DNA from: an uncultured Gemmatimonadales bacterium
GTDB taxonomy: Bacteria > Gemmatimonadota > Gemmatimonadetes > Gemmatimonadales > GWC2-71-9
Length of the DNA: 64,000 bases
Assembly: GCA_963842945.1 (NCBI GenBank)
Contig: CAWJIM010000002.1
Location: 96,001-160,000, forward strand
Direction: 5' to 3'
A program made the translations under genes and the position numbers. The notes beneath the pieces were generated by a model. The model saw only the letters and a program-made list of their open reading frames with translations, was not told where the DNA came from and searched no databases. Within the stretch, counting starts at the first letter, position 1. Each line of letters opens with the position of its first letter. Below, piece after piece: positions 1-64,000 of this stretch.

Positions 1-431
1 ACGTTGAAGGTGGGCCACCGCAGCGCGCCCACGCCGACATCGAGAAAGTCGACCACGCCCCGCGAGCTACGCACCCGGTCGATGAGATTTCCCACTGCAC
101 CTCCCGCCACCAGGCCGAGGGCCAGCTGCCGGAAGCGGTCGCCCACGGGACTGGTGCGCGACATCCGCGCCAGCACGAAGACGGCAACCAGCGCCACCGT
201 GAAGAAAATCCAGCGGGAGTACGGTCCGACGTGGAGGCCGAAGGCCGCGCCCTGGTTATACACCAGCCGCAGCTGGAACCAGTCCCCAAAGACCGAAATG
301 CCCGGCGTGCGGAGCAGCGTGGCCTCGGCGATCAGCTTGGTGATCAGGTCGAGGACCACCGTTCCGACCGCGGCCCCAATGAAGACCCGCCGTTCCGGAC
401 CGGCGATCAGAGGATCAGCGGCGCTTGCCAT
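1..431 (-). CDS. lspA: Lipoprotein signal peptidase II (3' end outside window)
   Basis: Manual minus-strand translation: MASAADP...DLITK...VYNQGAAFG...GGAVGNLIDR...GVVDFL...WPTFNV, the LspA motifs; follows ileS and dksA. Confidence 0.92.
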   Translation of the reverse strand, partial: MASAADPLIAGPERRVFIGAAVGTVVLDLITKLIAEATLLRTPGISVFGDWFQLRLVYNQGAAFGLHVGPYSRWIFFTVALVAVFVLARMSRTSPVGDRFRQLALGLVAGGAVGNLIDRVRSSRGVVDFLDVGVGALRWPTFN

Positions 432-798
432 CTTCCTCTTTCTCCTTGCAGGTGATGCAGAGCCGGGCATGGGGCAAGGCGTCCAGCCGCTCGAAGTTGA
501 TCTCCTGGCCGCACTGCTGGCAGTGACCGAACTTCTCGGGAGTGCCGTACAGCCGCCGCAGCGCCTCGTTCACATGCCAGAGATACCGGCCCTCCTGTGA
601 GGCGAAGAGGAACTGCTTCTCCCGCTCCATCGCGTCGGTTCCCTGATCCGCCATATGAAAGGAATAGGAAGAGAGATCGCCGTCGGAGGACTGCAGCGTG
701 GCGTTGAAGGACTCGTCATAGTACCCCAGCTCCTTCATGACGCGGGCGCGCTCCTCCATGAGGCGCTTCTCGAGATGGCTCAGCTGTTTCTTATTCAT
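415..798 (-). CDS. TraR/DksA family C4 zinc-finger protein
   Basis: MNKKQ...HMADQGTDAMERE...CQQC...RLDALPHARLCITCK; ATG at 798. Confidence 0.9.
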   Translation of the reverse strand: MNKKQLSHLEKRLMEERARVMKELGYYDESFNATLQSSDGDLSSYSFHMADQGTDAMEREKQFLFASQEGRYLWHVNEALRRLYGTPEKFGHCQQCGQEINFERLDALPHARLCITCKEKEEDGKRR

Positions 799-3700
799 CA
801 CTCGTCCATGGTTGAGGGCCGGCTGAAGTCCGACCGTCCTGATATCGTTGTACTCCCACCACCGCCCCGTTTCCATCCATCTCCACCCGCTGCTCCAGGT
901 CCGGCGCGGGCGCCCGCGCAGCCACTTCCAGATTCCGGGCCAGGGTCTCCCCCCGGATGAAGCTCGCATGCGCGCGGACGGCCTCCAGCACCGGTGCATC
1001 ACCGTCGATCCAGAGCGCTATGCGGTCGGTATAACTGTAGCCCGCCTCCTTCCGAATTCGTTGGACCCGGTTCACCACCTCGCGGGCCAGACCCTCCAGC
1101 CGGAGTGCCTCGTCCAGCCGCGGATCGAGGGCTGCAACGAACGCGCCATTGCTTTGCACCAGCCAGTCGCTGGCAACCTCCCGCTCGACGGCTACATCCT
1201 CGGGGAGATAAGTGACCGGCTCGCCCTCCAGCTCCAGCGTGGCCGGACTGCCGGCTTCCAGGCCCCGGAGCTGCACCGGGGTGAGCGTCGCCGCCGCTGC
1301 CGCCACCGCCGGGGTGCGCTTGCCGTAGCGCTTTCCCAGGGTCCGAAAGTTTGGCTTCGGTCTGAGCCGCACCAGATCGGTGTCCGAGGCAACTACCTCG
1401 ATCTTCTTCACATTCACCTCGAGCCGCAGCAGCTCGAGCAGCTGCTGCAGCGTCGGGCCCCGGACCGCTCCCGGCACCGCCACCTGCATCCGGCCCAGCG
1501 GCTGTCGCACTCGAATGTTGCGCTCTTCGCGGGCCGACCGGGCCAGAGAGGCGAGCCGACGCACCGCATCCATGGCTGCCTCGAGATCGGGCGCTGCCCT
1601 CCCCTGCGGTAGCGGAAACCCGGCGAGGTGGACGGATGTTCCCGCCAGTGCGCGGTGCAGCCAATCGCTTACGAAGGGCGCCGCCGGAGCCAGGAGCTTG
1701 GAGACGGTGGTCAGAGCCTCGTGCAGGGTCGCGAGCGCGGCCGGGTCGGCGGTGGAATCGGGGGCCCAGAAGCGCGCCCGATTGACTCGGACGTACCACT
1801 GAGAGACATCGTCGACCACGAAGTCCATGATCGCCCGCACACCGGCGGTCACGTCGTAACGGCCCCAGGCCGCAGCGACCGTTTCGACCGTTGCATCCAG
1901 CCGGCTGAGGAGCCAGCGATCCACCAGCGGCCGCTCCGCTTCCGTGGGCGCCTGCGACGGGGTCCAGTCCCCGGCATAGCCGGCAAAGAAAGTGTAGCTG
2001 TTCTTCAGAGCGTTGAAGAACTTTCCCGCCACTTCGGGGATGGTCCGAGGGTCGAAGCGCTTGGGCAGCCAGACCTGACTCGAGGCGAGCAGATAGAGCC
2101 GGATGGTGTCGGCGCCGTACTGTTCGATCATGGCCCAGGGATCGACCACGTTGCCCTTGCTCTTCGACATCTTCTGGCCCTCGGCGTCGAGCACCAGTTC
2201 GTTCACGATCACGTGGCGGTAGGCCAGGCTGTCGAAGGCGGTCGTGGCAATGGCCAGCAAGGAGTAGAACCAGCCGCGGGTCTGGTCCACACCCTCGCAG
2301 ATGAAGTCGGCTGGAAAGTGGCGCTCGAACTCGTCCTGATGCTCGAACGGATAGTGCCACTGCGCATAGGGCATCGATCCGGAGTCGAACCAGGTGTCGA
2401 TCACTTCAGGGGTGCGCGCCATAAGCCCGCCACAGCGGCAGGCCCAGCTGTATCCGTCGATGAACGGCTTGTGCGGGTCGAAGTCGTCCGGCAGCGCCCG
2501 TCCCCAGCGCTTCGCCAGCTCGGCGTAGCTCCCGATCACCTCGACATGGGATGAATCGTCGATCGCAGACCCACACCGGCAGCGGCGTCCCCCAGTAGCG
2601 GTCGCGCGACAGAGCCCAGTCCACGTTGTTTTCCAGCCACTCGCCGAAGCGGCCGGCGCCGACTTCGGGCGGATGCCAGTCCACCTGCCGGTTGAGCTCC
2701 AGCATCCGCTCCTTTACCGCCGAGGTGCGCACGAACCACGAGTCCCGGGCGTAGTAGATCAGCGGACTGGAGCAGCGCCAGCAGTGGGGATAGGTGTGGG
2801 TATGCGGCTGAGTCAGATGCCAGCGGCCCTCCTGCTTGAGCCGCTGGATGATGAGGTCGTTGGTCTCTCGCGCGGTGACCAGCCGGCCTTCGATCTCAGG
2901 CCAGGTGGTGCCCACAAAGGTTCCGTCGGGAGCCACCGGCCGCACCAGTGCCAGACCGTGCTCGACACCGGCCTGGTAATCGTCGGCGCCGAATGCCGGA
3001 GCGAGGTGCACCAGTCCCGAGCCGTCATCCGCAGTGACGAAGTCGGCGCCGATGACCACCCGCGACGCGCGATCCTCCGGAAGCGGCACGACTTCGAGCG
3101 GGCGACGGTATCGAAGCCCGATCAGCTCACGCCCTGAGAAAGTGCGCAGAGCGCCCAGCTCGCTGAAGCTGGGCGCACCCCGCTGGCTGCTGCTCGGAAG
3201 CGATGGCCCTGGCGGTGGCCAGGATGATCCGCCGGTCGCCCACGGCGTACTCCCCGTACTCCAGATCGGGGTTGACCGCGACCGCCACGTTGGACAGCAG
3301 CGTCCACGGCGTGGTGGTCCAAACCAGCAGCTCGCGCTGCGGGTCGTCCCGAAGCGGAAACGTCACGTACACCGAGTTGGTGGTGACGGTCTCGTAGCCG
3401 AGCGCCAGCTCGTGACTGGAGAGCACGGTGCCGCAGCGGGGACAGTAGGGCAGGACCCGGTGGCCGCGGTACAGCAGGCTTCGCTGGTGCAGCCGCTGCA
3501 GCAGCCACCAGACGCTCTCGATGTAGTCGTTGCTGCAGGTGACGTAGGGGTGCTCGTAATCCAGCCAGTAGCCGATCCGGTCGGAGAGACTCTCCCACTC
3601 GGTCTGATACTTGAAGACGCTCTTGCGGGCGCGGGCGTTGAACTCCTCCACGCCAAAGCGCTCGATGTCTTTCTTTCCGGTGAGCTTGAGCTCCTTCTCC

Positions 3701-3988
3701 ACCTCGATCTCGACCGGCAGCCCGTGGGTGTCCCAGCCGGCAATACGGGTGACCGACTCTCCCCGCATGGAGTGGAACCGGCAGACCAGATCCTTGATCG
3801 TCCGGGAGAACACATGATGGATGCCGGGACGGCCATTGGCGGTGGGCGGCCCCTCATAGAACACGAAGGGACTGCCGTCCCGCCGCGGCCTCCATGGTCT
3901 GCTGGAAGAGTCCCTCGGACTTCCAGAGCGCGAGTTGCCGTTGCTCCAGCTCATTGGGAGTGAGATCGGGCCAGGCAGGAAACGCCAT
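791..3988 (-). CDS. ileS: Isoleucyl-tRNA synthetase, type 2 (split by indels)
   Basis: FYEGPPTANGRPGIHH, GWDTHGLPVE, WTTTPWTL, GSGLVHLAPAFG, SRDRYWGTPLP, EGVDQTRGWF and KMSKS across several frames. Confidence 0.95.
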
Positions 3989-4828
3989 CAGGGCAAGCGC
4001 TCCACCAGCCGCGCGATGAGTCGGGTCAGCGACGGCTCCGCCCGCTTGGCGGTGTCGATGATGCGATCGATGTCGGCCGGCTCCAGCGCGTCGGGCAGGC
4101 ACTGGTCGGTGATGATCGAGATCCCGACTGTGCGCATTCCCGCGTGCGACGCTACGATCACCTCGGGCACGGTAGACATCCCGACCACGTCGGCTCCCAT
4201 TCGCCCGCAGCATCCGGTACTCGGCGCGGGTCTCCAGGTTCGGTCCGGGCACTGCCACGTAGACTCCTTCGCGCAGCCTGATCCCCAGCTCTGCCGCCAG
4301 CGTCGGGCCAACGCCCGGAGCTCGGCGTCGTAGGGGGCGGACATGTCCGGGAAACCGGGGACCCAGCCGGTCGTCATTGGCGCCGATCAGCGGATTGTCG
4401 CCCAGCAGGTTGATGTGATCGCTGAGCAGAACCAGATCACCCGGATCCCAGAGCGGGTTCATCCCGCCGCAGGCGTTGGAGACAACCAGGGTCGTTGCCC
4501 CGAGCGCGCGCATCACCCGGACGGGAAAGGTCACCTCAGCGAGGCCGTAGCCCTCGTACCGGTGAAAGCGGCCCTGCATGGCCACCACCGGGCGCTTCCC
4601 CAGGCGGCCGAGCAGCAGCCGGCCCGCATGTGATCTCGACGGTGGAAAGCGGGAATCCCGGAAGGGATTCCTGGTAGGGAATCGAGGCATCCACCTCGAT
4701 CTCATCGGCCAGACCGCCTAGCCCGGTGCCGAGGATGATTCCGACGTCCGGCTCCAGCCGGGAGCGCGCCCCGCACGACCGCGGTGGCCTCCTGATCCGG
4801 TCGAACAACAGCCGGCTGCAGCGGTCAA
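3988..4828 (-). CDS. punA: Purine-nucleoside phosphorylase (indels; start approximate)
   Basis: [41 protein letters not shown]. Confidence 0.9.
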
Positions 4829-5348
4829 CGCTGTTTCCCGGGAATTGTTTCAGCCTGTGGAGTCGGATATTTCGGGACCGGTCCGGCGCTGAAGCCCGTC
4901 CACCTCTCCCAGGTGGCGCTCCAGCAAGGGTACGGAAGCTGGCGACATAGGCAGTGAATTGGCGGGCCGCCCCGTCGGCGCGCTCCCGGACCAGCGCCTC
5001 CTCCTGGTGGGCTCGCTCCAGAATCCGCTCCGCTTCGGCCCTGGCCTCCCGCAGCACCAGCTCGGCTTCGCGCTCGGCCTGTTCCCGGCTGTCTACCCGG
5101 AGCTGCTGCGCCGCCACCAGCGCTTCGTTCATGGCCCGTTCCCGGTCCCGGAAGGCCCGCAGCTGTTCCTGCACTCCGCGCAGACGCTCCTCGTGCTGGG
5201 CCCGATCGCGCAACAGCCGCTCCAGCTCCTCCGAGATGGCCAGCTTGAACTCGTCGACCTGCGCCCGGTCGTAGCCTCGAAGGGTGCGGGCAAATTCCTG
5301 AGACCGGACATCGAGAGGCGTCAGGTGGAACGCGTGATCGTCGCTCAT
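4825..5348 (-). CDS. divIVA: DivIVA domain protein (end approximate)
   Basis: [26 protein letters not shown] followed by a coiled coil; next to yggS. Confidence 0.88.
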
Positions 5349-6034
5349 GTCATCCGCTCCCCAAACAGAACGGTTCCCAGCCGGATCATGGTTGCACCCT
5401 CCTCCACCGCGACCTGATAGTCGTCCGGACATGCCCATCGAGAGCTCCGGCAAGCGCGTGCCCGGAGCGCTCCGCCGCATCCCGCAATTCCCGCAGCTGG
5501 CGAAAGGCTCGGCGCTGCTCGCCCATCGTCGGCGCTCAGCGCACTCATGGTCATGAGACCCCGTACCTCGATCCGTTCCAGCGCCCGCAGCTCATCCAGT
5601 AACAAGGGCAGAGACTCCGGCGCCACTCCGCCCTTCTGCGGCTCTCCGGAACAGTTCACCTGGACCAGCACTCGCTGCCTCTGTCCCGGAGCAACGCGGC
5701 GTTCGAGCTCGGCCCCGAGATCGGCGCGGTCGACCGAATGGATCAGAGCAAACCGGCCGGCGGCATGTCGGGCCTTGTTGCGCTGCAGCGTCCCGATCAG
5801 GTGCCAGTCGACCGGCACCTCCGAGGCCTGGTCCTGCTTCTGCAGTGCCTCCTGCACCCGGTTCTCCCCCACGTCCGTGAGGCCGGCATCCACCGCGGCC
5901 AGCACTGCCTCCGCTCCGTGGGTCTTGGTGACCGCCACGATGCGCACCGGGTGCTGCCAGCCTCCTCGCGCCTGGCTCTGTGCCACTGTTTCGCGCACGT
6001 GCGCCAGCCGGGCCGGAAGGCCTGGGAAATCCAT
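5345..6034 (-). CDS. yggS: PLP homeostasis protein YggS family
   Basis: [35 protein letters not shown], and [19 protein letters not shown] across an indel. Confidence 0.92.
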
Positions 6035-6068
6035 AGCCACCTAATTTATTGGGGGATGGGGTGTTATT

Positions 6069-6115
6069 GAAGGTCGGGAAGGTTGGGAAGGACGGGAAAG
6101 GCGGGAAGGTACGGG
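6069..6115. repeat. Tandem ~9-nt GAAGGNCGG array (downstream arm of four-helix-bundle cassette)
   Basis: gaaggtcgg gaaggttgg gaaggacgg gaaaggcgg gaaggtacgg. Confidence 0.85.
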
Positions 6116-6125
6116 GGATGGGAGG

Positions 6126-6512
6126 TCAGGAGGTTAGGGGTGACTCAGGCACCGACTTTTTGGGAAGCAAGGACTTGTAGAGCAGCCACGTCATACCGCC
6201 CGCGCGTTCATGCAAATTATTCAAGCTAGCCCAATCAGAATCCGACAGAATTCGAAGTTCCTTCGCCAGGAGAAGAGTGTACGAAAGCTCTGAAAGCGAC
6301 CCCAAACTGATGTTTAGGTAGCGCCTGAACTCTGCCTTCCCTTTTCTAGCACATCCCTCGGCAATGTTAGCTGCCGCTGAGTGAGCTGCACGCCTGGCCT
6401 GGGAGCTCAATCCAAAACGCTCTTCGGATGGCCAGGACTTTGTTGAATGGTACACGGCCAGACACAAATCATGGCATCTCTGCCAGGCCTTGACCCGCTG
6501 GTATATAGCCAT
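6126..6512 (-). CDS. Four-helix-bundle protein (23S rRNA IVS-protein family)
   Basis: YQRVKAWQ...WPSEERFGLSSQARRAAHSAAANIAEG..RK...EFRRYLNISLGSLSELSYTL; visibly lower GC than the flanks. Confidence 0.9.
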   Translation of the reverse strand: MAIYQRVKAWQRCHDLCLAVYHSTKSWPSEERFGLSSQARRAAHSAAANIAEGCARKGKAEFRRYLNISLGSLSELSYTLLLAKELRILSDSDWASLNNLHERAGGMTWLLYKSLLPKKSVPESPLTS

Positions 6513-6563
6513 CTCCTAAATTAGTCAGAACCGGTGTGTGGTCCCCGACCAATTTCAATCTCA

Positions 6564-6632
6564 CCGTACCTTCCCGCCTCTCTTTCCTTGCTGCATACGG
6601 TCCCGTCCTTCACGTCTTTCCCGCCCTTCCCG
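6564..6632. repeat. Inverted copy of the GAAGGNCGG array (upstream arm)
   Basis: ccgtaccttcccgcct (6564-6579) is the exact reverse complement of 6099-6114; tcccgtccttc (6601-6611) is the reverse complement of 6087-6097. Confidence 0.85.
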
Positions 6633-9010
6633 TCATTCTTCAACCGTATCCCTCCCCCTCACCCTCAACTCCGCCAACGCCGTCCGGAGTGACTGGTTTG
6701 GGGTCAGCTGCATCGCCCGATCCAGGGCTCGCAGCATCTTCTCCTGTTGGCCCCGGGCGCTATAGGCGTAGGTGAGCTGGGTGAACGGAAGCGATAAGGT
6801 GGACGCGATGCTGGCACTGGTGGTCTCCAGTTTGGTCACATCCCCATCGAGCAGATCACCGTAGCGGTAGGTATCCCAGACCAGGCGTTCTGTCGTGGGA
6901 ATGTCCAAAGGGGCCCCGGCAAGGCGCCGAGTATCCAGTGCCGGCGAGGTGGTATCCGGATGACTGGATCGCAGGCTGTAGCCCAGACCCTGCTGCACCA
7001 CGTACTCGCTCAACCCACCGAATTCGCGGCCGGCCGTGATGGCCCAAACGATCGGGCGTCGCCCCACGTTCTGCTGCACGATGCTGAGGGTGAGAATGTC
7101 ATTCGGCAGCAGGAAGGTGTCGGCCTTGAGATTCCGGCTCACAGGACCCAGCGTGCACTCGCTGATCTTGCGGCACCACGTAGCCGCTCATCGCCGATGG
7201 CGATCATCGAGTCGGTCATGGTATGCAGCGGTTGGGTGGGAGGCGGTCTCAGGGCGCCGCGCCAAAGAGCCGGGAGCGCTGCCCGGTCTACCGGGCGAAC
7301 CGGATTGTCCCGCAGCTGGCGCATGTACCAATCGGTGTTCGCCAGCGCCAGGCAGACCACCGTCACATCCTGGCGGACGTTGGCTACTTCCTGAGCCCAC
7401 CAGAGCGGGAACGTGTCGTTGTCGCCGTAGGTGAACAGCACCCCATACGGCGGTACCGTGTTCAGCAGGTCGTAGGCAAAGTCGGCGGCGAGCCGGGCAT
7501 CGGGGCCATGGCGCCGCGAGGCGGCCGTCCAGTTCAGGGCGATCGGAACCAGCGGCGAAGGCCAACGCAGCGGGCGCCCATCGTCGCGCAGTGCCGGCGC
7601 GCGCCCAGATGGACCGCGCGATCACGGCGAGCCCCATCCCGGCCCAGATCCCCCACACGATGAAGCTCACCACGAAGAAGTAGTCCCGCTCCCGCACCTC
7701 GTGAGCGGAGGCGGTCGGGATAACTGTCGAACCAGCGGCCGAAGCCCGGCCTGAAGTTCATGTAGATGACCAGGCCCGATGCCGGTGACCATGAACAGTC
7801 CCAGCAGCAGCCACCACGCCGGCCGGTCGGCCCGCCGCTGGGCCAGCAAGCCGCGAAGGCCGAGCGATGACGAAGACCAGGGTGATCGAGACCTGCAGCC
7901 AGTCTGCCAGCGCCTTGGCCCACTGCCAGGTGAAGTACACGATGTAGTCGCGCGAACTGGATCGCCAGCAGGCCAGGGTGCGGCCCGGGTTGTCCGGGCC
8001 GTGCGGAACCGTGGGATCGTCCAGCGGGGTGCGCGGCGGATACTGCGCCCGGCGTGATCACCGCGCAGCAGCGCGTCGAAGGTGGCGCGGCGCGGCCTCG
8101 TTGATCGGCGGGTTCTGGGCCGACCGGATGATAGAGGTAGAGATAGGGCGTTACGCCGATCGCAGGCGATGAACAGAGTGAGCAGCGCGAAAGTCGCCGC
8201 CCTCCGAGCGCCGGCATAAGCCGGCCGCGGCAAGAAAGCAGAGTCCGCCCAGAAGGATCAACCCGGTGCTGCCCAGCCCGGTGCCGATGAGCAGCGCCCA
8301 GACGCCGGCGACCACGGCGACCTGCGCCCATTCGGCCCGGCGCTGTGCCGGGATCGCGTGCCGGCGCGCTTCGCAGAGTGGCCACCACGAACATCACCAC
8401 CGCCGGACCCGCCAGCAGCGCGAGCAGGTGATTGCCGATCGAGATGCCGGCCAGATACACGATCAGCAGAAGCAGCCGCGGCGCCCGCGTGGTTCCCCGG
8501 TCCCGCCGCCAGATGTGAGCAGCCAGCTCATGGCGGCGATGGTGAACGTGGCGACCGCGTAGACCTCGGTCTCGTTCGAGTTCTGCCAATTGGTGAAGGT
8601 GAAGGCGCCAAGCATGGCCGCCGCAGCGCCACCGCCGAGACGCAGGAGCCGCGCGGTCTCGTCGTCTCAGGCCGGCGGTAATCAGCGCGCGCATCGACTC
8701 GTGGGCGACCAGAAAGAAGCAGCCCGCTGCCGCGAGCGCTCAGCACGGCGCTCAGCAGATTGGTCCGGAACGCGTATTCGCCAATGGGAAGCAGCATCGC
8801 CCAGACATGGGCGATCATGACGAACAGGGGCGTTCCGGGCGGATGCGGGATGCCGAGGGTCTTGGCGGCCGCGATGAACTCGCCGGCATCCCAGAACGTG
8901 ACGGTCGGGGCGAGCGTGAGGAGGTAACACCAGCAACACCAGCCGACACCAGGCGACGCCGTAGGGCGGCCGCGTACGGACTCCGAGCGAGTGCGTTCAG
9001 GACCAGCACT
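6633..9010 (-). CDS. DUF2723 / TMEM260-like (GT117) membrane glycosyltransferase, heavily frameshifted; start approximate
   Basis: [65 protein letters not shown]; paralogous to 46697-49057. Confidence 0.85.
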
Positions 9011-10188
9011 CCCAGCGCTTGGGCGAGCGCCAGAGCGCTTCGCGCGCTCCGGCAACGTCGTGCACCCGGAACAGCCGGGCTCCCCGCTCGTAGGCCAGGG
9101 CGCAGGCGGTCGCGGTGGCCCGGTCGCGCTCCTCCACCGGCACCCCGGTGACGGCGCCCAGAAACCGCTTGCGGGAAGGACCAACCAGAATCGGCCGTCC
9201 CAGCGCCTGGAGCGCCGGCAAGCTGATCGAACAGCACCAGATTCTGCTCGGCGGTCTTGGAGAAGCCGAACCCCGGGTCGACCACGGTGGCGTCCGGCCC
9301 GATGCCCGCCGCGGCGGCGCAGCTCGAGCGCCCCTCGCAGCTCCCGACAGCACCCCGCCACCACGTCCCCCCGTAATCGGCATGACGTGTAGGAGGCGAT
9401 CTCGAGAATGGAGCCGCGCGAATGCATCAGGATGACGCCCGCACCGGCGCCGGCCACCACTCCCGGCATGCCATCTCAGGATCGAGCCGCAAGGCCGAGA
9501 CATCGTTCACCACGCGGCGCCCGCGTCCAGCGCGGCCTCGCGCCACAGCGGCCTTCACCGTGTCGATAGAGACGAATCAGGGACGGGATGCTCCCGCGAC
9601 GAGCGCCTCGATCACCGGGATGACCCGGCGCAGCTCCTCCTCTGCGGGACCGCCTCGGTGCGGCCCGGGCGGGTGGACTCGCCGCCCACATCGAGAATGG
9701 CGGCACCCGTCCGCGAGCAACTTCTCGCCGTGAGCCAGAGCGCGCATCGATCCTGGCGAATCGGCCGCCGTCGCTGAAGCTGTCGGGCGTGACGTTGAGG
9801 ATCCCCACCAGAACCGGCCGGTCGAGAGACACCGACGCCCCGAGCGGTCTGCCAGCCGGGTGACCGGTCCGGCCGGCAACGCCAGTGCCGATCCCTGCGG
9901 CCGATCTGCGTCAACGGCTCGGGAACGGTCCAGGGCCGGGCCAGCGCACTCAGTCGGGACCGGCTGCCGGCCAGGATCGCCCAGGAATCGCCGGTGAGCA
10001 CCTCGAGCCCGAGCCCACCTGCAAACGGGACCAGGGCCTCGAGTGGCTCCCTGGTCCAGTCCGGTCAGATGAAAAGCGGAGGTGTGGATTCCTTCGGCGG
10101 CGGTACTCCGCCAGCGCCTCCTCCCAGCCGTGGGAGCGGAGCGCTTCACGCACCGCCCGGGGTGAGTGAAGCGCCAGCGGCGTAACAT

Positions 10189-10192
<4 letters not shown>
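8997..10192 (-). CDS. folP: Dihydropteroate synthase with N-terminal extension (indels)
   Basis: GILNVTPDSFSDGG, LDVGGESTRPG, VILMHSRG, VDPGFGFSK, GPSRKRF, FRVHDV; ftsH-folP synteny. Confidence 0.9.
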
Positions 10193-12180
<1,988 letters not shown>

Positions 12181-12737
12181 TTATTCCAAGTCCGCAATGA
12201 ACGGGAGATGACGGAAATTCTCGGCGTGGTCGAGTCCGTAGCCCACCAGAAAGGCCGGTGGCGCCCGGAACCCCACGAAGCGGAGCTCCGGACGCGGCTC
12301 GGACGCCAGCTGCTTGTCCAGCAGCGCGCAGATCGCGAGGCTCCGCGGCTGCCGCGCGCCCAGCAGCGCCATCAGGCGCTGCAGGGTCTTGCCTGTATCA
12401 ATAATATCCTCAACCAGGAGGATATGTTTGCCCTCGAGCCGGGTTTCGGGGTCGTAGAGCAGCCGAACCGTGCCGCTCGACACTTTTCCGTCGCCATACG
12501 AGCTCGCCACCAGGAAGTCGACCTGCATCGGCCGCTCGATCTTGCGGACCAGATCGCTCAGAAAGATGAAGCTGCCCTTGAGCAGCCCGAGCACCAGCAG
12601 CTCGCCGTCGGGATAGGCCCGGGTGATCTCGTCAGCCAGCGCCTGGACCCGTCGCGGCAATGGTCTGCTCGTCGAAGACGATCGACTTGACCGGCTCGAC
12701 CTCCGGTCCGGCGCAGCACCTCAGGCGTACTCAGCAT
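12181..12737 (-). CDS. hpt: Hypoxanthine phosphoribosyltransferase
   Basis: LLKGSFIFLSDL, SSYG, VEDIIDTGKT, FLVGYGLD; tilS-hpt-ftsH synteny. Confidence 0.93.
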
Positions 12738-14054
12738 CGACGCGCAGCGCCTCCGTTCCACGGGCCGGGGACCCGGGCATCGGAACGGCAGACACCCGGG
12801 AATCCAGATGATCTCCTGATCCTGCGCGAGCACCGGCCAGGACTCGCCGCCGGCTTCGCGGCACCCGCACCTCCTGAAAGCAGCGCACGACCAGCCGCCG
12901 TCCGGTGCCTCCGAGGGGCCTGCAGCTTCGTCACCCGGAGACCAGCCCCGAACCGTCAGCGGATCCAGGGTGAACCAGGCGCTCAGCCCCGTCCGCTCCT
13001 GCTGCTCCGGGGCGGCCGCCCGGTGCCAGCGGAACCGCCAGCGCCCCCAGGCCCCCGTCCCTTCATGGCCGTCAAGCGCCCAGGGGGGCGGAGCAGGTTC
13101 CTCGATGGCGCGCCCGATACGCAGGCGGCCGAAGCCCAGCTCCGCGGTCCAGGCCCCGCCCAGGGGCACTCGATCACCGCTCGCGCCGCGTGCGAATAAG
13201 GCTGAGAACCCGGCCGAGCGCGAGGGGCCCCAGCGGGCAGCCGGCCCGCCGAGCCAGCGCGAGAATGGCCGCCTGGGTCAGGGCTGAATCATAGCCCCCG
13301 AGGGAGTTGGGCAGCAACGGAAATCCCGCCGCTTCGGCCCGAAGATCGAGGCCGGGCAGGGCATCCAGAACCGCATCCCAGGCCGCGCGGTCGCGCCGCG
13401 GCCTGGCGTCGCGATTCGCTGGAGATTCGAGTCCACTTCGGCCAGTCGGCCGCGGAGCATCGGGAGCAGCTCGGTCCGAAGCCAGGAACGCAGATGGCGA
13501 GGGTCCGCATTGGCGGGATCGAGCCAGGGCTCGAGCCCAGCTGACCTCAGGTGCTCCTCCAGCTCGGCGCGGGTAAAAGGAAGCAGCGGCCGAACCACCC
13601 GTCCCTGGCGCGAGGCCATTCCGGCCAGACCGGCCGGACCGGAGCCGGCCAGAACCCGCATCAGCACCGTTTCGACCTGATCGTCGGCGTGGTGAGCCGT
13701 GAGAATGAAATCGGCACCGACTCGCGCCGCGCGTGGCCTCCAGCCAGGCGTAGCGTTGTGCCCGCGCCTCGGTCTCGGTGGCGGCGGGACCAAGCGCGAG
13801 ACGCCCCACTTCGACAGGCAGGCCATATCCGGCTGCAATGCCGTCCGAACCCGCTCGGCAACCAAGCCGCTCTCTGGCTGGATTCCATGGTCCAGGTGGG
13901 CTACGAGAAGCTCGAGCGCATGATGGGCCCGGGTTTCTACCAGGAGATCCAACAAGACAAGTGAATCGGGGCCACCCGACACAGCGACCAGCACTCGCCC
14001 GGCGCCGAGCTCGAGTGTGGACAGATGCGCTGTGAAACGTTCGGTCAACCCCAT
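12731..14054 (-). CDS. tilS: tRNA(Ile)-lysidine synthetase (indels)
   Basis: VAVSGGPDS, AHLDHGI, TAHHADDQVET, RPLL, DPAN. Confidence 0.92.
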
Positions 14055-14334
14055 GTCCCAAACTTAACAAGTCCGGTAGAGGTTCAGCTCGGCGTAACCG
14101 GTCTAGTGCGCATTCCACCAGGCGATGTATACTGGTGGACCCCCAATCGTCAGTGTTGCCGCTCTTCAACAGTTGTAGCAGGTCCCCGTCCACCGAGACC
14201 CCGGTCGAGGCTCGTTAGGTCCACAACTGCGCCCTCTCGTGCGCCGAGTGGTCTGGCGTGAATCATGAGCGGGACCGATGCAACAAGCGATGGAGTTCCC
14301 CCGCTCCGCCGCGAGGCGCCCTTGGAGGGCCCCG

Positions 14335-17300
14335 ATGTCGCCAGTGTCGCAACGCCGTTCCCGCCTGCGTACCATCGTCCTCTGGGCCGCTCCGCTCACC
14401 TGGCTGGGCTGCGGCGGGGGCGGCGGCACCGACATAGTGCTTCCCTCGCTCAGCGTCACCACCGCCACCGACGGAGTCGAGCTCGACCCCGACGGGTACA
14501 CCCTGATAATCGACGGCTCCGACACCGAGACCATCGGCGTATCCGCCTCGGTGGTGGTGGAGCGGCTCACCGACGGTCCACACCAGGTCCAGCTTGCCGG
14601 CCTCGCGCCCAACTGCTCGGCACAGGGAGAGAATCCCCAGTCGGTCACGGTTCACTCCGGCAGCACTACCACCGCCTCCTTCTCCGTCCGGTGCAGCGCC
14701 ACCAGCGGAAGCATCGAAGTGGCCACCTCGACCAGCGGCTCGCCGGCCGACCCCGACGGATTCACCCTGCTGGTCGATGCCAATCCATGGGGCCCCATCC
14801 CGCCGGGCGGAACGGCCAATGTTGCGGGCGTGACCCCCGGCTCACACAGTGTCGGTCTCGACCGGCCTGGCCGCCAACTGCCAGGTGGACGGGGATAACC
14901 CCCGCACCGTCACGGTGGCGGGGGGTGAGACGGTTCAGGTTCCCTTTAGCGTGACCTGCGCCGACCCAGGACCCGCTCCGGGAACGCTAACCGTCACGGC
15001 CACGACCAGCGGCTCGGATCCGGACCCCGACGGCTACAGCGTGTCGCTCGACGGCGGAGCCAGTCAGCCGCTCGGCGTTAACGCCTCTATCAGCTTGCCC
15101 AACATTCCAAGCTCGTCGCACCAGGTGGAGCTCATCGGCGTCGCGCTGAACTGCACGGTGAGCGGGGCCAATCCCAGGAACGTGACGGTTGCGGCCGGGA
15201 AGACCGCCAGTGTGGCTTTCAACGTGACGTGCTCGGCGCCCACGCCGGATGCAGGCAGCCTCGAAGTCACCACGAGCCACTACCGGTACCGACCCGGACG
15301 ACGGCTACACGGTCACCGTCGATGGCGGCACGGCTCAGTCCATCGGTGCCAATGCCACGATCTCCCTGGCGAACGTGCCAGCAGCGGAGCACCAGGTGCG
15401 ACTGCAGGGAATCGCGGACAACTGTACGGTGCAAGGCGCCAACCCGGTCCCGGTAACGGTCACCAGCGGAGCCGTGGGCCGAGCCGCTTTTCAGCTGACC
15501 TGCACCGCTCGGCCGCCTCAGCCCGGCACTCTCCGGGTGAACGTCACGACCACGGGGGCATCCCAGGACGGCAGCTACACGGTAAGCGTGGACGGGGCAA
15601 CGGCGCTGACGCTCAGCGGCGGGCGCACCATTCAGAATCTGACCCCAGGCTCGCATTCGGTGTTGCTGGGCGACGTCGCGGCCAACTGTACCGTCTCTGG
15701 ATCGAACCCCGCGGACCGTCACGGTGACCGCGGGGCAGACCACGACGCTCACCTTCCGGTCACCTGCGTCACAACCGGGCAATCGGTGAACCTCCGCATT
15801 CAGCGGGTGTGGCTCACCCAGAGCACGCAGAACGCGGAGGGCAGCGTCCCATTGGTCCAGTCCCGCGACGGGTTCCTCCGGGTGTTCGTCACCGCGACCG
15901 GTGGCACCCTGGTTGCGCCCGCCGTCCGGGTCCGCTTCTACCAAAGCGGAGCGTTGCTTCAGACCTTGACCATCCCGGCGCCGGGCAGCTCGACCCCATC
16001 GGCCATCCAGGAGGGCACTCTCAACAGCTCCTGGAATGTCCAGGTCCCCGGCTCGCTGATTCAGCCCAACACCTCGATGCTGGCAGACGTTGATCCGGAC
16101 AACAGCATCGCGGAGACCAACGAGGGCGACAACAACTCCACTCCCTCGGGCATGGCCCAGCCGCTCAGCGTGCAGGCGGTGCCGTCCGCCATCGTTCGCC
16201 TGGTCCCGATCCGGCAGACGGCCAACGGCCTGGTGGGAACCGTCGGCTCTGCCGATCAAGCGCTGGATCTGACCCGCCGGATGTACCCGCTCGGCAACGT
16301 CAGCACCGAAGTGCGTCAGGTGTTCACGGTCGCAGGGTCCGCTCCAGGCGTTCAACGAGAACAACGAGTGGAACCAGGTCCTGGGCGACCTGGAAGCGCT
16401 CCGGATCGCCGACGACGCGACCGACCGCACGTACTACGGCGTGGTGCACCTGGATTACACGTCAGGGATCGTGGGGAACGGATACGTGGGTGGTGGTACG
16501 CCATCGGCGCTCGGCTGGGACAATCCGTCGGACATGAGGCGGGTGATCGCGCACGAGCTGGGTCACACCTGGGGACAGTAGCACACGCCATGCGGCACAC
16601 CGCCGCGGCGTCGACCCGGCCTATCCCTACCACCTCGGGCAACATCGGGGTGTATGGCTACGACCTGGGCAACGGGACACTCAAGACTCCCAGCCAGCCG
16701 GACATCATGGGCTACTGCAACAATCCCTGGGTCAGTGACTACATCTATCAGCGAGTAATGAGCTACCGCCGAGCCCATCCACTGAACGCGCAGGCGGCCG
16801 AGGCGGCGCAGCCCTGCATCCTGGTTTGGGGCCGGATTGTGAATGGTCGCGCCATTCTCGAGCCGACCTTCCAGATCGTGACCCGGCCGCGAATGCCGCA
16901 GAGCCGCGGACCCTACACCCTCGAAGCTCAGGCAGCGGACGGCTCCTCGCTCTTCAACCTGTCCTTCGACGCTACGCCGAGGGCGGACGCGGGTCAGAAC
17001 AGCAGACACTTCGCCTTCGCCATCCCGATCGATCAGGCCACGGCGGCGCGCCTGGGAACGATGCGGCTGACCGGCCCGGGCATTCAGCTCGCCGCGGTCA
17101 GGCAGTCGGCGACGCTGCTCCAGCGCGGCCCGGTACAGGACAACATCACCGCACGGCGGGAGACCGGTGCCATTGCGCTCCAGTGGAATGCCGCTGCGCA
17201 CCCGATGCTGATGGTGCGGGACCCGGACACCGGCGAGGTGCTCTCCTTCGCCCGCGGCGGGAACGCCCGGGTGTGGACCGGCAAGAGCGCGGTGGATCTA

Positions 17301-17354
17301 GAGGTGTCGAACGGCGTGCAGAGTCACCGGGTGCGTCTGGCCATCAGCCGCTGA
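14335..17354 (+). CDS. Surface lipoprotein with five ~85-aa Ig-like repeats and an M66-like metzincin domain (indels, in-frame TAG)
   Basis: GGAGG RBS; lipobox-like WLGC; five repeats of DPDGY..DG...H.V.L...A.NC.V.G.NP..VTV..G....[29 protein letters not shown]. Confidence 0.78.
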
Positions 17355-18137
17355 TAGGCGGATGTGGGAGCCGCCTGGGTGCTCGACCCCCTGGCGGCTG
17401 CCGCAGGACGCTTTTCCTCCCCCGGCTCGACGTTCTCGGTGCGGTTGGAGTGCCAGACCCGGCTCTTTCCGCCCGCGATCTCCTCCATGGTTCGCCGGGT
17501 GGCCACCGAGGTCTGATGTTCGGCGGTGACGTCCGATCCTTCGGCCGGCATACTCGTCGCGGTGCTTGATGAGGAGCCACTGGGCCTTGCCCTTCTCGTC
17601 GCGGCGGGTGCGCACCAGCACCCAGGAGCCGCGCAGCCGTTTGCCCCTGCAGCACGAACTTGAAGTCGCCCTTCTGATACCCTCGCCGTAGCCCTTCGAT
17701 CGGATCGGGATCGCTGCCGCCGTAGCTGTACGTACCCCGGTCCCACAGCATCACCGTGCCGCCGCCGTACTCGCCTTTGGGGATGGTGCCCTCGAAGCTG
17801 TTGTACTCGATGGGATGGTCTTCCACCTGCATGGCGAGGCGCTTCACCGTCGGGTCCAGGCTGGGCCCTTTGGGAACGGCCCAACTCTTCATCACCCCGT
17901 CCAGCTCGAGCCGAAGGTCGTAGTGCAGGTGACTGGCGGCGTGCTTCTGGATGACGAAGGCCAGCTTCTGCTTGCCCGCGCACGCTACCGCCTCGTGGCT
18001 CCGCCGTCCGGGTGAAGTCCCGCTTGCGCCGATACTCGGCCAGCTGCGATTCGGCGCTTGCTGCGGACTTGGCGGCGAGTGGACGCCTTCTTCGAGCTGC
18101 TCCGTTTCGCTCGTTGCGGCTGACTTTCTTCGGGCAT
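17324..18137 (-). CDS. Stand-alone LigD 3'-phosphoesterase domain protein (indels)
   Basis: [82 protein letters not shown]. Confidence 0.9.
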
Positions 18138-18140
18138 CGA

Positions 18141-18542
18141 TCAGGATTTCCTTTTGTGCGCCACCCGCTTGGCATGCCGGGAGAGCGCGCTGTGCGAGAC
18201 CGCGGACTTGGGCTCCCGCTTGAGCCGCTGGGTCATCGCCTTGCTGCGCTTGCGCGACGGCCGGCTCGGCTTCCGCTTCCCCTGGCCCACGGCGTAGTCG
18301 CGTTCGGCCGAGCGGCGGGTGCTCTTCTTGGTCTGACCTTTCTTGGGCGGCTTGAGCGGCACCCCCGCGCGCCGGGCCTTGGACAACCCGATCGCAATGG
18401 CCTGTTCCGGCGACCGGGCGCCGTGCTTCCCCCGCGGATATGTTCGATTTCTTCCCGCACAAATTCGCCCGCAGCGGTCGACGGGCTTTTCCCGGCCCGC
18501 AGATCTGCTCGCGCTTTCTTCAGCGTTGTCTTTGTCGGGCAT
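18141..18542 (-). CDS. Small basic protein (DUF6496-like)
   Basis: [33 protein letters not shown] with a Lys/Arg-rich tail. Confidence 0.7.
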
Positions 18543-18605
18543 GCGTCGCCTCCTGCACTAACGCTGTAGGACCGGGCTCAGCGCCGCCGTGCTCGCAATC
18601 ACCTG

Positions 18606-19564
18606 TCAGAGCAGCCGATCCAGAGTTGTAGCGGCCTCGCGTGCCGCCAGGAGCGGCTTCCAGAGGTCTCCGAGCTTCCGCACCCGGTCCGGGAACGTTG
18701 TCCATCCGGAAGTCCGCGATGTCGAAGCCCTGCTCCACCTCCTCCCAGGTCACCGGCGTCGAAACGGTGGCCTGCTCGGTGGGCCGGACCGAATAGATCG
18801 ACGCCAGGGTGCGCCCCCAGGCGTTCTGGTTGTAGTCCACCAGGACCCGCCCGTGCGGCCGCTTGGCCACTCGGTACTCCGCCGTGATGAGCTGCGGATA
18901 CAGCTGCTCCATCTGCTTGGCGAACGCCTTGGCGAACTCGCCAGACGTCCTTCTGCAGCGGGCCGCGCACGATCGGGCACATAGACGTGAATGCCCTTCG
19001 AGCCGCTGGTCTTCGCCAGCGGTTTCATCCCCAGGTGAACCAGCGCATCGCGCACCACGATCGCGGTCTCCAGCACCTGCTCGAAGTCCGGCACCCTCGC
19101 CCGGATCGAGATCGAAATGCAGGTAGTCGGGCCGGTCGGTGTCGTCGCAGCGGGCGTACCACTGGTTGAGATCGATGCAGCCGAGGTTGACCACCCAGAG
19201 CAGCGAGGCGAGGTCCTGCACCATGGGGAAAGGCGATCACATTGCCCGAGTCGTGCGTGATCTCGCAGGTCTCCAGCCACTCCGGCCGGGGCGACGGGGT
19301 GCGCTTCATGAAGAACCACTTGCCCCGAATCCCGTTGGGGTAGCGCTTCATCACCATCGCGCGGTCCTTCAGGTGCGGCAGCAGCACCGGGGAGACGTCG
19401 GCGTAGTACTGGAGCAGATCGCGCTTGGTGAGACCCAGCTCGGGCCAGAAGACCTTTCGAGATTGGTCAGCTGTACCGTCCGGTCCCCGATCCGTACGAC
19501 CTCGTTCTCGGAGCCGGTGGGCAGCTGCACTGGCCGCGGAGCGAATGGCCGGCTTCGGTGTCAC
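18606..19564 (-). CDS. Stand-alone LigD-type primase-polymerase domain (indels)
   Basis: KVFWPELGLTKRDLLQYY, KRYPNG, FDLDPG, KTSGSKGIHVYVP, VLVDYNQNAWGRTLASIYSVRP, VSTPVTWEE. Confidence 0.9.
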
Positions 19565-20174
19565 CGCCGGCGGGCCAATTTAGGCGGGCGCGGGCCTCGC
19601 CGGATCGCCCCGGCCACCGGCTGGTAGGTCAGCTCCTGGCCTCGCTTCGCGCCGCCCGAAGCAGAAGCCCGCCCCGGCTCATGTCGCCCCGGCCCACGAA
19701 CTCCACGGGAAAGAGGAGCCGCTCGCCCAGCATCTCCAGCAGCACGTCCACGTACTTCCCGGTCGCCACACTGCCGAGCAGGACGACCTCGAGGTCGTCG
19801 AGCTGCTCGAGCCGGGCCGAGGTCGCGCCTCAACGGGGTGCGGTACTCGGGACGATCCGCGCGGATGTCGACCGTGCCGAACTCGCGCAGGTCCGCGAGG
19901 CCGATCGGGGTGTCGGGCGGGAGCAGTCCCCGGTCGGTGGTGATGACTTGAACTCCGGCCTGCCCTCGGGCGGACGGGCGAAGTGGGCGGCGTAGGTCAG
20001 CTTTCCCCGGAAATAGAGTCCGCTGAGGAAGCTGAACGCCTCACCCAGGGAGATGCCCGGCGAGCGAAGCCGCTGGGCCAGGGGAAAGGCCGCCCGTTCG
20101 TTGAGCAGAATGGCGGCGCGCTTGCCGCCACAGTGCGCGGGAGAGAGAAGAAAGATTCGCCGTGCGGGCATCAA
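19561..20174 (-). CDS. Conserved hypothetical protein, possibly YaaA-like (indels)
   Basis: Reconstructed across frames: IFLLSPA...FLSGLYFRGK...VQVITTDRGLLPPDTPI...VVLLGSVATGKY...GRGDMSRGGLLLRAA; 4-bp overlap with the primase-polymerase gene. Confidence 0.7.
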
Positions 20175-20219
20175 TCCTAGCTGGATTGCCTCGCCCGGTC
20201 CCGGTAGCGCACCCGGTCG

Positions 20220-20650
20220 TTAGCCCGGCGTCCCCGCGGAGCCGGCGGGCCCAGGATGGGTGCCAGGAACTTGTGCAGGGTCTCGGTGGTGAAGGGCTTC
20301 TCCAGGAAGGGCAGCTCGGGATAGGCCGGCGACCAGCTCGGCGATCTCGCCCACCGGGTAGGCCGACATCAGAATGATCGGCAGCCGGGGATGCAGGTCC
20401 CGGGCCCGCTCGGCCAGCTCGCCTCCATCCATGTATGGCATGACCACATCGGTGAGTACGAGACGGATCTCGCCCGGGTGCTGCTGGATGTAGCGGAGCG
20501 CCTCGCGGCCATCGCGCGCGGTTCGGGCCTGGTAGCCCAGGGCGCGAACCATGCGGCAGGTTGTACTGAGCGGGGCGTCTCTTCATCATCGACGATCAGC
20601 ACCGTGGGTTCGGCGGAGAAACGGGACCGGCGGTCTCCTCGGCTGGGCAT
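20220..20650 (-). CDS. Single-domain response regulator
   Basis: VLIVDDE, LVLTDVVMPYMDG, IILMSAY, FLEKPF across indels. Confidence 0.85.
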
Positions 20651-20906
20651 GCGGGCTCCGGGCAGCGCAGGCTGCCTTTGCCCTCCCCACGAAGAGGGAC
20701 TCTATGAATGTCGTCCGCACGCCAAGGTCGCGCGGCTATAACCCACATCAAGTAAGACCGCTAACTCTCCAGTATGCAAGGGGTATAGGCCGAGGAGGGG
20801 CCGGATTGCACGGGCGATTATACGAGCGCTGCAGGACTCGGGGAAATCGGCCAGACTCCTGGGGGGCTGCCCGCGGTCAGTGACACCGCGAGCAGTTCCC
20901 CATCGA

Positions 20907-21131
20907 TCAGGCGGGCGGCTGAGTGGTGCACATGTGCTTGGTGTTCGAGTACTGCGACTGCAGGAAGTAGTGACGAGCCTTCAGCAGGAGATTGCTGCCG
21001 AAGGTGGAGCACATGTCCGAGATCTCGAAGCCGAACAGCGCATTGGCCCAGGCGTCGAAGTCGGGATCGGTAATGGTTTCCAAAACCTCATGCGCCAGGG
21101 TGGAGCCGGTGGCGTGGTACACAGACTTCAC
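20907..21131 (-). pseudogene. C-terminal fragment of a Phi-1/EXORDIUM-like secreted protein
   Basis: LAHEVLETITDP..DAW....EISDMC....YFLQSQYSN..HMC; no N-terminal part upstream. Confidence 0.55.
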
Positions 21132-21277
21132 CCGGCGGGTCTTGCGATCGATCCTGCCCCGGGCCTCCGTGCGGCCTTATCGCCCGGCCGGCGCAGTCTG
21201 ATATCGATTTTGGCGGGAGGACCGGGATGATGATGAAGGTGGCGGCGATAAGACATGCTGTTGTTGGAACGGTTCGT

Positions 21278-21833
21278 TCAGCGAACCGAGACCATCAATA
21301 TGTGCACCGGCTCCTGGGTGGGGTTCTGCCACCTTCGCGCAACGCCCGGTCTGATCGTCACTGCGTCACCGGGATGTAACTCGTGTTCCTGCGCCTTTGC
21401 TCCCCTGGCCTCGTTCGGCTGCTCCAGTGAAAGAACCGCGGAGCCTTTGAGTAGATAGGCGAACTCCTCCCGAGTCGATGAGTAGGGCCGCGTACCGCTG
21501 GTTCCCCCCGGCCCCAGAATCAGCAGCACGGGCTCCAGCCGGGCATCCCTCCGAGTACTCCCAGTGCCTCCAGCCGGGCCTTGGACCAGTCACTGGTAAG
21601 GGCAACCCGAGCTTCGACCCGGGTGACGTATGACGACGCCGACTTGGGGCGGTCCGCACCTTCGAAAATCTGGCCCATGCTGACGCCGAGTGCCAGCGCG
21701 ATGCGCTCCATCGACGCGATGGAGGGAGAGGCCTGGCCGTTTTCGACTTGGGAAAGGAAGCTGGCCGAGAACCCCGCCCGCTCCGCCAGAGACTCGTCAT
21801 CTGACTCAGGACGTGCTGGCGGAGTGGATCCAT
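21278..21833 (-). CDS. XRE-family HTH plus cupin regulator; N-terminus possibly degraded
   Basis: LAERAGFSASFLSQVENGQASPSIASMERIALALGV; cupin EEFAYLLKG...LHPGDAVTI...WQNP. Confidence 0.75.
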
Positions 21834-22036
21834 GAGCTGGAGGATCTAACCGAACGCTCCTACTCGCAGTGGCCGTCCCGCGAGAGCGATGGGTACGAGC
21901 AGGAGAGCAGGCGCTGGCAGACGTGGCTTCCAGAGGGTTTGCTGCTGGCGGAACCCGAGCGCAGACGCCAGACAGCATGAGGCATCGAGATCTCGAGTAG
22001 AACGATCCCGACATCCGGGGCCCGGCCCGGGCAAAT

Positions 22037-22064
22037 GGAAAAGCCCGGCAGCATCCGGGCTTCC
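22037..22064 (-). terminator. Terminator-like hairpin after tRNA-Met
   Basis: aagcccgg...ccgggctt stem followed by a short U run on the minus strand. Confidence 0.55.
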
Positions 22065-22075
22065 GATCCTCCAAG

Positions 22076-22149
22076 TAGCAGGGGCGGGACTCGAACCCGC
22101 GACCCCGGCATTATGAGTGCCGTGCTCTAACCAGCTGAGCTACCCTGCC
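22076..22149 (-). tRNA. tRNA-Met (CAT), elongator type
   Basis: GGCAGGGTAGCTCAGCTGGTTAGAGCACGGCA-CTCATAA-TGCCGGGGTCGCGGGTTCGAGTCCCGCCCCTGCTA cloverleaf; CCA not encoded. Confidence 0.93.
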
Positions 22150-22160
22150 GTCTTCTTCCA

Positions 22161-22324
22161 ACAGCGTAAGCGGGAACAGCAACAGGTAAGCGGTAAGCGG
22201 GAACTGCCCGGCTCACCCGCTACTCTCAAAAATAACCCCGCCCACTCTTTTTGCTTTTCCCGCTCACCGCTCACGCTTTTGCAGTTACCGCTCACGCTTT
22301 TGCTTCCCGCTCACGCTTTTGCGG

Positions 22325-22340
<16 letters not shown>
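22161..22340. repeat. Inverted arrays of GT(A/G)AGCG / CGCTCAC heptamers
   Basis: gtaagcgg x3 on the left; ccgctcacgctt x4 on the right. Confidence 0.85.
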
Positions 22341-23951
<1,611 letters not shown>

Positions 23952-24001
23952 TTATCTCGTGACTCGACGGCGCCCGAACCTAGCCGGGTCAACCACGATC
24001 C

Positions 24002-24987
24002 TCAACCGAAGTGGTCGAACCCTCGCAGCTCGACGGCCCGACCCTCGAGGAAGAATCGAACGCCTTTCCCTGCCTTTATGGTGCCGATTCGGGTCACGGG
24101 AATGCCCCGAAACTCGAGCGAATTCAGCCGCGGCATCGAAGTCCGGCGGCAGCGCCACCAGCAGCTCGAAGTCTTCGCCCCCCTCGGCGGCAAAGCGCAT
24201 GGGCGATTGCCCCAGCCGGTTTGCTTCCTGACTTACCCCGTCCGCCAGCGGCAGCAGAGCGAGATCGATATCCACCGCGACGCCCGAAGCCGCGGCGAGG
24301 TGCGCCGCGTCGCCGCCGAGCCCGTCGCTGAGATCGAGCATGGCCCGAGCGCCGTGCTGCGCCAGCCACCGCCCTGCGGTGATCCTGGGCTCCGGATGGG
24401 CATAGCGCCGCCGGGCTTCGGCCTGAGGCTCCCCACCTCGGCGCCAAGCCTCCAGCGCGGCGCGGGACCCGCCCAGCGCACCGGTCACCCAGAGCGCGTC
24501 ACCGGGTCTTGCACCGGCGCGGGTCACCGGCCGGCTGGTCTCTCCAATTACTGTGACCGCGATACTCCAGGCAGGGCCGGACGAGAGATCCCCTCCTGAT
24601 ACGGTGGCCCCGACCGAGGCGGCGGCGGCGCCCACACCCTGCATCACCTTCAGCAGATCGGCGGACTGGTCCGCGCCCTCGCGGTATTGTCACCGCAGAG
24701 AGCAACCCCAGTGGCTCGGCGCCTTCCGCGGCCAAATCGGAGAGCGCGGCCGCCGCGGCGCGCCACCCTGCCTCCTCCAGCGAGATCCAGTCACGCCGGA
24801 AGTGGACGCCCTCGACGCTCACGTCGGTGCTGAGCGCGAAGAACCCGTCACCCGAAGGAAAGAGAGCGCAGTCGTCGCCCAGACCAGCGGCGCGCGAGCC
24901 CAGCACCTGGATGATCCCCCGAATCCGGTCGAACTCCGCGCCTGGACCCAGTGCGATACTCCGCCCCGGGCCCGCTTCGGGCTTCAC
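24002..24987 (-). CDS. thiL: Thiamine-monophosphate kinase
   Basis: LGDDCA, STDVSVEGVHF, ALSDLAAEGA, GGD, MLDLSDGL, GGEDFELL, GFDHF. Confidence 0.92.
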
Positions 24988-26550
24988 GGGCGGATGACGT
25001 TGAGCCGGAAGCGCACCAGGCCGCCGTCGGTCGCGACCCAGAGATATTCCTCGTCCACCGCGAGATCGTTGGCGGCACCGGGGAGGTCGCCTTCCCGGAG
25101 CGGACGGAGCGGCGGGGTCGTGAGCCGGGCAAAGCCGACGCCTCGATCACCGGCGACCCAGAATCCCTCCCGGTCGGCCACGAAGCGCCTGAGCCTTCCC
25201 AGCAGGCCCGAGAGGTTGGGACCCAGGGTCCACTGGCGGCTGCGGGGATTGCGCCAGAGGAGCTGATCCCGAGTGAGCGCCACGAGCGTATCGGCGAGCG
25301 GAGCCAGGTCGACCACATCGGCCTGCAGGCTGGGAGAAGACAGCTCGGCCGGGCGCACCAGATTTTGCTCGTCCGGCAGGGCGAGGAGCAGCCCTGCTGG
25401 AGTACCGGCCCAGACCGAGTCGCCCGAAGGAAACACGGCGTACACCGCATCACTGTACTGCGGCGCAATGCGCTCGACCCGGAGCGAGTCGCTCAGCCGG
25501 GCGGCTCCATGCGCCGTGCCCACGACGATCCGGCCGGCGCGCGAGACGATCGAGTACACCCGGCTGTCGGGAAGACCCTGCCGCTGATCCACCAGCCGGA
25601 CGCTGCTGTCCGACGGCTCCACCCGGGCCACCCCGAAATCGGTGGCCGCCCAGACCGCCTTTCCCTGTCCCGCCAGCTCTTTCACCTGACTGAAGGGCGT
25701 TCCGATCGCGGAGGTCCCGGGCAAGGAAAGGAAGCGCGCCAGATCGGTGGATACGAAGGTGAGCGCGGCGTCGTTGAAGGAGGTCCGGTCGGTGGCGGCC
25801 CAGACCCCGCCCGGCCAGCTGAAGACGGCGCTCACGCGGTTACCCGGGAGCCCAAAGCTCAGTCGCTCCGGCAGCGGTGACCCATCAGCCAGGTAGAGAA
25901 CCCCGAGTCCGGAGGTTCCCAGATACCAGCCGCGATTGTCGAACGAGCGGGCGGCAGCGGTGTAGCGGACGGTGCGGAGGCGATTATCGGTGAGAATATT
26001 TGCGGCGTTGGCCTGGAGCGCCGGGTTGGCTCGGATCGCCTCGGCTACGGTCTGCGGCGCGGTGGGGTTAGCCGGCGGCGGTGAGGGTTGAGGAAACGTT
26101 GCCCCGCGGGGGACCAGTTGCCATCCTGAGCGAGTCCGCAGGAACAGGCCGACGCCGGGATTGTCCTGATCGAACGCGATGGCCTGTATCCCCTCGGGAA
26201 CCAGCCCCTGGTCCCAGAGCTGAATGTCCGGCTGGTAGTGGATCCAGCGATCCGTTCGTGCCAGCCAGAGCGAGTTGTCCAGCGGATCGGTGAGACCGGC
26301 AAACACCTGGGTCAGCAGGTTGCGGTCCGGAGGATCGAAGGAGCCCTCCCAGCGCTGGAACTGCGGGATTCCAGATCAGGACGCCGCTGGTCGACACCAT
26401 GTACACCCGCTCGGCGGAGGCGGCGATGGCATTGATCCGGCTGAAGTCGCCGATGACGGTGCGATCTTCGGGTCGCCAGTCCCGGCTGAACGACTGAGCG
26501 TGGCCGCGCGGGGGGCAGATCAGGAGGACAACGACAAGCAAGCGACGCAT
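24984..26550 (-). CDS. Secreted beta-propeller protein
   Basis: Signal peptide MRRLLVVVLL; repeated VWAATD.G and GLP..RV blades. Confidence 0.7.
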
Positions 26551-26582
26551 GGCAAGAATCTATACCGCCCCGGGACGCGACC

Positions 26583-28133
26583 TCAGGTCGTCTGGGGGCG
26601 GGGGAGCTCGAATAGGATCGGTGCTCGTGGCGCCGGCCGCTCGGCTCGAAGCAGCTCCCATTCCCGCCAGAGATCGGGCAACGCGCTTACCACGTCCATC
26701 GGGCGAAGCGCCCGAGCCGTGTGACGTCGCGCAGCGAGGTCTGCGGCGCGTCCCAGCGCCTGCGCAGCCAGAGCGGCGGCGGCGGCCGGGTCCAGTCCCT
26801 GAGCCAGTCCGGTGCTCACCAGTCCGGTGAGTACGTCGCCGCTGCCGCCGGTGGCCAGCCCCGGATTGCCGGCGGCCACGGTCAGAAGCGAAGCACCAGG
26901 TGCTGCCACCACGCTGGGAACTCCCTTCAACAGCACGGTGGCGCCTACGGCCTGCGCGGCGCTCGCCGCCGCGGACCAGGGATCGAGCTCACGGACCGAA
27001 GCCAGATCGGGAAACAGGGTGCGGAACTCACCCGGATGCGGGGTCAGCACCAACGGCCGCCCTCGAGCAAGCTGCGCCAGCTCGGTCACCCGTCCGCCGA
27101 AAGCCACCAGTGCGTCGGCGTCGAGCACCGCTGTCTTGGCCACCTCAACCAGCGAGGCAACCAGCTCCCGCCTCCCCTGCTCCCGGCCGAGGCCGGGCCC
27201 AATCGCAAGCACATCGGCTTTCTGGACCAGGTCGAGCAGGGCCGCGCTGGCCGGCTGATCGAACGGGTGGGCCAGAGTCTGGAGATCAGGCTCGGCCTGC
27301 ACCAGTGCCGCCACCGTCTCCGGCGGGGCCACCGCGTGGACCAGACCGGCCCCTGCGGCAAATGCTGCCCGAGCCGCCATCCGGATTGCGCCGGTCATAC
27401 CGGCCGCTCCGCCCACTATGACCACTCGGCCGCGGGTGCCCTTGTGATCCCGCGCCTGGAGCCGGTGCAGCCATTCGACGGCCTGAGCGTCGGTAACCAG
27501 GGTGGGCCAGGCCGGATCGGGCGTCGGGAGGCCGATATCGACCACAACCACGTTGCCCACTTCATCACGGGCGAGCACATGTCCCCGGCGCAATCCGCCG
27601 AAGGTCACCGTGAGATCGGCGCGAATGGGGCCGTGCACGACGCCGGTCGAGAGATCCACCCCGGTCGGCCCGTCTATTGCCAGCACCGGGATCTCGAGAT
27701 CGTGGATCCGTTCGACCAGCGAAGCCATGGCGGGACGTGGAGCGCCGGAAGCGCCGGTGCCGAGCAGCGCATCCACCGCGAGCGCCACGGTGGGCCAGGG
27801 ACCATCGGGACTCACCTCCCGCACGCCTTCGGCCCGCGCCAGCCGCGCCATCCTCTCGCACAGCTCGGATGCAGGTGGGCTGGATGTGACCCAGACCGGC
27901 ACCTCCAGACGGTGCAGCGCCCGGGCGAGGACCCATCCATCGCCCCCGTTGTTGCCCGGTCCCGCCGCCACCAGCACGCCGGCCCGAAGCAGGTGCGCGT
28001 AGCGGTCCGAGAGCACGACGGCCACCGCGCGCCCTGCACTCTCCATCAGGGTGGCCAGCTCGACGCCTGCGGCAACCGCCCGCTGGTCCCAGCTTTTCGA
28101 TTGTTCGGGGGTGAGGATGGGGATGGTGGGCAT
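26583..28133 (-). CDS. nnr: Bifunctional NAD(P)H-hydrate epimerase/dehydratase
   Basis: LMESAG, GPGNNGGDG, DALLGTG, HKGTRG, GPGLG, LDADAL, LTPHPGE, ATGGSGDVL. Confidence 0.95.
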   Translation of the reverse strand: MPTIPILTPEQSKSWDQRAVAAGVELATLMESAGRAVAVVLSDRYAHLLRAGVLVAAGPGNNGGDGWVLARALHRLEVPVWVTSSPPASELCERMARLARAEGVREVSPDGPWPTVALAVDALLGTGASGAPRPAMASLVERIHDLEIPVLAIDGPTGVDLSTGVVHGPIRADLTVTFGGLRRGHVLARDEVGNVVVVDIGLPTPDPAWPTLVTDAQAVEWLHRLQARDHKGTRGRVVIVGGAAGMTGAIRMAARAAFAAGAGLVHAVAPPETVAALVQAEPDLQTLAHPFDQPASAALLDLVQKADVLAIGPGLGREQGRRELVASLVEVAKTAVLDADALVAFGGRVTELAQLARGRPLVLTPHPGEFRTLFPDLASVRELDPWSAAASAAQAVGATVLLKGVPSVVAAPGASLLTVAAGNPGLATGGSGDVLTGLVSTGLAQGLDPAAAAALAAQALGRAADLAARRHTARALRPMDVVSALPDLWREWELLRAERPAPRAPILFELPRPQTT

Positions 28134-28156
28134 GTACAGAGGTGAAGTGCTAAGAA

Positions 28157-28275
28157 CGTGAGCGGGAGTCAAGAGCGTGAGCGGTGAGCGGAGGTCTCCG
28201 GTCGCTGTGGATCAGCTCCGGGATGAGATCCCGTACGCATTCCTCCCGCTCACCGCTCACCCGCTTACCCGCTCT
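28157..28275. repeat. Inverted GTGAGCG / CGCTCAC heptamer hairpin
   Basis: gcgtgagcggtgagcggagg ... cctcccgctcaccgctcacccgcttacccgctc. Confidence 0.82.
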
Positions 28276-28468
28276 ACTTATAGCTCTGCCCAATCGCGCG
28301 GCCGAAACTGATTTCGCCGTTATCGATTCGCAGATTGAAGCCGCAGTCGGGATTGGTGCAGACCCACGCTTTGTAGGTGATGGGCGCGCCCTCGCGGCCA
28401 TAATCGGAAAGTGGAATGAGGGTTCCCTGCGAGCACTTCTGACAGGCCGGCCACTCCTTCGTCTCCAT
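28274..28468 (-). CDS. Small zinc-ribbon protein (64 aa)
   Basis: GGAGG RBS; METKEWPACQKC...WVCTNPDC. Confidence 0.75.
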   Translation of the reverse strand: METKEWPACQKCSQGTLIPLSDYGREGAPITYKAWVCTNPDCGFNLRIDNGEISFGRAIGQSYK

Positions 28469-28484
28469 GTTCCCTCCCGTCGCG

Positions 28485-28867
28485 CTAGGCGCCGCGCAGC
28501 CCCTGCCATTCATAGGTATCGCCGAACACATCGGCGAACTGGTACACTCCTTCGAAATCGGATTCAGTATCTCCCGGCTGGGTGACCAGGAGTCCAACCT
28601 CCACCAGGGTGAAGACGATTCGGCCGATGTCCTCGGTGCGGGTGATGCCCCAGTGGGTCAGCACTCCCTGAGCCAGGAGCCCGAACTGCTGCTGGGCGAA
28701 GTCCCGGCAGGCCCAGGCCAGCTCGGGCCCGCTCACGTGGCGGCGAATCTCGAGGCGGGTCTGAAGAAATTCGATGGTTGCCAGTACGAAGAGATACGCG
28801 CGCTCGTGATACTGGCCTCCCCGGGCGCGAATGCGTGCCATCACGTCGTCTGCCAGCTGCAGCTCGT

Positions 28868-28871
<4 letters not shown>
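28485..28871 (-). CDS. Minf_1886-family protein
   Basis: AYLFV..., RHVSGPEL, FGLLA..VL.HWGI..TEDIG.IVF.LVE.GLL. Confidence 0.8.
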
Positions 28872-30189
<1,318 letters not shown>

Positions 30190-30193
<4 letters not shown>

Positions 30194-30634
30194 CCATTCT
30201 CCTGATCGATCTTCTCCACCCTGCGTACGTGGCGGCCGCCGGCGAACTGCGTCTCCAGCCAGGTCTTCAGAATTTCGACTCCCTCATCCTCGCTCACGAA
30301 ACGAGCGGGCAGGATGAGGATGTTCGCATCGTTGTGCTCCCGCGCCAGCTTCGCGATCTCAGGATTCCAGGCCACCGCCGCCCGAACGCCCCGATGCCGG
30401 TTGGCCGCGTACGACATGCCGAGCCCACTTCCGCAGAGCAGGACGCCGCGGCTGGCGTGGTGCTGCTCCACTTCCGACGCGACCTTGTGGGCGAAGTCCG
30501 GATAGTCGGTCGATTCCGGACTGTGAGTGCCCAGGTCCAGAGGCTCGTATCCCAGCTCCCGCAGCTGCTCCGACCATCCGTTCCTTCAGCTGATAGCCGG
30601 CGTGATCCGATCCGATTGGTATGACTTCGGCCAT
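30190..30634 (-). CDS. rpiB: Ribose-5-phosphate isomerase B
   Basis: [31 protein letters not shown]. Confidence 0.92.
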
Positions 30635-31908
30635 TGGTCGTAAGGTAAGGATGGACGGGAAAGACGGGAAGGTTGCTGAAGGGAGTCGTGATGTACCCCC
30701 ACACCCTGCTGTCCGCCAACGCCACGCCCCCGCTGTCCCCCCATCCACATCCGATCCAGTCCGGCCACCGCGGCGATCCGCTGCTCGGCCAGCCGGTCTG
30801 CCGCCCGGTAGGTGGGGATCTTCTCCTGCCTGGCGATGTCGAAGATCCGGAGCAGGGTCTCGTAGATCTCGCCCGCCTTCTTCTTGGCCCGCTCCACCGG
30901 CCACCGGTGCAGCTCACCGTACACGTTGATCACGCCGCCGCCGTTGATGACGTAATCCGGGGCGTAGAGAATCCCGCGCTGCTCCAGCAGATCGCCGTGG
31001 CGATCCTCGGCCAGCTGGTTGTTGGCGCCCCCGGCAATGACCTCGACCTTGAGCCGGGGCAGCGTGTCGTCATTGACCGTGGCGCCAAGCGCGCAAGGAG
31101 CGTAGACGTCGGCCTTCTGGTCGTAGATCTCCTCCGGGCTGACCGACTTGGCGCCGGTCTCCTCAACCACCTTCTTCACCTTCTCCGCATCGATATCGGT
31201 GACGATCAGCTTGGCGCCCTCGGCATGGAGATACTGGGCCAGATGCGTCGCCACCTTCCCGCAGCCCTGGACCGCCACCGTCTTGCCGGTCAGGTCGTCC
31301 TTGCCCCAGCGAACCCGGGCGGCTGCTTTCATCCCCACGTAAACGCCGTACGCCGTGACCGGCGACGGGTCGCCCGAGAGGCCGAGGAGACCGGCGACGT
31401 GGTCGGTCTCCAGCTTGATGTACTCCATGTCGGCCGGGCTGGTGCCGATGTCCTCGGCGGTGATGTAGCGGCCGCCCAGGGTCTCGATGAACCGGCCGTG
31501 GGCCCGGAAGAGGGCTTCGCGGTCGGCCCGCCGGTTGTCCCCGATGATGACCGACTTGCCGCCACCGAGATTGATGCCGGCCACCGCCGACTTGTAGGTC
31601 ATGCCCCGGGAGAGCCGCAGCGCATCGGTGATCGCTTCATCGGTGCTGCCGTACTGCCAGAACCGGGTCCCGCCGAGCGCCGGGCCCAGCGTCGTATCAT
31701 GAATCGCGACGATGCCGAAGTAGCCACAGGAAGGGTCGTGGGACAGCAGGATCTGCTCGTGACCCATGGTCTGCATCTGGGCGAAGACATCGGAGGGAGC
31801 GGCGGACCCGTGCCGGGGTGAGCGCGGAGCCAGGTCGCTCTCCAGCGCCGACACTACGGCTCCGCCGAAGCCCGAGCGGTTACCGCCCAGGTTTTTGCTC
31901 GTAGTCAT
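30586..31908 (-). CDS. Glu/Leu/Phe/Val (leucine) dehydrogenase; ends approximate
   Basis: [56 protein letters not shown]. Confidence 0.92.
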
Positions 31909-32742
31909 AAAATCCTTTCCCGGTTTTCCGGCCCAGATGGCCAGCCGCAACCATTTTCCGCAGCAGAGGACAGGGACGATACTTGTCATCGCCCAGGCCC
32001 TGGTGCAGCACGTTCATGATGGCGAGGCACACGTCGAGCCCGATGAAGTCGGCCAGCGCCAGCGGTCCCATCGGATGCGCCATGCCGAGCTTCATCACCG
32101 TGTCGATCGCCTCGGGCGCGGCGACGCCTTCCATCACGCAGAAGATCGCCTCGTTGATCATCGGCATCAGCACCCGGTTGGTCACGAAGCCGGGATAGTC
32201 GTTCACCTCGACCGGCGTCTTGCCCAGGGCTCGCGCGGTCTCCATCACCGTCGCCGTGGTGCTGTCGCTGGTGGCGTGGCCCCGAATCACCTCGACCAGC
32301 TGCATCACCGGCACCGGATTCATGAAATGCATGCCGATCACCTGCTCCGGCCGGCGAGTGCGGCCCGGCGATCTCGGTGATCGAGATGGAGCTGGTGTTG
32401 CTGGCCAGGATGGCCTCGGGCCCGCAGATCCGGTCGAGCTGCTCGAACAGAGAGAACTTGACCGCCGGGTTTTCGCTCGCCGCTTCGATCACGAGCTCGG
32501 ACTCGGCCACCGCGGTGCAGATTGGTGCCGCTCGAGATCCGGCCCAGTACCTGATCGGGCGCGTCCGGCGGGAGCGTGCCCTTCTTCACCTGGCGCTCGA
32601 GGTTGCTGCGGATCGTGGCAGTGGCTTTCTCCAGGGCTGTGGGCGCGGTGTCGACCAGCGCCACCGCCCAGCCATGCTGCGCGAAGACGTGGGCGATCCC
32701 GTTGCCCATCGTTCCGGCACCCACCACCGCGGCGCGCTTCAC
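31880..32742 (-). CDS. hbd: 3-hydroxybutyryl-CoA dehydrogenase
   Basis: [53 protein letters not shown]. Confidence 0.92.
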
Positions 32743-33603
32743 GAGGGATCCCGCCGGGCCCAGCGCGCCATGATCAGCAGGGCGCCGGTGATGGCGCCGG
32801 TGGCGAGCAGTCCTCCCTCGGGGCCGAAGTGTCCGCCCGAGAGCCAGACCGGATCGCCGGCGCGGTAGTCGAGCAGGGGAATGCTGAAAGGCAGCCCGCT
32901 CACCGGAGCGTCGAGCGCGGCAAGCGTGGCGTTCCATCCCAGATGCGCGCCGAACGCGGTCCACAGCCCGCCGGGCGCATAGAAGGCCACGCCCAGGAAG
33001 ATTCCCGCCAGAGCGATGTTGCCCAGACCGAGCGGAGTGATTCCGGGGTTGAGTCCGTGGAAGAGCGCGAAGATCAGACCCGCCACCAGGACCAGCGCGG
33101 TGCCCCGGCCGATCGCCGCGGCCACCAGCACCAGCGGCAGGCCGCGGAACATGACCTCCTCGCTCAGGGCGGCCGGAGCGAGAACCAGCGAAGTCTTGAG
33201 CACCTGTCCCAGGTAGTCCCCCATTCCGCCGGTGTCACGGGACCAGTGCGAGTTGGCTACCAGGACCGCGGCGAGCAGAGCGACCGCGGCGGCCCCCGCG
33301 CCAAGAGCCAGGCCGGTCACCAGTCCCGGCGCCCCCGCCGGGGCCGGAACCAGCGCAGATCGGAGCGGTCCGAGCCGGAGCACCCGAAACCCTATGACCC
33401 AGGTGGCGAAGCCGAAGCCGAGCAGCTGGCTCGATCCCGGCAACGATGATCTGTGCGCGCCCCGGGCTGGATCATGTGTCTGCAACCCCTGCGACAGGTT
33501 GCCGTAAGCCAGTCTGCGCCCAGAGCGCCATGACCGATCCGCTGACGGCAATGCCCAGCAGCATAAAGGCGACCGACCAGCCGATCGCCTTGGGAAGGGA
33601 CAC
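32739..33603 (-). CDS. CPBP-family intramembrane metalloprotease
   Basis: EEVMFRG, FALFH, HLGWN, FGPEGG; hydrophobic. Confidence 0.85.
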
Positions 33604-33629
33604 TCTCTCGGAGCCGGTAGCCGGAGAGG

Positions 33630-34218
33630 TCAAAGCAGCGGGCGAAGCCTGGGTCCGACGGCCAGGATGATTGCCGCCGCCAGGCCGACCTTGAGAAGGT
33701 CGCCGGTAAGGAAGGGAACGAAGCCGATCCGGAACGCCAGAGCAGGATCTCCGCCCAGCAGGGCGAGCTGAGCGACGCCGCCGAAGTGAATGATGACCAT
33801 GCCGATGGCGCAGGCCAGGAGCACCCGCAGCACTGAGGAAGGCGCTGGCCGCACCAGAGCGCCGGTGACTCCCGCTGCGACCGGAAAGGCGAGCAGATAC
33901 CCGCCGGTTGGGCCGATCAGATGCAGCACTCCGGAACCGCCCGCGGCGAAGACCGGCAGACCCAGAGCACCCAGAGCGATGTAGAGGACCAGTGCGCTCA
34001 CGCCGGCCGCGGCGCCGAGCAGACCGCCTACCGCCAGCACCGCCAGCGGCTGGAGCGTCATCGGCACCGGACTGAAGGGCACCGGCACCACGACTTGCGC
34101 CGCCACAGCCACCAGCAGCGCGCCGAGCGCTGATGGGGCCCGCCGTGCGGGCGATTCGTGAGAGGCGTGAGCGGTGCTCGGCTGACGGCAGAGCCGCTCG
34201 ACCGGTTTCCAGATCCAT
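33630..34218 (-). CDS. bioY: Biotin transporter BioY
   Basis: PVPMTLQ, GLPVFA, GPTGGYLL.F, PFL.GD.LK. Confidence 0.9.
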
Positions 34219-35409
34219 TTAGATAAGCTCCACGCTCAGGGCCACTGCGTTTCCGCCGCCGAGACAGAGGGTGGCGAGACCGGTGCTGCCGCCCCGATCC
34301 CGCAGGGCGTACAGCAGGGTGGTGAGAACCCGGGCGCCGCTGGCACCGATGGGGTGGCCGAGCGCCACCGCGCCACCGTTGACGTTAACCCGGCTCCAGT
34401 CCCAACCCAGCTCCCGGCCGTCGGCCAGCGCCTGAACCGCAAAGGCCTCGTTGGCTTCGATGAGGTCGTAATCGGAAATCCGGGTGCCGGCCTTTTCCAT
34501 CAGCGCGCGCACCGCGATGACCGGCGCAAAGAAGAGGTCCCGGGGCTCACCACCGCCGGTCGAGTACCCGGTGACCTTTGCCAGCGGAGTGAGTCCGTGC
34601 GCCTTGGCAAACGCGAGCGAGGTGACCACCAGCGCACTGGCCCCGTCGTTCAAGCCGGGAGCGTTGCCGGCAGTGACCGTTCCACCATCCTTGCGGAAGG
34701 CCGGCTTCAGCTTGGCCAGCGTCTCGGCCGTGGTGTCTCTGCGAGGCGCCTCATCGGTGCTGACCGTCGTCGGCCCCGCCTTGCCGGGAACCTGAACCGG
34801 CAGGATCTCGGCCTTGAACTTTCCAGCATCGATCGCGGCGATGGCCTTCCGATGGCTGTCGTACGCGAACGCATCCTGATCGGCCCGGCTGACTCCCGCC
34901 TTCTCCGCGGTGTACTCGGCGTACTCTCCCATGTGGCAGCAGCCGAACGAGTCCCAGAGTCCATCGTGGATCATTCCATCTACCATCGTCTGGTTCCCCG
35001 CCTTGATCCCACTGCGCATGCCGTACACGTAGTGCGGGGCGCTGGACATCGACTCCTGGCCGCCGGCCACGATGCACTCTGCGTCGCCGGCCTTGATGGC
35101 CTGAGAGCCGAGCATGACGGCCTTGAGACCGGAGCCGCAGACCATGTTGATGGTGAGCGCGGGAATCGAAGCCGGAAGTCCGGCGTGGATCTGCGCCTGG
35201 CGCGCGGGCGCCTGTCCCGACCCACCCTGCACCACCTGGCCCATGATGACGGATTCCACCGCAGCAGGATCGACCCCGGCGCGGGACACGGCGTCGCGGA
35301 GGACCATGGCGCCGAGCTGAGGAGCGGTAAATGACGAGAGTCCGCCGAGATAGCGGCCGATGGGCGTGCGGACAGCGGAAAGAATGACGGGGGTCGTGCT
35401 ATCGCTCAC
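34219..35409 (-). CDS. Acetyl-CoA C-acetyltransferase (thiolase)
   Basis: [36 protein letters not shown]. Confidence 0.95.
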
Positions 35410-35690
35410 GTGTATTGATCCGGTTCAGGTTCGCTGCGGCAAAAGTATGCCCAAACAGCCGGTTTGTCACCTCAAGAAGAACCGGAAACCGGATACGAAG
35501 TTCCTGCGTCATGGGTTCTTGGCCGGCGGTCTTTCAGTAGCAGCGGAGTAAGTGCAACGGGCAACAGCGCAGGCGGAACGGGCTTCGGTTCGGAGGCAGG
35601 CTCCCAGGGGAGAGGTGGGCGGTTGTCGCGGAGCCTGCCGGAGAGCCCAGGTCCGTTCCGCCTGCGACAACCGGCGAGCAGCGGTGCGTC

Positions 35691-35806
35691 GGGCGAGCCG
35701 ATTGCCCTTCCGAGGCCGCGTTAGGGCGCGGCGCTGCGTCTATACTAGATCTAGCTTAGTGACGACAGCGCCCTGACTGCGGCCTCGCAGGGCAATCGGC
35801 TCGCCC
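35691..35806. repeat. ~116-bp palindromic dispersed element, copy 1
   Basis: Arms gggcgagccgattgccct / agggcaatcggctcgccc; related copy at 51704-51810. Confidence 0.85.
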
Positions 35807-35830
35807 GTAGCCGACCGTCACCCAGTCGTG

Positions 35831-37770
35831 CTACGGCACCATGAGCCGGCTGCGGACTTCTTCGCTGACCCGCTCGATGAACGCGCCGACCGGGATCACC
35901 TCCTGCTTCTTCCCCGCCCCGCGCACCCGCAGCGCCAGGCTGTCCGACTCCACTTCGCGCTGCCCCAGCACCGCCATGTACGGCACCTTCTGCAGCTCCC
36001 CTTCGCGGATCCGGTAGTTCAGGGTCTCGCCCCTGGCATCCACGTGCACCCGGAGCCCGGCCGCCTTCAACCGGCCGGCCAGCTGAGTCGCCGCATCCGC
36101 CTGGGCATCGGAGATCGGAATCACCCGCACCTGCTCCGGCGCGAGCCACACCGGAAACGCACCGGCAAAGTGCTCGATCAGGTTGCCGATGAAGCGCTCC
36201 AGCGTTCCGTAGATGGCGCGGTGAATCATCGCCGGCCGGTGAGGCCGGTTGTCGGCCCGGTGTACTCCAGCTCGAATCGCTCGGGCAGATTGAAGTCGAG
36301 CTGGATGGTGGGGCCCTGCCAGAGCCGTCCGATCGCGTCGCGGAACTTGATGTCGATCTTGGGGCCGTAGAACGCGCCACCGCCTTCATCGACCCGGTAG
36401 GGGATTCCCTTCCGCTCCAGCGCGCGCTTCAACATGCTCTCCGCCCGATCCCAGATCGCGTCGTCGCCCAACCGATCCGGCGGCCGGGTCGATACCTCGA
36501 AGTCGAGCTCGAAGCCGAAGGTCTCCCGCACCAGCCGGTCCACCTGGTCCAGGCAGAGGAAGATCTCGTCCTCCACCTGATCCATGGTGCAGAAGATGTG
36601 GGCATCGTCCATCGAGAGGCCGCGCACCCGCAGCAATCCGTGCAGCACACCGGAGCGCTCGTTGCGGTACACATTGGCCACCTCGGACAGCCGCACCGGC
36701 AGATCGCGATAGCTCCGCTGCTGGCTCTTGTAGATCAGCGCGTGCATCGGGCAGTTCATCGGCTTGACCCGATAGCGCACGTCTTCGGCCTCCTCGTGCC
36801 CCGCCGCCATTGCCGGGTACTGGTTGGCCTCGTACAGCGGCAGATGCCCGGAGATCTTGAACAGCTCTTCCCGGGTGATGTTAGGGGTATAGACCAGCTC
36901 GTACCCGTGCCGCACGTTGTCGTCTTCCACGGCGCGGGTCAGCAGCCACTTGATCAGCGCGCCCTTGGGGTGCCAGAACACCAGGCCAGGACCCACCACT
37001 TCCTGGATGGAAAAGAGATCGAGCTGCTTCCCCAGCACCCGGTGATCCCGCCGGCGGGCCTCCTCCAGCCGGTGCAGGTAGGCGTCGAGATCCTCCTTCT
37101 TGAACCAGGCGGTGCCGTAGATCCGCTGCAGCATCTGCCGCTTTTCGTCGCCCCGCCAGTAGGCGCCGGCGGCATGGAGCAGCTTGAAGTGCTTGAGCCG
37201 GCCGGTGCGAGGGATGTGGGGCCCGCGGCAGAGATCGACGAAGGGTCCGTCGGTGTAGACGGTGATGGTCTCGTCCTCGCCCAGCTCGGCGATCCGCTCC
37301 AGCTTGAGCGGGTCATCGGCAAACCGGCGGTTGGCCTCGGCCCGATCCACCACCTCGCGGACGAAGGGGAAATCGCGCGCGGCGACCTCCGCCATCTTGG
37401 CCTCGAGCCGCTGGAGGTCTTCCGGGGTGAAGGGGCGGTCCACCTGGAAGTCGTAGTAGAACCCGTCCTCGATCGGCGGGCCGAAGCCGATCCCCGCATT
37501 GGGGAACAGCTCCCGCACGGCCGTGGCCAGAATGTGCGCCGATGAGTGCCGGAGCACCGGCAGCGCATCAGGGTCGCGATCGGTCAGGATGGAAACCTGG
37601 GCATTCGAGTCCAGGGGCCGGTCGAGATCCCAGATCTCGCCGTTGACCCGGGCTGCAATCGCGGCCCGCGCCAGACCGGGGCCGATGCTTTCGGCGATCT
37701 GCCGCGGGGTGGTTCCGGCTGCCGCCTCACGCTGGCTCCCGTCCGGAAGGGTGACCTGGAGCACGTTCAC
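35831..37770 (-). CDS. thrS: Threonyl-tRNA synthetase
   Basis: TGS domain, RHSSAH, DLCRGPH, RDHR, KPMNCP, GAFYGPK, HRAIYG..ERF. Confidence 0.96.
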
Positions 37771-37919
37771 CGGGGCCCTTCCTGCACCGTGGGGGGAACC
37801 GCGGGCTTGGTCGAAGGCGCAAAGTAGAAGAACAGCGCAATGCCGGCGATCACGATGGCCGCTACGACCAGCCACCGGACCAGCTCGGAGCCGGACACTG
37901 TTACCCGATCATCATCCAT
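37767..37919 (-). CDS. 50-aa single-pass membrane protein
   Basis: MDDDRVTVSGSELVRWLVVAAIVIAGIALFFYFAPSTKPAVPPTVQEGPR; stop overlaps the thrS GTG (GTGA). Confidence 0.65.
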   Translation of the reverse strand: MDDDRVTVSGSELVRWLVVAAIVIAGIALFFYFAPSTKPAVPPTVQEGPR

Positions 37920-38007
37920 GGGCGACGCCCTCGAGAAAAATTCCTGCTATGGTTCCGGAAAAAGGTTAACTTAATGGCAGTACGATTTCTTCTGTAAGAG
38001 GATACGC

Positions 38008-38418
38008 GTGCGTCGAGACGAGCTGAGCGGGACCCAGATCTTCCTGTGGACCACCCTTGGCGTTGGGACCGGTCTGATGGCCGGATTTGCCCTGAGCGAG
38101 TGGGTGGGAGGCGTAAACCGGACCCGGTTTCGTCGCGCCACCCGACGCCTGGGCCAGCAGGCGCCCGCGCGCTCCACGCCAGCCGCTTCCGCTCGGGCGG
38201 TCGAGGCCGCTCTCCAGGGCGAGCCCCGGCTGTCGGGCTTCAGCATCGAGGCCATGGCGGTGAGCCGCGGAAGCGTCGAGCTGCGCGGGTGGGTCAAGGA
38301 CCGGGGCAGCCGGACCCTGGCCGCGCGGATCGCCCGCGCGGTCCCGGGAATCGATAGCGTGATCAACAGCATTCTGGTCCGCGGAGAAGACGACAGCTTT
38401 CCCGGCGGTAAGCGGTGA
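38008..38418 (+). CDS. BON domain protein
   Basis: N-terminal TM; VELRGWV...[19 protein letters not shown]. Confidence 0.78.
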
Positions 38419-38431
38419 CCGACCAGAGCGC

Positions 38432-41125
38432 ATGACCGAGCCGCTCGCCCCACAATACAATCCATCTTCCATCGAGTCCGGGCTCTACCGCTGGTGGTCT
38501 GAGCGCGGACTCTTCTCACCCGAGCGGCATGCACCGGGGTCGGGCGAGCCCTACGTGATCATGATGCCGCCACCCAACGTGACCGCGGTGCTGCACATGG
38601 GTCACGGCCTCAACAACACGGTGCAGGATGTGCTCATCCGGTTCGAGCGCATGCGCGGCCGGCGGGCCCTGTGGCTGCCGGGAACCGACCACGCCGGCAT
38701 CGCCACCCAGAACGTGGTCGAGCGTCTGCTCGCCGAGCAGGGCCTTACTCGGTTCGACCTGGGCCGGGATGCGTTCGTGGAGCGGGTCTGGGAGCACGTG
38801 CGGGTTACCGGCGCCGCAATTCTCGATCAGCTCAAGGCCATCGGCTGCTCTGCCGACTGGTCCCGGACCTACTTCACCCTGGACGAGGGGCTCTCCCGCG
38901 CGGTGCGGGAGGTGTTCGTTCGGCTTTACGAGCAGGGGCTGGTCTATCGCGGCCATTACATCATCAACTGGTGTCCCCGCTGCCTCACCGCTCTCTCGAA
39001 TGAAGAGGCGGAAAAGGAGGAAGTGGACGGCCAGCTCTGGCATCTTCGCTACCCTCTCGCCGACGGCAGCGGCCACCTTACCGTCGCCACCACCCGTCCC
39101 GAGACGATGCTGGGCGACACCGCCGTCGCGGTTCACCCGGAGGACGAACGGTACCGGAACCTCATCGGCCGAGACGTTCGCCTGCCGCTGGTGGACCGCC
39201 TCATCCCCGTCATTGCCGATGACGCGGTGGACCCCGAGTTTCGGCTCCGGTGCCGTGAAGGTCACCCCGGCACACGATCCGGCTCGACTTCGAGATCGGG
39301 CGCCGGCACCAGCTCCCCAGCATCGACATCATGACCCCGGAGGCCCGAATCAGCCTGGCGGCGCCGCCGCGCTTTCAGGGGCTGGACCGGTACGAGGCCC
39401 GCCGCCGGGTGGTGGCGGAGTTCGAGGCAGCCGGGCTGCTGGAGCGGGTCGAACAGCACCGCCATGCGGTGGGACATTGCTACCGTTGCGATACCGTGAT
39501 CGAGCCCCGGCTCTCCGATCAGTGGTTCGTGCGGATGGAGCCATCTGGCTCGGCCGGCGCTCGCGGCATACCGCGACGGAACCCTCCGCTTCGTGCCCGA
39601 GCGCCGGGGCGATGACTACGCCGCCTGGCTGGAAGGCATTCGCGACTGGTGCATCTCCCGCCAGCTCTGGTGGGGACATCGAATACCGGTCTGGTACTGC
39701 GAGGCGCCCGGCTGTGGCAAGACCAGCGTCAGCCGTAGCGATCTTGAGGTGTGTCCCTCGTGCGGCGGCCCGGCCCGGCAGGATGAGGACGTACTGGACA
39801 CCTGGTTCTCCTCCTGGCTGGTGCCCTTCTCCAGCCTGGGCTGGCCCGACCGCACTGCAGACCTGGAGACGTTCTATCCCGGGCACACGATGGTATCGGC
39901 CCCGGAGATTCTCTTCTTCTGGGTGGCCCGGATGATCATGTCCGGGTTGCACTTCATGGGAGAGGTGCCGTACACCGACATCTACCTGCATGGCACCGTG
40001 CGGGACACGCAGCACCGCAAGATGTCCAAGTCGCTGGGCAACGGCATCGATCCACTGGAGGTGGTTGAGCGCTACGGCGCGGACGCGCTTCGCTATTCGC
40101 TGATCTCCGGCATGTCGGTCGGCACCGATGTGATTCTCGATCCCAACGATCTGGAGGCATCGTTTGCCGCCGGCCGCAACTTTGCCAACAAGCTGTGGAA
40201 TGCGGGCCGCTTCATTCTGTCCAATCTCGACGGCACTCCCCGCCCGCTCGCTGGAGCCGGACGCCAACGCGGTGAGACCCGACGAGCTCACCCTGGCGGA
40301 CCGCTGGATCATCGCCCGCTGCGATGCCACCGTTCGGGAGGCGACCGACGCCTACCAGCGCTTCCGGCTGAACGACGCCGCCGGAGCGATCTATCACTTC
40401 ATCTGGAGCGACCTGGCCGACTGGTACATCGAGCAGGTGAAGCCGCGCCTGTATGGCGATGTTCCCGGCGGCGATGTTGCTCGAGCGGTGCTGTCCCAGA
40501 CCTTCGACGTGGCCCTCCGGCTGCTGCACCCGGTGATGCCGTTCATCACCGAGGCGCTGTGGCGCCGCTTCCCCGGCCGGACCGAAGACGCCTCCATCTC
40601 CATCGCTCCGTGGCCTCGGCCCGATTCCCGGGCCCAGGGACCGGACGCACTCGCTCGATTTCGGGCTGGTGCAGGAGCTGGTGAGCGGCATCCGCGTCAT
40701 CCGGGCCGAATATGGAGTGCAGCCGGGGCAGGCGGTAAGCGCGGTGGTCACTGGAGAAAACCAGGCGAACCTGGCCGCGCTGCGGGAGGAGCGGGCAACC
40801 ATCGTTCGGCTGGCCAAGCTTTCCGATCTTTCCTTCGAGGAGCCAACCGAGCGCGTCGGCGGCCACGCCGTGCTCTCCGACGGCACGCGCAGTGTTCGTG
40901 CCGCTGGGCGAGGCCATCGACGTCGGCCGGGAGTGCAGCCGGCTGAGCTCGGAGGTGGACCGCCTGATCCGGCTGGTGGAATCGCAGGAGAAGAAGCTGG
41001 GCAACGAGCAGTTCGTCTCCCGCGCACCGACGGAGGTGGTGGAGCGGGAGCGGCAGAAGCTCACCACCTGGAAGGAACAGCGCGAGGTGCTGCTGAAGAA
41101 GCGGGAGCTGCTGGGGTGTGGGTGA
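38432..41125 (+). CDS. valS: Valyl-tRNA synthetase (indels)
   Basis: [49 protein letters not shown]-terminal coiled coil. Confidence 0.96.
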
Positions 41126-41176
41126 GGCGGGGCAGCGAGGCGGCGGGGCAGCGGGAAAGTCGCTTGACCTGGAGTA

Positions 41177-42500
41177 GTGCATCGCGTCGGCCAACGTCCT
41201 GCTACCCCGCTGCCCCGCTGCCCGGCTGTTAGCCGCCCTGCTGCCCATCTGCCCCGCTGCCCTGCTCTCCTGCGCCCGCATTGAGCCACCTCCCGGGGGA
41301 CCGCCGGACCGGGCTCCGCCCCGCCTGATCGCTACCAAGCCCGACTCGTTTGCCGTCCTTCGCGCATTCAAGGGGAATGCCGAGTTCGAGTTCGATGAGG
41401 TGATCTCCGAGGGCGGAGCGCCCAATCGCGGCGAGGGAACCGGTGGCCTGGAGAAACTGATCGTCCTGTCGCCCACCACCGAGTTTCCCGACGTGAGCTG
41501 GAAGCGCGATCGGATCACGGTGAAACCCAAGGGAGGCTGGCGTCCCAACCGGGTCTACCGGGTGCAGCTCCTTCCCGGTGTGACCGACCTCAGAAACAAC
41601 CGGAGCAACGAGGGAGCGGTGCTGACCTTCACCACCGGGGCGCCCCGGCCCCAGAACACGCTCAAGGGCACCGTCGTAGACTGGACCACCAGCCGCCCGG
41701 CCGCCAATGCCCTGATCGTCGCGACGCTGCTTCCCCGATAGCTTGGTCTATCGTGGAGTGGCCGACTCCAGCGGGCGCTTCTCCGTCGGGCCCGCTTCCG
41801 GCCGGGGATTACCTCGTTACCGGCGTGCTGGATCAGAATCAGAATCTGCGGCAGGATGGCCGGGAGGCCTACGGCAGCGGCCGCCTGGCCCGCGGAAAGT
41901 CCGATGTGGGACAGTTGTGGGCCTTCGTTCACGACACCAATCCGCCCCGCATTCAGACCGTCACGGCGGACGACAGCGTATCCGCAACCGTTGCCTTTAC
42001 CCAGATGCTCGACCCTCGTCAGCGGCTCACTCCCAAGGACGCGCGGCTCCGTCTCCTGCCGGACTCAACCCCGGTGACTATTACGTCGCTCCTGCCCAAG
42101 CCGGTGGACGACAGCCTGCACGGACGGGCGGCCGCGCCGGACACCACGGCCGCTGACACCCTTGAGACCCGCGACTCGCTGGCTCCGGGGAAAAAGCCGG
42201 CGCGCGGCCCGACACCGCGCCCTGAGCGGAACGAGGTCCTGACCGGCCGGCCGCCGCTGTTCGATCGTCTGACGCTGAGGGTTCCTCGCCCCTGGGCACC
42301 GGGCTCGCGGCTGGTGCTCGAAATCCGGGGGATTCGCAACGTCACTGGGGTAGCGAGGTACGGCCGTGGGTGTGGTCGCCGTCCCGGAGCGGCCCAAGGC
42401 CACTCCTCAGGACACGACCAAGAAGCGCGCGGTGCGCGACTCGACCCAGAAGCCGCCAGCTCGCCCCCCAGCTCAGCCAGCCCCAGCTCGGCCGAAATAG
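41177..42500 (+). CDS. Ig-like (Big_5) domain lipoprotein (indels; start approximate)
   Basis: LLSCARIEPPPGGPPDRAPP, FEFDEVISE, GVTDLRNN, FTTG. Confidence 0.72.
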
Positions 42501-42502
42501 TC

Positions 42503-43857
42503 ATGGACCAGCGGAGAGAGCTTCCCTCGGTGGACCGGCTGCTCCATCAGCCCGGCATTCAGCAGCTGATGGAGACGGCGCCACGGAGCGCCGTCGTGGC
42601 CGCAGTGCGCGAATCGCTCGATGCGGCCCGTACCCGGCGCGCCGGGCCTCCCGAGCGCTGGGAGGAGGACGTGCGTGAGCGGCTGGCGAAAAACATCGGG
42701 GCAGGGCTGGTGCCGGTGCTCAATGCAACCGGCGTGGTCCTGCACACCAATCTGGGGCGGGCGCCGCTGGCTGAATCCGCCATGGAAGCGATGACCTCGG
42801 TGGCACAGGGTTACAGCAATCTGGAGCTCGACCTGCCCTCGGGTGCTCGAGGCAGCCGGAGCGACCACTGTCGAGGGCTCCTGCGTGCCACCACCGGCGC
42901 CGACGATGCGCTCGTGGTCAACAACGCGGCCGGAGCATTGGTGCTGGCGCTTAATGCCGTGGCCGAGGGCCGGGACGTGGTGATCTCTCGAGGGGAGCTG
43001 ATCGAGATCGGCGGCTCGTTCCGGATACCGGACATCATGGCGAAAAGTGGCGCCCGGCTCCGGGAGATCGGGACCACCAATCGCACCCACTTGCAGGATT
43101 ATCGTGATGCCCTGGACGGCGCCGCGGCGATTCTCACGGTCCACCGCTCCAACTTCGAGCAGCGCGGTTTCGTGACCTCTCCGCGAGCCCGCTGAGCTGG
43201 TCGAGCTGGCCGATGAGGCCGGCATTCCCTACCTCTACGACGTGGGCAGCGGGCTCCTGGCAGACCTCTCACCCTGGGGACTCGCAGAGCGAGCCCCGCG
43301 TGCCGGACGCGGTAGCGAGCGGCGCCGGACTGGTCGTGTTCAGTGGCGACAAGCTGCTGGGCGGTCCTCAGGCCGGCTGTTTGGTCGGCCGGCAGCACCT
43401 CATCGCGCAGTGCCGCCGCAATCCCCTGGCCCGGGCGCTTCGGTCGGACAAGCTGACCCTTGCAGCGCTCGCGGCTACGCTCGCGTTGTATCAGGATCCC
43501 GAAAACGCTATGCGCGCAATTCCGGTGCTCGCCATGCTGACGCTTTCGCCGGAGGAGCTGGCCCGCCGCGCTTCCCAGCTCGCCTCACTCTGTCCCGCAG
43601 CTGTGCGAGCCTCGACCCTTCCCGGTGAGTCCGCCGTGGGCGGCGGCTCGTTTGCCGGAGCCATCCTGCCCACAACCGTGGTAGCGATCGATGCCGGCCC
43701 CCTCGGCGCCGACGGCCTCGCTCTTCGGCTTCGGCTGGGCAGTCCAGCCGTGGTCGCCCGGGTGATGGCAGACCGGGTGCTGTTCGATCCCCGGACGCTG
43801 CCGGAGTCGAGCTTTCCTGCCGTGGCCCGGGCCATCGAGGCCGCTCTCCTCTCGTGA
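42503..43857 (+). CDS. selA: L-seryl-tRNA(Sec) selenium transferase
   Basis: VLNATGVVLHTNLGRA, VNNAAGA, SRGELIEIGGSFRIPDI, GTTNRTH, FSGDKLLGGPQAG. Confidence 0.93.
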
Positions 43858-44396
43858 ATCGCGCCGTCTTTCTGGACCGCGACGGAACCATCATCGGAGA
43901 CGTGGGATACCTGCGCGATCCCGAGCAGGTCCGGCTGCTGCCCGGAGCTGCCGCCGCCATCGAGCGGCTGAACCGGAGCGGGTGGCTGGTTCTGGTAATC
44001 ACCAACCAGTCCGGCATTGCCCGGGGGCTACTCACCGAAGACGACTACCGCCGCACCGAGTATCGCCTGGACGAGCTCTTGGATGAGGCAGGCGCGCATC
44101 TCGATGGTCACTACTGGTGCCCCCACCTGCCCGATGTGAGCGGGCCGTGCCGGTGTCGCAAGCCGGGAACGCTGCTGTATGAACAAGCGGCCGAGCGGTT
44201 CGACATCGACATGAAGAGGAGCTGGTGGGTGGGCGACCGGGCCCGCGACGTGCTTCCCGCAGCGGCGTTCGAGGGCCGCGGCGTGTTGCTGCTGGGAGAC
44301 CTGGCCGATCCCGAGCCGGCTGCCACAGGACATCGGGTTCTCCAGGCTCGCGATCTTGCCGGCGCAGTCGAGCTCATTCTCCGCTCCGACTCCTAG
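43854..44396 (+). CDS. gmhB: HAD-IIIA phosphatase (GmhB/HisB-like)
   Basis: FLDRDGTI, ITNQSGIARG, CPH, CRCRKP, VGD. Confidence 0.85.
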   Translation: MNRAVFLDRDGTIIGDVGYLRDPEQVRLLPGAAAAIERLNRSGWLVLVITNQSGIARGLLTEDDYRRTEYRLDELLDEAGAHLDGHYWCPHLPDVSGPCRCRKPGTLLYEQAAERFDIDMKRSWWVGDRARDVLPAAAFEGRGVLLLGDLADPEPAATGHRVLQARDLAGAVELILRSDS

Positions 44397-44430
44397 CTCC
44401 TGACGCTTACGTCCCTTAGCTTCCCGGCCC

Positions 44431-45012
44431 ATGACCATGCGGATTGCCGTGGCCATATCGGGCCGCGGCAGCAACCTCGATGCGCTGCTGCACGCCCTCG
44501 GGCCCGGCGCACCGGCGGAGATCGCTCTGGTGCTGAGCGACCGCTCGGCTCCGGGACTCGAATTAGCGAGAGCGCGGCAGATTCCGGCGGTCGTGTTGAC
44601 TGACTCGGGCGACGGAGAGGCGTGGCTCGCGCTGCTCGGCCGGCACCAGATAGAGTTGCTGGTGCTCGCGGGCTACCTCAGGTTGGTCCCCTTTGTCGGT
44701 GATCGCCGCGTATCGGGAACGCATCATCAATATCCACCCTGCGCTGCTGCCGGACTTCGGAGGAAAGGGCATGTACGGCCGCAGGGTGCATCAGGCGGTG
44801 CTCGACAGCGGAGCGCGAGAGACCGGCGCCACCGTCCACCTGGTCGACGAGGAGTACGACCGGGGAGCGGTGCTGGCGCAGGCGCGAGTGCCGGTCCTCC
44901 CGGGGGACACGCCGGACCTGCTGGCACAGCGCGTCCTCGAGGTTGAGCATCGCCTGCTTCCCGCGGTGGTGCTCGCGGCGGCCCGGGCGGGACGGGTGGT
45001 GGGTTTGAATGA
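44431..45012 (+). CDS. purN: Phosphoribosylglycinamide formyltransferase (runs in frame into purH)
   Basis: ISGRGSNL, LAGYL, INIHPALLP.FGG.GMYG, GATVHLV.EEYD.G. Confidence 0.92.
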
Positions 45013-45106
45013 GTCACGAGTCGCGAGTCGAGTCCGAGGGAGACCGCCTGGTCAGGCGTCTGATGCCCTAAACTCGCGACTCGTGACTCGCGACTCGCGA
45101 CTGACT
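45011..45106. repeat. Inverted GAGTC(A/G)C / G(C/T)GACTC heptamer hairpin
   Basis: gagtcacgagtcgcgagt (45011-45028) is the reverse complement of actcgcgactcgtgactc (45072-45089). Confidence 0.85.
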
Positions 45107-45109
45107 AAC

Positions 45110-46639
45110 ATGCCCCGCGCCCTCATCTCCGTCAGCGACAAACGCGGCGTCGTGGCCTTCGCCCGGGGTCTTACCGATCTGGGCTGGGAGATTATCTCGA
45201 CCGGCGGAACCGCCGCCGCACTTCGCTCGGGCGACGTACCCGTCATCGAGGTGGAGAAGTTGACCGGGTTTCCCGAGCTGCTGGACGGCCGGGTCAAGAC
45301 CCTGCACCCCATGATCCATGGCGCCCTCCTCGCTCGACGCGATCTGCCCGAACACGTGGCGGCGCTCGAGCGGCACAAGATCATCCCGATCGACCTGGTG
45401 GCGGTGAATCTCTATCCCTTCCAGCTCACCATCTCCAATCAGAACGCCACGCTGGAAGACGCCCTGGAGAATATCGACGTCGGGGGACCTTCCATGCTCC
45501 GCTCTGCTGCCAAGAATCACGAGTCGGTGCTGCCGGTCGTGGACCCCACCGATTACCCGCTGGTGCTGGAGATGCTCCGGAAGGGAGAGGTCGACCGGGG
45601 CACCCGGCGAGAGTTTGCCGCCAAGGTGTTTGCCCACACGTCGGACTACGACTCCGCCATTGCGGCCTATCTCACGCCACCGGACGACGGTCTGCCCAGC
45701 CGGCTGGGAATAGCGATGGAGCGGATGCAGGCGTTGCGCTACGGGGAAAATCCCACTCAGCGGGCGGCGCTCTACGTGACCGAAGAGCCGAGGGGAATGC
45801 GGGACCTGGCCCAGCGCCAGGGCAAGGAGCTGTCCTTCAACAATCTGCTCGACATCGAAGCCGCCATGGCGGCCGTAGCGTGTTGGAGCACTCGGCCCGC
45901 GTGTGCGGTGATCAAGCATACGACTCCCTGCGGCATCGCGGTCGCCGGCTCCGCGCTCGAGGCCTTCAAGAATGCCCGGGCGACCGATCCGGTCTCGGCC
46001 TTCGGCTCGGTGATCGGCTTCAACACCATAGTGGACCACGCCACCGCGGTGGCGATGAGCGACCTCTTCGTCGAGGTGGTGGTCGCACCCTCCTTTCACG
46101 CCGAGGCGCTCGAGGTTTTCGCCGGCAAGAAGCAGCTCCGGGTTGTGGAGCTGCCGGTGAGCGGGGGCGCGGGCACGCTGGATTTCAAGCGGGTGCGCGG
46201 TGGGTTTCTGGTGCAGGATCGGTTTTACTTCGATCCGTCGGAGGAAGGTTGGAACGTTGCGTCGCAGCGCCAGCCCAGCGAATCAGAGTGGAACGACCTG
46301 CGCTTCAGCTGGGCCGCGGTGGCGTCGGTCAAGTCCAACGCCATTCTGCTGGCCCGCGGCGAGATGGCCATCGGCATCGGGGCCGGCCAGATGAGCCGGG
46401 TGGACAGCGTGTTCCTCGCCCTGCACAAGGCTCGCCAACAGGGACACGACCCCGCCGGCAGCGTGCTTGCGTCAGATGCATTTTTCCCCTTTGCCGACAG
46501 CATCGAGCTTGCCGCCGAGGCCGGAGTCACGGCAATCATCCAGCCGGGCGGATCGATCCGGGACAATGAGGTCGTGAGTGCAGCCGACCGGAGCGGGATA
46601 GCCATGGTGATGACGGGGCGGCGGCAGTTCAGACATTGA
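45110..46639 (+). CDS. purH: Bifunctional AICAR transformylase / IMP cyclohydrolase
   Basis: RALISVSDK, GRVKTLHP, IDVGGP, LRYGENP, GAGQMSRVD, ASDAFFPF, IQPGGS.RD. Confidence 0.97.
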   Translation: MPRALISVSDKRGVVAFARGLTDLGWEIISTGGTAAALRSGDVPVIEVEKLTGFPELLDGRVKTLHPMIHGALLARRDLPEHVAALERHKIIPIDLVAVNLYPFQLTISNQNATLEDALENIDVGGPSMLRSAAKNHESVLPVVDPTDYPLVLEMLRKGEVDRGTRREFAAKVFAHTSDYDSAIAAYLTPPDDGLPSRLGIAMERMQALRYGENPTQRAALYVTEEPRGMRDLAQRQGKELSFNNLLDIEAAMAAVACWSTRPACAVIKHTTPCGIAVAGSALEAFKNARATDPVSAFGSVIGFNTIVDHATAVAMSDLFVEVVVAPSFHAEALEVFAGKKQLRVVELPVSGGAGTLDFKRVRGGFLVQDRFYFDPSEEGWNVASQRQPSESEWNDLRFSWAAVASVKSNAILLARGEMAIGIGAGQMSRVDSVFLALHKARQQGHDPAGSVLASDAFFPFADSIELAAEAGVTAIIQPGGSIRDNEVVSAADRSGIAMVMTGRRQFRH

Positions 46640-46696
46640 AGAGCCCGGCCCTCATGGGCCGGGGTGGTGAAATGGTGAAAGACGAAAGGTGAAACA

Positions 46697-49057
46697 GTGA
46701 CAGTGACAAGCGCGAGGTCAGCGGTGAGAGGTGAGCAAGCCGGGTACGCGAGTGTGGACCAGGAGAGGCCGCCGTACGTCTGGGCTGCACTCACGGCGCT
46801 CGTCGTGCTTGCCATCTATCTGGCGACGCTGGCGCCCACGACCGCCTTCTGGGACACCTCGGAGTACATCGCCGCCGCCAAGGTGCTCGGCATCCCTCAC
46901 CCACCGGGCAATCCGCTTTTCGTCATCCTGGCGCACACCTTCGGCCTGCTGCCGCTGGCCGCGTCATACGCGGTGCGGATCAACCTGTTCGCGGCCGTAA
47001 CCAGCGCGGCCTCGGCCGGACTCTGGTTCCTGGTGGCGGAGCGGTGGCTCAGGGGGATCGTGGCGCCGCGCTGGGCGCGCTATGCCGCCGCCTTCGGCGG
47101 GGTCTTGGTGGGCGCGACATCCTGGACGGTATGGAATCAGTCCACCGTGAACGAGAAGGTGTACACGGTGTCGCTGCTCTCGATAGCGCTGGTAATGTGG
47201 CTGGTGGTGCGCTGGGGAGACGACGAGCCTGGAACCCATCGGGATCGGTGGCTGGTGCTCATCGCCTATGTGCTGGCGCTGACCTCCACCAACCACCTCA
47301 TGGGAGTACTGGCCCTGCCGGCCCTGGTCGTGTACGTGCTCTGGACCGATTGGCGCACGGTGCTCCGGCCCTGGGCCATCGTGACCTTCTATGCCCTGCT
47401 CCTGGCGTTGACCGGAGAGTGGATCGCCATGCTGCACGGAGGCGCGGCCGGCGGTCTCCTGATTCTCCTCACCCTCGGGGTGCTGGGGTACGCGGTGTGG
47501 AAGACGCCGCGTGATCCGCTGGTCTATCTCGGCCTGCTGGCGGTAATCGTCGGCATTTCGCTGAACTACTTCTGGCTCCCGCTTCGGGCCGCCCAATACC
47601 CGGCTATCAATGAAGGCGAGCCGGTCGGGTTTCTGAGCCAGTCGCTGCAGGACGTGCTGAACCGGGTGCAGTACGGCAAGCCGCCGCTGTCCCAGCGACA
47701 GGCCACCTTCGGGTCTCAGCTGGCCAATTTCTGGCAGTACTTCTCCTGGCAGTTCGCCCGCGACTGGGGGCAACTCGGCAGAGCAGCCACCGGGGTGTTC
47801 ACCGTGTTGGGTCTCACCGGCATGTGGGAGCTATGGAAGCGCGATCGCCGCGCTGGCATTGCCTGTGTCGCCCTCCTGGCGACGCTCTCGCTCGGGCTGG
47901 TCTACTACATGAACTTCAAGTACGGGTTCTCCCAGTATCCCGGAGAGCCTTCCCTGCCCCGCGAGGTGCGCGAGCGCGACTACTTCTTCGTGGGCTCGTT
48001 TGCCGTGTATGGCGCGTTCGTGGCGCTCGGGCTCGGTGCGGTGATGCGCCGCGTCGTCGAGTTTCTCCGGGACCGCGGCACACCCGCCAGCCGATGGGCA
48101 ATGGCGTCTCCGGTTCTGGCTCTCGCCCTGATTCCCCTGCTGGGGAACCGGGTCACCGCCAGCCGGGCGCACGAGACCATCCCGCGAGACTTCGCCTACG
48201 ACATTCTGCAGTCGGTCGAGCCCTACGGGATTCTCATCACCGCCGGAGACAACGACACATTTCCGCTCTGGTACGCCCAGGAGGTCGAAGGTATCCGGCG
48301 GGACGTCACCCTGGCCAACCTGTCGCTGATGAACACGCGGTGGCACCTCCGCCAGCTTCGGCGCAGAGAGACGCCTGCCTTCGATCCGTCCAGGGCGGCG
48401 TCGCTATGGAAGCCCACCGAAGAGCCCGGAGTTCCCCTCACCGATACGGCCGGGGCCGCGAACAAGCCCGCCAGCAAGTGGCCCCGCCCGACCGAGCCGG
48501 TGTTCAGTCTGAGCGAGGTTCAGCTGGACAGTCTGCCGGAGGCGATGCAGGTGCCCGCCAAGGGAGGCATAGCCTTCGACAGCCTGCGGCTCGATTTCGG
48601 CCAGGACGTTCTCATGCTCCAGGATCTGGCTTCGATCTTTCTGATTCGTGACAACCTGGGCAAGCGTCCGGTGTTCTTCAGCTGGAGCGACGGCGGATAC
48701 CCCGATCAGACTCTGGGTCTGAGCCCCTACCTGGTGTCGCAGGGCTTCGTCAGGAAGCTGATGCCCAAGCCGGTGGTGCCCAATGACTCGATCGTGCTGA
48801 ATCCCAGCCTGGGGTACCTCGACGTGCCGCGCACCGAGAAGCTGCTGTGGGACGTGTATCACTGGAGGTCCGCCGCGCGTCCGCGGCCGCGCGGCTGGGT
48901 GGATCAGCCCTCGGGCTCGATTCTACAGCTGTATGCGGTGGTATACGGCGGTGCGGCGAAGTCGCTGGCGGCTGCGGGACAAAAAGCGGAAGGTGCGCGG
49001 GCCGACTCAGTGGCGAATGCGGTGAGCCGGAGTCTGGGCCGGGAAAATCCGTTCTAG
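46697..49057 (+). CDS. DUF2723 / TMEM260-like (GT117) membrane glycosyltransferase
   Basis: TLAPTTAFWDTSEY...[37 protein letters not shown]; multi-TM, intact. Confidence 0.9.
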   Translation: MTVTSARSAVRGEQAGYASVDQERPPYVWAALTALVVLAIYLATLAPTTAFWDTSEYIAAAKVLGIPHPPGNPLFVILAHTFGLLPLAASYAVRINLFAAVTSAASAGLWFLVAERWLRGIVAPRWARYAAAFGGVLVGATSWTVWNQSTVNEKVYTVSLLSIALVMWLVVRWGDDEPGTHRDRWLVLIAYVLALTSTNHLMGVLALPALVVYVLWTDWRTVLRPWAIVTFYALLLALTGEWIAMLHGGAAGGLLILLTLGVLGYAVWKTPRDPLVYLGLLAVIVGISLNYFWLPLRAAQYPAINEGEPVGFLSQSLQDVLNRVQYGKPPLSQRQATFGSQLANFWQYFSWQFARDWGQLGRAATGVFTVLGLTGMWELWKRDRRAGIACVALLATLSLGLVYYMNFKYGFSQYPGEPSLPREVRERDYFFVGSFAVYGAFVALGLGAVMRRVVEFLRDRGTPASRWAMASPVLALALIPLLGNRVTASRAHETIPRDFAYDILQSVEPYGILITAGDNDTFPLWYAQEVEGIRRDVTLANLSLMNTRWHLRQLRRRETPAFDPSRAASLWKPTEEPGVPLTDTAGAANKPASKWPRPTEPVFSLSEVQLDSLPEAMQVPAKGGIAFDSLRLDFGQDVLMLQDLASIFLIRDNLGKRPVFFSWSDGGYPDQTLGLSPYLVSQGFVRKLMPKPVVPNDSIVLNPSLGYLDVPRTEKLLWDVYHWRSAARPRPRGWVDQPSGSILQLYAVVYGGAAKSLAAAGQKAEGARADSVANAVSRSLGRENPF

Positions 49058-49509
49058 TCGATGTGGTGGGGCCTCGCTGCGGCGGCGGCGCGGCCGACGT
49101 CGAGCTGGGATCCTCCCCCATTCCAGGTTTCCCAGGTCAGGGGACAACCCTGGCCAAACGGAGGCGCCGGGTGACCCGGGCGGCCAATCAGATCGTGTAA
49201 CATCTCGTGGCGGACCACCATCTCATCCATCGACCATTCGCTGGCCAGGAAGATATGGTGATCGCTTCTCCAGTGGCCGGCGCACTGGCCGCTGGAGCAG
49301 GAGAAGCTGGCTCCCTCGATGGTGGACCAGCGCACCCGGTCGAAATCTCCACTCAGACCGGAACACGCCTGGGTCTTGGCCCACCACTCGCGATAGACCG
49401 GGGGCGGATCGAGCGGGGTGTCCCCCACCGGATCGAAGCCGCACCCGGTCAATCCCCCCACCAGGAGCGTCGCCCAACTCAGCCGCGCCAGCGTCGATCG
49501 TCCTAGCAT
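49054..49509 (-). CDS. Small lipoprotein with HExxH motif
   Basis: LTGC lipobox; VRHEMLHDL..H; four additional Cys. Confidence 0.7.
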   Translation of the reverse strand: MLGRSTLARLSWATLLVGGLTGCGFDPVGDTPLDPPPVYREWWAKTQACSGLSGDFDRVRWSTIEGASFSCSSGQCAGHWRSDHHIFLASEWSMDEMVVRHEMLHDLIGRPGHPAPPFGQGCPLTWETWNGGGSQLDVGRAAAAARPHHID

Positions 49510-49656
49510 CCGCTCTCCGACAAACCAGTGACCGGCGGACGCACCCGTGCGTCCCCCGAGGTAGCTCTGGTATCGGCAGGATGGGCTGGGAACTAAAGGT
49601 TGGAGACCGGCGGCGAGAAGAGCTGGAGCCGGCCCCTTGGAGCCGGCTCCCGGTGG

Positions 49657-50682
49657 TTATTTCTTGCAGGCCTTCTTAGGCATGCCCTCGGCGATTTTCT
49701 TGAGGTCGGCCAACGCTTCCTTGATTCCCGGCCGTTCGTAGTACTCGAGGAAGTGTTCGTCGTACTGCCAGAGGAAGAATGCGCAGAGCGGCGCGTTGTT
49801 CAGATACTTGGTTCCCCAGGCTCTGAGCTCATCGGCGTTCATGGCGAACTTCCCCTCGGCTGCTCCGGGGATGCCGCTGTCCTTGCTGCCGCCATTCAGG
49901 ACGTTCAGGCCGCCGATCAGCGCGAGATGCAGATCCTCAGCGCCCTGAACCATCTCGGTGATGAACTCGTCCACATCGCCCAGCCGATCCAGGTAATGAA
50001 TCCGCACTGCATCGAGATACCGGTATTGGTACCCGCCGGCCTTGAGGTAGTCGGGATAGGCCCGGATAACAGTGGGCATCGTCGGCCAGATCCCCTTGCT
50101 GTACTCGGCCATCTCGTCGATCTCTGCCGGAGTGACCTGGTCGCCGTTCCAATTGCTGGGGTCGCTCGGCTCGTCCATCAGGAAATGACCGACGATGGTG
50201 CCCTCGTCGATGTACTTCTGCAGATCGAGTGGCCGGTAGCGGTCGACCCGCGCCTTCCAGATCGACATGTTGAAGCCGTTCGCATCTCGGATATTGGTCT
50301 CTTTACCGGTGAAGTTGATCAACACCCGGGTATCGCTCCGCCGCGCCTTCTCCAGGTCGGCAATCAGGGTCTCCGCGTGCCCGGAGAGAATGGTGCCGTT
50401 GAAATTCGGGGCAAACGTCTCGGGCGGCTGCTGAGCCGGGCCGAACGGGATGCCGGTGTAGGTCGGATCATACGGCGGCAGGGAGTCGCCCGGCGGCGGC
50501 GGTGTCGGAGGCCCACTGTCCACCGGGGGCGTTACCGTTGTGTCAGGCGGCGGCGTGGTTGGAGTAGAGTCCGTTCCGGTGGTGTCAGGTCTTCCGAGGT
50601 CCGCGCTCGGACCCGAACTGTCACAGGCGGCCGCGCCCAGGAGAAGCGCGATAAGTGCCAGGCAAGAACGATGTTGCGGCAT
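49657..50682 (-). CDS. Lipoprotein with Pro/Thr linker and possible glycoside-hydrolase-like domain
   Basis: AAAC lipobox; PDTT/PT-rich linker; FLMDEP motif. Confidence 0.65.
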   Translation of the reverse strand: MPQHRSCLALIALLLGAAACDSSGPSADLGRPDTTGTDSTPTTPPPDTTVTPPVDSGPPTPPPPGDSLPPYDPTYTGIPFGPAQQPPETFAPNFNGTILSGHAETLIADLEKARRSDTRVLINFTGKETNIRDANGFNMSIWKARVDRYRPLDLQKYIDEGTIVGHFLMDEPSDPSNWNGDQVTPAEIDEMAEYSKGIWPTMPTVIRAYPDYLKAGGYQYRYLDAVRIHYLDRLGDVDEFITEMVQGAEDLHLALIGGLNVLNGGSKDSGIPGAAEGKFAMNADELRAWGTKYLNNAPLCAFFLWQYDEHFLEYYERPGIKEALADLKKIAEGMPKKACKK

Positions 50683-51030
50683 ACGATATGTGACTCAGCG
50701 CCCTGTGGTGAACCTGCCAGAGGGGGCGCGGCGGGCTGACCGTCCCGGAGGCATCTGATTTTGGAGGTACTCTAGACGTACCGATGTGTAAAGATTTGCA
50801 GTGCACAGGGGTGATTGTCAATGTCTGAGTGCGATTCTCGGTTTTAACCGGCCCCGTCAGCGAAACGACGCTAAGCTGCCGAACTACGGCTGGCGGCACT
50901 TGGCAATCTGCATGAGCTTGCGCGGGCAAAGCGAGGAGACTCAAGAATTTGCCGAAAGTGATCCAGATCACATCAGAGGCCGACCCCGGCGTGTACAACT
51001 CGTACTCCCTCAGACCCTAAGGAGTAGCAT

Positions 51031-51678
51031 ATGCGTAACAGCCGAGCCGTTCGCGGGACCCTGGCAGTGGGGCTCGTTGCTGTCGGCGTGCTCGCCGCAT
51101 GCAGTTCTTCCAACCGCAAGGCGGGCGGCGAGCAGAACCAGGCGGCCTCGGCTGATACCTCCGCCGATACTGCAGCCAAGGGCGCCACGGGCGGTGCCCC
51201 CGCCGCAGCTCCGCCGGCCGGAATGTCCGATGCCAACATCGTCGCCCTCCTCGATGCCGCGAACAAGGCGGATAGCTCGGGTGGAGCGCTTGCCGCCAAG
51301 AAGGCTACGAATGCGGAAGTGAAAGCCTTCGCCCGGTTGATGATGTCGGAGCATCACGCGCTTCGAGCCGAGGGCCAGGCGCTCGCCAAGCAGCTGGGCG
51401 TAGAGCCCAAGGCGCCGGAGCACGATCCGCTAGCGCCCTATGTCGCGAACGAGATGAAGACTCTGCAGAGCACTGCGAAGGGAGCGGAGTTCGACCGGAC
51501 CTACATCGACAACGAGGTGAGTGTTCACCAAGCGGTGCTCGACTTCGCCAACCAGGCCCGGGTCAGCACCCAGACGCCACAGCTCAAGGAGCTGATCGAG
51601 AAGGCGATTCCGGTGATCCGGAAACATCTGGATCAGGCGACGGAGCTCCAGAAGAAGCTGACACCGGCGGCGGCGTAG
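51031..51678 (+). CDS. DUF4142 domain lipoprotein
   Basis: LAAC lipobox; VKAFARLMMSEH, GAEFDRTYID.EV..HQ, HLDQA. Confidence 0.85.
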   Translation: MRNSRAVRGTLAVGLVAVGVLAACSSSNRKAGGEQNQAASADTSADTAAKGATGGAPAAAPPAGMSDANIVALLDAANKADSSGGALAAKKATNAEVKAFARLMMSEHHALRAEGQALAKQLGVEPKAPEHDPLAPYVANEMKTLQSTAKGAEFDRTYIDNEVSVHQAVLDFANQARVSTQTPQLKELIEKAIPVIRKHLDQATELQKKLTPAAA

Positions 51679-51703
51679 CCGAAGGACACCTGGGGTTCGC
51701 TTC

Positions 51704-51810
51704 GGGCGAGCCGATGCCCTTCCGGGCCGCAGGCGGGCGCTGCGTCATAATTGGATCCAGCACAGAGGCGGCCGCGCCCTAACGCGGCCTCCAGGGCAAT
51801 CGGCTCACCC
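51704..51810. repeat. Palindromic dispersed element, copy 2
   Basis: gggcgagccgatgccct ... agggcaatcggctcaccc. Confidence 0.82.
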
Positions 51811-51865
51811 TGCGCTCACCACCAACCTTGATCTCCACTGGCGGCTGGCGACTGGCGACTCTCGA

Positions 51866-53191
51866 CTACTTATAACTCACCCTCCAGATCGTTCCCCGCT
51901 GGTCGTCCGAGATGTACAACGCTCCGTCGGGCCCACCGCCAGGCCGGCGGGCCGATGGGCCGCCATTCCCGGATCCTTTCTTGCACCGGCGAATCCATCG
52001 GCGAACACCTGATACGATCCCGAGGCCTTTCCATTCGCCATCGGTTGGAAGACGACGTTGTAGCCCTCCTGCGGCTCGGGCGCCCGGTTCCAGGATCCGT
52101 GGAAAGCGATGAAGGCGCCGCCTCGGTACTCCTGAGGGAACATGGTGCCGTGGTAGAAGGTCAGCGCGTTCGGAGCCCAGTGCGCCGGAAATGCGGCGAC
52201 AGGACCCAGCTTCTCCGCGCAGCGCCCGACCTCTTTCCGTCGCCGCCGTACTCCGGCGCCAGCACCAGACGCTTGGCCTCCGGGTCGTAGTAGCAGTAGG
52301 GCCAGCCGTAGTCTCCGCCCTGCTGGATCCGAAGCAGCTCTTCGGCCGGCAGGTTGGCGCTCTGCTTCCAGTTGTAACAGCTTGGGCCAGTTCTCCCCTA
52401 ACTGATCGCGGCCGTGCTGGGTGGAGTAGAGGGTACCGTCGCTGTACAAGGCGAGGCCGTCGGCGTTCCGGATTCCGGTAGCATATCGCTGGCTGGGGCC
52501 GTAGCGTTGCCCGGGCTGGTGAGAGAAGCGCCAGATGCCGGCGCGTTTCTCCAGCTCCTGGCAGGGATCGCGGCCCTTCGATCCCGCCTGGCGATCCTTG
52601 ACCTGACAGGCATTGGTGGCCGAGCCCACGTTGACGAACAGGTTCTGGCCGTCGACGGCGATGGGATGCATCGTGTGGCCGCCCTTGGTCGGCAGCGCGC
52701 TCACGATGACCTCCGGCTTCCCGCTGGGGACCGGGTCGCTGCCCGACAACCGGTAGCGCACGATGGTGCTGTCGGCCTCGGCGTACAGCTCGTTGCCGTT
52801 CAGGGCGATGCCGGTGCCGCCTTTGCTGCCGGATTCACTGGTGCTGCCGAAGCGGCGGATGTCATCGGCCCGGCCGTCGGAGTTGGTGTCGCGCAGGGCG
52901 ATGAGGTAGCCGCCCGGGGGCACCCGCCGAGTGGTGTCGTGAGGACGAACGCCAGGTGTTGGCGTAGATGGTTCCACCCGGACCGGCCGCGATGTGCCGG
53001 GTTTGGCCCAGGCTCTCCGCGAAGACCGTAGCGGTAAAGCCTGGAGGAAGCTTGAGCTGCACCTGGCCGGAGGCGGCCGCAGCGCTGCGCGCCGTATCGG
53101 CCCGGGTGGTGTCAGAAGCGGATCGGCCGCGCTCGCCGTTGCTGCAGCCGAGCGCCGCACTTGCCGCGGCAACCAGAAATACCGTCTTCAT
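51866..53191 (-). CDS. PQQ-dependent sugar / sorbosone dehydrogenase lipoprotein (indels)
   Basis: LKLPPGF, NVGSATN, ATGIRN, HGRDQL, GWPYCY, FPAHWAP, AFHGSWNR, RPAGLAVGP. Confidence 0.88.
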
Positions 53192-54060
53192 TTGTCACTC
53201 GCTTTGTAGACGCTGAGACGATTCCCCGAATTCTCCGGCACGACCAGAAGTCCCCGCTTCCGGTCCACTATCAGATCGGCAGGAGACTGAAGCCCGCTCG
53301 CCAGCTTGACCGGCTTGGCACCCGGTTGCGATCGAACCAGGAAGAGATCTCCCCCGACGTTGTCGCTGATGTAGAATCCGCCGCCCGGCGCCGCATCGAT
53401 CCCGTCGGGCGAGCCCAATCCCTGGGCCAGGTTGCGCCACCCGCCCTTTCCGTCGGTCACCGACAGCACGCCGCTGCGATAGCCCACGGTGTACATGCTG
53501 TCGCCCCCGGCGGCGAAGAGCCCGTTCACGCTGGATTGGGCCCGGACCGTGTCACTGCCTGCCAGCACGGCCGGCCGCTTGCCCTGAGACAGCCGGAACA
53601 CGGCACCGTGGCCGTTGGCGGTCGAGTCTCCGGTGTCGCTCACGTAGAGCTCTCCGCCAGGCCCCACCGCCAGGTCGTTCAGGAAGTGCAGCGGCCGGGG
53701 GAAGTCTTTGGCTGGATAGACCAGCTCGGCTTTGCCACGGGTTACCCGGTACACGCCCTTCCGATCGGCAGCCCAGAGGGTAGATCCCACGAAGATCACG
53801 CCGCAGGGATCCTCCAACCCGGTGGCGTACACCTCTGACTTGCCGGATTGGGGGTCCACCCGGTACACCGCGCCGTCGGGCCCGTTGTCGAATTTGCCGA
53901 AGGCGCTGACGTACCAGGCGCCATCGGGGCCAACGGCAACACTCTCGGGTCCGGGAATCGAGTCGATGGTGACGTGGAGCGACGGCCCGAGCGAGGCCTC
54001 TTTCTGGGCCAGGAGCTGAGCCGGGAGCAGACCGAGAACAACGAGGAGAGTCAAACGCAT
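53188..54060 (-). CDS. SMP-30/gluconolactonase-like beta-propeller
   Basis: Signal peptide; PESVAVGPDG, FLNDLAV....LYVSDTG, VNGL, PDGID. Confidence 0.8.
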   Translation of the reverse strand: MRLTLLVVLGLLPAQLLAQKEASLGPSLHVTIDSIPGPESVAVGPDGAWYVSAFGKFDNGPDGAVYRVDPQSGKSEVYATGLEDPCGVIFVGSTLWAADRKGVYRVTRGKAELVYPAKDFPRPLHFLNDLAVGPGGELYVSDTGDSTANGHGAVFRLSQGKRPAVLAGSDTVRAQSSVNGLFAAGGDSMYTVGYRSGVLSVTDGKGGWRNLAQGLGSPDGIDAAPGGGFYISDNVGGDLFLVRSQPGAKPVKLASGLQSPADLIVDRKRGLLVVPENSGNRLSVYKASDK

Positions 54061-54213
54061 ACCGTGCCTCGTGCGGAAAGAAGGAGGGCTCGAGTGGACT
54101 CAGAGCCCCTACGCGGCCGGACGAAATGTAGTGTCGGTTGAAACAGGTGCGGGCTCGGCACGGCTTACGGCGGCTTCCGAACCGGCATCCTGCACGCTTT
54201 CAGAGAGCGAGAT

Positions 54214-54834
54214 GTGCAGGCAGCACGGCCAATGCGCAGTGCTTACCTTGGGGTAAGGGGTCTTTACTCAAAGGCAGCTTCTGTGATAAATGCGGATCCT
54301 CAGACCACCCCCCAGATCTCCGGGGCAACCCTGCTTATCGTGGACGATGATCCGTCGTTCCGCCGAGCACTGCGGAGACTGCTGGAGCTTGAGCAAATCT
54401 CCGTTATCGAGGCCGACGACGGCGAGCAGGCGATTCGCGTGATCGAGCATGACGAGGCCCAGCGGGTCGATGCGGTCCTGACAGACGTGTCGATGCAAGC
54501 CGTTTCTGGCCCCGAATTGATCGCGGTGCTCCGGGAGTACCGCCCTGCATTGCCGGTCGTGGCCATGTCGGCATGGGACCCAGTCCCACCCGGCCTTCCC
54601 CCGGTGCCCTTCCTGCACAAGCCATTCGAGCTAGAGGAACTGATCGAAACGGTCGGACCGCTGGTCCTCACGCCCGAAGCGATCCGGCGGCGAGCACGGC
54701 AAATGCGCGCGGATGCGGCCGAATCGCGGTCATCGGCCGAACGGCAACGGGAGATAGCGAGAGAACACCAGGTCAAGACGGGTGAACTCATGAAGGCCTT
54801 TATGCAGCTCCGCGAGAGGATAAAGCGGCGCTGA
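54214..54834 (+). CDS. Response regulator with C-terminal coiled coil (start uncertain)
   Basis: LIVDDD, VLTDVSM, VVAMSA, LHKPF. Confidence 0.82.
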   Translation: MQAARPMRSAYLGVRGLYSKAASVINADPQTTPQISGATLLIVDDDPSFRRALRRLLELEQISVIEADDGEQAIRVIEHDEAQRVDAVLTDVSMQAVSGPELIAVLREYRPALPVVAMSAWDPVPPGLPPVPFLHKPFELEELIETVGPLVLTPEAIRRRARQMRADAAESRSSAERQREIAREHQVKTGELMKAFMQLRERIKRR

Positions 54835-55035
54835 TCCGTCCCTCCTCGTGCAACGCCACAATTTGAACATCTAGGATCACCTCTCGCCGACTTAGCTCCG
54901 CCGCGACCGGGTCAGTCAGCTCTTGAAACGGGCCCAGGCCTTTCCCGCCGAACCTAGCCTTTGGTACTACAGCGGAAATCAAACGGGCAGCGTTAAACTC
55001 AGCGACCCTCTGAGCTGCTGGTCTGCCCGCAGTCT

Positions 55036-55995
55036 ATGGAAGCTGATTTGAGTTCCCGTCATGGGCCACTCTGGCGAGAGGCCAGCGTGCTGGTGGTCGA
55101 CGACGAGCCGCCGCTGCGTCGATTGATTCGCCGCAGGCTCGAAGCTGAACAGTTTCGGGTGGAAGAAGCCGGCGACGGCGAGTCTGCCCTGCGGCTGATC
55201 CAATCGCGGCTCGAGCCGTTCGACCTGGTGCTGACCGATCTCTCGATGCCGGGGATCGATGGACGGCAGATCCAGGCGACGCTGAAGCGGTATCGTCCGA
55301 CGATAGCGGTCCTCTGTATGTCAGCCGAGCCCGAAGAGCTGCCACCGATCGACGGGGCTGAGACTTCCATTGCGGTGCTGCGCAAACCATTCAGCGAAGA
55401 CGATTTGTACCTCGCTATCCGGGCCGAGCTCACTCGCGCTTCGGATCTCAGGGCAGTGGCGGAGAGCGAGATCGTCCGGGTCAATGCGGAATTGAGCCAA
55501 CTGGCGCTGACGCTGCAAGAGAACCGTGCTGCGCGGCGGCAGTCGGTCGATTTGGTGGCCGCAGCCCGGGAGTTGCGTGGCACGGCGCACTCCAGTGAGG
55601 ATCACGAACATTTATGGCGAAGGCCGTCGCGCTACACGCGTGCCGAGCTCCAGGAGCTCCGGATCAGCCGAGTCCATGCCCGAGACCCATACCTCTTCTG
55701 CCTGCTGTCGGACCGGAATATGGTCCGTGTCCCGCTCACGATCGCACCGGGCTTGGCCGGGCCGCTGCCAGGTGTGAGAGCCAGTTGGCAGGTACTCGGG
55801 GATGGCAAGTCGGTGGTCTGGGATGCCGGGGAGGCTCGCGCCATGGCGACTGAACGCGTCAGTCTGGCGCACATTCTCGCTCATCCCGACGCTCGGATGA
55901 TCGTCCTGCCAACCGCAAGCGAGTCAGTCAGCCGCCTCGGCCGCCAACTGCTGCCCGTCCTCCTCGGCATGCTTACATCGACCATGTCGATCTGA
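55036..55995 (+). CDS. Response regulator, apparently fused to a DUF2442-like domain
   Basis: VVDDE, LTDLSMPGIDG, LRKPF; C-terminal LSDRNMVRVPL...WQVLGDGKSVVWD. Confidence 0.7.
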   Translation: MEADLSSRHGPLWREASVLVVDDEPPLRRLIRRRLEAEQFRVEEAGDGESALRLIQSRLEPFDLVLTDLSMPGIDGRQIQATLKRYRPTIAVLCMSAEPEELPPIDGAETSIAVLRKPFSEDDLYLAIRAELTRASDLRAVAESEIVRVNAELSQLALTLQENRAARRQSVDLVAAARELRGTAHSSEDHEHLWRRPSRYTRAELQELRISRVHARDPYLFCLLSDRNMVRVPLTIAPGLAGPLPGVRASWQVLGDGKSVVWDAGEARAMATERVSLAHILAHPDARMIVLPTASESVSRLGRQLLPVLLGMLTSTMSI

Positions 55996-56245
55996 AGGCT
56001 GGGGTTTACCTGGCACAGAGCCTCGCACCCATCCGCTCCGATCACAGCCCTCCGAGTAAAGACCGACGCCTCCTTGACTCGCCTCGATGGTGCGCAGACG
56101 ACACTCGACCCGGTCTCAAGACGTTGAGCGTCCGCGCGCCGGGGATCAGAGCTGTGCCCTCCCCACATCGGTGATTGCCAGGTTAGTGCTGAGATTTAAA
56201 TGGGGTTGCCTAAGCTGCTACTTGATAAGAGTTTTCAGGCCCGGA

Positions 56246-56332
56246 GGCGTGGTGGCAGAGTGGTTGAATGCAGCGGTCTTGAAAACCGCCGAACCCGTAA
56301 GGGTTCCGTGAGTTCGAATCTCACCCACGCCG
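56246..56332 (+). tRNA. tRNA-Ser (TGA)
   Basis: GGCGTGG/CCACGCC acceptor stem, GCGGT-CTTGAAA-ACCGC anticodon arm, long variable arm, G73. Confidence 0.95.
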
Positions 56333-56333
56333 C

Positions 56334-57021
56334 TTATCGCTCGATTCCGAATCCCCTCCATTCCTGCCGCAGCGCGGCCGCCAGTCCCGGACTCAGCCTG
56401 ATCCCGCGATACAACTCGGCGGCAACCCCCTGCTCCGGCATGCCCAGCCGCCGCCGGGCCTCGGCCACCGGCAGCGACCACAGCTCCTTCACCGGAATCT
56501 CGAACAGATTGGTCAGCCGGGTGCGCCGGGCATGGTCGTAGGCCCGGTTGAAGATGCCGAGCCTGAATGCCGCGGCCCACCTGGCGGAACGAGGCAATCC
56601 GCCGGGCGCATTCGACGAAGGCGCCGCCGTAGAACAGCACCCAACCGACAGCCTTGGGCACTCCACGCGATGCGAAGTAGAGGCCCTGCTCCGCCGCTTC
56701 CCCCGCCAGCAGGACCAGCGGCGGCTCGTTGTGGGTAAAGGTGGTTCCGGTCAGCACGTGAGAGGCATCGTGCACCAGGTAGATCTCCTCCGGCGGGCGG
56801 GAGCCGTTGATCAGCTTCCGAAACAGCTTGAGGAAGTGCGGCTTGGCCGGCACCGGAAGGCCCACGTAGCCGTTCACGTCGCGGAAGCGCTGGATGGCGT
56901 CGCCCAAGGTGATCGTCTCGCGATCGCTCTCCCAATCGTAGGAGGAGAGGAGGAGCTGCGCTGCCGTGTCCCTCCCGGGCGCCGGCTGATTGATCGGGGC
57001 CGATTCGAGTCTCGAGCTCAT
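56334..57021 (-). CDS. Coq4-like metal-binding protein (indels)
   Basis: HDASHVLTG...GEAAEQ, and LFEIPVKELWSLPVAEARRRLG. Confidence 0.55.
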
Positions 57022-58975
57022 GACGCGCTTGCCACCGCCGCGGGTTCGGCCATGCGCTCGGATATCTCCATCTCGAGGTCGGCCTCGGAACGGCGGCTGA
57101 TGTACCGGCGATACCAGACCTCCGCGCTCAACAGCAGCCAGATCCGGTTGCCGTGGTCGTAGCGCCGAGCCAGGTGCTCGTCCACCAGCTGCTTCATCCG
57201 CTCGCCCCGGAGGTACCCGGCCCGCACCAGCTCGCTGTCGAGCAGCAGGCGCGGGGCCAGAGCACGGACCTCTCCCTCCAGGATGTACATCAGCGGCGAG
57301 GCAAAGCCCTGCTTCTTCCGGCGCAGAACTTCAGGCGGCAGGTAGCGCTCACCCAGACGGCGCTCGAGGTAGCGGAGCTGCCGTCCCTTGATCTTGAGTC
57401 CGGTGGGCACCCGGGCCATAAACTCGGCGAACCGGGGATCGAGGAAGGGTGAGCGGGACTCCAGGCTGTACGCCATGGTCGCCCGGTCCAGAATGGTGAG
57501 CGACTGCCCCGGCAGCCGCGACATGGCATCGACGTACATCATCCGGTCGATCGGGGCGTCGGCGTTGGGCGCAGCGTAGAGCTCCAGCAGACACGCATCC
57601 GGCCGGCTGTCCCAGCAGCTGGTTCCGGAACCCGGGCGCATAGAGCTCGGCCCGGTGCGCCTCGTTGAACCAGAAGAACTGGAGACTCTCGGAGTAGCGC
57701 TCTCCCCCGGTCTTCCGCGCCATCAGGTCCACCCAGCGGAGCTTGTGGGTGAAGCTCTTGAAGGTGAACTGATCCGGCAGCCGCCTGAGGACCTGAGTGG
57801 CGACCACGTTGCGCATCACCTCCGGAACGGCGCGGTAGGTGTCGAGCCAGCGATCGGCCGCATAGCGATCGTAGCCACCGAAGAGCTCGTCTCCACCGTC
57901 GCCGCCGAGCACCACCTTCACGTGGCGGGCGGTCATCCGGGCCAGGTGCAGCAGGCAGATCGAGAGTGGATCGGCGGGCTCGTCCAGCGCCGACACCAGC
58001 CGAGGCAGATCGTCCACCACGCTGGGCGTGACTTCCTCGGCGTAGTGCTGGGTTCCGTATCGCGCGGCTACCGCCGCGGCATGCGGGCAGCTCGTTCAGG
58101 TCGCGATACGGGATCCCCATGGAGAAGGTGCGGAGCTCCGAGCCCAGGGTTCTGGCAGCGTAGGAAGCGATGAGCGTGGAATCCAGTCCGCCGCTCAGGA
58201 ACGCGCCCACCGGCACATCGCTCAGCAGATGGAGCTTGACCGTTTCGGCCAGCAGCTCGTCGATCCGGTCCAGCGTCTCGCTCTCGGAGTAGGTCCACTT
58301 GGGGCCGTAGCTCAGGTCCCAGTAGCGCTCGATCCGGCTCCGGCCATTCTCCCAGACCATGTAGTGCGCCGGGGGCAGCGACCGGATGCGGGCTGAAGAA
58401 GGTCTCCGGCGGATGCACGAACCGCATGGTGAGATATTGATCGAGCGCGACGCGGAGACAGCTCGGCCAGAGAGGGATCATCGGCCAGCAGCGCCTTGAT
58501 CTCGGACGCGAAGGTGAGCTGCCCGCCGCCTCGGTGTAGAACAGCGGCTTCTGGCCAAAGTGGTCGCGGGCCACCAGCAGGCGGCGCCGGGTCCGATCCC
58601 AGATCGCAAAGGCGAACATGCCCGCGGAGCCGCGGCGACCATCTTCTCGCCGTCCTCCTCGTACAGATGCACCAGCGCTTCGGTGTCGCTGCGCGTCTTG
58701 AAGCGGTGGCCCTTGGCAACCAGCTCGTCGTACAGGCTGGGGAAGTTGTACAGCTCGCCGTTGAAGACCACCACCACGGTCCCGTCTTCGTTCGACATCG
58801 GCTGGTGTCCGCCGGCCAGGTCCACGATGCTGAGCCGCCGCATGCCGAGGCCGACACCGCCCTCGACGAAGGTGCCCCAGTCGTCGGGACCCCGATGGGC
58901 AATGGCGTCGCACATCCGGAGGACTTCGGCTTCAGCGACCGGAGCCGTCCCGGCCTTACCGGCGATGCCGCACAT
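57018..58975 (-). CDS. asnB: Asparagine synthase-like amidotransferase (indels)
   Basis: MCGIAG, HRGPD, RRLSIVD, FNGELYN, FLSGGLDS, GDGGDELFGGY, ESRSPFLD, KQGF. Confidence 0.9.
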
Positions 58976-59799
58976 CTACGCTGCCTTCTTCCTGCCCCAG
59001 GCCACCATCATGTAGCCGGGCGAGAACGGGATCAGGTTGTCCAGCATGGTCCAGGCCCGCAGAGCGGGATAGACCGCGGAATAGAGCTTATACGCGGTGC
59101 CGACCTTGTTCAGCGCTTCGGCCGACATCGGCGCCGTGTCGCCATGGAAGTCCTGCTGCTGGGTGTCCTTTCCCTTCATGGACTTCCGGTGATACGCGTA
59201 GTTGAGCAGGTCCTCGATCGATTCGGTGAAGAACCGGCAGTAGTCGTCGGTCCCGCTCAGCTCAGGCCGTGCCGCTCCATCAGGGCCCGGGTGGCCGCCG
59301 GAGGATATCCGTCGCGCGCATGCCCGAAGCCCTCCTGGTCGGCGGTGAAGCCCAGCAGCCGCTTGAGCGCAAATCCCGGCCGGCCGGTCTCGCCCTTGGG
59401 CGCCATGAACAGAAAGTCCCCGCCCGGCTTCAGCACCCGCACCATCTCGCGGAAGAAGCGTGTCGTCGTCCTCGATGTGCTCCAGAAAGTTGATGGCGGC
59501 AACCACGTCGAATGACGCGCTCCGGAACGGCAGCTCGGCGTCGCTGGTCTGCAGCACGCGGTCGCCCACCAGCTGCTTGGCCGAGCGGACATGGTCGCGC
59601 TCGAAGTCGGTGCTCACCCAGGTGCCGCCCCGCTGCCGCAGGAAGTGCGACGTGAGGCCGGTGCCGCATCCGACTTCCAGGCACAGGCGTCCCGCCGATG
59701 GGCGGCAGGTGCTCGCATCAGCGCGTTGACCGTCTGCTTCTTCTTGAGCGAACGGCGATATAGCTGCAGTTGCCAGGGTTCGGTCAATTCGATCTCCAA
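58976..59799 (-). CDS. Class I SAM-dependent methyltransferase
   Basis: CLEVGCGTG, LPFRSASFDVV, FLEHI, RVLKPGG. Confidence 0.85.
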
Positions 59800-59838
59800 G
59801 TGAGTTGTGAGTCAGGAGCTGGGAGTCGAGGAGCTGCT

Positions 59839-60848
59839 CTAGCTCCTGGCTCCTAGCTCGCCCACTCTCCGATAATCCTCGAGCGTCCGCCGAATCCCTT
59901 CCCGCAAATCTACCTTGGGCTCCCAGTCCAGCACCCGCCGGGCCCTGGAGGTATCGAACTCCGAATCGCTGTGGAAGAAGTCCATCCGCCGCCGGTAGAT
60001 CGGCGGATCGATCGCCAGCGCGGCACAGACGTCTTCCACAACGGCGGCCAGCCCAGCATCGGGCGCCAGCGGCAGCCGGATCCCGTAGCGAGAGCTGCCG
60101 GTGGCCGCGGACCACCTCGTCGAGCAGCTCCCGCAGGGTGCAGGCGCGGGGCCCGGCAACGATCAGCCCCTCGCCCAGCGCCTCGTCCCGCTCGCAGGCC
60201 TTGAAGAAGGCGGAGACGACATCGTCCACGTACACCATGTGGCGCCGGCCCTCGCCCGAGCCGAAGAGCGGGAATCGTCCCCGGCTCACACCCTTGAACA
60301 TCTTCAGCAGGCGCTGATCGCGGGGACCATAGACGTCGGCTGGACGCAGCACCACGGCGGGAAGCCGGCAGTTCTCGGCGAAGTCGCGCACCAGCCGCTC
60401 GGCCGCGACCTTGGTGCGCTCGTAGATGTTTCCCGGCGAGAGCGGCGACTCCTTCGTTGGTGATGCCCGGCGCCCGGTGGCCGTAGATCCCGATGGTGCT
60501 GCAGTAGACGAACCGCTCGACCCGCTCCGCGGTTGCCGCCTGCAGCAGATGCCGGGTGCCGTCGAGGTTGATGGACTCGAAGAACTCGTCGCTCTTGCCG
60601 CCCTCCCGCATGGCCACGGCAAGGTGGAAGATGTGAGTCGCTCCCCGCGCCGCCCGCCGGCACAGCTCGGCATCGGTGATGCTGCCGGAGAGCACCTCGG
60701 CGCCCATCCGGGACAGCAGCTCAGCGTTGGCCTGTTCCTCGGGGCGGTCGGTCAAGCCGAGCACCACCACCTCGGCCCCGCGGCGCCGGCCCTCTTCGGC
60801 CAGATGCGAGCCGATGAAGCCGGTGCCGCCGGTGACCAGAAGTCTCAT
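59839..60848 (-). CDS. NAD-dependent epimerase/dehydratase
   Basis: LVTGGTGFIG, YERTK, VYGP, YVDDV. Confidence 0.9.
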
Positions 60849-61965
60849 CCGAATCGCTCCGCCAGCGCCTGCCACGATGCGGCCGCTCGCCTGCCGTCGC
60901 CGTAGGGATTCACCGCGTTGGCCATGCGCTCGTACGCCGCCCGCGAGGTCAGCAGCTCGCTGGCCACGCTGCACGATGCGGTCGCGGTCGGTGCCGACCA
61001 CGACCGCGGTTCCGGCCTCGACCCCTTCGGGCCGCTCGGTCACTTCGCGGAGCACCAGTACCGGCTTGCCCAGCGAAGGCGCCTCCTCCTGAACGCCGCC
61101 GCTGTCGGTGAGCACCAGGTAGGCGCGGTTCATCAGGTGCACGAACTCCACGTAGTCCACCGGCTCGATCAGATACATCCCCGGCAGATCGCACAGGAGG
61201 CGCTCGACCGTCTCCTTGACCTGCGGATTGGGATGGACCGGCAGCACGAACTGCAGATCGGGGTGATCGGCTGGGCCAGCTCGCGAATGGCGGCGCAGGT
61301 GGACTCCAGCGGCGCCCCGAAGCTCTCCCGCCGGTGGGTGGTGACCAGCACCAGCCGGCGGCCGGGATCGAGCGAGGCCAGCTGGGGCTGAGCGGAAGCT
61401 GTAGTTCGGCCGGACGGTCTGAAGCAGCGCGTCGATGACGGTGTTGCCGGTGAGATGCACGTCGCGCGGCGGGATACCCTCGCTCAGCAGCGCCGCCCGG
61501 GCCTGCGCGGTCGGAGGCAAAGTGAATCGAGGCCAGCCGGGTGGTCAGCACCCGGTTCATCTCTTCGGGGAACGGCTGATAGCGGTCACCGGTGCGGAGA
61601 CCGGCTTCGACGTGACCCGAGGGAATTCGCTCGAGGTAGGCGGCGAAGGCGGCCGCGAAGCTGGTCATGGTGTCGCCCTGCACCAGCAGGACGTCGGGGC
61701 GGATCTGGCGCAGCAGCGGCGGCAGCCGCTCCAGCACTCGCGCGGTGACGTCCGGCGGGCGATTGACCGGCGGTCATCAGGTCGAGATCGTGATCGGCCT
61801 TGCAGACCGAAGACGTGCGAGCACCTGATCGAGCATGGCGCGATGCTGGGCCGACACGCAGACCACGCTCTCGAACCGATCGGGCGCGTTCTGAAGCGCC
61901 TGGACCACCGGCGCCATCTTGATCGCCTCCGGGCGGGTCCCGAAGACGCTGAGAACCCGGATCAT
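60845..61965 (-). CDS. wecB: UDP-GlcNAc 2-epimerase (non-hydrolysing)
   Basis: [55 protein letters not shown]. Confidence 0.93.
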
Positions 61966-62827
61966 CGTCTCGGAGCGTGACCGTCCGCAGCCGCTCGGCC
62001 ATGGTCTGCATCGTGACGAAGCGAAAGCCCCGCTCGAGCACGGTCGCAAAGACCTGCCGCAGGATCCGGTCGCGCACGCCCTCGTAGCAGGGTGGCCGTA
62101 CAGCACCACCGAGTCGTGCTCGTCGAGATGCTGGTTCGAGCTGGCGCAGCACCTCGGGCTCCGGCGTGCCCCGAGCGCCGTGATACTCGAGGAACGGAAT
62201 GGTGCGCGGGCCGGAGAGCGTCACCGGAATGGTCCAGTGCCTCACCGGCTTGTCCGTCCACGGTGGCCCGCCGGGGCTCGCCGCCGATGGCATCGCCGTT
62301 GTAGAGAAAGCCCAGCTCGTCGAGCAGCGCCATCACCCGCTCGTCGGAATAGAAACCCAGGGGAGGAAAACCCGGCCGGCTTGCCGAAGTGCCGGACGAA
62401 ATGGCCGATAGGACTTCTCCACGTCGGCCTGGAGCACGTCGGTCGGGCAGCTGGTGGAAGCGGCGGCTCCAGACCACGTGGTCCATGCCGCCGTGGAGGC
62501 CGAGCTCGTGGCCTTCAGCCTGCAGCGCTTGCAGCAGGGGAACGAAGGAGAGTCCCACCGGACGGGACAGGGCGGTCTCGATGATGAAAGCGGGGCCAGC
62601 CGGTTTTCTTGATGAGATGAACCGCATCGCGGTCGGCCAGCTTGGCCTTGGAGCGCGCGGTGCCCTGCCCGATCCACTCCACCAGGTTGGTGGAGCGGCC
62701 CATGTTCACGAAGAACGTGTTGGGCACACCGAAGTCGCGGCAGACCGCCCGGATCCGGGGAAGTCCGTCGGTGGCACAGACCCGATGATCGACGTCCCAG
62801 CGGAACGCGAACAGCCGCTCGCGTCAC
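61962..62827 (-). CDS. Polysaccharide deacetylase family (indels)
   Basis: [29 protein letters not shown]. Confidence 0.72.
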
Positions 62828-64000
62828 CGTGGCGTCCGGCGGCGACTTCGCGATAGATCTGCTCGAACTGCTCCGCCGAGCGATCCCAGTCGAACAGGCG
62901 GAGCGCGCGCTCGCGGCCGGCCTGGCCCATCTGCGCGGCGGCGCTGCGGGTCGGCCAGCAGCGATCCGATGGCCTGGGCCAGCGCCGTGGAGTCGCCCCG
63001 GGGCACCACCAGCCCGGTTACACCGTTCTCCACTACCTCGGGAAGCCCGCCCGCATCGCTGGCCACCACCGCAACCTCGCAGCCCATGGCCTCCGCCGCG
63101 GGAATGCCGAAGCCCTCCTCCAGCGAGGGGATGACCGACACGGCGGCGGCCCGGTAGTACGGCGGCAGCTCGGCATTGGGCACCCAGCCCAGGAAGGTGA
63201 CGTCTGTCGCCGATCCCGAGGTCTGCGGCCAGCCGGACCAGCTCGGGCCGTTCGAAGCCATCGCCCGCGAGCACGATCTTGAGATCGGGAAACTGCGGTT
63301 TCAGCTGCGGCGGCCGCCTCGAGCAGGAAGCGGATGCCCTTGCGGGGAAACAGCTGGCGGCAGGCGAAGATCATGTTCGGGCCGAAGCGCGGATCGGCCC
63401 GGTCTGCCATTGTCGCCGGGGCTGAACCGGCGGAGATCGGTGCCGTTGAACACCAGGCGGATGCGCTCGGCGGGCGCGCCGGCTCGCAACGCGTGCTGCC
63501 GGCAGTCCTCGGTGATCGCGGTCAGGGCGCCGGCGTGGCGCAGGGTCCAGCGCAGGGCCGGACGAACGTACCAGCGGGTCGGGAAATCGTACCCCTGCTC
63601 TGGGTTCACGTACACGTCGCCGCCGTGCATGGTGATGACGCTGGGCACCTGCAGCTTGCGCGCGGCCAGCACCGCAGCGGGCCCGGTCGGAATGGCCCAG
63701 TGGGCGTGGATCACATCGGCCCCGTGCTCTCGCGAGCCTCGCCATGATGGCCCGGTGCTGCGCCTCCATGATAGTGGGCCATGACCACCACCCGGGCGAA
63801 CCGGCCCAGCCAGCTCACCCGGCTCTGGGCGACTCGTGCCGTAAGTGAGATCCGGCGGCAGCTCCAGCGGAAAGCGGACGATCCTCACCCCGTCGAACAT
63901 GTCGTCCCGAGGGAGCGATGGATCGCCAGGCGTGACTACCGTGACGGAGTGGCCCCGGCGGACCAGGTGCCGGTTGATGTCGTGAACGTAGGTGGCCTGA
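62824..64000 (-). CDS. GT4 glycosyltransferase (5' end outside window)
   Basis: IHAHWAIPTG, HGGD, RKG, GDG, PSLEEGFGI..AEAMGC..VVASDAGG.PEVV. Confidence 0.9.

Follow-up and report, generated by a model that had tools for sequence, protein, structure and literature searches.

In Coxiella burnetii, the intervening sequence (IVS) combines a gene of the PF05635 family with a 28-bp stem, heptamer repeats and an RNase III cut (PMC4990558, in part). The homology of PF05635 proteins to Avd of the DGRs has been remarked upon (PMC10053308, in part). In Geobacter, paired arrays of short words were interpreted as IHF/HU regulator sites (PMC2700814, in part), and a link to an S23p or four-helix gene appears neither in the searchable text of that paper nor in the 12 of its 19 supplements that were searched, in which PDF tables may be unreadable. 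GGGAATC heptamers form intergenic arrays in Xanthomonas, with 70-75 convergent inverted pairs (PMC4692102, in part), and TAACTGA heptamers form intergenic arrays in Beggiatoaceae (PMC4679880, in part); the origin of both is left unexplained in these accounts. A term search of their available text found no mention of Xcc0516 in the former or of four-helix, S23 or intervening in the latter. A full-text search that covered few subscription papers found no report tying PF05635/TIGR02436/S23p genes to tandem-repeat arms outside rRNA.

The present analysis concerns a PF05635 gene in a stretch of 64,000 nucleotides (the window), taken from contig C2 of a genome of 4.3 Mb that is 87% complete and whose nearest homologue loci with a name come from Gemmatimonadales. 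Comparison among loci shows that such genes and the inverted repeat arms around them behave as one unit bounded by the arm edges; as judged from the sequences, in related soil bacteria this unit is found flipped and decayed, and it has often diverged far beyond the DNA on either side. The window cassette is a real feature and one of a widespread, apparently undescribed class related to rRNA IVSs.

Structure, predicted protein and promoter-like elements of the window cassette

The window cassette and its host genes all read on the minus strand and are arranged as follows:

5345 to 6034, minus strand: host gene yggS (PLP-binding protein; TIGR00044), with a frameshift near its 3' end
6032 to 6071, minus strand: yggS promoter-like element, consisting of TTCAAT (6071-6066), 17 nt, TAAATT (6048-6043), 8 nt and ATG (6034-6032)
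6069 to 6114, minus strand: downstream arm, complementary to the upstream one, C-rich on the minus strand and made up of five imperfect 9-nt units
6126 to 6512, minus strand: PF05635/TIGR02436 four-helix-bundle gene, 128 aa, GC 0.53, predicted fold of an Xcc0516 pentamer subunit
6513 to 6563, minus strand: loop-internal spacer, containing the -10-like hexamer TAATTT (6523-6518)
6564 to 6638, minus strand: upstream arm, purine-rich on the minus strand, imperfect tandem 9-nt units of the type GGGAAGGAC
6633 to 8939, minus strand: DUF2723/TMEM260-like host gene (PF11028), split by frameshifts into several pieces; the 5' limit is approximate

The upstream arm of the cassette starts inside the stop codon of the DUF2723/TMEM260-like gene, whose ORF piece ends at 6633, and the last three bases of the downstream arm are overlapped by TTCAAT, the -35-like hexamer of the yggS element, which marks the outer border. 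The protein matches PF05635 with E 1.2e-31 and 109.5 bits (curated cut-off 33.8) and TIGR02436 with E 3.9e-30 and 104.3 bits (curated cut-off 24). The two arrays have a period of 9 nt and lie mutually inverted on either side of the gene, and the 16-bp match (6099-6114/6564-6579) and 11-bp match (6087-6097/6601-6611) between them are exact, neither extending further. A perfect inverted match of at least 16 bp around a random 390-nt interval arose in 3 of 20,000 draws from the window's genome. In the predicted fold of the 626-nt minus-strand RNA, a terminal stem encloses the ORF in its loop (z -3.5; 0 of 20 shuffles as good); folded alone, the arms are predicted to form 61 pairs, with a longest unbroken helix of 17. 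No DDE or HUH transposase was found in the element, in which the PF05635 gene is the sole ORF, and an Rfam scan at the cassette gave no match. The original prediction had described a low-GC 128-aa gene between DUF2723 and yggS, a 9-nt array with its inverted copy, and a long RNA stem with the ORF in the loop. The gene (GC 0.53, compared with 0.67 for the whole window) and the array agree with what was found, and the stem is supported as a predicted one.

Many housekeeping genes between 791 and 14054 of the window are broken by frameshifts. From their translations, we take the split genes to be ileS, purine nucleoside phosphorylase, DUF2723, folP, ftsH and tilS. This pattern is typical of an uncorrected long-read assembly, and the frameshift at the 3' end of yggS is probably an assembly error.

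An alignment-based AF2 model of the protein shows four long helices (pLDDT 97); prediction from the single sequence was poor (pLDDT 56). The AF2 model superimposes on Xcc0516 (2GSC) with TM 0.88 and rmsd 1.0 and so has the Xcc0516-type four-helix fold. It also matches BT_0352 (2RLD; TM 0.70-0.76) and Avd chains of DGRs (4DWL, 8UBx; TM 0.71-0.74, at an identity of only 9-11%), in keeping with the structural kinship of the family to Avd that had been proposed for this gene. By analogy with the five chains of 2GSC, and in line with PMC4990558 (in part), the window protein would be a homopentamer of the Xcc0516/Avd type. We infer that it takes part in the life of the cassette; no catalytic motif or partner enzyme was identified for it.

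The hexamer TAATTT (6523-6518) ends five bases ahead of the ATG of the window gene. Over 123 cassettes, TAnnnT starting at -11 to -16 gave 60 counts, and other positions gave at most 5 each. The hexamer is likely the gene's own near-leaderless promoter, situated inside the loop, although a sigma-70 scan of the cassette returned no site. An RNA-library contig agrees with 147 nt of the ORF without a mismatch, too weak a sign to establish expression; the sequencing runs compared contained at most 17% of the words, and their contigs do not span the cassette and reveal no RNA ends. At yggS starts, TA[AC]ATT stands 8 nt before the ATG in all 89 examined. Since yggS has this conserved promoter-like motif of its own, it is likely independent of read-through transcription. 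The start of yggS is likely ATG 6034 rather than GTG 6040, and the invariance of the motif 8 nt from the ATG points to a leaderless transcript. Among 113 loci with orientable neighbors, 17 cassettes are sense in an operon, 48 are antisense, 33 lie between convergent genes and 15 between divergent ones, so that most are antisense to, or between, transcription units.

Repeat arms across the gene family and hairpins without a gene

The 157 loci collected for comparison are mostly top-scoring matches from the same genus and order (the best 150 of 273); these loci, and the pairs and genomes compared below, are kin and not independent. PF05635 is present in 82 of 103 genomes of the genus; like the other counts out of 103, this one includes an unpublished genome (G047) on which no claim rests alone. 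The window genome contains seven PF05635 matches. That other family members carry inverted arms, which had been proposed as a check, holds for all five paralogues read in this genome, each with a different word of 7, 8 or 9 nt, and for most of the best-scoring loci with enough flank: the arms beat the 95th percentile of a same-orientation control at 126/147 loci and the 99th at 70/147. The window cassette scored 19.5 against a cut-off of 17.85. A cross-locus null, which is inflated by shared units, was beaten at the 95th percentile by 120/147 and at the 99th by 20/147. Loci gathered GTDB-wide passed the same cut-off in 52 of 77 scored cases from several phyla, including Gemmatimonadota (9/9, partly the same loci), Acidobacteriota (36/51) and Bacteroidota (3/8). 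At four loci, the arms are built of longer composite units (~13 nt in L208 and L216, longer in L215 and L222).

Repeat period and word track protein clades on a FastTree tree of 144 rows built from a short alignment. All six members of the window protein's clade have 9-mers, at five different sites, which we take to be DUF2723-yggS, a lipase/hydrolase gap, gltS-fusA, typA-cation transporter and DUF445-ffh. The left arm of one cassette pairs with the right arm of another at a different site in 22 of 23 pairs with at least 80% protein identity, in 84 of 140 pairs at 70-80%, and in 13 of 3,633 pairs below 40%. Same-site scores were set aside because they are inflated by host flanks. As far as sequence comparison can tell, the cross-site pairing shows co-inheritance of gene and arms; recognition of the arms by the protein is a separate matter.

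The repeats extend well beyond the genes. A strict scan, which gives a lower bound, found at least 204 arrays of period 7-11 in the window genome, of which 131 match exactly a cassette word from other genomes (shuffled mean 20). Where arrays are paired, the G-rich arm comes first in 89 cases and the C-rich arm in one, which is the polarity of the cassettes; 73 arrays are unpaired. Five of the seven abundant array families have a cognate gene in the genome. The interiors of 62 gene-less hairpins in the window genome are all unique, and a search of these 62 for ORF remnants found arm-like matches only. A GTATG-type motif behind 9-mer arms is weak (7/58, compared with a 2% background).

Within the window, the gene-less hairpins at 28155-28275, 41125-41272 and 45011-45102 consist of 7- and 8-nt units, and such hairpins or single arms (also 22259-22339) share their words with the arms of the paralogues located on contigs C19, C20 and C22. 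The window cassette had been suggested as the source of these empty hairpins. The general part of this suggestion stands, in that gene-less hairpins are related to such cassettes through shared units and through the deletion stub of relative L089 described below; the specific part does not, since the hairpins in the window use the 7- or 8-nt units of paralogue arms and not the window 9-mer. Adjacent GC-rich long hairpins at 35568-35666 and 35690-35807 lack tandem words and are a different repeat class. Some gene-less hairpins (L031, L044, L052 and, in G000, C19 near 574355 and 696022) contain REP-like palindromes, as if a second element used the hairpins as landing sites.

The protein clade of the window gene was found in 9 of 103 genus genomes. 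Genomes with at least ten 9-mer array matches make up 8 of the 9 that have this clade and 21 of the 93 in which it was not found, and some of the latter 21 are 95-99% complete. Since arrays are plentiful where no gene of the clade was found, the protein is not needed for their persistence; the arrays outlast the gene or have another source.

Occupancy, inversion and divergence at host sites

A comparison of the DUF2723-yggS junction among relatives had been proposed with the original prediction. Of the 80 genomes that have both flanking genes, two carry the full cassette (that of the window and L109) and 78 lack the gene at this site. The close sisters L096 and L108 retain eroded remnants, and gene-less hairpins of that 9-mer type stand at the junction in L031, L040, L089 and L095. 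The other branch, of 49 genomes, has at most single chance-level 9-mer matches. L089 preserves both arms, the promoter-like stretch, the ATG and a 12-codon stub resembling the C-terminal tail of the family, a state best read from its sequence as an internal deletion of the cassette. Clean empty sites look like derived deletions because the DUF reading frame runs into the yggS promoter, and for this reason a target duplication cannot be judged there. No undisturbed ancestral empty site was found among the junction genomes, and no target-site duplication was seen at close pairs. A proposal that the 3' end of DUF2723 had grown complementary to the yggS promoter was rejected, its scores being no higher than in other genomes.

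Two further features of the junction were observed. A repeat word lies inside the last DUF2723 codons of L040, L089 and L095 and alters the C-terminal residues. Other inserts occupy the same junction in L050, L078, L032 and L054, including a different long hairpin in L050 and unrelated genes of 0.4-0.9 kb, suggesting that the gap upstream of the yggS promoter is a general insertion spot.

Inversion was assessed after inversion-aware clustering of 150 loci into 68 sites, 29 of them multi-member. This clustering replaced an inversion-blind one (82 sites), and the joining of L017 to the DUF2723-yggS site was discarded as spurious, the flank of L017 being FtsH. With a flip counted only where both flanks are swapped, flips were found at 8 of the 29 multi-member sites, in pairs that include L228/L244 (97% protein identity) and L208/L216 (95%). 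Cassettes occupy gaps bounded by a host stop codon, start codon or promoter, and a single site may be found with the cassette present, reduced to a stub, gene-less, eroded or flipped.

Divergence within cassettes often exceeds that of their surroundings. The window gene and the L109 gene at the shared site are 78% identical in amino acids with a saturated pS of 0.78; in the same two genomes, pS is 0.32 for yggS and 0.48 for DUF, and a PF05635-family gene at another site is 93% identical with pS 0.34. The corresponding pN of 0.04 indicates strong purifying selection on the PF05635-family gene. Among same-site pairs with flanks at least 84% identical, which are not independent, 23/40 have pS of at least 0.7 and 8/40 have pS below 0.4. 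The borders of divergence are sharp in L177/L183: identity is 95-100% in the host DNA as far as the host start codon, falls to 40-78% across arm, spacer, gene and arm, and then recovers beyond. Four other pairs, including that of the window, show the same profile, and two control pairs remain near 90% throughout. Arm units change together with the gene in same-site pairs. The window and L109 genes are each other's closest relatives on the tree (support 96), and their spacers are alignable, so the same site in another lineage may have supplied an incoming allele, or evolution within the loop may have been fast.

Competing explanations and related systems

RNase III was not found in the window genome (TIGR02191), in 103 genus genomes (PF00636; 0/46 of high quality) or in 183 genomes of eight related families (f1-f8). 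The same search found it in 16/17 genomes from four further families of this phylum and in 8/14 controls. The enzyme seems to be absent throughout the Gemmatimonadales-side lineage; the available text of PMC3071783 calls RNase III highly conserved and contains nothing on a loss there. The 23S rRNA of the window genome is 2,955 nt long and has no ORF insert. The cassette, built like an IVS, thus differs from one in location, lying between PF11028 and yggS rather than in rRNA, and in the prospect of RNase III excision, with no such domain found in genome, genus or family. A search for the reverse transcriptase (RT) domain PF00078 in the 87% complete window genome gave no match. RT domains occur in 21/103 genus genomes; G009 and G081 have 19 and 13 RT matches on short contigs, and most of the genus has none.

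In the explanation to which we give slightly more than even weight, the cassette is one copy of a small unit made up of an arm, a likely promoter of its own, the four-helix gene and a mirror arm. Such units are found inverted or lost, and apparently replaced whole, at set positions between host genes; this most likely happens on DNA and is likely aided by the protein through binding to its own repeat. The gene would be transcribed from inside the loop, and its product, as an Xcc0516/Avd-type pentamer, would bind the cognate 7-9-nt array as a single strand. Pentamer binding might then direct host recombination or repair, so that the cassette is copied into or over an existing hairpin site. Flips would result from recombination between arms, and gene-less hairpins would be leftovers of deletion. 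The outcome would be a homing-like cycle in which cassettes arrive, decay and arrive again, and this would account for purifying selection on a gene that is dispensable. On this evidence, the cassette is likely a DNA-level mobile unit and not an RNA-excised insert, and the proposal of a mobile or exchangeable hairpin cassette without a transposase has held up: PF05635 is its sole ORF, arms accompany most of the best-scoring loci, and its site is gene-less in nearly all relatives. A broader claim is advanced tentatively, as possible though short of probable: PF05635 proteins may be the active factor of undescribed homing cassettes, free of transposase and nuclease, in which every pentamer would recognize a tandem word of its own, 7-9 nt long, and cause host enzymes to insert or write over the DNA between the arms.

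The same observations can be read with the protein in a passive role, as a host factor that binds RNA or single-stranded DNA at repeat hairpins, acts on mRNA ends, termination or stability, and autoregulates through its own arms, the swaps and flips being ordinary homologous recombination after gene transfer. The strong purifying selection, the cognate genes for most abundant array families, the position of arms beside stop codons and promoters, the enrichment of 9-mer arrays in genomes with the clade, and the interpretation of the Geobacter arrays as regulator sites (PMC2700814, in part) all fit such a regulator. We nevertheless consider it rather unlikely, given a gene absent at the junction in 78/80 genomes and a clade present in only 9/103, arrays that thrive without the gene, and swap borders at arm edges that do not run into host genes. 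Less probable still is an Avd-like retro-mobility, in which the pentamer would hold the cassette RNA and recruit an RT in trans, with cDNA taking the place of the loop already there, as in DGR retrohoming. The replacement of whole blocks at fixed sites is reminiscent of homing, and the fold and homology to Avd (PMC10053308, in part) point the same way, but the identity to Avd is very low, RT was not found in the 87% complete window genome and is much rarer in the genus (21/103) than PF05635 (82/103), and the gene's own transcript would likely lack the upstream arm, though arms change with the gene.

Two remaining explanations receive scarcely any weight. The original prediction raised an IVS-like cassette inside an mRNA; on this reading, RNase III would cut the stem and so release the ORF from the transcript of the operon. 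The predicted stem, the gene family and the stem-enclosed layout with heptamers and an RNase III cut in Coxiella (PMC4990558, in part) recommend it. This part of the prediction fails on the missing RNase III (0/1, 0/103 and 0/183, compared with 16/17 in four other families), the promoter-like motif of yggS, the few cassettes (17/113) that are sense in an operon, and the flips, and for the Gemmatimonadales-side lineage it is largely refuted. An old fixed insertion whose loop merely mutates fast, without exchange, is just as improbable. The sister position of the window and L109 genes and their alignable spacers are in its favor, and because these two are still closest relatives, fast loop evolution or same-site allele transfer could mimic replacement. 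It is at odds with the bimodal divergence (8/40 close same-site pairs are clock-like though also inside loops), with related cassettes at unrelated sites, and with arm units that change along with the gene.

A programmable replacement system bounded by arms and free of a transposase would open a new way for genomes to change, and it could also account for the spread of rRNA IVSs. If the broader claim about PF05635 proteins is true, rRNA IVSs would be one case of landing, and the surplus of paired heptamer-to-nonamer arrays that has long been noted in bacteria would be explained. With paralogues of at least five repeat words in one genome, protein-repeat specificity and mobility are directly testable. 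The lineage is also a natural control: cassettes are abundant where RNase III was not found, which means that textbook IVS processing is not their general purpose.

REP/REPIN-RAYT systems and MITEs share with the cassettes a gene between inverted repeats and numerous hairpins, spread over the genome, that are built of this repeat and contain no gene. The cassettes differ from them in having no HUH or DDE transposase, arms that are tandem arrays of a clade-specific word, gene-less interiors that are unique and not copies, and no target duplication seen. DGR Avd, Xcc0516 and BT_0352 have a fold in common with the window protein. DGRs, however, have a linked reverse transcriptase and a template/variable repeat pair with adenine-specific differences, whereas PF00078 was found neither at the locus nor elsewhere in the 87% complete window genome, no such repeat pair is evident at the locus, and local scans, one spanning 1,500 nt, showed no long direct repeat near the gene. 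With the 23S rRNA IVS of Coxiella burnetii and its S23p (PMC4990558, in part), the cassette shares PF05635, a terminal stem whose loop contains the ORF, short tandem arm repeats and the lack of a known mobility enzyme. Unlike that IVS, it lies between protein genes in a lineage where RNase III was not found; in contrast to rRNA IVSs, it likely has its own promoter and is under purifying selection, and its class flips and is apparently exchanged. The arrays of Xanthomonas and Beggiatoaceae have been treated as G-quadruplex or regulatory motifs (PMC4692102 and PMC4679880, each in part). The Gmet_I1-I3 elements of Geobacter metallireducens (PMC2700814, in part) consist, as here, of paired heptamer, octamer and nonamer arrays on opposite strands with variable spacing, and the class 2 consensus from Geobacter, when reverse-complemented, gives the 9-mer of the clade that is sister to that of the window protein. 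The cassettes link the unexplained and very common PF05635 family, a cellular cousin of DGR Avd, to the equally unexplained paired arrays described independently for Geobacter and Xanthomonas.
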